Shown: one piece after another, positions 1-64,000 of the stretch
How positions within the stretch are numbered: the stretch's first letter is position 1
How the letters are laid out: each line of letters opens with the position of its first letter
NCBI GenBank assembly: GCA_964016885.1
Contig: OZ024741.1
Span: forward strand, 322,958,001 to 323,022,000
Reading direction: 5' to 3'
Length of the DNA: 64,000 nt
Source: Eledone cirrhosa
Lineage: Eukaryota
Notes under the pieces: model-generated
The model's database searches: none
What the model was told of the DNA's origin: nothing
The model's input: only the letters and a program-made list of their open reading frames with translations
Program-made: the position numbers and the translations under genes

Positions 1-871
1 TTTATTTAATAAAGTATATTTATTTAATGACCCAACCACTATGGTGTAAATTAGGATCACAAAATTAAATAAATGATCATAAATTAGTATTAATATCAAT
101 TAGAGAGTCAACTGTATTATTAGAATTTATCACTTTCTATGTATATTTAAATCAAATATTTTTTATTATTCAAATTTATACTATAGCTGCAATATTTTAA
201 GAAGTTTTAAGAAGTTTTCTTGTCCTTTACTTTTCCAGGTGTAATAACTTGTCCTTTATTTTTCTAGGTTTATTAATTTAAGAATATTTCTTTACATGCG
301 CCCGCATTTTTCCCTGTAATATATATATGTATATGGCAGCTATGTTTAGGTTTTGAAATACTCGTGTATAAAATATATTTATCAAGTTTTAATATTTTGA
401 TATTGAAAATGTTTTAAGTGTCGTCTAGAATATAGTTTGTTTCACAACTCCATTCCCTAATGTTTTGTTGTTGTTTTTTTTTGTTTTGTTTTGTCATTAC
501 ATCTGTTTTAAAGTTTCAACAAGTTTCTTGATTTTTTTTTTACTTCCGGCTACTCATATGTTAGGAGTACTTTGAAAGCAAGAGATCCAGTACAAGAACT
601 AAGCATATGGATTCATAGAGTAGAAGAGGAGGGGAGAGGCGGCAAGTGAGAGAGAGGAAACGCAGAGCGATAAAAAGAGAGGGCGAGAGCGAGGACAATA
701 AAATCAAATGAGAAGCAACCTTTCAATCTTATGTATGTGTGTACGTGTATATGTATAGGATATTTATGTATTAAAATGTTCTAATTATAAAAATTTGTTA
801 GAAATATTTTCAAGGAAATGCATAACACCAATGACGATATAAATGTAGGGAAAAGGTGTTTTATTATAAAA

Positions 872-1123
872 CTAGGAAAAGAGCCCGTTGTTGCCGGCAC
901 ACCTTTCGTCACTCTAAATAAATACCTGCCTCTCTCATCAATAGGGCCGCCTTTAAATATCCCCAGAACTCTTCTATTTTAGGCGGGAGAGAGATTTAAA
1001 CTATATGTTGACATGCTGCGGGAGCTAAATAACCTATGTATCAAATTAGAACAAAATCGGATGAAAACTGTGGAAATGCATCGCCTGCATACAGACAGAC
1101 ATTTTCGTTTTTATATACATAGA
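872..1123 (-). mobile_element. Non-autonomous Helitron 1
   Basis: Minus strand starts TC(TATGTATA) at 1123 and ends ...CTAG at 872, followed by T; GC-rich imperfect palindrome (gcccgttgttgccggc) ~10 nt from the 3' end; internal acagacagac motif typical of Lep1/HINE-like Helitrons. Confidence 0.65.
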
Positions 1124-1743
1124 CTAGCAGAAAACCACCCACCGGGTGGTTTTCTGCTAGTATATATATATATTACACACACAGAAATGTATATATATTT
1201 CTGTGTGTATATATATATATATTACACACACAGAAATGTATATGTATTTCTGTGTGTGTATATATATATATATATTACACACACAGAAATGTATATATAT
1301 TTCTGTGTGTATATATATATATATATTACACACACAGAAATGTATATATATTTCTGTGTGTATATATATATATTTCTGTGTGTGTATATATATATATATA
1401 TTACACACACACAGAAATGTATATATGTTTCTGTAGCACTCCTCAATTCCCCCCCCCCCTCTCTCCCTCCCGCTCTCCCCCTCTTGTAGTCTGTCTCTTT
1501 CTTTCACTCTCACTCTCTATCTACGCGTGCGCAAAAAAACATTCGCACGCGCGCACGTGTTTTAGCGTCTATTCACTCCCTCTCTCTCCCTCTCTCCCTC
1601 CCGTTATCCCCCTCTCGTAGTCTTCTCTTTCTTTCACTCTCACTCTCTCTCTACGCGTGCGCAAAAAACATTCGCACGCGCGCACGTGTTTCCACTGTCG
1701 GACAGACAGACAGAGAAATTGCTGGTTATATATTATAAGGAGA
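1124..1743 (-). mobile_element. Non-autonomous Helitron 2 with internal minisatellite and ~130-bp tandem duplication
   Basis: 5' A^TC at 1743, 3' CTAG at 1127-1124; gacagacagacag motif near the 5' end; 1430-1743 is homologous to 2570-2730. Confidence 0.5.
1161..1430. repeat. ~42-48 bp TA/CA minisatellite (tatatattacacacacagaaatgtatatatatttctgtgtg)
   Basis: 5-6 visible tandem units, each with an internal cacacagaaat/atttctgtgtg inverted repeat. Confidence 0.9.
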
Positions 1744-2569
1744 TTACATATACATATGTAACTATGTATATCATCATCATCATCCCTATTATATATATAT
1801 ATAATATGGGCCGAAGCCGAAAAAAATTTTGTTTGGCAGCTCTAATTGCGCCTTAATTTTATTCAAAAAATTATATACTAACATATTCGAATACCAGGCA
1901 CTATTGGAATCAACAATAGCAGCGTCCTGAGGGTCATTACAAAACATAAATTCGCGAGAATTAGTGTTTAAGGCTTGGAAGGTGGTAAAAAAATCCACAA
2001 AATCTTCCATTCTTTTAAAAAAAAAATTTATTTTTAATAATATTTAAATAACTGGCGGTTAGAAAAAATATTCCTATGAAATTTTAATCATACCATTAGG
2101 TGTGAATAAGGAAATATTTTGTTATTGTCAAAACAAATGTTCAAAAGTTAAACTTCAATTTTTTGAATTATTTCCAATTTTTTCATGAAATTGAACACTG
2201 GACATTGGCTGCTGGAAATAGAAATTAAATCGTATTTAATTGTATTTAAATTTCTAACCTTATTTTATTATTTATATTTTTTCAATAAGAAATTTTAAAA
2301 AAACAACAAAAAAAATTGAAGAAAAAAATCAAACGTAGGTTATGGAACTGCGCAATCTGATTAATAAATTACCTCATCAGCAGCAACCTTCTTCAAATGG
2401 TCATTCTTATCAGTAGCAACAACCACAAATTCAATGGCAACCTTCTTCGCATGGTGTCAAGTTAGAACCGCCTCGAACTGGTTACTTCTGGCTTGTGCAA
2501 GGTGTCTCGATAGCAACCAGCGATTCCCTCGGCCTCAGTGACCAAAGTCAGTGGAGAGGGGAAGGTAAT

Positions 2570-2730
2570 GTTTCTGTAGCACGTGTTTTAGCGTCTATTC
2601 ACTCTCTCTCTCTCCCTCTCTCCCTCCCGCTATCCCCCTCTCGTAGTCTGTCTCTTTCTTTCACTCTCACTCTCTCTCTACGCACGTGTTTCTACTGACA
2701 GAGAAATTGCTGGTTATAAATATAAGTAGA
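2570..2730 (-). mobile_element. Helitron 5' portion, same family as 1124-1743
   Basis: Shares ttctgtagcac...cacgtgttt...gacagagaaattgctggttata with 1430-1743; A^TC 5' end at 2730. Confidence 0.5.
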
Positions 2731-3017
2731 TAATCACTACAGATATTTTAGCACCTTATTTACGTAGAATTTGAAATTGGTGAAATATTGACCTCAAATA
2801 TAAGCCAACCCTCCAATTTACCATTAATTTTTGTGTCACATATTTCTTGGCTTACATTCGTATATATATATATATAACCTCTCCACTTCCTGCAATCATG
2901 AACCTAATATAACTGTGTAATTTTGCTTCATGTGTTTTGTTTTGTTTCATATATATATATATATATATATGTTCAATGATATTAAGTAAATGGAAACTAT
3001 ATTTATAAAACCATATT

Positions 3018-3078
3018 TATTCTATTATATATATTTCAAAGGTACCAAAACTTTGGTACGCTCTCATCAGATAAAATA
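3018..3078 (-). ncRNA. Type-I minimal hammerhead ribozyme, family H1 copy a
   Basis: Minus strand reads tattttat-CTGATGA-gag c gtaccaaa gt tttggtac c ttt-GAAA-T ATAT ATA^-atagaata: core, stem I, stem II and palindromic mini stem III all present. Confidence 0.8.
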
Positions 3079-3417
3079 CAAAGTTTGTTTATAAATATTG
3101 ACATAACCAGGAAGAAGAACTTAACGGTTCAAGTTTTCCTGGATATATATATAAGTAGAAGGGGTTTTTAATTTGTTGGAAGTCCGACAAATATAAATGT
3201 TTATAACTGATATATTATAAACAAATATTATATTATATTATATTATATTATAAACAAATTTTAAACAACTAATAATCGTAAATACACGTACTATTAAGAT
3301 ATATACTTAGAATATATTTCCCTCAAATTAACGCTATATGAGTTTTTATTCATCTTCTCTTGTTTCTTTCTTCTCTCTCTCCCTCTCTCTCGCTCTATTT
3401 TATCCTTCTCCTCTTAA

Positions 3418-3420
<3 letters not shown>

Positions 3421-3489
<69 letters not shown>
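3421..3489. repeat. (CT)n microsatellite
   Basis: Direct reading. Confidence 0.95.
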
Positions 3490-3493
<4 letters not shown>

Positions 3494-3653
3494 GTCGTTT
3501 AAATAAACGGTTGTTTTTCAATTATTTACATATTCATTTGCATATTCACACATAAGTATGAAAAATCCCTAATATATTTCCACTTTCCAGTGAATATCCA
3601 ACCGAAAAAGTATGATTTTCATGGGTATGTCTCTATTTATAAAACAAACTTTG

Positions 3654-3716
3654 TATTTTATCTGATGAAAGCGTACCAATGTGTCTTGGTACCCTTGAAA
3701 TATATATAATAAAATA
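3654..3716 (+). ncRNA. Type-I minimal hammerhead ribozyme, family H1 copy b
   Basis: tattttat-CTGATGA(3662-3668)-aag c gtaccaa tgtgtc ttggtac c ctt-GAAA(3697-3700)-T ATAT ATA^-ataaaata; predicted cleavage after 3708. Confidence 0.85.
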
Positions 3717-4389
3717 AATATGGTTTTATAAATATAGTTTCCATTTATTTAATATCATTGTATATATATATATATGGGGGCGGGTATCACCCACGGCTTC
3801 AAAAAGGTGAACAATACAATTCTTTCGCTCGCTCATCTGCAACATTTATGTAAATTTATTTTAAGATACCACAAACGAAGCTAACAAGATAGTAAAAGTT
3901 ATCAAACAGAAGAACAAGAACTAGTTAAAACTGAAATCAATGCTGAAAAATACAATTTGATACATGCAGAATGAACATTAAATGTAGAACATTCACTTTA
4001 ATATGCAGAGAAGTATTAAGAAGTAGTCAGTATTTATCAAATTTGTCTGTCAATTGTCAAAAGAGATGTTACGCCAAATGAAAATTTCATTTTCTAAACG
4101 ATTATACAATATCATATTTCAATTTTTTTAGGTTTTAGTTTTATCTTACAACTTAAAATATTCATAAAATCCGTTTATGAAGATTTTATTCTTGGCATTA
4201 GTAGATGACGTCGCTAAGATATCATTTTCGTTATATAGTTCCTTGTATTTGGTCTAATAAATACTTGTTTGTCAGGAGTGGTACTATAAATTATGATACG
4301 TAAGTTGTAAATATAATGTGGCGAAGAGGTCGATAAATAAAGTACCAGTTCAAAACTGGAGCGATTCTTCCTCCATATCTCTTTTTTAA

Positions 4390-4429
<40 letters not shown>

Positions 4430-4797
4430 TCTTTTTTTTTTCTTTTGTATTACTTGTCTCACTAGCTCTTTTTGATTACCAACTGTAAGGATTACTCAAT
4501 ACTTCCTCGAGTCTCTCGTGCTTACTAGCTCTATACAGACGTTTAAATTGAATAAATAAATAGAAGAAATCGGTTGTGTTCCGACTTGGAGAGGGATGGG
4601 TTCATAATAACACCCCTGCGACTCCATCACGGGTTAATAGTTCATGCATGGAGGATGGGGGTTGTAATTAGAACGAAGAACAGCAATAAGCTGCAATGGG
4701 TGAAGTTGGAGTTGACTTCGGTCGGGATTGAGTATTGGGGGATGTTAATTGCGTTAACCCTTTACAGAATCTTCAAACAGTCTTGAAGTCACACTGT

Positions 4798-4988
4798 AGA
4801 AATGAGTTGCGACGTCACTGATGTCAAGCTTTGCCTTTCCCTTGGACAACATCAGTGGCGTGAAGAGGGGACTGGTATGCATGGGTGACTGTTGGTCTTC
4901 CACAAACAACCTTGCCCGGACTTGTGCCTCAAAGGAACACTTTGTAGGTGCAAATCCCATGGTCGTGATCTAAGGGGTCTTTATACCC
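4798..4988 (+). mobile_element. SINE family A, 3' part
   Basis: aaatgagttgcgacgtcactg...cttgcccggacttgtgcctc...ggtgcaaatcccatggtc shared with 8170-8460, 19575-19680, 45390-45476 and 62380-62690. Confidence 0.8.
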
Positions 4989-5225
4989 GTGTAGCAATTA
5001 ACTCTACTTCTTGTTATATATTTATACCGTTTTAGAATAAAACATCCACTGTCAGCGAAAATTAAAGCATCCTTGTCATAAAATGTTAAAGTTAAAGTCT
5101 GTTTCAAGCTAGAAGACTTATCAGGCTGGAGAGTATCCTGAGTTCATTGGCCTTAAGCGAGTATAAGGCACGAAATCGAGTGATTGTGAAAGGCACTCCT
5201 TAACCAAACAACCATACATACGCCT

Positions 5226-5690
5226 ATTCATCATCATCATGTTCCCGCAAGAGGTGCAGCAAGTCGTTTGAATGCCACTCGAGACGCTTTTGCAGTCAGT
5301 AGTCGCTATTCTCTGTCGTATGTAGAAGGGTCTCGGTGCTGTGACCAGTCCAGTCTTTGATGTTGTGGGACCAAGATTTTTTTTTTTTGTCTGCCTCTTC
5401 TTCGCCCTCCTTCGACTGTGCTCTGGAGAATGGTTTTGGACAAGTTGTAGTGGAATATATGACCATACCAGGCAAGATTCCATCTTTTCACCATCGCAAG
5501 GAGTGGTTCCAGTCTGCCAGCATATTTGTTAACTTGTTGCTTGACAAAGCTGTTTGTTTTGTGCTCCGTGTATGGAATATGTAGTAAACTTCTGAAACAC
5601 TTATGCTCAAATGATGGGATTCTTCGTTCCATCTCAGCTGTGGGAGTCCAGCATACGCCTATTGCAATCAATGGAAAATAATCCAACCAG
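5226..5690 (-). mobile_element. RTE-clade LINE 3' fragment
   Basis: ORF 5306-5764 contains FEHKCFRSLLHIPYTEHKTN..LAWYGHI..TILQSTVEGGRRRGRQKK, a typical RTE C-terminus; (ATG)n tail at 5226-5240. Confidence 0.85.
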
Positions 5691-6681
5691 TATCGGTGAT
5701 AGGAAACGAAACCTTGACACTTTTTTTCGCCAATTAGTTGAGTGCGTTCAGTTTTCTGAAGCAAAACTATACAACCTCAAAGCGCTTCACGTTCATTTTT
5801 ACCTCTGCTATATTTTATAAGTTTATTTTCTAAATCTTTCCTCGTCATACTGTTATCCGGAATATTTTGAGCTTCATTAGGTCTTTAAATCATTTTAGTC
5901 CTGGGTGGTATCAAGTTGTTACGTAAGAAATTCCAGTTCAAATCATCACGTATTGCTGTCAGTGTCGTTGCTGTTGTTTCTAAAGGTGCTGGTAGAAGTG
6001 ATGATGGATGTGCTGATGGTGCTGGTGGGGCTGGTGAAGGTGGTGGAAGTGATGGTGGTGATTTTATTTTAATATATAGCTTTGACATTTCTATGGAAAC
6101 ATTTCCCTCCACCCTATATGACAGAAGTCTCCTCATCATTTGCATATATCTCAGAAACCACTCATGCTTAAATAATCATAAATATTAATATCTTATCTAT
6201 TTCACATACACACACATACGCACACACGTACATGCACACATGTGCATATGTGTGCTATGTGCTACATGTATTTATATATATATTTGATCATGAAAACAGG
6301 GTATTATTTGTTCATATTTTAATTCATTCAATAAACTGCCAGTATGCGCATTTACGTAATGTCTGTTGGCAGTTACGTAATGTAATCGGGCAGTCACACC
6401 TTTGTCAGAATGCTGGCTAACGACAAATAAAAGAATTACATAATGTCAGTGACATATGAGACTAAAAATCCGCGATGCCTCGTGATGGGTCAGCTTCGAA
6501 GCGAACGCTTATATGAGCATATATAAACCAAATCTTCGTTATCTACCAGCCTATATGAACGTATATCATAGATGAAATAGAATTTCTGACGTGGAGTGCT
6601 TAGTATTGTTTACACTGGAATTAATTATAGTGATGCAGGCGCCACAGTTATAATTAATTCATTATATATGTGTGGGGGGGG

Positions 6682-6729
<48 letters not shown>

Positions 6730-6811
6730 GTAATAATAAAATTAACAAAACAAACGGCACAGTACGCGGAAGAAATATATTAGTTTAACGTTTGAAATAG
6801 CAGAAAGAGAG

Positions 6812-6847
6812 TCTTAACGTATCAGACACTAATCCTTCATCAGAAGA
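6812..6847 (-). ncRNA. Degenerate hammerhead-like motif (GAAA mutated to GATA)
   Basis: Minus strand tctt-CTGATGA-agga ttagtg tct-GATA-C GTT-aaga; near a (GT)n tract. Confidence 0.45.
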
Positions 6848-8169
6848 TAGAGTTAGAAATAGAAGATAAATAGAAAGTAAAGAGTGATGAAAGAAAGGAA
6901 CGGGAAAATGAGAAAACAATTGGAGAGAAAAAACACGTGCATATTCAGTCAACCATCGTCTCCAAACGATTGTTTCTTTTAAAACGTTTTACTTATATTA
7001 AAGCCTTCCATAAATTGTTTTAATGTACGAACCTGTTTTAAGTGGGTTCTAAACATTATAATATAAATGTTAAGCTATGTTACTAAATTCCTACAAACTT
7101 TCAATATTTTCAAAGTTAATTGAAACATGGGCTGAGAATTTCATCGGAAATCTGGTAACCAAAAGGTTAAACTCCGCAAACGCTTTCGTTATTCCTCTGC
7201 TATAAATCATGCATATGGATAACTTTTAATAATTATGTGAATTGCTGTTAATATTAAGGACGTGGACTCGCTATTCATCTTACAATACTAAGAAGATAAG
7301 ACAAAGAGAAGAGTAACAACGAGAGCAATAGTAGTAAGAAAGGCTTTTAATAAACTTGTGGTCCATTGCCGTCGGAGACTAGTTCAACCTTCGCTGATTG
7401 TCAGGGCAGAGGGCATGTTTTGAAGGGCATTGTTTGAAGTACCGGTCGCCGATAGGTTTGAGGTCAAACCTGTACAAGTGGAGACTTCCAGTGTACTTTC
7501 CCCCTCCCCCTGGACCACATCCCTACTCACTACTATCTGGACAGAGTTGGCTACTGTCAGGGTCGAGACCAACCAATTGGAATGGCTATTTCAACGTGGA
7601 TCCCTTGTCATCCAGGTCAACATTTTTTCCATTCTGTCCGATGAGACCACGAAGTGGCACACTTGGGCTCCCAGACACTAGAAAACGCACTCCCACTCTG
7701 TCGAGGCCCACGCCAGTTGGGCAGCGATGAATATATGAATTTATATTATTCATCAAATTGTTCTATGAACAAAATTCAACAGATTATCGCTCAAAACATG
7801 AATTATAAGGTTGATTACTGCAATAGCGTTGAACGTATTTATGTAAGTTTTGAAGGATGTCATATATACCAGGATTACTAGATATATACACAAACCTTAC
7901 AAACAGGGAAGTTGGCATTTGAAAAATTAATGGTTTACATAAGAGAAACCCTATTGTTTATATAGTGAAAATGATTTATGATAAGAATGATATTTAAATA
8001 ATATATTACTAGGATAGGATTACATAAATGTTCATCACTTATGTACAAATGACATACAGGATTAAATCTATGAGTAGCATTATCTACTTAGTGAATGTAC
8101 GGATTGGAAAGCGAACTTCTTATAGTAACAACATGACTGAAATAGCATATGCATTGTGTGTATGTAAAG

Positions 8170-8462
8170 GGTAAAGACTCCCTTCGGTCACGAATGACAT
8201 CGAGATTTTCACTTAGAAAGTTCTTCTTCGAGGCACAAGTCCGAGCAAGACCAACAGTCGCCCATGCATTTCTGTCTCCCCTCTCCAAGAGAAAGGTAAA
8301 GGCCGATACAGTTTGGCACCAGTGACGTCGCAACTCATTTTTACAGCTGAGAAAACTGGAGCAACGTTAAATAATGTGTCTTGCTCAAGGACACAACGCA
8401 TCACCCCGTTTGAGAATCGAGATTGTAAGCCCAGCGCTCTAACCACTCAGCCATACGCCTTC
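8170..8462 (-). mobile_element. tRNA-derived SINE family A, near full length
   Basis: tRNA-like head (ggcgtatggctgagtggttagagcgct...tcgattc), gtgtccttgagcaagacac domain, family-A body. Confidence 0.85.
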
Positions 8463-8755
8463 ACTGTATGTATGTATATATGTATATATGTGTATATGTG
8501 TGTGTAAATTTTAACGAGTTACAGACGGAAATATATATAAATAAATATACAAAGACACATGGTGTATTATTATAGTTGATGATAGTTATCAAACGAAAGA
8601 AAGGGTGTTTGGTGAAAATAGAAGGAAATAAATAAATGAGAGGACTACTCACGGCGACGGAATTTCTTACAATGAAGCACGTTGATCCGGGCCAAGTGTC
8701 AGGTAGTTTTTATACTGGCTCAGTAGTGTGTTGGGAACTTAAGACAGGGGCAAGG

Positions 8756-8954
8756 TGACAACAACAACAACAGCAACAACAACAATAACAACATCAAGAG
8801 CAATCACAGCAGCAGCAGCAACAACAACAACAACAACAATTACAACATCAAGAACAATCACAACAGTAGCAACAACAACATATACTACCATATACTACTA
8901 CATCTACCACAATTACCACAATCAACTACTACTACTACTACTTCTACTACTACA

Positions 8955-8986
<32 letters not shown>

Positions 8987-8991
8987 GTCTT

Positions 8992-9058
<67 letters not shown>

Positions 9059-9165
9059 TACTACTGCTACTACTACTACTGCTTCTGCTACTTCTACTAC
9101 AGCTTCTGCTACTTCTACTACAGCCCCATCTACCACAATACATTGCTACCTCCCACCACCACTAA
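8756..9165. repeat. (ACA)n/(CTA)n trinucleotide microsatellite complex
   Basis: Direct reading. Confidence 0.95.
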
Positions 9166-9294
9166 CCACGCCGCCACCTGTTCTCCTCATTTCGTAAATG
9201 TTTTATTACTTAATATTCAGTTTAATTAAACAGTTCTTATAGGCCAACAAATCCACCCTCATTACACCCTTAACACACTTTCTACTTTCCTCAG

Positions 9295-10430
9295 CTGTGG
9301 TGATAGTGGTGGTGGCGGTGTTGTTGCTGTTGTTATTGCTGTTGTTGATAATAGTGGTGGTGGTGGTGGTGGTAGTGACACTGTTGTTGTGGTCGTTATG
9401 TTAGCTGTTGTTGCTGTTGTTATTGCTGTTGTTGATAATAGTGGTGGTGGTGGTGGTGGTAGTGGTGGTGGTAGTGACACTGTTGTTGTGGTCGTTATGT
9501 TAGCTGTTGTTGCTGTTGTTATTGCTGTTGTTGATAATAGTGGTGGTGGTGGTGGTGGTAGTGGTAGTGGTAGTGACACTGTTGTTGTGGTCGTTATGTT
9601 AGCTGTTGTTGCTGTTGTTATTGCTGTTGTTGATAATAGTGGTGGTGGTGGTGGTGGTAGTGGTGGTGGTAGTGACACTGTTGTTGTGGTCGTTATGTTA
9701 GCTGTTGTTGCTGTTGTTATTGCTGTTGTTGATAGTGGTGGTGGTGGTGGTGGTTGTGGTGGTGGTGGTGGTGGTGGTAGTGGTAGTGACACTGTTGTTG
9801 TGGTCGTTATGTTAGCTGTTGTTGCTGTTGTTATTGCTGTTGTTGATAGTGGTGGTGGTTGTGGTGGTGGTGGTGGTGGTGGTAGTGGTAGTGACACTGT
9901 TGTTGTGGTCGTTATGTTAGCTGTTGTTGCTGTTGTTATTGCTGTTGTTGATAGTGGTGGTGGTGGTGGTGGTGGTTGTGGTGGTGGTGGTGGTGGTGGT
10001 AGTGGTAGTGACACTGTTGTTGTGGTCGTTATGTTAGCTGTTGTTGCTGTTGCTATTGCTGTTGCTATTGCTGTTGTTGATAATAGTGGTTGTGGTGGTG
10101 GTGGTGGTGGTGGTGGTGGTAGTGACACTGTTGTTGTGGTCGTTATGTTAGCTGTTGTTGCTGTTGCTATTGCTGTTGTTGATAATAGTGGTGGTGGTGG
10201 TGGTGGTGGTGGTGGTGGTGGTGGTGGTGGTGGTGGTGGTGGTGGTGGTGGTGGTGGTAGTGGTAGTGACACTGTTGTTGTGGTCGTTATGTTAGCTGTT
10301 GTTGCTGTTGTTATTGCTATTGTTGATAATAGTGGTGGTGGGGTGGTGGTGGTGGTTGTGGTGGTGGTGGTAGTGGTAGTGACACTGTTGTTGTGGTCGT
10401 TATGTTAGCTGTTGTTGCTGTTGTTGCTGC
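9295..10430. repeat. Minisatellite: constant ~66-bp block separated by variable-length (GGT)n
   Basis: About 10 copies of agtgacactgttgttgtggtcgttatgttagctgttgttgctgttgttattgctgttgttgat. Confidence 0.95.
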
Positions 10431-10559
10431 TGTTCAAGTTACTGTTACTGTTGAGGCTGTTATTGTTGCAGCTGTTGTTGTCGTTGTCGTTGTTGTTACA
10501 GTTATTTGCAATACAATGACTCACGAATATCTTATTTATAAACATACACACAAAATTCC

Positions 10560-13500
10560 CCACCAACACCAACACCGCCATCAACACTAACACTAACACC
10601 AAAACTATTACCACTAACACCAACACCACAACCATCACCACTAACACTAATACCAAAACCATCACCACTAACACCATCACCACTAACACTAACACCAAAA
10701 CCATCACTACTAACACCAACACCACAATGATCGCAACAACCATCACCTCTAATACTAACACCACCACCATGACCACTAACACCATCTCCACTACCATCTC
10801 CACTAAAACCAACACTACTAACACCAACACCACAATCATCACCACAACCTTCACCACTATCACCAACACCACCACCATCACCACTAACACCACAACCATC
10901 ACTACTACAACCAACACCGCAACCATCACCACTAACACTAACAGCACAATCATCACCACAACCATCACCACTAACAACAAAACCACCACCATCACCACTA
11001 ACACCACAACCATCACTACTAACACCAACACCACAACCAACACTACTAACACCAACACCACCACCATCACTACTAACATCAACACCACCACCATCACCAC
11101 TAACACCAACACCACAAGCATCACTACTAACACCAACACCACAACCATCACCACAACCATCAACACAACCATCACCACTAACACCAAAACCACCACCATC
11201 ACCACTAACACTAACACCTCAACCATCACTACTAACACCAACACCACAACCATCATAACAACCATCACCACTAACACCAACACCACCACCATCACCACTA
11301 ACACTAACACCAAAACCATCACCACTAACACCAACACTACAACCATCACCACAACCATCACCACTAACACCAACACCACCACCATCATCACTAACACTAA
11401 CACCAGAACCATCACTACTAACACCAACACCACAACCATCACCACTAACACTAACACCACAACCATCACCACTAACACCAACACAACTAACACCAACCAC
11501 TAACACCAACACCACTATCACCACTAACACCAACACCACTAACACCACCCACTAACACCAGCACCACCACCATCACCACTAACATCAACAACACTAACAC
11601 CAACACCACCAACACCACTAACTCCAACACCACCATCACCACTAACACCAACACCACTAACACCAACCACTAACACCATCACCACTAACACCAACACCAC
11701 TTACACCAACACCACTAACATCAACACCACCATCACCACTATCACCAACACCACCAACACCACTAACATCAACACCACCATCACCACTAACACCAACCAC
11801 TAACACCAACACCACTATTACCACTAACACCAACACCACTAACACCAACACCAGCATCACCACTAACACCAACACCACTAACACCAACACCACTAACACC
11901 AACACCAATAACATCAACACCACCATCACCACTAACACCAACACCACCGTCACCACTAACACCAACACCACTAACATCAACCACTAACATGAACACCACC
12001 ATCACCACTAACACCGACCACTAACACCAACACCACTAACACCATCACCACTAACACCAACACCACTAACACGATCACTACTAACACCAACCACTAAAAC
12101 CAACACCACTAACACCAACACCACTAACACCAACCACTGACACCAACACCACTAACACCAACACCAATAACACCAACACCACTAAAACCAACACCACTAA
12201 CACCAACCACTAACACCAACACCACTAACACCAACACCACTAAAACCATCCACTAACACCAACACCACTAACACCACCACCATCACCACTTCCACCAGTA
12301 CCATCACCACTAACACCACCACCAGCACCACTAACACCACCACCATCACCACTAAGACCACCAACACCACCACTAAGACCACCAACATCACCACTAACAC
12401 CACCACCATCACCACTAACACCACCACCATCACCACTAACACCGCCACCATCACCACTAACACCACCACCATCACCACTAACACCACCACCATCACCACT
12501 AACACCACCACCATCACCACTAACACCAGCATCACCACTAACACCACCACCATCACCACTAACACCACCACCATCACCACTAACACCACCACCATCACCA
12601 CTAACACCACCACTAACACCACCACCATCACAACTAACACCACCACAATCACCACTAACACCAGCATCACCACTAACACCACCACCATCACCACTAACAC
12701 CACCACCATCACCACTAACACCACCACTAACACCACCACCATCACAACTAACACCACCACAATCACCACTAACACCAGCATCACCACTAACACCACCACC
12801 ATCACCACTAACACCACCACCATCACCACTAACACCACCACTAACACCACCGCCATCACCACTAACACCACCATCACCACTAACACCACCACCATCACCA
12901 CTAACACCACCACCATCACCACTAACACCACCACCATCACCACTAACACCACCACCACTAACACCACCACCATCACCACTAACACCACCACCATCACCAC
13001 TAACAACACCAGCATCACCACTAACACCACCACCATCACCACTAACACCACCACCATCACCACTAACACCACCACCACCACCACTAACACCACCACCATC
13101 ACCACTAACACCACCACCATCACCACTAACACCACCACCACCACCACTAACACCACCACCATCACCACTAACACCACCACCATTACCACTAACACCAGCA
13201 TCACCACTAACACCACTACCATCACCACTAACACCGCCACCATCACCACTAACACCGCCACCATCACCACTAACACCACCACCATCACCACTAACACCAC
13301 CACCATCACCACTAACACCACCACCATCACCACTAACACCGCCACCATCACCACTAACACCAGCATCACCACTAACACCACCACCATCACCACTAACACC
13401 GCCACCATCACCACTAACACCACCACCACCACCACTAACACCACCAGCATCACCACTAACACCACCACCACCACCACTAACACCACCACCATCACCACTA

Positions 13501-16500
13501 ACACCACCACCATCACCACTAACAAAACCACTAACACCACCACCATCACCACTAACACCACCACCATCACCTCTAACACAACCACCATCACCACTAACAC
13601 CGCCACCATCACCACTAACACCACCGCCATCACCACTAACACCACCACCATCACCACTAACACCACCACTAACACCACCACCATCACCACTAACACCACC
13701 ACCAGCACCACTAACACCACCACCATCACCACCTACACCACCACCATCACCACTAACACCACCACCATCACCACTAACACCACCACTAACACCACCACTA
13801 TCACCACTAACACCACCACTAACACCACCACCATCACCACTAACACCACCACCATCACCACTAACACCACCACCATCACCACTAACACCACCACCATCAC
13901 CACTAACACCACCGCCATCACCACTAACACCACCATCACCACTAACACCACCACCATCACCACTAACACCACCACCATCACCACTAACACCACCATCACC
14001 ACTAACACAACCACTAACACCACCACCATCACCACTAACGCCACCACCATCACCACTAACACCACCACCGCCACCACCACTAACACCACCACCATCACCA
14101 CTAACACCACCACCATCACCACTAACACCACCACCATCACCACTAACACCACCACCATCACCACTAACACCACCACCATCACCACTAACATCACCACCAC
14201 CATCACCACTAACATCACCACTAACATCACCACTAACATCACCACCACCATCACCACTAACACCACCACCATCACCACTAACACCACCACTAACACCACC
14301 ACCATCACCACTAACACCACCAACATCATCACTAACACCACCACCGCCACCACCACTAACACCACCACCATCACCACTAACACCACCACCATCACCACTA
14401 ACACCACCACCATCACCACTAACACCACCACCATCACCACTAACATCACCACCACCATCACCACTAACATCACCACTAACATCACCACTAACATCACCAC
14501 CACCATCACCACTAACACCACCACCATCACCACTAACACCACCACCGCCACCACCACTAACACCACCACCATCACCACTAACACCACCACCATCACCACT
14601 AACACCACCGCCATCACCACTAACACCACCACCATCACCACTAACACCACCACCATCACCACTAACACCACCACCATCACCACTAACACCACCACCATCA
14701 CCACTAACACCGCCACCATCACCACTAACACCACCACCATCACCACTAACACCACCACCATCAACAACACCAGTATCATCACCCCCGTCACCACCACCAA
14801 CACCACTATCATCACCACCATCAACAACACCAGTATCATCACCCCCGTCACACCACCAACACCACTATCATCACCACCAACAACAACAACACCAGTATCA
14901 TCACCCCGTCACCACTAACACCACCACCATCACCACTAACACCACCACCATCACCACTAACACCACCACCACCACCACTAACACCACCACCATCACCACT
15001 AACACCACCACCACCACTAACACCACCACCATCACCACTAACACCACCACCATCACCACTAATACCACCACCACCACCACTAACACCACCACCATCACCA
15101 CTAACACCACCACCATCACCACTAACACCAGCATCACCACTAACACCACCGCCATCAACACTAACACCACCACCACCACTAACACCACCACCATCACCAC
15201 TAACACCACCACCATCACCACTAACACCACCACCACTAACACCACCACCATCACCACTAACACCACCACCATCACCACTAACACCACCAACATCACCACT
15301 AACACCACCACCACCACCACTAACACCACCATCACCACTAACACCGCCACCATCACCACTAACACCGCCACCATCACCACTAACACCACCACCACCACCA
15401 CCACTAACACCGCCACCATCACCACTAACACCACCACCACCACTAACACCGCCACCATCACCACTAACACCACCACCACCACCACTAACACCACCGCCAC
15501 CACCACTAACACCGCCACCATCACCACTAACACCACCACCACCACCACTAACACCACTACCACCACCACTAACACCACCACCATCACCACTAACACCACC
15601 ACCATCACCACTAACACCACCACCATCACCACTAACACCACCACCATCACCACTAACACCACCACCATCACCACTAACACCGCCACCATCACCACTAACA
15701 CCACCACCACCACCACTAACACCACCACCACCACCACTAACACCGCCACCATGACCACTAACACCACCACCACCACCACTAACACCACCACCACCACCAC
15801 TAACACCACCACCATCACCACTAACACCACCACCACCACCACTAACACCACCAACATCACCACTAACACCACCACTAACACCATCACCATCACCACTAAC
15901 ACCACCACCATCACCACTAACACCACCACCACCACCACTAACACCACCACCACCACCTCTAACACCACCACCATCACCACTAACACCGCCACCATCACCA
16001 CTACCACCACCACCACCACCACTAACACCACCACCATCACCACTAACACCACCACCACCACCACTAACACCACCACCACCACCACTAACACCACCACCAC
16101 CACCACTAACACCACCACCATCACCACTAACACCACCACCATCACCACTAACACCACCACCACCACCACTAACACCACCACCACCACCACTAACACCGCC
16201 ACCATCACCACTAACACCACCACCATCACCACTAACACCACCACCACCACCACTAACACCACCACCACCACCACTAACACCACCACCATCACCACTAACA
16301 CCACCACCACCACCACTAACACCACCACCACCAGCACTAACACCACCACCATCACCACTAACACCGCCACCATCACCACTAACACCACCACCATCACCAC
16401 TAACACCAGTACCATCACCACTAACACCACCATCACCACTAACACCACCACCATCACCACTAACACCACCATCACCACTAACACCACCACCATCACCACT

Positions 16501-19090
16501 AACACCACCACCATCACCACTAACACCACCACCATCACCACTAACACCACCACCATCACCACTAACACCACCACCACCACCACTAACACCGCCACCATCA
16601 CCACTAACACCACCGCCATCACCACTAACACCACCACCATCACCACTAACACCGCCACCATCACCATTAACACCCACCACCATCACCACTAACACCACCA
16701 CCATCACCACTAACACCACCGCCATCACCACTAACACCACCACCATCACCACTAACACCACCACCATCACCACTAACACCGCCACCATCACCACTAACAC
16801 CACCACCATCACCACTAACACCACCGCCATCACCACTAACACCACCACCACTAACACCACCACCATCACCACTAACACCACCACCATCACCACTAACACC
16901 ACCACCATCACCACTAACACCGCCACCATCACCACTAACACCACCACCATCACCACTAACACCACCACCATCACCACTAACACCACCACCATCACCACTA
17001 ACACCACCACCATCACCACTAACACCACCATCACCAGTAACACCACCACCATCACCACTAACACCACCACCACCACCACTAACACCACCGCCATCACCAC
17101 TAACACCACCATCACCACTAACACCACCACCACCACCACTAACACCACCACCACCACCACTAACACCACCACCACCACCACTAACACCACCACCATCACC
17201 ACTAAAACCGCCACCATCACCACTAACACCACCACCACCACCACTAACACCACCACCACCACCACTAACACCACCACCACCACCACTAACACCACCACCA
17301 TCACCACTAACACCGCCACCATCACCACTAACACCACCACCACCACCACTAACACCACCACCATCACCACTAACACCACCACCACCACCACTAACACCAC
17401 CACCATCACCACTAACACCATCAACATTTGCAGCATCACCACCACTAACACTTCTACCACCACTTACACCAATACCCCCAACATTACTTTCAACACCATC
17501 GTCATCACCACCTACACCACTTACCACTAATACCACTAGCATCCACAACCACCCCATCACCACCATCAACAACACCAGTATCATCACCCCCGTCACCACC
17601 ACCAACACCACTATCATCACCACCATCAACAACACCAGTATCATCACCCCCGTCACCACCACCAACACCACTATCATCACCACCAACAACAACAACACCA
17701 GTATCATCACCCCCGTCACCACTAACACCACCACCATCACCACTAACACCACCACCATCACCACTAACACCACCACCATCACCACTAACACCACCACCAC
17801 CACCACTAACACCACCACCATCACCACTAACACCACCACCACCACTAACACCACCACCATCACCACTTACACCACCACCATCACCACTAACACCACCACC
17901 ACCACCACTAACACCACCACCATCACCACTAACACCACCACCATCACCACTAACACCACCCCCACCACCACTAACACCACCACCATCACCACTAACACCA
18001 GCATCACCACTAACACCACCACCATCACCACTAACACCACCACCACCACTAACACCACCACCATCACCACTAACACCACCACCATCACCACTAACACCAC
18101 CACCACTAACACCACCACCATCACCACTAACACCACCACCATCACCACTAACACCACCACCATCACCACTAACACCACCACCACCACCACTAACACCACC
18201 ACCATCACCACTAACACCGCCACCATCACCACTAACACCACCACCACCACCACTAACACCACCACCATCACCACTAACACCACCACCATCACCACTAACA
18301 CCACCACCATCACCACTAACACGACCACCATCACCACTAACACCACCACCACCACCACCATTAACACCACCACCATCACCACTAACACCACCACCATCAT
18401 CACTAACACCACCATCATCACCACTAACACCACCACCATCACCACTAACACCACCACCATCACCACTAACACCACCACCATCACCACTAACACCACCACC
18501 ACCACCACTAACACCACCACCACCACCTCTAACACCACCACCATCACCACTAACACCGCCACCATCACCACTACCACCACCACCACCACCACTAACACCA
18601 CCACCATCACCACTAACACCACCACCACCACCACTAACACCACCACCACCACCACTAACACCACCACCATCACCACTAACACCACCACCATCACCACTAA
18701 CACCACCACCACCACCACTAACACCACCACCACCACCACTAACACCGCCACCATCACCACTAACACCACCACCATCACCACTAACACCACCACCACCACC
18801 ACTAACACCACCACCACCACCACCACTAACACCACCACCATCACCACTAACACCACCACCACCACCACTAACACCACCACCAAAATCACTATCATCACCA
18901 CCATCAACAACACCAGTATCATCACCCCCGTCACCACCACCAACACCACTCACTATCATCACCACCATCAACAACAACACCAGTATCATCACCCCCGTCA
19001 CCACCACCACACCACTATCATCACCACCATCAACAACAACACCACTATCATCACCCCCGTCACCACCACCAATAACACTATCATCACCAC

Positions 19091-19122
<32 letters not shown>

Positions 19123-19125
19123 CCA
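10560..19125. repeat. 8.6-kb ACC-based array, dominant 21-bp unit accaccaccatcaccactaac
   Basis: Hundreds of units; interspersed 60-bp marker module (aacaccagtatcatcacccccgtcacc) at ~14760-14910, 17560-17720 and 18890-19100. Confidence 0.97.
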
Positions 19126-19331
19126 TCAAAGTTCTTTTGTCACACATTCTGTGACCTTTTCCGTGACTGGGGATTCTTTTCTTTGTTTTGTGCCTCTCCT
19201 TTGTTCTGTCCTACGCCATCTTGTTTTTGAGTACAAGATGGCGTAGGACAGAACAAAGGAGAGGCACAAAACAAAGAAAAGAATCCCCAGTCACTGAAGA
19301 GGTCACAGAATGTGTGACGAAAGAACTTTGA
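19126..19331. repeat. 99-bp-arm inverted repeat with 8-nt loop
   Basis: Arms 19126-19224 and 19233-19331, 3 mismatches. Confidence 0.95.
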
Positions 19332-19332
19332 C
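19290..19332 (+). ncRNA. Type-I minimal hammerhead ribozyme, family H2
   Basis: gtca-CTGAAGA(19294-19300)-g gtcaca gaatg tgtgac-GAAA-G AA CTT^-tgac; one extra G between A9 and stem II; NUH triplet CUU. Confidence 0.7.
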
Positions 19333-19497
19333 AATATATGAACAACCGTCCGGTTATGGAACCAACCAACCAATTTATAAATTCTTAAATTTATAAATTT
19401 AATTTATAATAAATTGGAGTTGGGCAACTGGTGCGTGTGTTTCTCATCGGCAACATGACCCTCCCAAAGCATAACAATATATATATACATATATATA

Positions 19498-19570
<73 letters not shown>

Positions 19571-20069
19571 ATACGAGTTGCAACATCACTGGTACCAAGC
19601 TGCATTCGCCTTTGCCTTTCACTTGGACAACTACGGGGACGTGAAACTAGCATCCATGGGTGACTGATGGTCTTTCATAAAACATATTTCCCAGACTTAC
19701 TCTACGTTCTGAGTTCCAATCTTGTATAGTCAAGTATTACGGTTGACTTAATATATCTATCCTAGATGTGAATAGAATTATAATAGAAAACCTAGACTCG
19801 ATCAGCTTTTAGTGTTTATCTCATTAAGAGAGATAGAGTCAGGGAGAGCCTGACATTTTCTACCACATGATTACTTTTAGATGATTAATAATTATTTCGT
19901 ATATAAAGTTTCAGCCATACCTGTCTTGATTATATATTTACTTAATTAAGATTTAAATAAGTATTGGTTTCTAATTTTGGTGCTGCACTGTCAGAAATAT
20001 ATCGAGGTACAGACTATTTCATTGCTTCCCAGTAGTTAATTTATTAGAACCCGTATGGATGAAAATGGT

Positions 20070-20345
20070 GGAGGCGCGTAGCCTAGTGGCTAGGATGCTG
20101 GACTTACGATCATAATGTCGTGGGGCGATTTATGGACTGGATAGCTTCTTAAACAAAATACTTCATTGCACGTTCTTCAGTACACTCGACTGAAAATGAG
20201 TACCGGCATTAACTGGAAGTTAACCTTGCAATGGACTGGCATCCTGTCCGAGGGGTAGTCTTGTATTCATGGTCGCTTAATGCCAATGAAAACCGGGATA
20301 ACCACCGGACTGATGAGCCTCCGTTCTTGGAATAGATTTTAACTT
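20070..20345 (+). mobile_element. tRNA-derived SINE with V/MetaSINE-like body
   Basis: Head gaggcgcgtagcctagtggctagg; body aaccttgcaatggactggcatcctgtccgaggggtag and gaaaaccggg...ccggactgatgagcc. Confidence 0.6.
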
Positions 20346-20384
20346 TTTAACTCTTTAACATTTACATTACTCTACTATGTATGT

Positions 20385-20720
20385 AAATAGGGAGACACGT
20401 AGCAGGCTTTGTTTACAAACAGCTAGCGAATTTGAAAATTAGGTGGTAACATGTGCTTATGCCGTATTTGACTAAATTTGCTAGCCGTTTGTAATCAAAA
20501 CCTGCTTTGTGTCACCTTATTTATATAAATATATATATATACCTGCTATGGTTATATAGCTTCTAATTGAAGGAAGGGAGCATCGGTGGCGTGTTGGTGT
20601 AATGGTAACACATTGGTCCGGCAAACCAATGATGTGGGTTCGTATCCCATCTACGTCAATACTCATTCATTTTTTTCCATTCAGAGAGTTTTTGAAAAAT
20701 CCCAACTAACAGACTTACTC
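20385..20720 (+). mobile_element. tRNA-like-gene-carrying mobile unit, copy 1, with inverted 5' segment
   Basis: Homologous throughout to 55112-55502; 20385-20435 is inverted relative to 20474-20522. Confidence 0.8.
20588..20658 (+). tRNA. tRNA-like cloverleaf (loop CC-GGC-AA), probably not a translational tRNA
   Basis: Stems ggcgtg/tacgtc, gtgt/acac, ttggt/accaa, gtggg/cccat; A and B boxes; T-run ~12 nt downstream; lacks U33. Confidence 0.55.
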
Positions 20721-22134
20721 GACTATATTTTCATGGTAAAGGCTTTATCTCACATAATATGGAATCTATGAGATTTTGATGATGTTATTGTTTATTTTGA
20801 GAACAATACCTTAATGTCAGTATGAGTGACTGATTATGGCCGGTTTGAACAGAAAGAGGTGAAAGAATTCTAGCCTGATATGACCGGTTTAAATGCTAAG
20901 TTTGGGCTGAGTTTATTTAAACACATTAAGGGTTATATTGCGGTGTCGCTAGAACGCTGGATAAAATGTGTTACAGAAGGTGGTTAGAGATGTGTGGAAA
21001 GTACACACTTTTTTTTATATCAAACCGATGGTTGTAGTAAAAGGTTTATAGAATATATTTAGACAAAAAGGATTTAATAATATACAGTGTGACACAAATG
21101 AACCTTTGAATTACAGGTACTGTCCATCCGACGGGAATTCTAAGAGTGTACGTCTACCTAATCTCCTTCACAAGGTGTGGATCAACCAGAATTTATGGTC
21201 AAGACACTTGCTGAAGATGTCATATAGTTTAGTTGAACTCAAAACCTAATGATTGTGGAGCAACCTTTAACAATTCGACCTGTTTTTATTAACTTGGTGG
21301 GCTCAAAAATGACTGAATCAACTTGATAATTACGTTAAGGGTACATGTGGCAATAGAAAATTAACGTTTATTCACCAGTTGATAGAAACAACTAAATTTT
21401 CATCGTCGAAATCAACGAAGGATCCATCATCATCACCATTCATCCATCCATAAGTCCTTAACTCCTAATGGAATCGTAGGGACCTCGAGATGACATACAG
21501 CGTGTTAAACATTTAAACTTTGCGGAGTCCATCTCTCGCTCGGTCTGAACACAGCTAATTTTTTCCGAAGAAAGCTGGAGAGATGGAAAGATATAAAAGA
21601 AGAATAGACACCGCTATGAAAAGCAAAGCTGAACACGCAATATTTGAACTCAAAGTGCAGAGAGCCGGAACGAATTCCGTAAAGTATTCTATCCAATATT
21701 CTAACGACTCTACCAATTTCGTCGCCTTCAACATCACCAAGTAAATGATAAACATGAGTAAACATATATTTCTCAAACCGCACTACCACATTTTAAACGA
21801 ATACGTAAGGATGCATTGGACAATGTAAACCTAGACATATGAAACAAAAACGGGTCGGTCACGACTCGCTCGTGACATCTGTAGACGTCGGATAATGCTG
21901 ATGTAAATATTTGATTATAAGTAATAGGTCACTCAGGATTGATCTGAGGCTAAACAATAACAACAACAATATCACCACCACCAACAACAACAACAATATA
22001 TGGTCTATATTTCTGTAAATTTCATATAATGCTGACATATAGTCAAGAGTCGGAGCATAGACTTGTATGATGGTAATGTTCTGTGGTTATGATCCTGCTT
22101 GATGTTGGTGTACGTTAACGCTGGAGTCTGACTG

Positions 22135-22460
22135 ACTGGTACTCCGCCGTTTACGACGCCGAGTGTTCCAGTTGATCCGATCAATGGAACAACCTGCTCG
22201 TGAAATTAACGTGCAAGTGACTGAACATTCCACTGACACGCATACCCTTAACGTAGTTCTCAGGGAGATTCAGCGTGACACGGAATGTGACAATGCTGGC
22301 CCTTGGAATTACAAGTACAACTCATTTTTGCCAGCTGAATGGACTGGAGCAACGTGAAATAAAGTGTCTTGCTCAAGGACACAACGCGCCGCCGGGAATT
22401 GACCCCACGATCTTACGATTGTGAGCTGAATACCCTAACCACAAGTCCACGGTCCTTCAC
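22135..22460 (-). mobile_element. tRNA-derived SINE family B
   Basis: Body ctgaatctccctgagaactacgttaaggg; same family at 23720-24000 (+), 25040-25320 (-), 27860-28260 (-), 50520-51010 (+) and 54558-54672 (+, head only). Confidence 0.85.
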
Positions 22461-22752
22461 GATGGAGTCTACTCCATGCTGGTTCTTGGTATCATCTCTG
22501 TTGTACCATAGTTTGTCGTCTTCGTCAGTAGTTTCACAAATCCAGTTCACCTGACTTCATCCAGCTCTACGGTATCCCATGTGTATCTGGAAAGTTTATA
22601 TGTAAGTTTTTTCGTCCTTCCACAAGCATACAGGGTGCCGGAGTTCCACGTCCTAAAAGCAGTATTTTATTTAGAAAGGTTGATAGTTGTCAATGTGGGT
22701 AATCATTGTTGTTATTGTCTGTTCCCTCGGGAGCTATTCCAGAGCTACACAA

Positions 22753-22793
<41 letters not shown>

Positions 22794-23454
22794 CTAATAT
22801 ATAGTCCATATTTCTGGAGTCTTTGGATAATTACAAATGTGTATATCCTAGTTCACAGACTTCAAGTCTCCCATCACATATTTCTAATTCTTTAAACACC
22901 ATTTCTAATTAATTAACTTTGTGATTGCCGTTTTTAATTTGGTTTTTCGTTTTTTCTTTATATTTTTGTTTAAAACAATTCTTTGTTTTCTTGTTACTTT
23001 TCGTTGTTTATTTCTTTTGTTATTTTTACTGTTGCCGTTGAGGTGGTTATAGTTATAGTAGCTGGCGCTGCAGTTGCTGCTGTTGTTTTATTGTGTTTTT
23101 GCTTTGTTCATATGTTTTTATTATCGCTGCTGCTGTTGTTGAGTCCTCTCTATTCCCCATCCTCCTCCGCTCTCATTTCATATTCTCTTCTGGTAGGATA
23201 ATTACTTACTGATGTTTTGACTATTTAATTACTAACCTGTTTTAATTGGTTTGGCTGGCTGGTTGGCTGGCTGGTTGTAGTAAATAGAACAAATACCGGA
23301 GATGATGTGGTGAAGAAGAAGAAGAAGAAGAAGTGTCAGCAATAGGAACACCGCTCCGTGATTGCGAATCAGTGACAAAACCTTTACGAGCTATCTTGAC
23401 CTACAAGACATAGCAGGCAAATCACCCTTAAATACCACCAACTAGTGGCCCTTT

Positions 23455-23575
23455 CCATTCTGAGTTCAAATCCCGCCGAGGTTAACTTTGTCTTTCATCC
23501 TTACGGGGTCGATAAAATAAAGTACCAGTACTGTACTGGGTAATTGCTGGCCTTGTGCCAAAAATAGAAACAATT
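23455..23575 (+). mobile_element. SINE family C (ttctgagttcaaatcccgccgagg...ggggtcgataaaataaagtaccag)
   Basis: Most abundant repeat in the window, about 20 copies. Confidence 0.9.
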
Positions 23576-24124
23576 AATTAGCTTATATTGTGTCTAAGTA
23601 AGTTTTCAACATGAATTTGTTTACAAAATCTATAATCCGATATTATCATATCTCATCATTGGGCGTGAAATATATTGAGTATTCGTATTGATCTGATCAA
23701 CTATACCAAGAAGGCGTAAAAATGGTGGCTCTGTGGTCAGGATGTTCGGCTCATGTGAGTTTGATTCCCGGCAGTGCATAATATTCTTGAGCAAGGCATT
23801 TTATTTCACGTTACTCCAGTTCACTTAAGTGGAAAAAAATGTTTTGTATTTGTATTGTCACATATTGTGTTGCGCTGAATCTCCCTGAGAACTACATTAA
23901 GAATACACATGTCTGAAATTCTCAGCCACTTACACATAATCTCCCGAAAAGTTGTCCCATTGACCGAACAACTACAACGCTCATTGAAACTGACGGAGGT
24001 CCAATTCACTGGATGTGTTGAACCTATGACGTGTTTCCAAACTAGACTCGAAAACATTTTATTGTTACGGGGGTGAATATGTTGGCCTTGTGCCTGAATC
24101 AGAAACCATTGCATTGTTACGGGG

Positions 24125-24181
<57 letters not shown>

Positions 24182-24324
24182 GGGATAACAAATTATTGTT
24201 ATAGGTAGTCCACTTAGATGTAGTCCAGTTAGGATACTCCGAGTAGTGGATAGTATTAACGCTCGGCTAAGTTTGACTCAACAAGGCGTTTCCATAGTGA
24301 TGCTGCGAGTACGCGGTGATTTCT

Positions 24325-24440
24325 ATGTTGTTCTGATGAATTGACTGGTTATAACTATGTATTGGTGATCGATTGACTCAGAAACAGGCGGGTAGCAATC
24401 TCTAGACCTACCAGTTCAGAGAAACAATTGTCAGCAATGT
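24325..24440 (+). ncRNA. Type-I hammerhead ribozyme with long stem II, family H3
   Basis: atgttgtt-CTGATGA(24333-39)-~80-nt stem II (tgactggt/accagttca)-GAAA(24421-24)-C AATT GTC^-agcaatgt; lies in a 310-bp insert between two (TA)n tracts. Confidence 0.7.
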
Positions 24441-24485
24441 GATTAAAGCCCTTATTGTATAGCAAACCGTGTTACTCTTCTTTCT

Positions 24486-24523
<38 letters not shown>

Positions 24524-24529
24524 TGGTGG

Positions 24530-25000
24530 TGTCTTTATAAAAAAATATAATCGACAACCTTTAAGAAGGTGAAGAATTTCAAGTATCTCAGGACCGTGTT
24601 CACGGGTGATGGAAGGAGGCTGAATTAAGAGCAAGAATTGCATGAGTTGGTGCAATAATGCGCCAGCTTCCGCATTCGGTCATCAGAATGTAGATAGGTG
24701 TAAAAGTCAAACTCACTATGTTCAATTTGGTATTCATGTCAAGCATTACCTATGATCATGAATCTAGGGTAATGAACGAATGAATACGATCACGAATACA
24801 AGTGCTAGACAAATTTTACGAACAAACCCAACCGACAGGTAGACCCCGAGCAAGATTGTTGGATAACATCCCTGATTTCGGCTGGTTTTGCTTGGGCATC
24901 CAGCTAGATCAATTGGAGACGGTTATTTCTGCCATGACCCGCTGAAAGGCGAACTCTGCCCCTACGACCCTCCTAGGAATAACTGAGCAAAGAAGAAGAC
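24530..25000 (+). mobile_element. Decayed RTE-clade LINE 3' fragment
   Basis: EFKYL-like and GRPRAR-LDNI-like motifs, gaagaag tail; homologous to 27365-27700. Confidence 0.7.
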
Positions 25001-25329
25001 GATACGAAATAGACCCTCATTCGGCTTCGACGATGACTATTCCAGCTGTTCGAACAACACAACAACCTGCTTGTGATATTAACGTGCAAGTAGCTAAGCA
25101 TTCCACAAATGCGTTTACACTTAATTTAGATCTCAGGTAAATTCAGTGTGTCATATTAAATGATAAGGCTTAGCCCTTTGAATTATAGAAACAACACATT
25201 TTTGCCAGATGGGTTTACTAAAATAATGGGTAATAAGATATCTTGCTCAATGACACAATGCACTGCTGAGAATCGAACTTACGGTCTTATGGTCGTGAGC
25301 CGAACTTCATAACCCCTAATCTTTAAATG

Positions 25330-26990
25330 ATTGTTTCTACTTTAAGCACAAGGTCAGCAATTTGAAGAGGAGGGGAAAGTCGATTAAATCGACCCCAGTA
25401 CATACTGGTGCTTTATTTTAACGCCCCCGTAAGGATGAAAGGCTAAGCTAACCTCGGCGGAATTTGAACTCAGCCCGTAAAAGGCCGTAACTCAATGCTG
25501 TAATGCATGGTGTCCGACGCTCTACCAATTCTGCCAGTCAACCGCCTTCTTGTGCCTTTAAATAATGATTTTATAAATAGGCAACCTTTAATATTTTTAA
25601 CTGTAACCTCAAGGTGGATGTGTGAGTTAGTGATAGACAGACTGTTTGTGGGGGGAGTGGGTGTGAGTAACCAGTGATCCTCGTGTTAAAGCGACAATGT
25701 GTATCACTTTGATCTCTGAGTTCGCAGGTGTGCTTGTCATTAACACTGTCATCATTAGAGTCTCTACACAGACTTCTTTCAGATTAAAACTGCTTACAAA
25801 TATTTTTGCTCTCTTTCTAACTCTCTCACACTGTCTCTTACTCTCACTCTCGCATCTTCTCTCTTACTCTCTCTCTCTCTCTCTCTCCCACCCTTTCTCT
25901 TACTTTCACTCTCGCATCCTCTCTTTTACTCTCTCTCTCTCTTTCTTTCTCTCTTTTTTTTCTCTCTCTCTCCTCTTCTAATTTAAGCACATGGTCAACA
26001 GTTTTTTAGCGTGTGGAGGAGGGGAATGCCGATTATTCCGCCTCAGTTCTTTACTGGTACTTATTTTATCGACATCTGAAAGGATGAAAGGCAAAGTTGA
26101 CCTCGCCGGGATTTGAACTGGAATAGTAAAGAACCGGAACTAAACACGACAAGGTATTTTTTCTCCGACGCTCTAACGATTCTGCCAATCCACTATCTTT
26201 AAACTGCAAACACAATAAAAATAATTATCTGCAGCTGAAAGATTTCTATGTAGACCATATGCCATTTATATGCTTAGTTTTTAATGTCGTTCAATACAAC
26301 AGATAATCCTTACAATTTTATATACATGCCACAATGGATTGTCCACCATCACTAAAAGTTGAACATTAAACAGTAAAAAAAAAACAATATGACAAATAAT
26401 TGATTCTACTTTTGGCACAAGGCCAGCAATTATCACAGTACATTACTGGCCAGCAATTTTGCGGGAGGGGAAAGTCGATTAAATCGACCCCAATGCGTGA
26501 CTGGTACTTTATTTTATCGACCCCGTAAGGATGAAAGGCAAAGTTAACCTCGGCGAGATTTGAACTCAAGGCGTAAAGGGTCTTAACTCTATACTGGAAA
26601 GCATGGCATCTGACCCTCTACCGATACTAGATGGTCGGACGCCATGCTTTGCAGCATAGACAAATAATTGTTTCTACTTTAGGCACAAGGCCAGCAATTA
26701 TCCAGTGCATTACTGGTACTTTATTTTATCGACCCCGTAAGGATGAAAGGCAAAGTCAACCTCGGCGGGATTTGAACTCAGATAGACAAATAATGATTTC
26801 TAATATAGGCACGAGGCCAGTAATTTGGAGGGAGGGGAAAGTTAATTAAATCGACCCCAGCGCGTTACTGGTGCTTTATTTTATCGATCTCGTAAAGCTA
26901 ACCTTGGCAGGATTTGAACATAACGTAAAGATCCGTAACTTCACGACGCAAACCATGTTGTCTGACGCTCTACTGATACTGCCACCCCAG
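25330..26990 (-). mobile_element. Cluster of five SINE family C copies (25330-25550, 25980-26195, 26400-26628, 26665-26780, 26790-26985)
   Basis: Repeated ggtactttattttatcgaccccgtaaggatgaaaggcaaag...gatttgaactc. Confidence 0.9.
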
Positions 26991-27364
26991 TAAAGAGTAG
27001 TGATGGAATGTTTCAGTCAAAACCCCAACAAAATGCAAACATAACAAAGCAGACATAGTGATATGAGACAGAGAAAAGAAGGCATGCACAGTAGTGGAAA
27101 TCAACTGCCCGGCAGATGTCAATATAATGCTAAAGGTTGGCGAAAAGTAGAACATTTATGCTGAACTAATGAGGAATATGCAGATACTCCACCCTGCGGC
27201 GCAATGAACAAATTTGTATAAAACATTAAGGATCTGTAATGCACTTCCCTGAGGTCAACATCTTAGGTCACTGCCTTGTTGGCCTTAATGGCAGAATCTG
27301 CTTTGCCTGTGGGATATATCGCTGTAAGCACACACTTTAAGAGATCCGTCACCCATGAATTATA

Positions 27365-27700
27365 ACCTTCTTCTTCTTCTTCTTCTTCTTCTTCTTCTTC
27401 TTCTTCTTCTTCTTCTTCTTCTTCTTCTTTTTCTTCCCCCACTTCTTCCTGAGAGGGTCACGGGGAAGAGTCCACAAACACTCATTCCAGTGATCCTGTC
27501 AGAAGCAACCATCTCCAACTGATCTGGCTGGATCCCCAAGCATGACCAGCCAAGCTCATGGATGTTATCCAATCATCTTGCTCGGGGTCTACTCCTGGGT
27601 CTCCTACCTGTTGGTTTTGCCCGTAAAATCTGTCCAACGATTCTTTCCTGAGACAATTTAACTACATGCCTATAGTATCGGAGCTGTGATCTCTCAATTA
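27365..27700 (-). mobile_element. RTE-clade LINE 3' end with (GAA)n tail
   Basis: Minus strand PTGRRPRSRPRAR-LDNI-like motif; (TTC)n at 27368-27428. Confidence 0.75.
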
Positions 27701-28388
27701 TACCCATACCGCAAAATGTGAGACCTCGTGTCTATGTTAGGAACAAATATACTCGACCGTATCATCCTTGTCTCATTGTCTATATTTCTTCTTATGGCAG
27801 ATATTGATATTGAATATTAGGATTTATATGTTGGACCTCCGTCAGTTCCGTCGACGAGTGTTATAGTTGATTCGATAAAGCTGCTCAAGAAACTCGAATA
27901 GCCTGCTTGTGAAATACACGTGCAAGTGATTGAACACTTAACGCACTTCTCAGCAAGTTCAGCATGACACTGTGTGTAACAAGACTGGCCCTTAGAATTA
28001 CATGTACAGCCCATCTTGTATTATAGTGTAAGTAGTTGAGCAGACATGTGTACGCTTTATGTAGTTCTCAGGGAGATTCAGAGTGACCCTGTGTAAGGAC
28101 AAAGCTGGTCGTTCGAATTACAAGTACAACTCGTTTTGTTTTTCAGCTGAGTGAACTAGTGTAAAGTAAAAAATAAAATAAAGTGTCTTGCTCAAGTACA
28201 AAACATGAGAGTGGGAATCGAACTCACAACCCTACTATATGACACGCGCGCCTTCACAGCTACGCCAGATGGTTGCTGTTAAATGTGGATTTTGTATAAG
28301 ACATCAAAGTTAAGGTCATTTCAAAATAAAATAGAAAACTGATAAAGACAAAATAGTGAAATATTGCTTTGCCAATCACTACATAGAA

Positions 28389-28748
28389 TATAGCAGACAA
28401 TGGGTTTTATCAATCACAACTTAAAATATAGAAGACAAGTGACTTTGTCAATCACAACTTAAAATATAGCAGACAATGGGTTTTGTCAATCACAAATTAA
28501 AATATAGAAGACAATGGGCTTTGTCAATCACAACTTAAAATATAGCAGACAATGGGTTTTGTCAATCACAACTTAAAATATAGAAGACAAGTGACTTTGT
28601 CAATCACAACTTAAAATATAGCAGACGATGGGTTTTGTCAATCACAAATTAAAATATAGAAGACAATGGGCTTTGTCAATCACAACTTAAAATATAGCAG
28701 ACAAGGGACTTTGTCAATCACAACTTAAATATAGAAGACATTGGACTT
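28389..28748. repeat. 38-bp minisatellite, ~9.5 units, with 152-bp higher-order repeat
   Basis: Unit tatag(c/a)agacaatgggttttgtcaatcacaacttaaaa. Confidence 0.95.
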
Positions 28749-28893
28749 CAATGGGTAAATAATGATATAAAGAAAGATATATAGTTGGAATAATTAAATA
28801 ATGATGTGAAAGAAAGACAGGGAAATTGAATAATTTGATAATAATTTAGAGGAATTTGTTGGTTTTAGACAGGAAAGTTACGATTTGTCAAAT

Positions 28894-29362
28894 CAGGGCC
28901 GGCGCTACTATTAAGGCCAACTCGGCAGTCGACCAGGGCGCAGACCTCGTTATCACATCAGGGCCGGCGTTACTATTAAGGCTAACTAGGCAGTCGACTG
29001 GGGCGCAAACATCATCGTCACATCCAGAGTTGGCGCTACCAATAAGACCAACTAGGCAGTCGACTAGGGCGCAAACTTCATCCTCACAACTTGGACTGCG
29101 CTACCATCAAGGCTAACTAGGCAGGCGATTAGAGCTCAGACCTCATTATCACATCCAGGACCGGCACTACAATTAAGGTTAACTAAGCAGTCAACTAGGG
29201 CGCAAACTTCATTCTCACAACCACGACTGCGCTACCATCAAGGCCAAATAGGCAGTCAACTAGGGCGCAGACCTCGTTATCACATCCAGGACCGGTGCTA
29301 CCATCAAGGTCGACTAGGGCGCAAATTTCATCCTCACATCCAAGACAGGCTCTACAATTAGG
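28894..29362 (+). repeat. 65-66 bp GC-rich minisatellite, ~7 units
   Basis: Unit cagggccggcgctactattaaggccaactcggcagtcgaccagggcgcagacctcgttatcacat. Confidence 0.9.
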
Positions 29363-29463
29363 TATGCAGTGGGATCAAAGTATCTCATGAATTTAAATCG
29401 AACTTCTTAACCACTGTCAAACGAAGGACAAACCGTGAAGTATTAGACTAGCTATTGTTTTAA

Positions 29464-29680
29464 CCCTTTAGCATTTACATTACTCTATATTTAATATTAT
29501 ATTTTCATGGTAAAGGCTTGACTTTACATAATTATCTCACATAATATCGAATCTATGAGATTTTGATAATATTTTGAGAAAAATACCTTAACATCAGTAT
29601 GAGCGGCCGGTTACAGCTAGTTTGAATAGAAAGATGTGAGAGAATTCCGGCCGGATATGGCCGGTTTAAATGCTAAAAGG
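29464..29680. mobile_element. piggyBac-type MITE
   Basis: TTAA on both sides (29460-63, 29681-84); TIRs ccctttagcattta / taaatgctaaaagg. Confidence 0.85.
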
Positions 29681-30189
29681 TTAAAGATATTGACAAATGG
29701 GATAATTTATGGCGCAAGCGTGTCAGTGTCTTTGAGGAGTTAATTTTGCGACAGCGTGTTTGCAGTTTCAATCTCACATTGTGGCACACTGGGCTAGTGT
29801 GTTTTTTTTTACTATAGCCTTTCGTGTGTGTGTTATGTGTATACGTGTGTTGTGTGTGCATGTGTGTGCATGTGTGTGTATGCGTGTGTGTGTGTGTCGT
29901 GTATGTGTGTATATGTGTATATGTGTGTATGTGTATGTGTGTGTGTGTGTTTACGTTTATGTCTGTGATTGTGTTTCGTATATTAACAGTTCGACAAAAA
30001 GAGATCGATAAAATAATTACCAAACTTTAAAAAAGATTACTGAAGTCGATATGATAGATTAACATCTCTTTAAGGCATTGCCCCCAGCATGGCCACAGTC
30101 TAACGACAGAAACCAGTAAAATAATTGTGCCCTAGCATAGCCGTAGTATAATGACTGAAACCTGTAAACGGATAAAAGAATACAAAGTC

Positions 30190-32530
30190 AACTGAGAAAA
30201 TAGAAATAATACAACAGATCAATAGGGATTAGATGAAAGAAATTATAGATGAGATCGACTGATCGATTTTTACCAAGGAAACAATTTATTCGTCACCAAT
30301 GCTGTACTCCAGCAATCACTAAGAAAATTATCCACTTGGAAAAGTGGAGGTGACATAACAAGAAATCACATACACTATATTTAGCGGTAAATGGATGGTT
30401 TAGAAACTATGTGTGAAGGTGTGTTGTGTCTTTCAGTAAGACAATTTATTTCACGTTACTTCTGTGCAGTCATATGGAAAACATTTGTTCCAGCAACGAC
30501 ACTGGTGTTAAGCTATATAAGCCTTTGCCTTTCCTTTGAACAACATCGTATATGACAAATCTTGTTTGTGCCAATTCTTGCTCTGACCGTATTAAGAAAA
30601 TTACTAAACTTGTATTTTTTACTAGACAATCCAATCCATATACACCTACTCCAAATCCTGTGGCAGATCATAATACTATACGACCTTCTTCTCTGCTTTA
30701 GATACTTCCACAACGGTGCCACACAGCAAAGATATTTTAGTGAATTATTTATTGATCACAGGAAAGCGTTATCTATTTAATTTAATTATACTAATTTGTA
30801 TAAAACTTTAAAGTTCAGTAATACACTCCTCTGGCGACAGTTTAATTGGCCTTAATGGTAGCGACGGGTCTACCCTCTGGGATATATCAATTAAAACCAT
30901 AAACCAGTCGTAGTTAAATTACAAATCAAACGTAAGAAAAGGAATAATTAAAGTTAAACCTCTTGAAACAGACAGAATACAAACAATGTTGAATTATGAA
31001 AGAAATCTGAATATTTACATAATGAACAATACAAGAACCATATATAACAAAGAACAAAGAGATGGATTACATAAAACTTGTATGTAATCAGCACTGAAGA
31101 ATATACTGTCTGGGGAAAAAGAGAGAAAATAAATATTAGATGACTAGTAAAATTCTTACAAAAACGAAAGATAAAGCGAAAGAAAAAAACAACAGCTGAA
31201 ATAAAAAAAAGGTTATGTTCTGGTGCAGAAAAACAAAAAAACGAAATGGGTGAATAATCAATGGAAAGTAGTTGAAAAACTTAATAACCAGCGTATATCT
31301 AAAGAAATGTTTAATAAGATGGACGACATCCTAAACAGCAAATGCGAGGGTAAAGGAAGCCGTGACATTAAACAAAAATGAAAAAGTGCTGTTTTATCGT
31401 GAGAAAATAGCATCGAGATGGGTTTGGTACATAAAAGATCTTTAAAATTATACGAACAGAAGCTCTATGTTCAGTTCGGATGTTACTAATAGAAACGAAA
31501 TTTTCAAAGGAGTAGAAACGGCGGTGAAGTCAACGAAGGGTGGAAAAGCATCAAAAGAAATTGTAAAATCAAATAAACCTAATTTAGATCCATTAACACA
31601 CTTATGTAATGTAATGTAATATAGGAGAGTGGACACTTAGTAAGTAAGCTGAAACAATCTATTTTTGTTCCATTCTCAAATAAAACAAAACATCAAAACT
31701 ACATAGAGTTTAATGTGAGCCTGTGACTAACCTACTACTAAAAATATACCAACAATAAATGGAGAAATAAATCAACTGAATCAAGAGTGGGAAGTCATGA
31801 AGACATATTTAACCTAAAAACTATATGTGGAAGATCTCTGGCCGTAAATCAAAATGTTTACATATGCTTTGTAGATTAAATAGAGTCATTGGAGCGTCAA
31901 CTTCAATGTCTTGGTATTTGTTTCGGCTCTCTATGCTTTGTGTTCAAATCTTGTAGAGGTCAATGTTACCTTTTATTCTTTCGGATTCAATAACTGCAGT
32001 ACCAATTCAAGGGCGCGGGATTGACAGGATTATTAAAGAGTCGGACGAAGTGCTTTGCGGCATCTGATCTGGCTTTAGGCGTTCTGAGTTCAAATCCCGC
32101 TTCCTTCTGCCAGGAGTTGCGGGTGACAGATATTATCAGCAATGGAAATACCAATGGAAACAGTTTCTTTGGACCAAATTAACAATCGGCTCCTTTTGTT
32201 ACACCAAGACATTTGACAGAGTAAAACATGAAAAGATGGTAGATTGTCTACTATAACTTGAGGTTTGTGATAAAGCAGACCTGCCAACCACTAAAAATCA
32301 AAACGGGGAGTACCCTGAATAAAAGTGCCCCAAAACGGGGAGAAATGAGGCAAAATGTGGAGATTTTACATAATGAAAGCTATACCCATTTTCACAAGAG
32401 AGGACATCTATCGACCACCCCAAAGTTGGTGGCAGATCTCCTGTCGGACGGGGAGACTTGACAGGTCTGGATAAAGACGTTAAAATATTACAAATATTCA
32501 CTGACAGCAAAGTGCAGTGATAAGAAGATA
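30190..32530 (+). mobile_element. Heavily decayed RTE-clade LINE interrupted by SINEs and a MITE
   Basis: Residual peptides DRLIDF, LFVTN, TWKSGGDITRNHI (endonuclease end) and CFVD, FDRVKHEKMVDCL, DKDVKIL (RT). Confidence 0.7.
32276..32469. mobile_element. 194-bp MITE, copy 1
   Basis: TIRs cagacctgccaa / ttgacaggtctg; perfect 7-bp TSD gataaag. Confidence 0.9.
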
Positions 32531-32719
32531 ACAGTATTAAACCTCAAGATGTAACGTTAAGGAAGTAGTTAAACCATAGTAGGTGTTCTCCTTCCTTTTT
32601 TCAAGAGGTCAAGATGTGACTTGGTAGATGTTTCGCTATTGTTTCTAGCAACTATTGAAAGGCTCAATGGTTTTCTTGCTAGCTTCTTTCATTTACAATA
32701 TTGTTGTATTTTATTGTTA

Positions 32720-32897
32720 TAATTGTTTCTACTTTAGGCACAAGGCCAGCAAATACCCAGGGCATTACTGGTACTTTATTTTATCGACCCCGTAAGGATG
32801 AAAGGCAAAGTCAACCTCAGCGGGATTTGAACTCAGATCGTAAAGGGACGTAACTATGCTGGAAAGCATGGCGTCCGACCCTCTACCGATACTGCCA
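32720..32897 (-). mobile_element. SINE family C (similar copies at 35040-35230, 43715-43892, 44815-44935, 57895-58075, 60715-60925, 61195-61340, 61830-61970)
   Basis: Shared family C body. Confidence 0.9.
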
Positions 32898-34231
32898 ATA
32901 TAATGGGCTCCTTTTTGTTGGTTCAGATCACCTGGTGATGTTTGTGAACAATATATATCAAACTGTTAATACAAGTATTCTTTCCTCGATTCCCTTTTCC
33001 CTGTATATTAAAGAATTTATCGAAGCTGCATTTGCACAAGTCGAATTATCTGAAGTAGGTTCCTCCTCACTCACTGATACAAGAAATAAATTCTTTGGTT
33101 TAGAACGGACTCTTTAGATTTAGAAGGGAATGATCGCGAACAATCCGTGTATACTACTTTTAGTTGACAATTACATGTACCAATGTTATATATAGCACCA
33201 GTTGTTGACTAATACTAATTGGCACAGGCAGGTGGAGCCTGATTCAACTTACAATGCTTTTACGTGAACTGGATATTCTGTATTAGAAGTGTGGATCAAT
33301 ATCGATATATATTTGTTATTGGTGGAATATACAGAATTTTATGTTAAGAAACAGAGATCAAAGTTTTAGTTCAACATATTTTATTTGCAATGATGCGTAG
33401 CCGAAACTTCGACCCCTCTTTCTTTCTGTGAATACAAATTCGAAATAAAAATTAACGAATACAACAAACCTAAACCAACCATCACCCACCATATGAAATA
33501 TAATTACCACAGATAACATAATCGTTAATTATAATTACCACAGATAACACAATTAATTAATCATCTTTAACCATTTAACAATATAACATACCCATATTAA
33601 TAAACTAAACAGCACAGGCAAAAGAAAACTTTACTGTAGACAACATACAGTACCCTCTACAATTAATCACATTTTACTTATATTAAACTTATCTTAAAAC
33701 GTAGAAAACCATTTTACCCTTCCCGCAATTAAAATCTTAACTATACTAACTCTACATCAAACTATTCATATCAAGAGATAAACCCTTCGAACCAGAGACC
33801 TTTCAACGAGGATCTCAGTTCACAGAGAATCAGAGGCAAGAGTCTATATATATCAGAAAGGGTGTGGTAAAATACCAGGTGGACCATAACCCACCAGAGT
33901 ATCGATACTTGGAGTAGTAGAGTAGGTAATATGAAAATATTCAGGATCCCGACGGCTGAGCTCCGGCCGTTTCGACAGCTAGATCCGAACATATGTATAT
34001 AATTAAATAAGAGTAAGTGAATACTACAAACCTAAACCAGCCAAGATCCACCATCCAAGTATTCGGCCACAGACCACAACTCTTAACACAATAAAATAAG
34101 GTCCTCCACAACCAAATCAAAGACCAAATAATTCAAATCTAATTAACAAAGCCTGAAACCCATAACCAAGAAATGTTTCTAAGCCAAATTTAAACATCTC
34201 AAAGACGTAATAAAATCCAAGCCATTACAAT

Positions 34232-34425
34232 CAGACCTGCCAACCTCTAAAAACCCAAGGGGGGAGCACCATGAAAAAAAGTGCCCCAGAACGGAGAGAA
34301 ATTAGGCAAAATATGTATAGCTTTCGTGATGTAAAATCTCCCCATCTTCACAAGAGAAGACATCTCTCGCCCACTCCAAAGTAGGTAGGAGATCTCCCGC
34401 CGGACGGCAAGAGTTGACAGGTCTG
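34232..34425. mobile_element. 194-bp MITE, copy 2
   Basis: Same TIRs; flanks ttacaat/gtacact (5 of 7 match). Confidence 0.85.
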
Positions 34426-35805
34426 GTACACTGATACCAAGGAGATAAACTTCAGGTCACAATCGTCCTCAATATCCAGTTTCCGTTAAAGTTTGTGGCT
34501 ACTGGATAAATTAGCACCACGTACTCAGTAGAACACTTAATCATAACACTACCAAACTATAAGCATACAACTATCATACTCAATAGCTGTCGTCCATGTT
34601 TTTCAAAATCTCAGTCAACCAAGAAAATAAAGTTAAATTAAATTAACGAAAACCTGAAATAACCACTTCATAAAACTGATACAAAAATAAAATTCAGAAT
34701 AAATAATTGAATTCAGAACTAACAATAAAAAGGAATTTAACCAAACCAACACTAGAATCCAAATATATTGCTGTAATACATTATATTTACTATACAAATT
34801 GAAAAATGTTAAAGCACATTTGAACTGGAAACCAAAATACACTAACAGCACAAAATATATAATACATTATGAAACCCTGAATCTGTCTAACATCGAACTG
34901 CAATAGTCTGAAACAGGGGCGGAGAAATCACAAGTTCCGCCGAAAACACTTGCTCCAAAAATCAATTTCCCATAAGTTCACCAAGCCCGCGAACATGCAT
35001 TAAGCTGCTTAAATGTGTAAGACCTATAGATGTGAATAAACAATTGTTTCTACTTTTGGCACAAGGCCAGCAATTACCCAGTGCATTACTGGTGTTTTAT
35101 TTTATCGACCCCGTAAAGATGAAAGGTAAAGCTAACCTCGGCGGGATTTGAACTCAGAACATAAAAGGCCATAACTCTATGCTGCAAAGCATGGTGTCTG
35201 ACGCTCTACCGATACTGCCAAACCACCGCTAGACAAAGAAATAATACCTGAAGAAATACGTAAAAAATACACTTTTTTATGTTTCAAGTATACCCGTTGC
35301 ATTGTTCCTATAAGCTTCCCGTATCTAATTTTGTTTATAAGATTTCTGTATGTGGATTATTTCACGTTAGCACCATAATGCCAACAGTCAACATGTGCAC
35401 CGAAGCGTGTCTGTATATGCGTATATACCGTTATATGAGATGCTGCGTACATTCTTTGACGTATTCCCCACTTGTACATCTTTTTGCACGGTTTTTTTTT
35501 TGTATTTTTTACGTATTTCTTCACGTATTATTTCTTTGTGAACCACCCGATGTCCAGCATCATATGCAAGTTTCTATGCATTTTCCAAATAATTTGGCAC
35601 AGTTTATTTTCATATATGCGCGTACGTGTGTGTGGGTGTGTGTCTGTGTGTGAGTGAGCATATATATGTGTGTGTGGGTGTGTGTCTGTGTGTGAGTGAG
35701 CATATATACGTGTGTGTGTGTATATATATATATATATATGTATGTGTATGTATATGTACACACGTGTGTATATATGTGTGTGCGTGCGTAAGCGCACACA
35801 CGTAC

Positions 35806-35836
<31 letters not shown>

Positions 35837-36120
35837 ACTGCATATGTGAGTGCGTGCGTGTGCATACGCACACACACACATATATATATATATATGTGTG
35901 TGTGTGTGTATATATGAGTAGGCCTGGCTGACTGCATATGTACGCGCGTATATGTGTACGTGTGTGCATGTATGGGTGCGTATATGTGTGTGTTTTATCG
36001 TGTATGTATATATGTGGGTACCTTACATGTGCGTGTGTGCCTATGTCTATGTATGAATGTACCTATATATGAGAGGTGAATATATGTGTGTACATGTGTG
36101 AACACAAACACGCAGGCTCT

Positions 36121-36203
<83 letters not shown>

Positions 36204-36435
36204 TCCGCACAGATAAGTGTGCGATTAACGGCTCGGAATGTCTGTGTATGTGTGACCACATGTGCGTGTGGGTGCATGTGTGTAGAGATACGAGCAGGCC
36301 AGGGAGTGGCAAGAGACGTCATAACACCTCTCATACACTTAGCAGTAATTTCTGGCGGACGACGGGATTAGGGGCAGTGACAGCTCACGCCTGAATGGAA
36401 ATGGTCAGTGGGCAGATTTGAATGGTCATACACAA

Positions 36436-36505
36436 AGATGACGTCACGAACTACCAACCAATCGGAGTACAGCGCAAACAGAATGAAGGCAGATGATAGA
36501 AATTC
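36436..36505 (+). promoter_or_regulatory. Putative pseudo-LTR promoter motifs (TGACGTCA, CCAAT) upstream of hammerhead H4
   Basis: gatgacgtcac and ccaatc 100-120 nt upstream of the ribozyme; AATAAA directly after it. Motif evidence only. Confidence 0.35.
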
Positions 36506-36554
36506 GAAGGGCAGAGTCCAGCAGAAAGACGATTTGCTTCGAAATCACTAGTAG

Positions 36555-36647
36555 ACGTATCTGAGGAACTTGCGAATCCAGAGTCAGGTTCGATCCACAA
36601 ACAGATCGCACCTCGAGCAGTTCGCCAGAGAAACATTTGTAATACGT
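36555..36647 (+). ncRNA. Type-I hammerhead ribozyme with long stem II, family H4
   Basis: acgtat-CTGAGGA(36561-67)-62-nt stem II (gcgaa/ttcgc, ggt/acc, cgatc/gatcg)-GAAA(36630-33)-C ATTT GTA^-atacgt; perfect 6-bp stem I. Confidence 0.8.
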
Positions 36648-36773
36648 AATAAATTTGTGTTCCGATGCATCACTGATTCTTCGTTTTCCATATTATCATA
36701 CTCTGCACAGAAGGAGCATAGAGTGCTCAACCGGCATACCGCCTATGGACGCAGCCAAGCAACCTTGCTACAA

Positions 36774-36899
<126 letters not shown>

Positions 36900-37468
36900 C
36901 CGGGACTGTGTTTCTGTTTCTTTATGTCACACAACTTAATGGTTCTACAAAAAAATAAAGATATCAATAAAATAAACACCAGGCTTGATTTTAAAAACCG
37001 ATTACTGTGATGGTCCATATGAGTGATTAAGTCCCTTCAAAGTGGTACCCCAGCATGGGCGCAGTCAAATGACGGAAGCCATTATAAGAGTAAAAATGTA
37101 AAAACCCAGCGAGTATGTTTGAAATATTTTCCCGTAAAATGGCAACGTAGAATATTAGAGGAGATAAAAAGCAAAAGCTCAAAATAAATTAATTTCAATT
37201 TGCTGTTGGCATTTAAAATTTTGCTATAATTCAGTTCATTAATTATTAGAAGTTAGGTGGCAAACTTTAAAACTTCCTACGTGTTTCTTTGTCCTTTCAG
37301 AAATTTTCTGGGCTTTTTTTACGTTAATAATGTTTGTACTTTTTCTCGGTAAGAAAAATTCAATTAGGCAAGAAAATTGACATACACACACGTATTTGTT
37401 TGTTTGTGTGAGTGTGTGTGTATATATGTATATATATGTGTGTGTGTCTGTGTCTGTGTCTGTGTGCA

Positions 37469-37501
<33 letters not shown>

Positions 37502-37671
37502 GTGTGGGTGTGTGTGTAGAAAAGATAGATAAACAGATAGAAAGAGAAGCGGACAGGTAGACAGACAAACAGATTGATAGATAGATAGATAGAGAGAGAG
37601 AGAGCGAGAGAGACAGAGAGAGGGAGAGAGACAGAGGGAGATAGATAGTTAGATAGATAGATAGATAGATA

Positions 37672-38884
37672 TGTTTCTTTATTAGCCACAAGGGCACAAA
37701 AGAAGGGGACAAATACAAAGGGGGAAGTTTACATACAATAAAAACGTGTAAAATGCTATCACAAATGCAATTTAAAAATTAATCGATTTTCCCCAATAGG
37801 GGGAGACATTATATATGGGTAACACATACCCCTCCAAAAAAATGTGTAACCCTCATCTCCAGGAGTACGAAGAGTGAGTGCCCCTTTCCTCTCTTCCTCT
37901 TTTTCCTCAACCTACAGGCTGATATAGAGAGAAGGCCCATTCACTCGGGCCATTCTCACCACTTTCACCCACCTTTCATAAAACTTGCTGGGGTACAGCA
38001 CCTCTCTCTCCATCCTGATTCTTCTTCCAAAGTGGTATTTGAAAAAAAGAATCAGTTGTTGGCCGGAGATAAAGGTGTCTGAACTCAGTCCTTTTAACCT
38101 GGTCCCCCATACAACCTCTTTCGCCAAAGGAAAACTGCCTCTCCTTCGTTTTTGAAGGAGGGTGGCGGTTTGATCATGACAATGGACTCGGTGGTCAACC
38201 GGATTGGTCCCACCTACGACAATAGTCGTTCTACATAGCCCCACAGGTCAGTAACGCTCGGGCAGTGTACGAATGCGTGCGCGATGGTTTCTTCGTCTCG
38301 CACGCATCTCGGACAGATCTTTTTCGAAGGGTCCCTGCTTCGGCGCCCATGTCTGTAGAGCTTGTCTCGAACTGGTAGAGCTCCTCGGTAGCACTGCCAG
38401 GCCAGGGACTTTTGGAAGTTGTCCATCGGTCCCGGGCAGAAGGTCCTACCGAACAGACTGGCCAGTTCGTCTTCCTCTATGCCTAGAGTTTCTCCGCGCG
38501 CGTCGTCGTACTTGCTGCGGACCAACCCTCTATAGAATGACGAAGTGGAGACTCCACTGATCGACGGGTCCACCTACCAGAGGGCTGTGAGCGCCTGAGC
38601 ACATTCGATGTGCCAGTCGCCCATTTTCCTCGGTCCTTGCTTGATTCAGGACTGCAGCTCGGTCAGCGAGACGAGTCGTGGGAAGGCTCGCCGGTTGTCC
38701 GGTGAGGAATACGTGGAGATGCCGCAGCCTGAGTGCGTGTTTGCGCATCGTTAGCAACGGCATCCCCAGCCCTCCGTCGGAAGGGTGTTGGCAGCAGATG
38801 GATCTTTTCAGCAAAGGAGCCCGCTTCTTCCAAAGGAATTGGAAGAGCGCGCTCCATTTTGGTGAGCGTTTTGGCTGGACAAGG
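37672..38884 (-). mobile_element. Tx1/L1-clade LINE, 5'-truncated copy A
   Basis: ORF2 C-terminus (QHPSDGGLGMP, LAWQCYRGALPV, CPRC..ETIAHAFVHC zinc knuckle); AATAAA at the 3' end; (GATA)n on both flanks. Confidence 0.9.
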
Positions 38885-38985
38885 TAGATAGATAGATAGA
38901 TAGATGGGTTTGTATGCGTCTATCTCTTTGAGGGCGCATCCATGTGTGTGTGCGTATATGTGTGAGTGTGTGTGCGTCTGTGTGC

Positions 38986-39049
<64 letters not shown>

Positions 39050-39074
39050 GTGTGTGTGTGTAGAAAATATATAT

Positions 39075-42000
39075 TTTTTAATTAGCCACAAGGGCGCACA
39101 AGAAAAGGGTACAAAACAAGGATACATGCCGGGGATTTTACATACAGTCGTGTAAAAATATGAAACAAACAATTATAACAATCGAAATCCCCAATAGCGA
39201 GGAGGCTCCACAAATGGGTTGTTTAATACCCCGTATATAGAACAACCCTCAACTTCAGGAGCGTGTTGTGCAAGTGCCCCTTTCTTCCTTTTGCTCTCTT
39301 CTTCAACCTATAGATTTATATACAGAGAAGGCCCAATCACTCGGGCCATTTTTGCCACATTCACCCACCTTTCAGTAAATTTACTGGGGTGCAGTGCCTC
39401 TCTCTCACTCTGATTCTCCTTCTAAAGTGGTACCTAAAGAAGGGAATGAGTTGTTGTCCGGAGAGAAAGGCATCTGTCCTCAGTCCTCTCAATCTCGTCC
39501 ACCATATAACCTCTTTCACCATAGTCACTATACAGAGGAAAACCGCCTCTCTTTCGTTTTTGAAGGAGGTTGGCGGTTTGACTCGGCAGTCAACTGGATT
39601 TGTCCCATACGCGACAGCAGTTGTTCCGCGTAGTTCCACAGGTCGCTTACGCCCGGGCAGTGTACAATTGCGTGCAAGACAGTTTCAATTTGCTGCTCGC
39701 ATCTTGGACACGTCCTCTTGGAAGGAACCCTTCCAGGGCGTCCGTGCCTGTAGATCTTGTCACGAACGGGTAGAGCTCCTCGGTAGCACTGCCAGGCCAG
39801 GGATCTCTGGAAGTTGTCCATAGGTCCCGGGCGGAAAGTCCTACCAAATGGTCTGGTGAGTTCGTCGTCTTCGACGCCTAGAGTCTCTCCAAGGACATCG
39901 TCGCCCTTGTGACGTACTAACCCTATAGAATGTCGAAGTGGAGTCTCCACTGATTGCCGTGCCCGCTTGACAGAGGACTGTGAGCGCATTCAATGGGCCA
40001 GGCGCCCATCTTCTTCGGTCTCCGCTTGACCCAGGACTGCAGCTCCGTCAGCGAGACAAGCTGCGGGAAGGCCTGTCTTACAAACGGTGGCCACACCGGT
40101 TGGAGGTCGGTGAGCAATACCTGTAGATGCCGTAGCCTCAGCGCATGCTTGCGCATCATCAGCCACGGCATTCCCAGCCCTCCGTTGGAAGGGTGCTGAC
40201 AGCAGACGGATCTCCTCACCAGTGGAGCCTGCTTCTTCCAAAGGAACTGGAAGAGCATGCGTTCCATCTTGGTGAGGTGTTCACGGGGACAAGGCACGAC
40301 GGTCAAGCGGTAGTAGATGACGGACGCTATGAAAGTGTTAGCCACCAACTATTTCAAGGATAGCTTGCACTCTGCCCACTTCTGGGTGAGCGCAAATACC
40401 TTGGCCGTGACCTCGTTCCAGTTTTTCTCCACCTGGAGGTCCGGACCGAACCAGACCCCGAGCAATTTCACCAGTACGTCCGTCCAGCGTCCAACGACGC
40501 TGTCGGACGGCATCGGTTTACCTCTCCACGTTCCGAGTTGCAAACCGACAGACTTGTCCGGGTTCAGTTTTGCTCCTGTGAGCCTTTCGTATTCTTGCAG
40601 TAAGTTGACGATCGCCCCAATTTCCGAGGTTTCCGACACTATTACTGTCACGTCGTCGGCATAAACCGACGCCGCTTTCTGCAGTCCCGGTTCCAACGGG
40701 ATGACCTGCAGCAGCTCCAACTTGCGCAGCAGTGGCTCTAGAGTCAGTACGTACAGAATGGATGAGAGAGGGCATCCCTGTCGGATGGAATGCGTGATTG
40801 CGAACGGCTCCGATAGTTCACCTTGACCCTCGAGCAGATGTTGGTGTGCATTGCGGCGATCCAGCCCCTGAAGACAGGTCCGAAACGGGCCGCCTTGAGG
40901 ACCGCTTCAAAGTATCGATGGTCGACCCTATCGAATGCCTTAGACTGATCTAAATTGATCAGAGCCCCACCGAAGCCGGGTTTACACCCACCCTCTCTAT
41001 GATGTATCGTTTGAGGTGGAGGTTGTCGTGTATGGACCTGGTCGGGATTGCACACGTTTGCGCTTTCCCTACCAGGTTTTCGATGACAAGCGCCAACCCC
41101 GTTGCCAATACCTTGGCCAAATTCTTTAACTCTGTGTTGAGCAGAGTTATGGGCCTAAAGTTGCTTGGTTCGTCCCCCTTGTTCTCGTCTTTCCTGATCA
41201 GCGTTACTATGCCCCTGTCTGCAGAACTGGGAATACTCCCGTTCTGCTGCCAGTTGCAGTAGACGGCTTCGAGGACGCCAGAGAACAAGTCCGGCATGCC
41301 TATGTAAAACTCAAAGGGTAGACCATCTAGACCGGGTGATTTGGTTTTCCCGCAGCGGCCCAGAACTTCTCGTATCTCAGTGGCTGTGATCGGTCTTTCG
41401 CAGAACTCGGCGCCTATGCTCGACAGTCACGGCAGGCCGTCGAGGCATTAACCAAAGTCCATTGCCCCGTTCGACGCACCGCCACTATGCTCGAACAGTT
41501 GCGCAAAGTGCCACTGAAAGGCCGCGCACATCCGCTTGGAGTCAAGTAGCACGCGTCCGTTTTGGTCTTTCAAAGAACGAATCGTGGACTTGTTGCCACG
41601 TTTCGCCTCTGCCACTCGTGCCCAGCTAACAGCTTTTGCTCCCTCGTTTCCTAGAGCAGGTGATTTACTTCTGACCACGCAGGCTTCGTGTTTCGCGTCG
41701 AAGAACTGGTCCAGTGCCGTTCTAGTTGCTAGCACTCTAGCTTCGTTGCCACTCATAAGCGCCTCCTCTACCTTGGCTACTAGTTATGTTTCTGTTTTGT
41801 TTTTCTCTAAGGCTAATTCTCTGCTAAAGTCTATCGACTCTACTTTAATTTCTCTCTTGAGAGAGTACCACCATCTGTTGTTGACGATGGCTCCCGTCAA
41901 CTGTTGCTTAACTAATCTACTTATCCGTTCACTGTAGGCTTTACGTGTCGGTAGCGACACGTTCAGTTTCCAGTATCCGGGTCCTTGTCTATGTATTCTA

Positions 42001-43415
42001 TCACGGCTGACTATGCAGATTACTAGTTTGTGGTCTGAATAGCAACCATAGTGCATTTGTGGACAGCTTAACATCTTCTTGTCTCTCTCTCTCTAATAAA
42101 GAACCTGTCTAAATACGATATAGATGTCCCGCTACGGTTTGTCCACGTCCACTGTGGTGCAGTCGGGAAATCTAGTCGATACCTATCGGCCATTTGGAAT
42201 TGGCCGATTAAATGTTTGAGGCTGTTGCACCCCCTCTACTGGGACATGATCCTACATAGTCCCATCGTGCGTTTAGGATACCATTCCAGTCCCTCACTAA
42301 AAGCAAGGAGTGAGATGTTCCCAGAAAAGACTCCAGACGTTTAAAGAAGTCTGGCCGTGATCGCCCAGTCGGGGCATAAACGGCCACCAGTCTGAAGGCT
42401 CTACCTCCAAAACTGTTCACGTCTAGGACTACCAGTCTACCCTCCGGGTCCAAGTGTACTTGCTGGATTTCGAGGTCCAGGTTTTTCCGAAACATGACAG
42501 CCACTCCCCCTCCACCTCCTGGCTGACAGAGAGATGCATAGATCTCAAAGTCATTGAAGATGGGGGTTAGTTGCTGACTGTTGAGGATCCTGGACTCGGT
42601 GATGGCTATCACATCCATACTGTGTGACCTAAGGTCGTTTAAAAGTTGGCCCTGTTTCAAAGGCAGCCCTAGACCACGCACATTCACACTTCCAACTCGT
42701 AAATTAGCCATGTTGGTGGAGAAGGGTTGGCGAAAAAGGACGAAAAGATGCACTTACCTTTTCGTTTCCTGGAGATCGGGTTGTTCAATCTCCATTTGGG
42801 TGCTGGTGGGGGTGTTGAGGTGGAGTGGGGAAACATTTTAATAGGACGCGGTTAATGGGCTTTTGACAGGGGTTGCCAACGTCCTGTGAAAATAGTTCTT
42901 TTAATTTCTGATAGGTTTCTATCGAAACCCTTATCAGTTTTAGGTGTGGTTGAGGTCTGCCTTGACAAAAGTTTTCCCCTCAGTTTCTACCTTGGGGTCT
43001 TGGGAGATGACCTCCATTAGGTTTTTGTTGTTTGTGTTAATGTATGTGTATTGTTGTTTGTTTGTTTTTTTTTGTGTTATTTTGGTTTGTTGTTCATTTT
43101 GTAGTTTTCTTTTTATGGTGGGAATTTGTGTTTGTCGTGGTGTTGGTGTGTGTTTTGCTGGTAGGGGGGGGGTTGTGTTGGTGGTTGTGTGTTCGTGTTG
43201 GTGATTGTTGTTTTTGTGGCTTTGCGGTGTCTCTTTTTGTGTTTTTTTTTATTTCCGAGGCTCTCCATCTTCACTTGGGGATGGAGAAGTAGCCTCGTCT
43301 GGCGATGAATCGTCATCAGGGGCGTGTGGGAGGGGTATATTGTGTGGTGACGGTGTGTTTGTGTGTGTGATGAGAGAGTGTTCAGGTTTTTTCCAACCAC
43401 GTTTCCATGCCAACA
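39075..43415 (-). mobile_element. Tx1/L1-clade LINE copy B (decayed ORF1 C-terminus, full ORF2, 3' UTR)
   Basis: Colinear endonuclease, RT and zinc-knuckle fragments; homologous to copy A. Confidence 0.93.
39308..42711 (-). pseudogene. LINE ORF2 (APE endonuclease, reverse transcriptase, CCHC), frameshifted
   Basis: MANLRVGSVNVRGL, VYAP, DWN, SDH, GPGYWKLN, NFRPITLLN, LDQSKAFDRVDH, YADD, CPRC..H....C spread over at least 8 ORF pieces. Confidence 0.92.
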
Positions 43416-45049
43416 TCTGAAAGATGTTTAAGAATGTTTGCTGTTAAATTGTTCTCCTGACATCAACACGACATTAAAATACGTTAGTGAGTTGTGTCGG
43501 ATAAATGAGAGCAAGTTGTCATAAAGGATGAGAGAGGGTGGAGGAATTAGGGAGACAAAGAGATTCCGACTAATCCTGTGTCCATGTGACTAAGGCATTC
43601 TCACACGCAATGCTGACGCTACCATTAAGGCTAACTGGGCAGCTGCCTTAAGCACAAACATCTTAGAGGCGCATTATTGAACCCTAAAGGATCATAGTTT
43701 TATACAAATGCATATAATTGTTTCTACTTTTGGCACAAGGCCAGCAAATACCCAGTACATTATTGGTACTTTATTTTATAGACCCCGTAAGGATGAAAGG
43801 CAACGTTGACCTCGACGGGATTTGGACTTAGACCGCAAAGGGACGTAACTAAGCTGGAAAGCATAGCGTCCGACCCTCTACCGATACTGCCAGAAATTAA
43901 ATATTTCCTGCCAGTAATAAATAAATCAACGTTGATGTTATTTTGTCCAAATTAAGTAAAAATATAATCAAAGATGTTCCAAACGTGACCATTACGAGTT
44001 ATTATCTGAAGCTTATTTCTTGGGCATGGAATGAAACTAAAGGAAATGCTATTTATTTATTTAAGAATAGACATTTCACTGCCACCACAAGATGCTTTGT
44101 GTATCACAGCCACAAGGATATGGTCCGAACGCGGAAGAGCTGAACTCCCTCTGTCATCGCCTTCATCTCTCTCGCCCTCCCCATCTCTCTGTATTGTGAG
44201 CAAATGGGGATCACAAAAATAGCAGCATTGTGAAACTATGTAAAGCGGTGGAGAGTGTTGTATGGTGTTCTGACCTGCCACATGATTTGGTGTGGGTGAA
44301 TGTGAACTGTCTATTAGAAAGTGCAGTCTTAGTAATTTTCTCGGTGTGGTCAAAGCAAGAAGTGTGAAAAACTGATTTTATTAGCTTGCCGAACTGTAAA
44401 ATGAAATTATTTATTGGGGGGAAGGGGCGTATAAGTGTGAAAAGTAGGCGCACATTGTAGGGATAGTCAAGTGTGTTAAATACCCGAACACCAGTGTTTC
44501 TTTTAATTTTAGTTCAACGTGACTGACAGAAAACAGAAAGCTAAAGCTTGCCCTAAATTGAGTAGTTAGTGTTTAGCCAACCTTAAACAAGACTGGGGCT
44601 GCTCCCTTGCTACACCCATGATAAGGCAATGTACAGTATCCAATCATAGCCCTTTCTGGTGGAATCATATAGGTACCGTTGTGATATACGGTGTCTGAAG
44701 CATTTGAAATTAGGTGAAGCCCATCCCATTCCATATCTGAACATAACCAATTTCCTCCAGATAAATACAGAAAGTGACATAGAAAGTGAGACAATGAGAT
44801 AGCGCAAGACTAGATCCAAGTACTGAACTGGTATTTTATTTATCGACCACCAAAGAATGAAAGATAAAGTTGACCGCAGCGGGATTTGAGCTCATAGAAA
44901 CAGAACGAATGCAGCAATGAATTCTTTCCGACGTTGTGATGTCCATGTCGTCGTCTTTCTATATATACATGATAAACGATATGTTAACAAGATGACCTCT
45001 GCGACGGCGCTTCCCAAATCGTTGTACACATCACAGCATATTATATTGG

Positions 45050-45350
45050 ATTGGCAGTGTTAGTAGAGGGTCGAACGCCATGATTTGTAGCATAAAGTTA
45101 TGGTCCTTTACGATCTGAGTTCAAATCCAGCCGAGGTTAACTTTGCCTTTCCTCCTTACGGGGTCGATAAAATAAAGTACCAGTAATGCACTGAGGTAAT
45201 TGCTAGCTTTGTGCCAGAATTAGAAACAATTATATATGAGTTCAAATCCCGCCGAGGTTAGCTTCACCTTTCATCCTTACGGGGTCGATAAAATAAAGTA
45301 CCAGTGATGCACTGGGATAATTGGTGGCTTTGTGCCAAAAGTGGAAACAA
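45050..45350 (+). mobile_element. Two tandem SINE family C copies
   Basis: Family C body twice, separated by tatata. Confidence 0.85.
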
Positions 45351-45908
45351 TTATATATATACATGTGTGTGTGTGTTTGTAAAAAAAGGTAAAGACACCC
45401 CACCCTCCTTCGGTCACGAATGACCATGGGATTTGCACCTAGAAAAGTTCCCCCTCTGAGGCACAAGTCCGGGCAACACAAGCGAGTAGAATGTCAGTAG
45501 TGTCAGGCATGAAGAGATCTTTTTGGTACATCACAAAGGAACACAGTAATTCGAATGACCATCATACTATACATACACAAGGTATGTCAGTAGGTACCCG
45601 AACTAGGTAGCCAATTGGTGTTCACAAGTATATAGAAAGGTATCACAAAGGCACAGGCCTCACTCAAGTACATGTGGTTAATATATAATATTGCTGAGTG
45701 AAACAAGTAAATACATTCAAGACATAAAAAGAAGCCATGCATAAGCAGGTTTAGGTCAGTGTGCGATAGAATTTAAGCAGTCTCGATGTATTAGTTGTTA
45801 TAAAAGTTGTTATAAAGTATTTGGTAAAGTTATTACTCATGCATAATTAGCAATACAAGCAGGACTAATTGTTTACATATCCAATATATTATACATATAT
45901 ACATACAT

Positions 45909-46017
<109 letters not shown>

Positions 46018-46048
46018 CACATATATGCTCCCAGGTTAAATATACGTA

Positions 46049-46260
46049 GTAGTATATTAAGCGTAACAATTACATCATAACTCAAGAAAATGCATGCTGG
46101 ATTACTACAATAAACAACCACTCAATGCAGAAAATAACAGGTCAACATTAAAACATTGTTCAAGAATCATTTCAAGCCAATTCTGCAAACACAATTCTGT
46201 CACCAACATGTGAATAGAACTTCAGGTCGCAGCAACTACGATCAGCACAGCCAACAAGTC
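46049..46260 (+). repeat. 212-bp direct repeat, left copy (target duplication)
   Basis: Matches 48991-49202 with 2 mismatches. Confidence 0.95.
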
Positions 46261-48990
46261 TTTAGCAGTTATTAGTTGTAGAGTAGTCGCCACTTTAGCG
46301 GGGTGGTAGAATCAGTGGTCGTTAGTTGCCAGTGTGGTAAGTGATAGTATCCTCGTTGGATTATCTTGTTGACATAGACGTGAGGGAAGGTCCCTCGATC
46401 TATTTACCATCTATTTACAATATTCCTTTCGTCAGGTCGCCAATTCCAGCAGCATGGATTAAAGATGTTATTGAGACACGAGTAAAACAACGACTTCAAC
46501 CGCAGTAATTAGAGATGCAATGTTTGTTTATTTATATGGTTGAAGTTACAGATAAAAAGAGGTTACATTAGGGAATGTGCCATTGCGCCGTTAAGCCGGC
46601 GAGGCTAGTGGTGCAATATCTCACTGTTACATTATGCGTGTTGCTGGCTCGAAGTTTCCGGTACAAGCTAGAGATTCTTCAAATCTTCGCGGGGAATTTC
46701 TTCCTCAGGGCGCGTAGGGATACATCCTCTTCTACTGGCGCTGATTGGCTGAACTGAGCCAAATCACGCACATAGAATGTATGTGAGCCCGCGGAATGTA
46801 GGTCACTACATCACCTCCAACCAGATTTTCAGCCGAAAATCGATAACGAAGAAACCAAGGACTCACATATTAAATCAGCAAGAACAAATGCTGAAAGAGC
46901 ACATCAGTGAAAAAAATAATTGAGCAGAAGGTTGCATGCAAGAACAAAAAATGAGGCGCTACGGGCCGTGTTGAGCCGCTGTGTCAAATGACCAGTTGTT
47001 TTGTTGTTTATACGTGACCGCCAAAGGTCTAACAAAAAACGGATAAAGTCTGACATGGGCGAAGTTGCTGTTCTTGCATTAAATGTTAATGGTAAGCGTT
47101 GTACCAGTAGCTGTGAACGAAGCTATTATGGTAGTTTACCAGTGCTGGCGAGAAAATGATAGCCCCCAGATGTATTGTCGAATGTGCTGTGGAGCCAGGA
47201 AAAAATGGCTGGTTGCTTTGTAAAGAACAAAAGGCAAGTTTAATTTGTAGGTGGGTTGCAGTGTAAATTCCATAATTTGGGCGAATCCACAGAAGTGGCC
47301 GAAATGCTAACAAGTCCAGTTCAATCTGTTGCTTTCCCAGCGAGTCGGGCAAAAACAACAAGTCGGATGGCCGTCATGGACGATCAGTGTGCAACGAGAT
47401 GCGAAGCTGTTTGAGTTCAGCGGCAATTAGTATTCTCGTGTTGCGGTGACTGTTTGAATCCAGTGGATTAAGCTCTGTGAGCTGCCAGCATCTCAACCAG
47501 GTGAAAAGGGACTCGCAGAATATTACGTTTGAAGAACATATACCAAGAACAACATGTTGGTGTGTGATAAAAAAAATGTGTGCATATGCAGGCATGTAAA
47601 ACAGCAAAGAATGTGAATGAACAAAAACCATGAGCAAGCAAATAGCAAAAGAGCACAAAACAAGTAAATGCATTCTACAAAGAAATATGTGAATGTAACA
47701 AACTGATAATTCAAAGTCAATCTAGGGGAGCAGAGAAATTGCTCAATAAGTTCAAAGTTTTTCAAAGTCAAATAGTTCACACATCACCAGTGTACAGACA
47801 CTAGTTCTATCTGAAAACTGAAAAAGAAGTTTGTTAATGCCGTTAGGGGTTAGATGTATGGTGTTTTTGTGAGATTTCGTGGCCATTTTCCCGTCCCGCC
47901 ACACGGTTGTGTTGCTTATTGTTAAAGCAAAGTCAAAGAATCTTCTGTAGAGTAGGAGTCACCAAATATGGCAGTCACGTCTGACGCCATAATGGTGAGA
48001 AAACTACTGTCTCAATTTCTCGCGTCCCTGTGGTAACGAGACAGAAGGTATGGTGGTTGCGTCGGTAAAGTTACAAGTCGTTTTGAAATTTCCGATGTGT
48101 GGTGGTTGGCGTCGGTAAGGTTATAAGCCGTTTTGAAATTTCCGATGTGTGGTGGTTGGCGTTGGTAAGGTTATGAAGCTGCCACTCACTGTTCCCTGTA
48201 TTGGTCAGTGGTTAAACAACGCTGTCGCTGCTGCTGTCATTGTTGTTGTCAAGCGTAGCCATGACATGTCGGTAGCCATCTTGAAATTTTTTCGTGGCGA
48301 AAAAGTTTTTGAAATACTGCTAATTTTTCAAAAATCTTAAAAGGAATATTCTGGATTTTCGCAAGTTGCGACGTGGCAATAAAAGTTAAACTGAATGAAT
48401 AAGAAGGGCTGCGTGATATTCTTACGTCGGTCACCACTTTAGCAGTTATTAGTTGTAGAGTAGTCGCCACTTTAGCGGGGTGGTAGAATCAGTGGTCGTT
48501 AGTTGCCAGCGTGGTAAGTGATAGTATCCTTGTTGGATTATCTTGTTGACATAGACGTGAGGGAAGGTCCCTCGATCTATTTACCATCTATTTACAATAT
48601 TCCTTTCGTCAGGTCGCCAATTCCAGCAGCATGGATTAAAGATGTTATTGAGACACGAGTAAAACAACGACTTCAACCGCAGTAATTAGAGATGCAATGT
48701 TTGTTTATTTATATGGTTGAAGTTACAGATAAAAAGAGGTTACATTAGGGAATGTGCCATTGCGCCGTTAAGCCGGCGAGGCTAGTGGTGCAATATCTCA
48801 CTGTTACATTATGCGTGTTGCTGGCTCGAAGTTTCCGGTACAAGCTAGAGATTCTTCAAATCTTCGCGGGGAATTTCTTCCTCAGGGCGCGTAGGGATAC
48901 ATCCTCTTCTACTGGCGCTGATTGGCTGAACTGAGCCAAATCACGCACTGAGAATGTATGTGAGCCCGCGGAATGTAGGTCACTACATCA
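46260..48990 (-). mobile_element. Non-autonomous LTR retrotransposon (554-bp LTRs at 46260-46813 and 48437-48990; 1.6-kb non-coding interior)
   Basis: LTRs differ at ~4 positions; TG start; tRNA-Trp-like PBS TGGTGACCGACGT (48436-48424); purine-rich tctggttggagg before the 3' LTR; no recognisable gag/pol. Confidence 0.88.
48051..48174. repeat. 50-bp tandem repeat (2.5 units) in the LTR element leader
   Basis: ttttgaaatttccgatgtgtggtggttggcg at 48081 and 48131. Confidence 0.85.
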
Positions 48991-49202
48991 GTAGTATATT
49001 AAGCGTAACAATTACATCATAACTCAAGAAAATGCATGCTGGATTACTACAATAAACAACCACTCAATGCAGAAAATAACAGGTCAACATTAAAACATTG
49101 TTCAAGAATCATTTCAAGCCAATTCTGCACACACAATTCTGTCACCAACATGTGAATAGAACTTCAGGTCGCAGCAACTACGATCAGCACAGCCTACAAG
49201 TC
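48991..49202 (+). repeat. 212-bp direct repeat, right copy
   Basis: See 46049-46260. Confidence 0.95.
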
Positions 49203-49426
49203 TAAACAAAACAAACGGAAATCAACACTCGTGTACAAGTTTTCAAATACGCTAAATACCTTAGCATGTTTTCTAAGTATGGTCAAATTCAAATATATAA
49301 TCAGAGATGAAATGGAATAGATACAAAAATAAAGATAAAAAATACAAATACAGTCTACATACCACTAAAATTAAATTAAAATAATACTGGCTTAGAGCAT
49401 TTTACTTTATTTAGCGCCACTAAACT

Positions 49427-49546
49427 CTGTGTACATCAATTGATGACGTCTTAGTTGTTACAGAAATAACGTAGTACTCATGTGGTCTCTGTACATTAAT
49501 TGATGATGTTTTGGTTGTTAAAGAAATGACGTTGTACTCATGAGGT
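49427..49546. repeat. 60-bp tandem duplication
   Basis: gtacat(c/t)aattgatga...gtactcatg twice at 60-bp spacing. Confidence 0.85.
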
Positions 49547-50116
49547 GAATGAAAAGGGGATAACTCTGATTATTCATCTAATAGGTAATTAATTCAGACT
49601 AAGACCAGAGAAAGGAATATAAAGAGAAAAATTATAAGTTCAGTAACTTGGCTGCTATTTCTAGTTGTCAAATACCTATTCACGCCACTGAAACGAAACC
49701 GCTATCTTGTGTAGACGCAACACGTGGTGACGGCTAGTTGAAGATTTTGGCTCGTCCTGTAAGGACGGATAGCTGGATATTTTTACACTTTCCTTGTTGA
49801 CGATCCAATAATGTCCACTTTCCGTGACTTACCATCTGATTAATTGGTGAAATATATTTCTTTAATGGGATATATACAAGGAAGGTTAATCATACTTTAA
49901 GGTAAATATTACCTATACTAGCTATGCGTGGTTACACGCGGGCTAAAATTATCTCCTGTGATTATTCATGTATATTTATATGTTAATCAATTTCTAGTTA
50001 TTATTGTAGGCTCAGACTTATCTTAGAGCTTAATTTCCAGGATTTATGGAGCATGTTTATGACATGACACCCACAATTTCGTTTTGGATTAAATTCATTT
50101 AATTTATCTTAATTTT

Positions 50117-50206
<90 letters not shown>

Positions 50207-50694
50207 GGGGGGGGGTTCAGTTTAGTCGCTTCATCTGGTTGCATCTTGAGAAGACTAAATATCTTACCTTGCTTTATGTTGGTCAGGGTAGAAGTTGAAG
50301 GTTAGAGAATCTATTTTAAACACACTCTCAGACTATATATATTACCCTTTTCAACCAACTACTTTTGTCGCAAATTGATTTTGGCATGTTTTGTTGTTCT
50401 AACAGGTAATAAATAGCAACAATACATTTTCATAGACAAAGTTGTTCTCATTGGTACCTGATCCAATGTCAGTTGATGTGACGTTCTCACAATCTATGCA
50501 TGTTTGTTTGCTTGCTTCCTGTGGACTCAGGGTGGTCGAATGGTTAGGAAGCTCGCTTTGCAATCCTAATCTCCAGAGTTCTATCCAATAGCGTGATATC
50601 TTGGACAAGTGTTATTTACCATAGTTATTTACGATATGTCAACTCCTGGATGGACTGTACTTGCAACTGAAATGACCAGCCTTGTCACATACAC

Positions 50695-50881
50695 CACACC
50701 TGCCAACCTCTTAAAGACCAAAAACAAAGTGGCCCAAAACGGGGAGAAATGAGACAAAATGGTGAGATTTTACATAATGAAAGCTATACTCATTTTCACA
50801 AGAGAAGACATCTCTCACCCCAGAGGGGGTAGGAGGAGATCTTCCCGTCGGACGGTCGGACGGGGAGAGTTGACAGGTCTG
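50695..50881. mobile_element. MITE copy 3, nested in a family B SINE
   Basis: cacacctgccaac / gttgacaggtctg; flanks catacac/tacacac; SINE B continues on both sides. Confidence 0.85.
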
Positions 50882-52889
50882 TACACACTGTGCCGCACCG
50901 AATCCCTCTGAGAATTACGTTAAGGGTACACATTTCTACGGAGTGCTCAGCCACATACACGTAAATTTCAAAAGCAGACTGTTCTGTTGATCGAGCAGCT
51001 GTAACACTTATTGTCTAAACCAACGCATAACCATTCCATTCTATTATTTGCTTCGTGTAATATCTTCTTTTACATCCAGTGTTGTTTATTTAAAATCTGT
51101 TTTGTTTTGACACCTCAAACTGTCGTCTATATTCCATGTGCAAAACATAATTAACTCTATGAATATTATGTTTATCGAACAATTTCTTGTACAGACATTT
51201 TAAAGAATATAATGCCAGCAGGCTTCTTATAATTTTGGTAAGCATACACAGTTTTATCTGTTGTACTCTATCAAATATTTTTATTGTTATTAAGTTCTGT
51301 CATAAATATATTTAGGTGTATCATACTTACTTTTAACATGTATACTTTTGATTCCAGCATGTTGATTTTACTTTGTGAAATTTCTTTGCAATATTTAACA
51401 ATGACTAATTCTGGGACACATCATATTTCACCATTGATCAGAATTTTCTTAAAATCAACAGGTTATGATCTTGTTTATGCGTATGAACTCTGTTCTATGT
51501 AAAATATAAATTACAACGAATAAAAACATGTTTAAATAGATTTGAAAGTGTAACGCTACACATTGATATCAGGTTTGAAATACACAAAATTATATACAGA
51601 TCACGACCTTTTACAAAAATATTATACAAAAATATTATACAAAATAATATATTTACAAACTGATAAATTTGAACGTTTGAAATCTATTTACATATATGAA
51701 CTATAAAAAAAGAAAACGAATCGATCATCAGTCCGGACAAAGAATACAATGTTTCCAATGTTCTTTCTGTTGCTGATACTATCTGGCGGACGTAACTCTT
51801 GTCAGAAGGATCAACAGCGAAAGATCCAGGAATCAAGCCCATGACATTATAATGGTGGGTCTAACACTCTCTCCACTAAGCCACATCTCTTCACTATAAA
51901 TAGGTGAATAAATCGCATAAATTCTTTTTGGAAGCAGAAGAAAGTTGGACAGAGTCTCTCACCACATTTCCAGTCTCCACGAGTAATTTACCTCTTTAAT
52001 TCGACTATTTTATTGTTGATATAAACACTGTGGCAACTTTTCATAAGAAAAGGAAATAGATTTCAAATATATTCACAACATTATTCCATGGCACGTAGTT
52101 TCGTTAAAAAATCATTACGATGCAGTACACGAACAACTAAAGAACGTTGTAAATCGATATCATGTCGTTAATGACCGAATGATCAATTATCTTCGATCTG
52201 TAGTACTTAGCTTATAAAACTGGTACAGGTAGACGTTATTCATTCTCTTTCTTTTGAACACACTTTTATAAAAGGTCATTTTATAAAAAGAAGGAGCATT
52301 AGTCGAGTCGTTAAAACATCAGATAGGGAGCTTCACTGTATTTCTCCGGCTTTTTTGTGTGCTGAGGTCAAATCGCGCTGAGGTCAACTCTTCTTTTCAT
52401 ACTTTTGAGGTAGATTCTTTTGAGGTGTTCTGAGCTGAAGAAGGATAGGCTCCGCCATGTCTAAATGCCCGTATATCGCAACGGCGCCCATAAGACTCAG
52501 TTAGGGGTCCATGGTATGGCCTTTTTAGGAAATGTAGACATTCCCCACTTTGACGATCAGGTTCTGTACCACCATTCCACCAACCTAGTCGTAAAGCAAA
52601 CTCCCAACTCTTCGATTAACGTCCAAATTTATTCCAATGATCTGGTTGTAAAATATCTTTAGACATCGTTTTAATGTCACGTGACTATCTAATAGAGTCT
52701 TTTCCTTATTTAAAACTGTAGGATGTGATGGGAGTGAGACTTGTATTTTTAGTAGGTCGAGTGTCCACGCAGTCTCGATCGTTGGTTTTATTGTCTTAAC
52801 TGTAACGTTTATAATCAAATATAATTTTATTAGTGACATTCATTGTATTATTAACTTGTTGAAATGATATATCTAATGATATATCTGGA

Positions 52890-52952
52890 TAATGATGATG
52901 ATGATACTGATGATGATGGTGATGATGACGATGATGATGATGATGACGATGA

Positions 52953-52983
<31 letters not shown>

Positions 52984-53025
52984 GATGATGATGATGATGA
53001 TGATGATGACGATGATGATGATGAC

Positions 53026-53119
<94 letters not shown>

Positions 53120-53295
53120 TTGGTGATGATGATGTTGATGGTGATGATAAAGATGATGATGATGACAATAAACATCATGATGATGAGGATGACGATGATG
53201 ATGATGGTGATGATGATGATGATGATGATGATGATAAACATGATGATGATGATGACAATAAACATGGTGATGATGATGATGATGATGATGATGAC
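52890..53295. repeat. (GAT)n microsatellite (second tract at 53815-54040)
   Basis: Direct reading. Confidence 0.97.
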
Positions 53296-54048
53296 TTTTA
53301 GGCGAAATTCCAGGTACAATCCATCCAGTTCTCTTCCACAGTTTTTGTCTACCCAATTTTACTCACAAGCGTCGGGTTGACACGGCGATATGGTAAACGT
53401 TACTTACCCAGAATTCCATACAGTGAAATTGAAACCGGAACCTGGTGAATATCCAGAGTATCTCTCGTTCGTTGATTTGATAGAATTTATTGTAAAATTT
53501 AGAAATAACTATAGTTGTATTATTGACACTAACTTGTTAAATAATATATCTAATGAGATAACCTTTACTACCGTATATTGTTTATTATGACGACATATAT
53601 TTCTACTGGTTTTGTATTCAACAGAACTAAATGTAAAGATTTTAACTTTGTTATTTCTCGCTGGAACAGAATTAATATGGTTATTTACATTTGATGAAAG
53701 GTTAGTTGATAGAGATGTGTATCCACTGGAGATAATTATGGTGTTGTCGTTTGTTAATGTGCTACAGGATTAGTCATACGTATTTGTGAGTCAATTATCA
53801 TAAATATATTACTTAATGATGATGGTGATGATGATGATGATGATACAATGATGATGATGATGATGATGATGATGACGATGATGATGATGATAGCGATGTG
53901 ATGATGATGGTGGGGATGATGGTGGTGGTGGTGATGATGATGAATGATAGTGATGGTGATGATGATGATGATGATGATGTAATGATGATAGTGGTGCTAA
54001 TGATGATGATGACGATGATGATGATGATGATGCTGATGGTAAATTAAT

Positions 54049-54152
54049 TGTTTCTACTTTAGGCACAAGGCCAGCAAATACCCAGTACATTACTGGTACT
54101 TTATTTTATCGACCCCGTAAGGATGAAAGGCAAAGTCAACCTCGGCGGGATT
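54049..54152 (-). mobile_element. 5'-truncated SINE family C with 16-bp TSD
   Basis: ctgatggtaaattaat on both sides (54033-54048, 54153-54168). Confidence 0.9.
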
Positions 54153-54771
54153 CTGATGGTAAATTAATAGAAAGCAGTTCGTTATCCTTCCGATAAATGG
54201 GAACGGCTACTGTATGGGAGTGTGTATAACCAGACATTTTTATTATATATCTTTGTAGGCACTCCCTATCTGCATGTATTTAGAAGCATTTGCTTTATGT
54301 ATTTTGTATACAGAGGTGCTAAGACGTTAAAGATATTTACCAGCACTCCTCTGCCATCCACATTAATAGCACTATTAAAATGGGAATGAGATGGTCTTGA
54401 AACGTTAATAAAAGTTATCGTATCAAACAAAATATACATAACTAAGGAAAACATTAAAATCCTTAATTAAACAGAATAAACACGAGGACAGTGGTGTCTT
54501 TAATATAACAACTTAAAGACAAAAGCTGCTCCTTAATCATTCTAATATATATATATAAGGCGTGTGGCTGAGTGGTTAGAGAATTGGATTCGCAATCGTA
54601 AGGTTGTGAGTTCGATTCCTGGACCAGGCGATGCGTTATGTCCTTGAGCAAGACACTTTATTTCACGTTGCTTCTTCTACCTGGAGTTGCGACCGATAGA
54701 TAGTATTAGCAATTGGAAAGACCAACGGAAACATTGTTCCCTCGGTCCGATTTGACGAAAGCCGATCGTTC

Positions 54772-54823
<52 letters not shown>

Positions 54824-54885
54824 TATATATATGTGTGTGTATGTGTGTGTGTTTAGATATATATATATATACACCCACACACACG

Positions 54886-54922
<37 letters not shown>

Positions 54923-54997
54923 CCGGGAGATTCCAACAGAAATGGTCGCATTCTTTAAGGGTATGTCAATATTTATTTATAAAACTGATCTATATTA

Positions 54998-55062
54998 TAT
55001 TTTATCTGATGAAAGCACACCATAATTTAACTTGGTGTCCTTGAAATATGTATAATGAAATA
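54998..55062 (+). ncRNA. Type-I minimal hammerhead ribozyme, family H1 copy c
   Basis: tattttat-CTGATGA(55006-12)-aag c acacca..tggtgt c ctt-GAAA-T ATGT ATA^-atgaaata. Confidence 0.8.
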
Positions 55063-55111
55063 AATATGGTTTTATAAATATAGTTTCCATTTGTTAATAT
55101 ATCGTATACAC

Positions 55112-55502
55112 AGTAACATGTGCTTACGCCGTATTTGACTATATAGAATTAGTCTGTTAGTTGGGATTTAAAAAAAAAACCTCTGAATGAAAAAAAGAGG
55201 ATGAGAACTGACGTACATGGGACACGAACCGACATCTTTGGTTTCCCGGATCAATATGCTACCATTACATCAACACGCTACCCATGCTTCCTTCCATTCA
55301 ATTAGAAATTATATAACCATAGCAGGTATATAAATATGGAGATACAAAGGAAGCTTTCTTTACAAAGGGCTAGCGAATTTGAAAATTAGGTAGTAACATG
55401 TGCTTACGCCGTATTTGACTACATAGAATTAGACCTAACTAACAGACTAATTCAATGTAGTCAAATACGGCGTAAGCACATGTCACTACCTAATTTTCAA
55501 AT
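55112..55502 (-). mobile_element. tRNA-like-gene-carrying mobile unit, copy 2 (1.15 units plus inverted segment)
   Basis: 41-bp direct repeat at 55112 and 55392 (period 280); inverted piece at 55434-55502. Confidence 0.8.
55209..55279 (-). tRNA. Decayed tRNA-like cloverleaf (loop CC-GGG-AA)
   Basis: Colinear with 20588-20658; several stem mismatches. Confidence 0.45.
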
Positions 55503-55671
55503 GTGTGTGTGTGTGTGTGTGTGTTGTACCTACATATATAAGTAATGTGTTTTGTGAAAGACCTGTAGACACCAATGCATGTAAGTTTCCCCCACTTCAG
55601 GCAAATAGGGATATATATATATATATGTATGTATACGTACATTCATATATGTATACAGACGTACAGTAGCA

Positions 55672-55711
<40 letters not shown>

Positions 55712-55779
55712 AACGAACAAAGCGGGCGTTATAATAAGCGTCCGCTAAACTGATACGTACATATATGTATGTGTACCTG

Positions 55780-56671
<892 letters not shown>

Positions 56672-57131
56672 TATTTTCCGTTGTGTTGTAATATAAATAT
56701 TACACACAGTAGATTGACAGCTCACGTAATCTTGAGATTTATTACATAATCACACACAAGAAGAAATTGCTGAATAACAGAATTGAACGAACATTATTCT
56801 GCCGTCACCGAACTAAAACCCTTTTTTCCCACTACAAGCCGAATATTACATAAAAGAGGGACATCCCCCCAACTATATAAACCTCAATCTAGTTAGAAAA
56901 ATATAAAAACAATCTCTTCTCAACATATATATATGTATATTAATAACCTTAAATTACCACACTAATAATGGAAAGATATGCTGATGAGAATAGGTGCAAA
57001 TATGCGATAATGAATGTGTCTAAAAGCGACCATAAGTATGTATATATATGTGAAAATGTATATAAATAAGTAAATATATATATATGTTTGATGTGTATAG
57101 TTAGATGTAAGTGTATTCATGTATTAAAGTG

Positions 57132-57297
<166 letters not shown>

Positions 57298-58245
57298 TAT
57301 ATGTATATATATACACATAGACTAGAGTATGTATGTATATATGTGTGTGTCTATACGTGTGTATATAAAGATAAGTTGAGTATGAAAATGTATACACATG
57401 AACGCGTATGTATGTACATGAATACATGTGTGTATATATATATGTATGCATGTATATATGTATGTAAGTATGAACATGTTACTATGTGAATGTGAGTATA
57501 TGTATTTTGTAGAGGTGTACAAATATGTTTGTGTGTGAATGCGTGGGCGAAAGGATACGTACACTTGAAAGAAAAATTTAAGTCTGAATGTTAATTAAGT
57601 GCAAACACAAAACCAACCACGCGAATCTTTACTATCTCTAATCCTTCTATAGATTTAGAAAAATAACCAATAATATATTCTATAAAAATGTCAAAACAAC
57701 AGATGGGAATCTAATTACTCACTGCCACCAAAAATTCTCACTGCTATCAAAAAACCACTCCCTCAACTATTCTTCTAACAACTTCACCCCTCCCTCCTAA
57801 TATTCTCTATAAAAACCAAACAGGTCCTCAGTAATATTACTCTGATGAAATGACAGTAGATAATAACATTGAAATATTGAATGTCTGCATAACTAATTGT
57901 TTCTATTTTAGGCACAAGGCCAGCAATTACCCAGTACATTACTGGTACTTTATTTTATCGACCCCGTAAGGATGAAAGGCAAAGTTAACCTCAGCGGGAT
58001 TTGAACTGAGATCATAAAGGGACGTAACTCTATGCTTCAAAGCATGGTGTCCGACTCTCTACCGATACTGCCAAAACTAATACTTTGTAGATAGCAGCTG
58101 TTTTCAGGTTATGTAACTGTTATAGAAACACGTGTCAATAAATTCCTTTCAACTAAACTGTATCCATTCAAATCTTTTCTATATATATATATTAAGTAAG
58201 TAAAAAATTTTTTAAAAAAATTTTTTAAAAATGATTTTCTTATTT

Positions 58246-58404
<159 letters not shown>

Positions 58405-58435
58405 AGATCAAAAGATGGTTAAAGGAGTTCCATAT

Positions 58436-58504
58436 ATTTTATTATGCGCATTTCAAAAACAAACATCATCAAACAATAATATTTGTGTTTTCATCAGATA
58501 AAAC
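58436..58504 (-). ncRNA. Type-I minimal hammerhead ribozyme, family H6
   Basis: Minus strand gttttat-CTGATGA-aaacacaaatatt..atgtttgttttt-GAAA-T GCGC ATA^-ataaaat; its 3' half is duplicated inverted at 58566-58637. Confidence 0.75.
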
Positions 58505-58723
58505 AGGAGAACATGATATGAAGGCTAAAAAACACTTGTTGATAGTGCAGTTTTAAATCAACATATGATGTTTGTTTTTGAAATGCGCATAATAAAATAT
58601 ATGGAACTCCTTTAACCATCTTTTGATCTTATATTATGCATACTCCAGTCCCACAAACTGTAGAGTGCTTCTTATCCGATATCTGCATTGCTTTATTGTA
58701 CTACAATAAAACTCACCTCCTAC

Positions 58724-58759
<36 letters not shown>

Positions 58760-58853
58760 TATCCCTATTTGCCTGAAGTGGGGGACACTTACATGCATTG
58801 GTGTTTACAGGTCTTTCACAAAACACATTACTTATATATGTAGGTATATGTTG

Positions 58854-58963
<110 letters not shown>

Positions 58964-59051
58964 ATAATAATAAATTTGAAGACTAAAATCCAAAGAGGGC
59001 TCGATAAGGATAAATATATATCAAATATATAAGAACCGTAGAGCAAATATT

Positions 59052-59176
59052 TATTAAAATAACAGATTAAAGTTTAAGCAAAGAATCGCTGCTTTCACCC
59101 TTAACGGGATCTTCTGAAACTAACAAAAGGATGAAAGCAGCGATTCTTTGCTTAAACTTTAATCTGTTATTTTAAT
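59052..59176. repeat. ~50-bp-arm inverted repeat abutting (TA)n
   Basis: tattaaaataacagattaaagtttaagcaaagaatcgctgctttca and its reverse complement. Confidence 0.9.
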
Positions 59177-59236
59177 ATATATATATTTATATATATATAT
59201 TTCGTTTCTGAATTTGTTTAGCAAGATTATTTATCT

Positions 59237-59332
59237 GAAATCGTGTGTTGAAACCGATATTGTTATACTTTGGGAGGGTCATGTTGCGTGTGTTTCTTAT
59301 TGGCAACATGACCCTCCCAAAGTATAACAATA
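59237..59332. repeat. 31-bp-arm inverted repeat; tail of the H2 element family
   Basis: atattgttatactttgggagggtcatgttgc / gcaacatgaccctcccaaagtataacaatat; matches 19433-19480. Confidence 0.85.
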
Positions 59333-62300
59333 TATATATATAATATATATATATTTGCCTGAAGTGGGGACACTTACATGCATTGGTGTCTACAGGTCTT
59401 TTACAAAACACATTACTTATGGCGGCGCCTTGGAAAGGAACATTCCACGTTTAATCATGATCAAAGGGATCAAAGGGAGTCAGCGGATTGGCAGTATCTG
59501 CTCGGGCTCTGTGCATTCTGAGTTCAAATCCTGTCTTCATCTGCCAGGAGTTGGGTCTTGCAGATAACAACAGGAATGGAAACACCAATAGAAACACAGA
59601 TTCCTTGGTCCAATCCAAAGTTCATCTCCATTATGGTTTCGATGATGTGAAAATATGCAAGCTTTGTTCCTACAAACAAATATTCGATGCAGTGAGCCCG
59701 CATCTTACCTGAACGATTGGTTCCCACAACCTTCCACGTTATTAAAACACCATGTTCAAGACCCTTAAATAAAATTACCTATATACTTCGAGGTTTTTCG
59801 ATGAGGTCTAACATCGGGTACTCTGAGGGTTGTAAAAACTCAGGAAAATAATCAATTGTACCTCTGGCTCGCTAGATCTCTCTGGTAACTATGTTAACGG
59901 TGCACCTGCTTGTAAAATACTTAGTGACTTATCACGTTGATTTTTTTTACGAGCAGACCGTTTCTTTGATCAAACTCCAGGAACATGCATCGTCGGAACC
60001 GGCGAAGGTCCAGCCCAAGTGTTTAGTAACGTGGTATCTCGTCTGTCTGGCCTGTCTATTGATGTGACCAGTAATGAATAGTGTGTGATTGAATTTGGAG
60101 AGAGAAGGAGATAGACAGAAAGACATACAGACAGACAAACAGAAGGAAAGAGAGACAGAGAGAGAGAGAGGGGGGGGAGACAGACAGGGAGACTTGGAGA
60201 GAGAGAGACAGAGATAGAGAGGCAAATAGACAGAGAGACTTGGAGAGAGAGAAAGAGAGAAAGAAAGAGAAGGGTATCGCCATTAGCTGTGAGGTAAATT
60301 AGTTCCGATCGAACGACACAAGTTGCCATAGTAACCAGATCTCACAATCACTGTATTCTAAACATCTTTTTCTCTGTATTTTTCTCTCCTTCTGTCTTTC
60401 TCTCACTGTTTCTTTTTCTATCTATCCGTCTCTTTCTTCTTCTCTACCTCCATCTTTCTCCCTTTCTTACTCATTTCTCTCTCTCTCTCTCTGCTCTTTT
60501 TCTCTATCCGTCAGTTTTTTCAGTCTTTCACTTTCATTCACTCTCTCTTTCTGTGTCTATCTATTTATTCATCCTTCTATCAACCTATCTATCTATATAT
60601 ATCTCCATCTATCATTCCACATATCTATATATATATCTACCTATGTATCTGTATACCTATCTATCTAGCTATCATCTCTATCATGCTTGTTTTTCGTATT
60701 GATTTCCTATCGATAATGGTTTCAGATTGAGGCCAGCAATTTTGGAGGAGGGGAAAGTCGATTAAATCGACCCAGTGCATAACTGGTGCTTTATTTTATC
60801 GACCCGGTAAGGATGAAAGGCAAAGCTAAACTCGGCGGGATTTGAACTCAAAATGTAAATGGCCGTAACTCTATGCCGCTAAGCATGTTGTCCGACGCTC
60901 TACCGATTCTGCCAATCCACCACCGTAAGGTTTCCTATCAATAATAAAACGAGAAGACAATTCTGTAAAGAAATGATATTGTGACATTCATATTTTCTAT
61001 TAAAATACATTAGTGGAGTAAATAAAATGTGTATTGACCGAGAACCGAAACCAGATCCGAAAATTCCGATGAGTACTCTTCTTTTTTCATAGAATACTGC
61101 AGGAATGGGTGACAGTACTTGTGACCTTCTTAGGTTCTTCTATTATGGTACATTAATGCTGTTGGTGTTCAGCTTATACATCGATACTTTACTCTTTCTA
61201 TTTTAGGCACAACAAGGCCTGCAATTTTGGCGGGAGGGAGGACAGTCGATTAAATTAAATTTACCCTAGTACTTGACTGTTTTTTTTTATCGACCCCGGA
61301 AGGATGAAAGGCAAAGTTGACCTCCATAAGGATTCGAACCTTTCAAGCCAAGCATTTGAGGATATATTTATTCAACCAGTCTCGCAATCCCTGGAAAAAA
61401 AGGTCCCGATTTCATCGAACTATGTTGTTGACTATTTTGCGGCATATAGTAACATCCCTTTAGATTCTGAGTTCAAATCCCGCCTAGGTTAGCATTACCT
61501 TCCATCCCTACGGAGTCGATAAAATAAAGTACCAGTAACGTACTGGTGTCAATTTAATCGACTTTCCCATGCCGCAAAATTGTTGGTCCCGTGCCTAAAT
61601 CAGAAACCATTGTTAATTTTATGAACACACCTAGACTCACACTCCACCTGCCTCTGTCCGTCGACCCTGAACTTTTGATGGAATCGACGGGCCGCTATCG
61701 TTGCACATCACGTGTCTTGGACATTTCAACTAGACGGATCCCAGTCCTCTCCAAGTCTCAAAATAGCCCAGAGAAAATTGGAAAATTAGATAGAGGAAGA
61801 ATCGCTTCCGTTACTGAACTACTGCTTTATGAATCGACCTTCTGAAGGATGAACGGAGAAGTTGACCTCGGTGGGATTTGAACTCAGAACGCAGAGAACT
61901 GTAACGAAAACTGCAAAGCTTTCTATATTCTATCCGAAATTCTAACAACTCTGCCAGTTCACTGCCTTACCCACAGCCTGTAGATTAAAAGAGAAATCGT
62001 CTTTGATAATTTCTATAATTAGACTATATGAAATACATGTTATTTCTATGGCACTAATTTTATGATGCCTACTAAATCATATCCGTTGTTAAATTGAAGT
62101 TTTCTGAGATGCTAAGAATTAGCTAGAAACATTACGAAGGCGAATCGAAAGAATAATTTTGACTGTCTTATTCAATAATTTCTTTCTAAAATCTAATTAA
62201 GCAGGTCAGTTGGTTCACTGAAAATCACTTCTAAGTATTCTTAATTGAATTTTTGGATTGTATTTTTATGTATATTTTCTTTCTTCTTTTAACATGTAAC

Positions 62301-62379
62301 GACGAAACGGGAGTCGTGTCAGTTGTGACGTTAATGTTCGAGTTATTCTTAACCTCCATGTTACAGCCTATGAAAGGCC

Positions 62380-62690
62380 GCCATATATATGATAGTGGTT
62401 CGGGTATTCAGCTTATGATCATGAAGTGGTGTGTTCGATTCCCGGATTGAACGCCACAGTGTGTCCTTGAGCAAAGCACTTTATTTCATGTCTGTCCAAT
62501 CTACTTGGCTGGAAAAGATGAGTTGCAACATCAGTGGTGGTACCAAGCTGTTGCATTTTCCTTGGACAACATCGGTGTCGTGGGGGAAAGGAGAGACTGC
62601 TATGCATCTGTGACTGTTGGGTTTTCACAAAACACCTTGGCCAGGTTTACGGATTCAAGAGGAACGTTTCAAGTGCAAACCATGATCAGT
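62380..62690 (+). mobile_element. SINE family A
   Basis: tRNA-like head, gtgtccttgagcaaagcacttta, family-A body. Confidence 0.75.
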
Positions 62691-62984
62691 AATAATAGAA
62701 TGAGGGCTTTTGTTTACACTTCTAGCTACAGGCTTTAAATATTTTAAGAAACAGACTTGATGGCAAGCAGCTCTTTAGAATTGCAGGTGCTACTGAGAAT
62801 GTTTTCCGTCTCCAGGAAAACGTTATTGGATTTTCTAAATATAGCAATCGATTACTTTGCGTTGGTAGGTATGCGTTCCTAGCTGCCGAAACGGCCGGAG
62901 CTCAGCCGTCGGGGTCCTCACTCTTTTCCTATATCTCTTGTGACGCTAAACTCCGCCAGTTGCAGATTGCGCATTAACATGTGA

Positions 62985-63905
62985 TATCTCTCCACCAAGG
63001 CCGATCACCAGCAGCAGAGTTCAAAGAGCAAAGATCAAGTCCAGTCCATGAATTGACATTGTCAAGCCATCATTTTGGCTGCTGGCTTCTGCTTCTCTTA
63101 CCAGCCAACCTTCCTTCCAGGCATAACCTACTCAAACCACGAGTTGATCTTTTTATATGGTCGTATAGCTTGAGTACTCTTGACTTGACAATTGATGTAA
63201 TTGGTTTAAGTTTGGTAATGTTGAGCAGCTCACTGATATATGGTCGCTGGGCCGCTTGCCAGTCATAAGTGTCATGATGTGGTTCTGGAATGTAGAGAGC
63301 TTCTGAAGTGACCTTGTCGTCCAACTAACACCATCAAGACCATATAACACAACTGGTAGGATGTAAGTATCAAAGATCTTAGCCTTCAAATGGTAGGAAA
63401 CTCGTTTTGATGTTAGTACTTCGCTGTTCTTATTGAAAGCTACCCAACCTAGAGCGATGTGATATTGCGCAGTAACTATTCCATTATTGTTTGATGATAG
63501 TTTGTGACCGAGATATACAACCTCCGTAACTTGGGCTATTTGCTGGTTGTAGATTGTGAGTTGGAGATTGGCATTGTTTTTATCAGTTGTCATACATTTT
63601 GTTTTGGAGATGTTGATGTGTAAGCCAACATTCTCCAGCGAATGTTTGGCCAGTACATTTAGAAAGTTTTGCAGATCAGTTCTAGAGTAACTTATGATGG
63701 CCAGATCGTCTGCAGAGCTAAGATTTGATAGGATTTTACCTCCTATTTGATAACCAGAGGATCATTCTTCTTCAGTTTGGTAAATAAGTGCACCTATTCA
63801 GAAAAAAAGTGCTGATAGTACCCTCTGTTTAACACAGTGTGTAGTTCCCAAGTCTGTTGAATTGGTGTAAATTTCTTTCAATAGGTTGATGTATTTTTTA
63901 TTAAA
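62985..63905 (-). mobile_element. RTE-clade LINE RT / C-terminal fragment
   Basis: KYINLLKEIY, SADDLAI, GLHINISKTKCM, VVYLGH, KIFDTYILPVVLYG, LEGRLAGKRSR. Confidence 0.88.
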
Positions 63906-63909
63906 TGAG

Positions 63910-64000
63910 GTTGTAAAAAAGCCCTGGACTGGACAACATATACTCAGAATTCATCAAAGCTGGAGGTGAACCAATTATCAAAGCACTTCAATATCTCTTT
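63910..64000 (+). mobile_element. Inverted upstream RT segment of a LINE, runs off the window
   Basis: KSPGLDNIYSEFIKAGGEPIIKALQYLF (RT domain 0). Confidence 0.75.

Follow-up and report, generated by a model that had tools for sequence, protein, structure and literature searches.

Two loci in a 64,000-nucleotide stretch of the Eledone cirrhosa genome (hereafter the window) carry a tRNA-like module inside a short repeat unit, which raises the question of what kind of element this is and which enzymes spread it. The original prediction had described a circularly permuted mobile unit that was copied by Penelope-type machinery from a circular or long tandem template, with tRNA-processing enzymes as possible cutters of the monomers. 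The analysis reported here points to a dispersed, non-coding family of ~280 bp with a tRNA-like module that likely depends for its copying on the reverse transcriptase-endonuclease of Penelope-like elements (PLEs), acting in trans, and not on LINE enzymes, a reading to which we give a probability of about 70%. The family is likely a PLE hitch-hiker because its insertion scars match those of Penelope-like retrotransposons.

A reference unit of 280 bp, designated M, was defined as the reverse complement of 55112-55391; on this scale the tRNA-like module occupies about M108-180 and the T-runs about M195-222. An arm was defined as a collinear run of matches on one strand, and insertions consist of one or two arms each. 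The features of both copies and of the neighbouring repeats are collected in Table 1.

Table 1. Features of the two copies of the unit and of the adjoining repeats; positions are those of the window.
Feature	Position	Strand	Unit coordinates or detail	Basis
Copy 1, inverted 5'-truncated arm	20376..20477	-	~M248-280 + M1-66	BLAST map, family-profile nhmmer (20444-20376, 20477-20446)
Copy 1, direct arm, tRNA-like module inside	20474..20721	+	~M12-248	BLAST map, nhmmer
TATA-like octamer	20552..20559	+	29-36 nt upstream of tRNA-like start	Read from sequence
tRNA-like cloverleaf	20588..20658	+	Anticodon GGC, C33, T58	Rfam tRNA, 53.7 bits
Two T-runs	T7 20670-20676, T5 20689-20693	+		Read from sequence
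Copy 2, direct arm	55112..55432	-	Partial M240-280, then head-to-tail full M1-280	
Copy 2, inverted 5'-truncated arm	55433..55505	+	~M227-280 + M1-18	
Older host repeat split by copy 1	Left part 20068..20375, right part 20724-20899	.		Empty-site paralogs
Separate, younger short repeat family, outside the element	54925..55110	+	End meets copy 2 3' end	

Copies 1 and 2 could be aligned over ~300 columns comprising the cloverleaf, ~110-130 bp upstream of it and ~60 bp downstream, which together with ARAGORN and Rfam bears out the claim that they share a cloverleaf, an upstream TATA-like stretch, a T-run and 3' sequence. The 41-bp direct repeat with a period of 280 that had been reported for copy 2 was also found, at 98% identity; the unit thus runs back into itself after 280 bp. 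An inverted 5' segment is present at both loci, as had been stated, and was recovered in the BLAST map and by nhmmer. In copy 1 the inverted arm has a canonical 3' end of class A (the two end classes are described below), which faces the left flank, and the tRNA-bearing arm stops at about M248 with a non-canonical 3' end, running in the alignment straight onto the host repeat. In copy 2 the direct arm has a class-B 3' end at 55112, the 3' end of the inverted arm faces a (GT)n tract, and the inverted repeat has 56-nt arms that are 96% complementary. Copy 1 is the less typical family member and copy 2 the typical one. Matches to Rfam microRNA precursors at both loci correspond to the fold-back arms and to (TA)n hairpins.

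The repeat that houses copy 1 has 3209 first-look candidates genome-wide. In two of its paralogs (L035 and L032) the BLAST matches to the left and right flanks are adjacent, lying 10 and 36 bp apart, and alignment with these paralogs places the insertion point in a short TATATA stretch. These two empty sites in paralogs identify copy 1 as a genuine insertion, and the claim that it interrupts another repeat and is therefore mobile holds; a TSD is unreadable here because identity between the empty-site paralogs and the window is only 75-83%. Copy 2 had been said to abut an H1 ribozyme element. A separate repeat family does abut it, with 73 first-look candidates, of which 40 were scored at 93-100% identity (100% being the window's own copy) and whose members often start with a short inverted piece, but its ribozyme character was not confirmed, as the Rfam search showed no hammerhead at either locus at E<=5. 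Rfam detected neither a hammerhead nor any other ribozyme in the element, whether at the gathering score over the window or at E<=5 over 19800-21200 and 54300-56300; the sole hammerhead-type match, a weak HH9 (17.6 bits, E 0.52), lies ~700 bp from the element.

The extent of the family was determined by searching the genome (~3.0 Gb) with a 251-bp query, which returned 1856 first-look candidates; 40 were scored, on many contigs, and all main matches had E < 1e-64. Probes of 25 nt, allowing up to 2 mismatches, gave 1071 matches for M250-274, 1172 for the tRNA D-arm and 253 for M67-91, and the reversed controls of all three gave 0. The counts of 1071 and 1172 are not comparable as a measure of truncation because the 3' probe contains two CpGs, so that the only usable gradient is the fall to 253 upstream, which sampling attributes to 5' ends at M55-M88. 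The candidate number, the thousand-scale probe counts and the empty controls show that the window loci are not a segmental duplication, and the dispersed family thus rules out the simple duplication that had been considered as an objection to mobility. Among 31 full units, identity to their own majority was 92-94% throughout, and the tRNA region was no better conserved than the remainder. All 60 loci that were chosen by short probes (40 + 20) contain only the ~280-bp unit, and no coding sequence was found attached to the arms. A second, classical SINE sharing a common tRNA head was considered as a source of the tRNA-probe matches and rejected, as 20 of 20 such loci proved to be the ~280-bp unit.

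Arms were mapped in three samples drawn from this family of >1000 loci. Sample 1 consisted of 29 loci with the best near-full-unit matches and is biased toward long copies; sample 2, which is unbiased, consisted of 40 loci, drawn in the order of the list of exact M250-274 probe matches, and gave 71 arms; and sample 3 consisted of 20 loci from exact matches of the tRNA probe. Pooled, the samples comprise 89 loci and 155 arms.

Whether the module is a tRNA was assessed on these loci. ARAGORN made 29 tRNA calls on the 89 loci, 23 of them Ala-GGC, including the tRNA-Ala(GGC) of copy 1 (20587-20659), and the majority sequence of the family has an intact cloverleaf. The module of copy 2 (55209-55279) is decayed, scoring 28.3 bits in Rfam against a gathering score of 29. 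The TATA-like columns are kept in the majority of the 31 full units, which has T6 runs at both T-run places; in copy 1 the T7 run begins 11 nt past the tRNA end, and the T-runs at 20670..20693 are putative Pol III terminators. The module also contains A/B-box-like sequence, on a consensus that we take to be the standard one. In functional tRNAs U33 and A58 are universal. Among 48 aligned copies, C33 is found in 42 and T58 in 47, a combination that argues against a working tRNA. Variant anticodons, AGC among others, are present and are consistent with decay of the CpG at positions 33-34. The original prediction had also seen covariation in the D-stem; the change from G10-C25 to A10-T25 is real in copy 2, but it occurs in 1 of the 48 copies, and pairing in the cloverleaf does not exceed that of shuffles (89.3% against a shuffled mean of 89.3%, with 293 of 500 shuffles as high; 4 double changes against 3.6 expected), so that this support is withdrawn. 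The null result is uninformative about the master copy, since dead copies are not expected to covary. These results bear on the notion that both loci are fragments of a satellite, or of a segmental duplication, with a real tRNA gene. Such a gene would look complete, as this one does with its TATA-like stretch, cloverleaf and T-run, and its flanks would be common to both loci, but the frequent C33 and T58, the empty-site paralogs of copy 1 and the more than 1000 dispersed pieces on many contigs with varied flanks make the notion hardly credible.

The 3' ends of the arms fall into two classes. Of 155 arms, 64 end at M55-72 (class A, typically exactly after M66), 65 at M272-M22 (class B, typically near M10) and 26 elsewhere; 129 thus end at one of two fixed sites that are ~56 bp apart. 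The predicted free circular permutation is therefore not supported: the 5' ends vary and some arms wrap around the unit, but the 3' ends are fixed in these 129 arms. A (TA)n tract of at least 4 repeats lies within 35 bp beyond the 3' end in 38/64 class-A arms, 41/65 class-B arms and 2/26 others, against 92 of 1127 control windows in the sampled loci (8%); canonical 3' ends thus adjoin (TA)n in 79 of 129 cases (~61%). The corresponding counts for (CA)n are 11/64, 1/65 and 2/26, with 37/1127 control windows. Because most targets are microsatellites, TSDs are unreadable family-wide. The 3' ends are not A-rich, and the fold around the 3' start sites was no better than shuffles (z -0.31 for L099:1773-1942 and -0.23 for L099:1593-1942).

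Arms frequently occur as head-to-head pairs with their 3' ends outward, in 28/40 sample-2 loci and 13/29 sample-1 loci. Mean identity over M205-280 was 0.86 between arms of the same locus (21 pairs) and 0.84 between random arms (399 pairs). Arms that share a locus are thus scarcely closer to each other than random ones, and an origin of both in a single event does not follow from these values. The inner breakpoints are different in every locus, and the pairs therefore do not derive from a single fold-back master. A DNA transposon of the fold-back or MITE type, with long TIRs and insertion at TA, would have explained why the outward ends are alike in many loci and why the targets are TA-rich; that the inner junction is unique to each locus, that the arms are of unequal length and often differ in end class, that 12/40 unbiased loci have no inverted partner, and that some arms continue head-to-tail make such a transposon very improbable. 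Of the fixed ends that the original prediction had named as its refutation, one half applies: those on the 3' side are fixed, but cut-and-paste TIRs are lacking.

The same ends bear on an ordinary tRNA-derived SINE, that is, a Pol III transcript copied by LINE enzymes. The tRNA-like module, the A/B-box-like sequence and the high copy number are what such an element would show. Its arms would be expected at the tRNA head, yet tRNA-containing arms begin mostly 28-58 nt upstream of the tRNA, at M50-M80 (13/22, sample 3). The tRNA is separated from the 3' ends by two T6-T7 runs, the 3' end takes two alternative forms and lacks an A-rich tail, and both arms of the head-to-head pairs have a canonical 3' end; LINE twin priming is not known to yield pairs with two canonical 3' ends. 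A SINE of this kind is decidedly improbable.

Craig et al. (PMC8557442) give as hallmarks of endonuclease-bearing PLE insertions heavy truncation at the 5' end, pseudo-LTRs (pLTRs) formed by partial tandems, an inverted and likewise truncated copy alongside, and an optional tail of 30-40 bp, with (TA)n among the targets. The assignment to a Penelope-type retroelement, which had been proposed from the two copies, is strengthened by the family, whose arms have fixed 3' ends and truncated 5' ends, lie head to head or in partial tandems, and sit in microsatellite targets. The family shows all of the structural hallmarks listed, departing from the published picture in its longer tail (~56 bp) and in the missing hammerhead.

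The 5' ends vary and are spread across the unit, and 12 of 64 sample-2 arms reach its start. A second cluster of 5' ends (M53-57, 7/105 arms; M66-80, 11/105 arms) is the natural start of the unit. It follows immediately on M66, the 3' end of class A, and here the family majority contains an additional short (AT)n run. Arms longer than one unit are in the minority (9/71 in sample 2), the longest of the 155 arms measures 496 bp, and upstream of unit position 1 lies unit position 280 with no foreign sequence.

Break-off of the arms was quantified by a survival count in sample 2. Arms were traced in the upstream direction from M280, provided that they included M270 or a later position, which left 64 arms and excluded 7 of 71. 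The 3' end of the tRNA is reached by 50 arms, its 5' end by 18 and the unit start (M67) by 12; in the preceding unit, 8 arms reach M50, 7 reach M1, 3 reach the 3' end of the upstream tRNA and 1 its 5' end. The 73-nt tRNA module is thus entered by 50 arms, of which 32 end within it, most of them at M119-139, from the D-arm to the anticodon stem, whereas the 100 nt before the tRNA contain the ends of just 14 of the 64 arms. Arithmetic on these counts gives a break-off rate per base that is ~six-fold higher in the tRNA module. The excess suggests that the tRNA domain lies within the copied RNA and hinders the enzyme, which may be due to its structure and perhaps to base modification; since the module behaves as a strong stop, it was likely folded in the template.

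These distributions speak against a retrozyme-like element whose circular or long tandem RNA is cut into monomers at the tRNA by RNase P and RNase Z. Head-to-tail wrapping in some copies, the missing hammerhead and the intact cloverleaf of the majority are compatible with it, and animal retrozymes are thought to depend on PLEs, as far as the accessible text of bioRxiv 10.64898/2026.07.22.740005 and PMC7229834 states. The expected enrichment of 5' ends is not found: among the 105 arms of samples 2 and 3, 2 start at the RNase P site (M108±4) and 1 at the RNase Z site (M181±4), against ~4 for each under a uniform spread, so that neither tRNA-processing enzymes as cutters nor a start at the tRNA head can be upheld. 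Nor do the 3' ends coincide with the tRNA; they are found 100-166 nt downstream of it. As many arms have their 5' end within the tRNA, the tRNA belongs to the copied RNA. The maximum arm of 496 bp among 155 compares with arrays of up to 62 units in the accessible part of PMC7229834, and two exact 17-mer anchors one unit (267-296 bp) apart gave 0 matches in the genome. A three-unit 11-mer probe returned only unrelated satellites of 36-48 bp among the matches listed (100 of 230), although this probe is too loose, its reversed control giving 222 matches. For circular RNA, a look-up of sequencing runs containing 55100-55510 listed no RNA run; three runs of unrecorded kind, all from one study, contain this stretch. 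The tandem master arrays for which the two-unit 17-mer and three-unit 11-mer probes looked were thus not found, and with 8 of 64 arms extending as far as M50 the claim of a circular or long tandem template is not supported; a retrozyme-like element is improbable.

The enzymes required by the preferred reading are abundant in this genome. A genome search with GIY-YIG (PF01541) gave 10595 candidates, and 150 of 150 that were scored lay above the cut-off. Among 8 long ORFs tested, 5 carry RVT_1 followed by a C-terminal GIY-YIG, 2 carry RVT_1 alone and 1 matched no family; in short PLE loci the GIY-YIG domain lies at the ORF C-terminus in 30/30. Intact-looking ORFs with RT and C-terminal GIY-YIG are common, an example being the 938-aa ORF with RVT_1 and C-terminal GIY-YIG in L074. 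An autonomous partner similar to the unit was sought with BLAST at word size 7 and with an nhmmer profile built from the 31 full units, and none was found among 50 PLE loci (30 short, 20 long) of >10000 candidates, all 50 being of the C-terminal-endonuclease type; the matches were TA-rich low complexity only (best E 0.023, high bias).

The abundance of PLEs also makes it necessary to consider that the unit is a pLTR or a run-off end of a protein-coding PLE and not a family of its own, the more so as PLE insertions most often take the form of short end pieces (PMC8557442). Position 1, however, is preceded by position 280 of the same unit, and among 51 free 5' flanks 0 of 30 cross-locus matches end at the arm boundary in both loci. 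Together with the 60 short-probe loci that contain the unit only and the 50 PLE loci that show no similarity, this renders a mere PLE end unlikely by a wide measure.

A course of events that would account for these observations can be outlined as follows. Copies with a partial upstream unit, which resembles a pLTR, may give rise to RNA of one to under two units, without a circle. The template RNA would more likely come from Pol II or from read-through than from Pol III at the tRNA promoter; the module is an unlikely template source because Pol III would terminate at the T-runs and not reach the sites where reverse transcription starts. The PLE protein would bind the unit RNA and nick the two strands of a target that is AT-rich or a microsatellite. 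Synthesis of cDNA would then start internally, at ~M10 or ~M66 and on either strand, giving the optional 56-bp tail, and reverse transcription would often halt early, in the tRNA fold. A purified Anolis PLE protein is known to cut and extend both DNA strands, to start reverse transcription from two internal sites whose spacing corresponds to the tail, and to prefer AT-rich DNA (Frangieh et al., PMC11167929), and in the accessible part of Arkhipova et al. (PMC3846280) pLTRs are sufficient for mobilisation in trans and can carry captured unrelated sequence between them. The element probably acquired the tRNA gene unit by capturing a Pol III gene of the genome together with its flanking sequence. 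Our best guess is that the module is such a captured Pol III gene unit, either a passenger or a local promoter or structure element. The fuller description, an undescribed SINE-like parasite in which a ribozyme-free ~280-bp unit with a whole tRNA-type gene is amplified by PLEs and its folded, perhaps modified tRNA domain impedes the reverse transcriptase, is offered more tentatively and may well be wrong in part.

SINEs are by definition parasites of LINEs, and to our knowledge the short hitch-hikers of PLEs are hammerhead-bearing retrozymes. In the literature searched, with subscription journals and Repbase outside the search, no published description of a tRNA-bearing, PLE-dependent short element was found. 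If the reading is true, a high-copy, ribozyme-free unit with a tRNA module and a PLE footprint would broaden the categories of both SINE and retrozyme, and the ribozyme would be dispensable for short PLE-dependent elements. Because the unit is short, each insertion keeps its start and stop points, and the family is thus a natural read-out of PLE reverse transcription that covers two start sites, priming on both strands and six-fold break-off in the tRNA fold, steps that have so far rested on one in vitro study (PMC11167929). Family copies can also contaminate gene annotation, since ARAGORN and Rfam call a tRNA and the fold-back arms score as microRNA precursors.

Canonical PLE pLTRs usually carry a hammerhead. 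Compared with PLEs (Penelope/Poseidon, Neptune, Nematis, Naiad), the family shares the truncated 5' ends, the partial copies placed head to tail, the neighbouring inverted copy that lacks its 5' part, the choice between two 3' ends and targets that are AT-rich or (TA)n; it differs in having no ORF, a unit of only ~280 bp, a tRNA-like module, a tail of ~56 bp against 30-40 bp, and no sequence link to a coding PLE in the 50 loci compared. With SINE2/tRNA elements it has in common the tRNA-like module, the A/B-box-like sequence, non-autonomy and high copy number, whereas its tRNA is not 5'-terminal and is followed by T-runs, its 3' end is neither LINE-like nor A-rich, and the shape of its insertions is PLE-like. 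The SMalpha element of Schistosoma has Pol III promoter boxes. It resembles the family in being short, abundant and SINE-like and has been linked to hammerhead-bearing repeats (cited in PMC8490949), but it has an active hammerhead, and Rfam found none in the family. The lack of a canonical hammerhead is shared with the Naiad clade, according to the accessible parts of PMC8557442. Animal non-LTR retrozymes are likewise short (150-450 bp), AT-rich, non-coding and thought to depend on PLEs, but in the accessible text of the sources cited above they have a type I hammerhead in each unit, which Rfam did not find in the family, and form dimers to tens of units and circular RNA, whereas the arms of the family measure less than two units and are known from DNA alone. 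Cassandra (5S) and Helenus/Ajax (tRNA-like), in the accessible part of PMC10886601, likewise have a small-RNA-gene module in the repeat of a non-LINE, non-autonomous retroelement; they possess true LTRs and primer-binding sites, whereas the family bears the footprint of a PLE.

The 5' break-off points of the dispersed element were found to cluster inside its tRNA-like module, at M119-139 of the 280-bp reference unit, among loci L093-L132 (sample 2). When these loci were combined with the 20 loci drawn with the tRNA probe (sample 3), this interval was the start of 21 of 105 arms, an arm being a run of collinear unit matches on one strand, and all 21 came from sample 2. In that sample, 50 arms entered the module and 32 of them terminated within it. 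The pile-up could have been produced by reverse-transcriptase stops at structure or modified bases, or, as another possible cause, by cleavage of the RNA in the D or anticodon loop.

Positions in the window of the features described in the text.
Feature	Position
GTG/GTT-rich arrays	9354-10425
Minisatellite	10560-19095
Host repeat interrupted by copy 1	20068-20375 and 20724-20899
First long hairpin	20387-20519
121-bp unit, two tandem copies	45116-45358
Young short repeat, separate family	54925-55110
Second long hairpin	55377-55502

Where arms lie head to head they form two long hairpins, which matched plant and animal microRNA-precursor models at up to 65 bits, all below the gathering scores; such hairpins are likely to be mistaken for microRNA genes in annotation. 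The host repeat split by copy 1, which the initial reading of the sequence took to be a MITE, belongs to an abundant family (3209 first-look candidates in a genome search), carries a CTGATGAG motif near 20311, and has internal tandem repeats of ~118 bp in some copies, for example at locus L033. No hammerhead was called by Rfam in either part of this host repeat.

Several tandem repeats were also observed. Among the matches listed for the tandem-unit probe was an array of ~36-bp period at G000:C9:10274071-10275557, in the species' own genome, whose unit resembles the 5' half of the tRNA-like module (D-arm to anticodon stem); the array would be a minisatellite derived from the tRNA-bearing element. 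The 121-bp unit opens with a T-arm-like stretch containing a GAGTTCAAATCC-type motif and is probably a fragment of a different tRNA-derived SINE. The 8.5-kb minisatellite (period 21/42/63 bp, about 400 copies of a 21-mer), across which several reading frames are open over hundreds of codons, lies just downstream of the GTG/GTT-rich arrays, which have a period of 99-198 bp.

Penelope-like elements are highly abundant in the Eledone cirrhosa genome: a genome-wide GIY-YIG search returned 10595 first-look candidates. Several open frames combining RT with GIY-YIG, 844-1096 aa in length, were present, and the elements that carry them may still be active.

The 3' end of copy 2 adjoins the end of the young short repeat, for which 73 first-look candidates were obtained; the 40 that were scored showed 93-100% identity, the 100% row being the window's own copy, and the unit length was about 183-186 bp. 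Rfam found no hammerhead in this repeat despite its CTGATGA motif. Many copies of the family start with an inverted piece of 30-57 bp, which again resembles the shape of Penelope-like elements.
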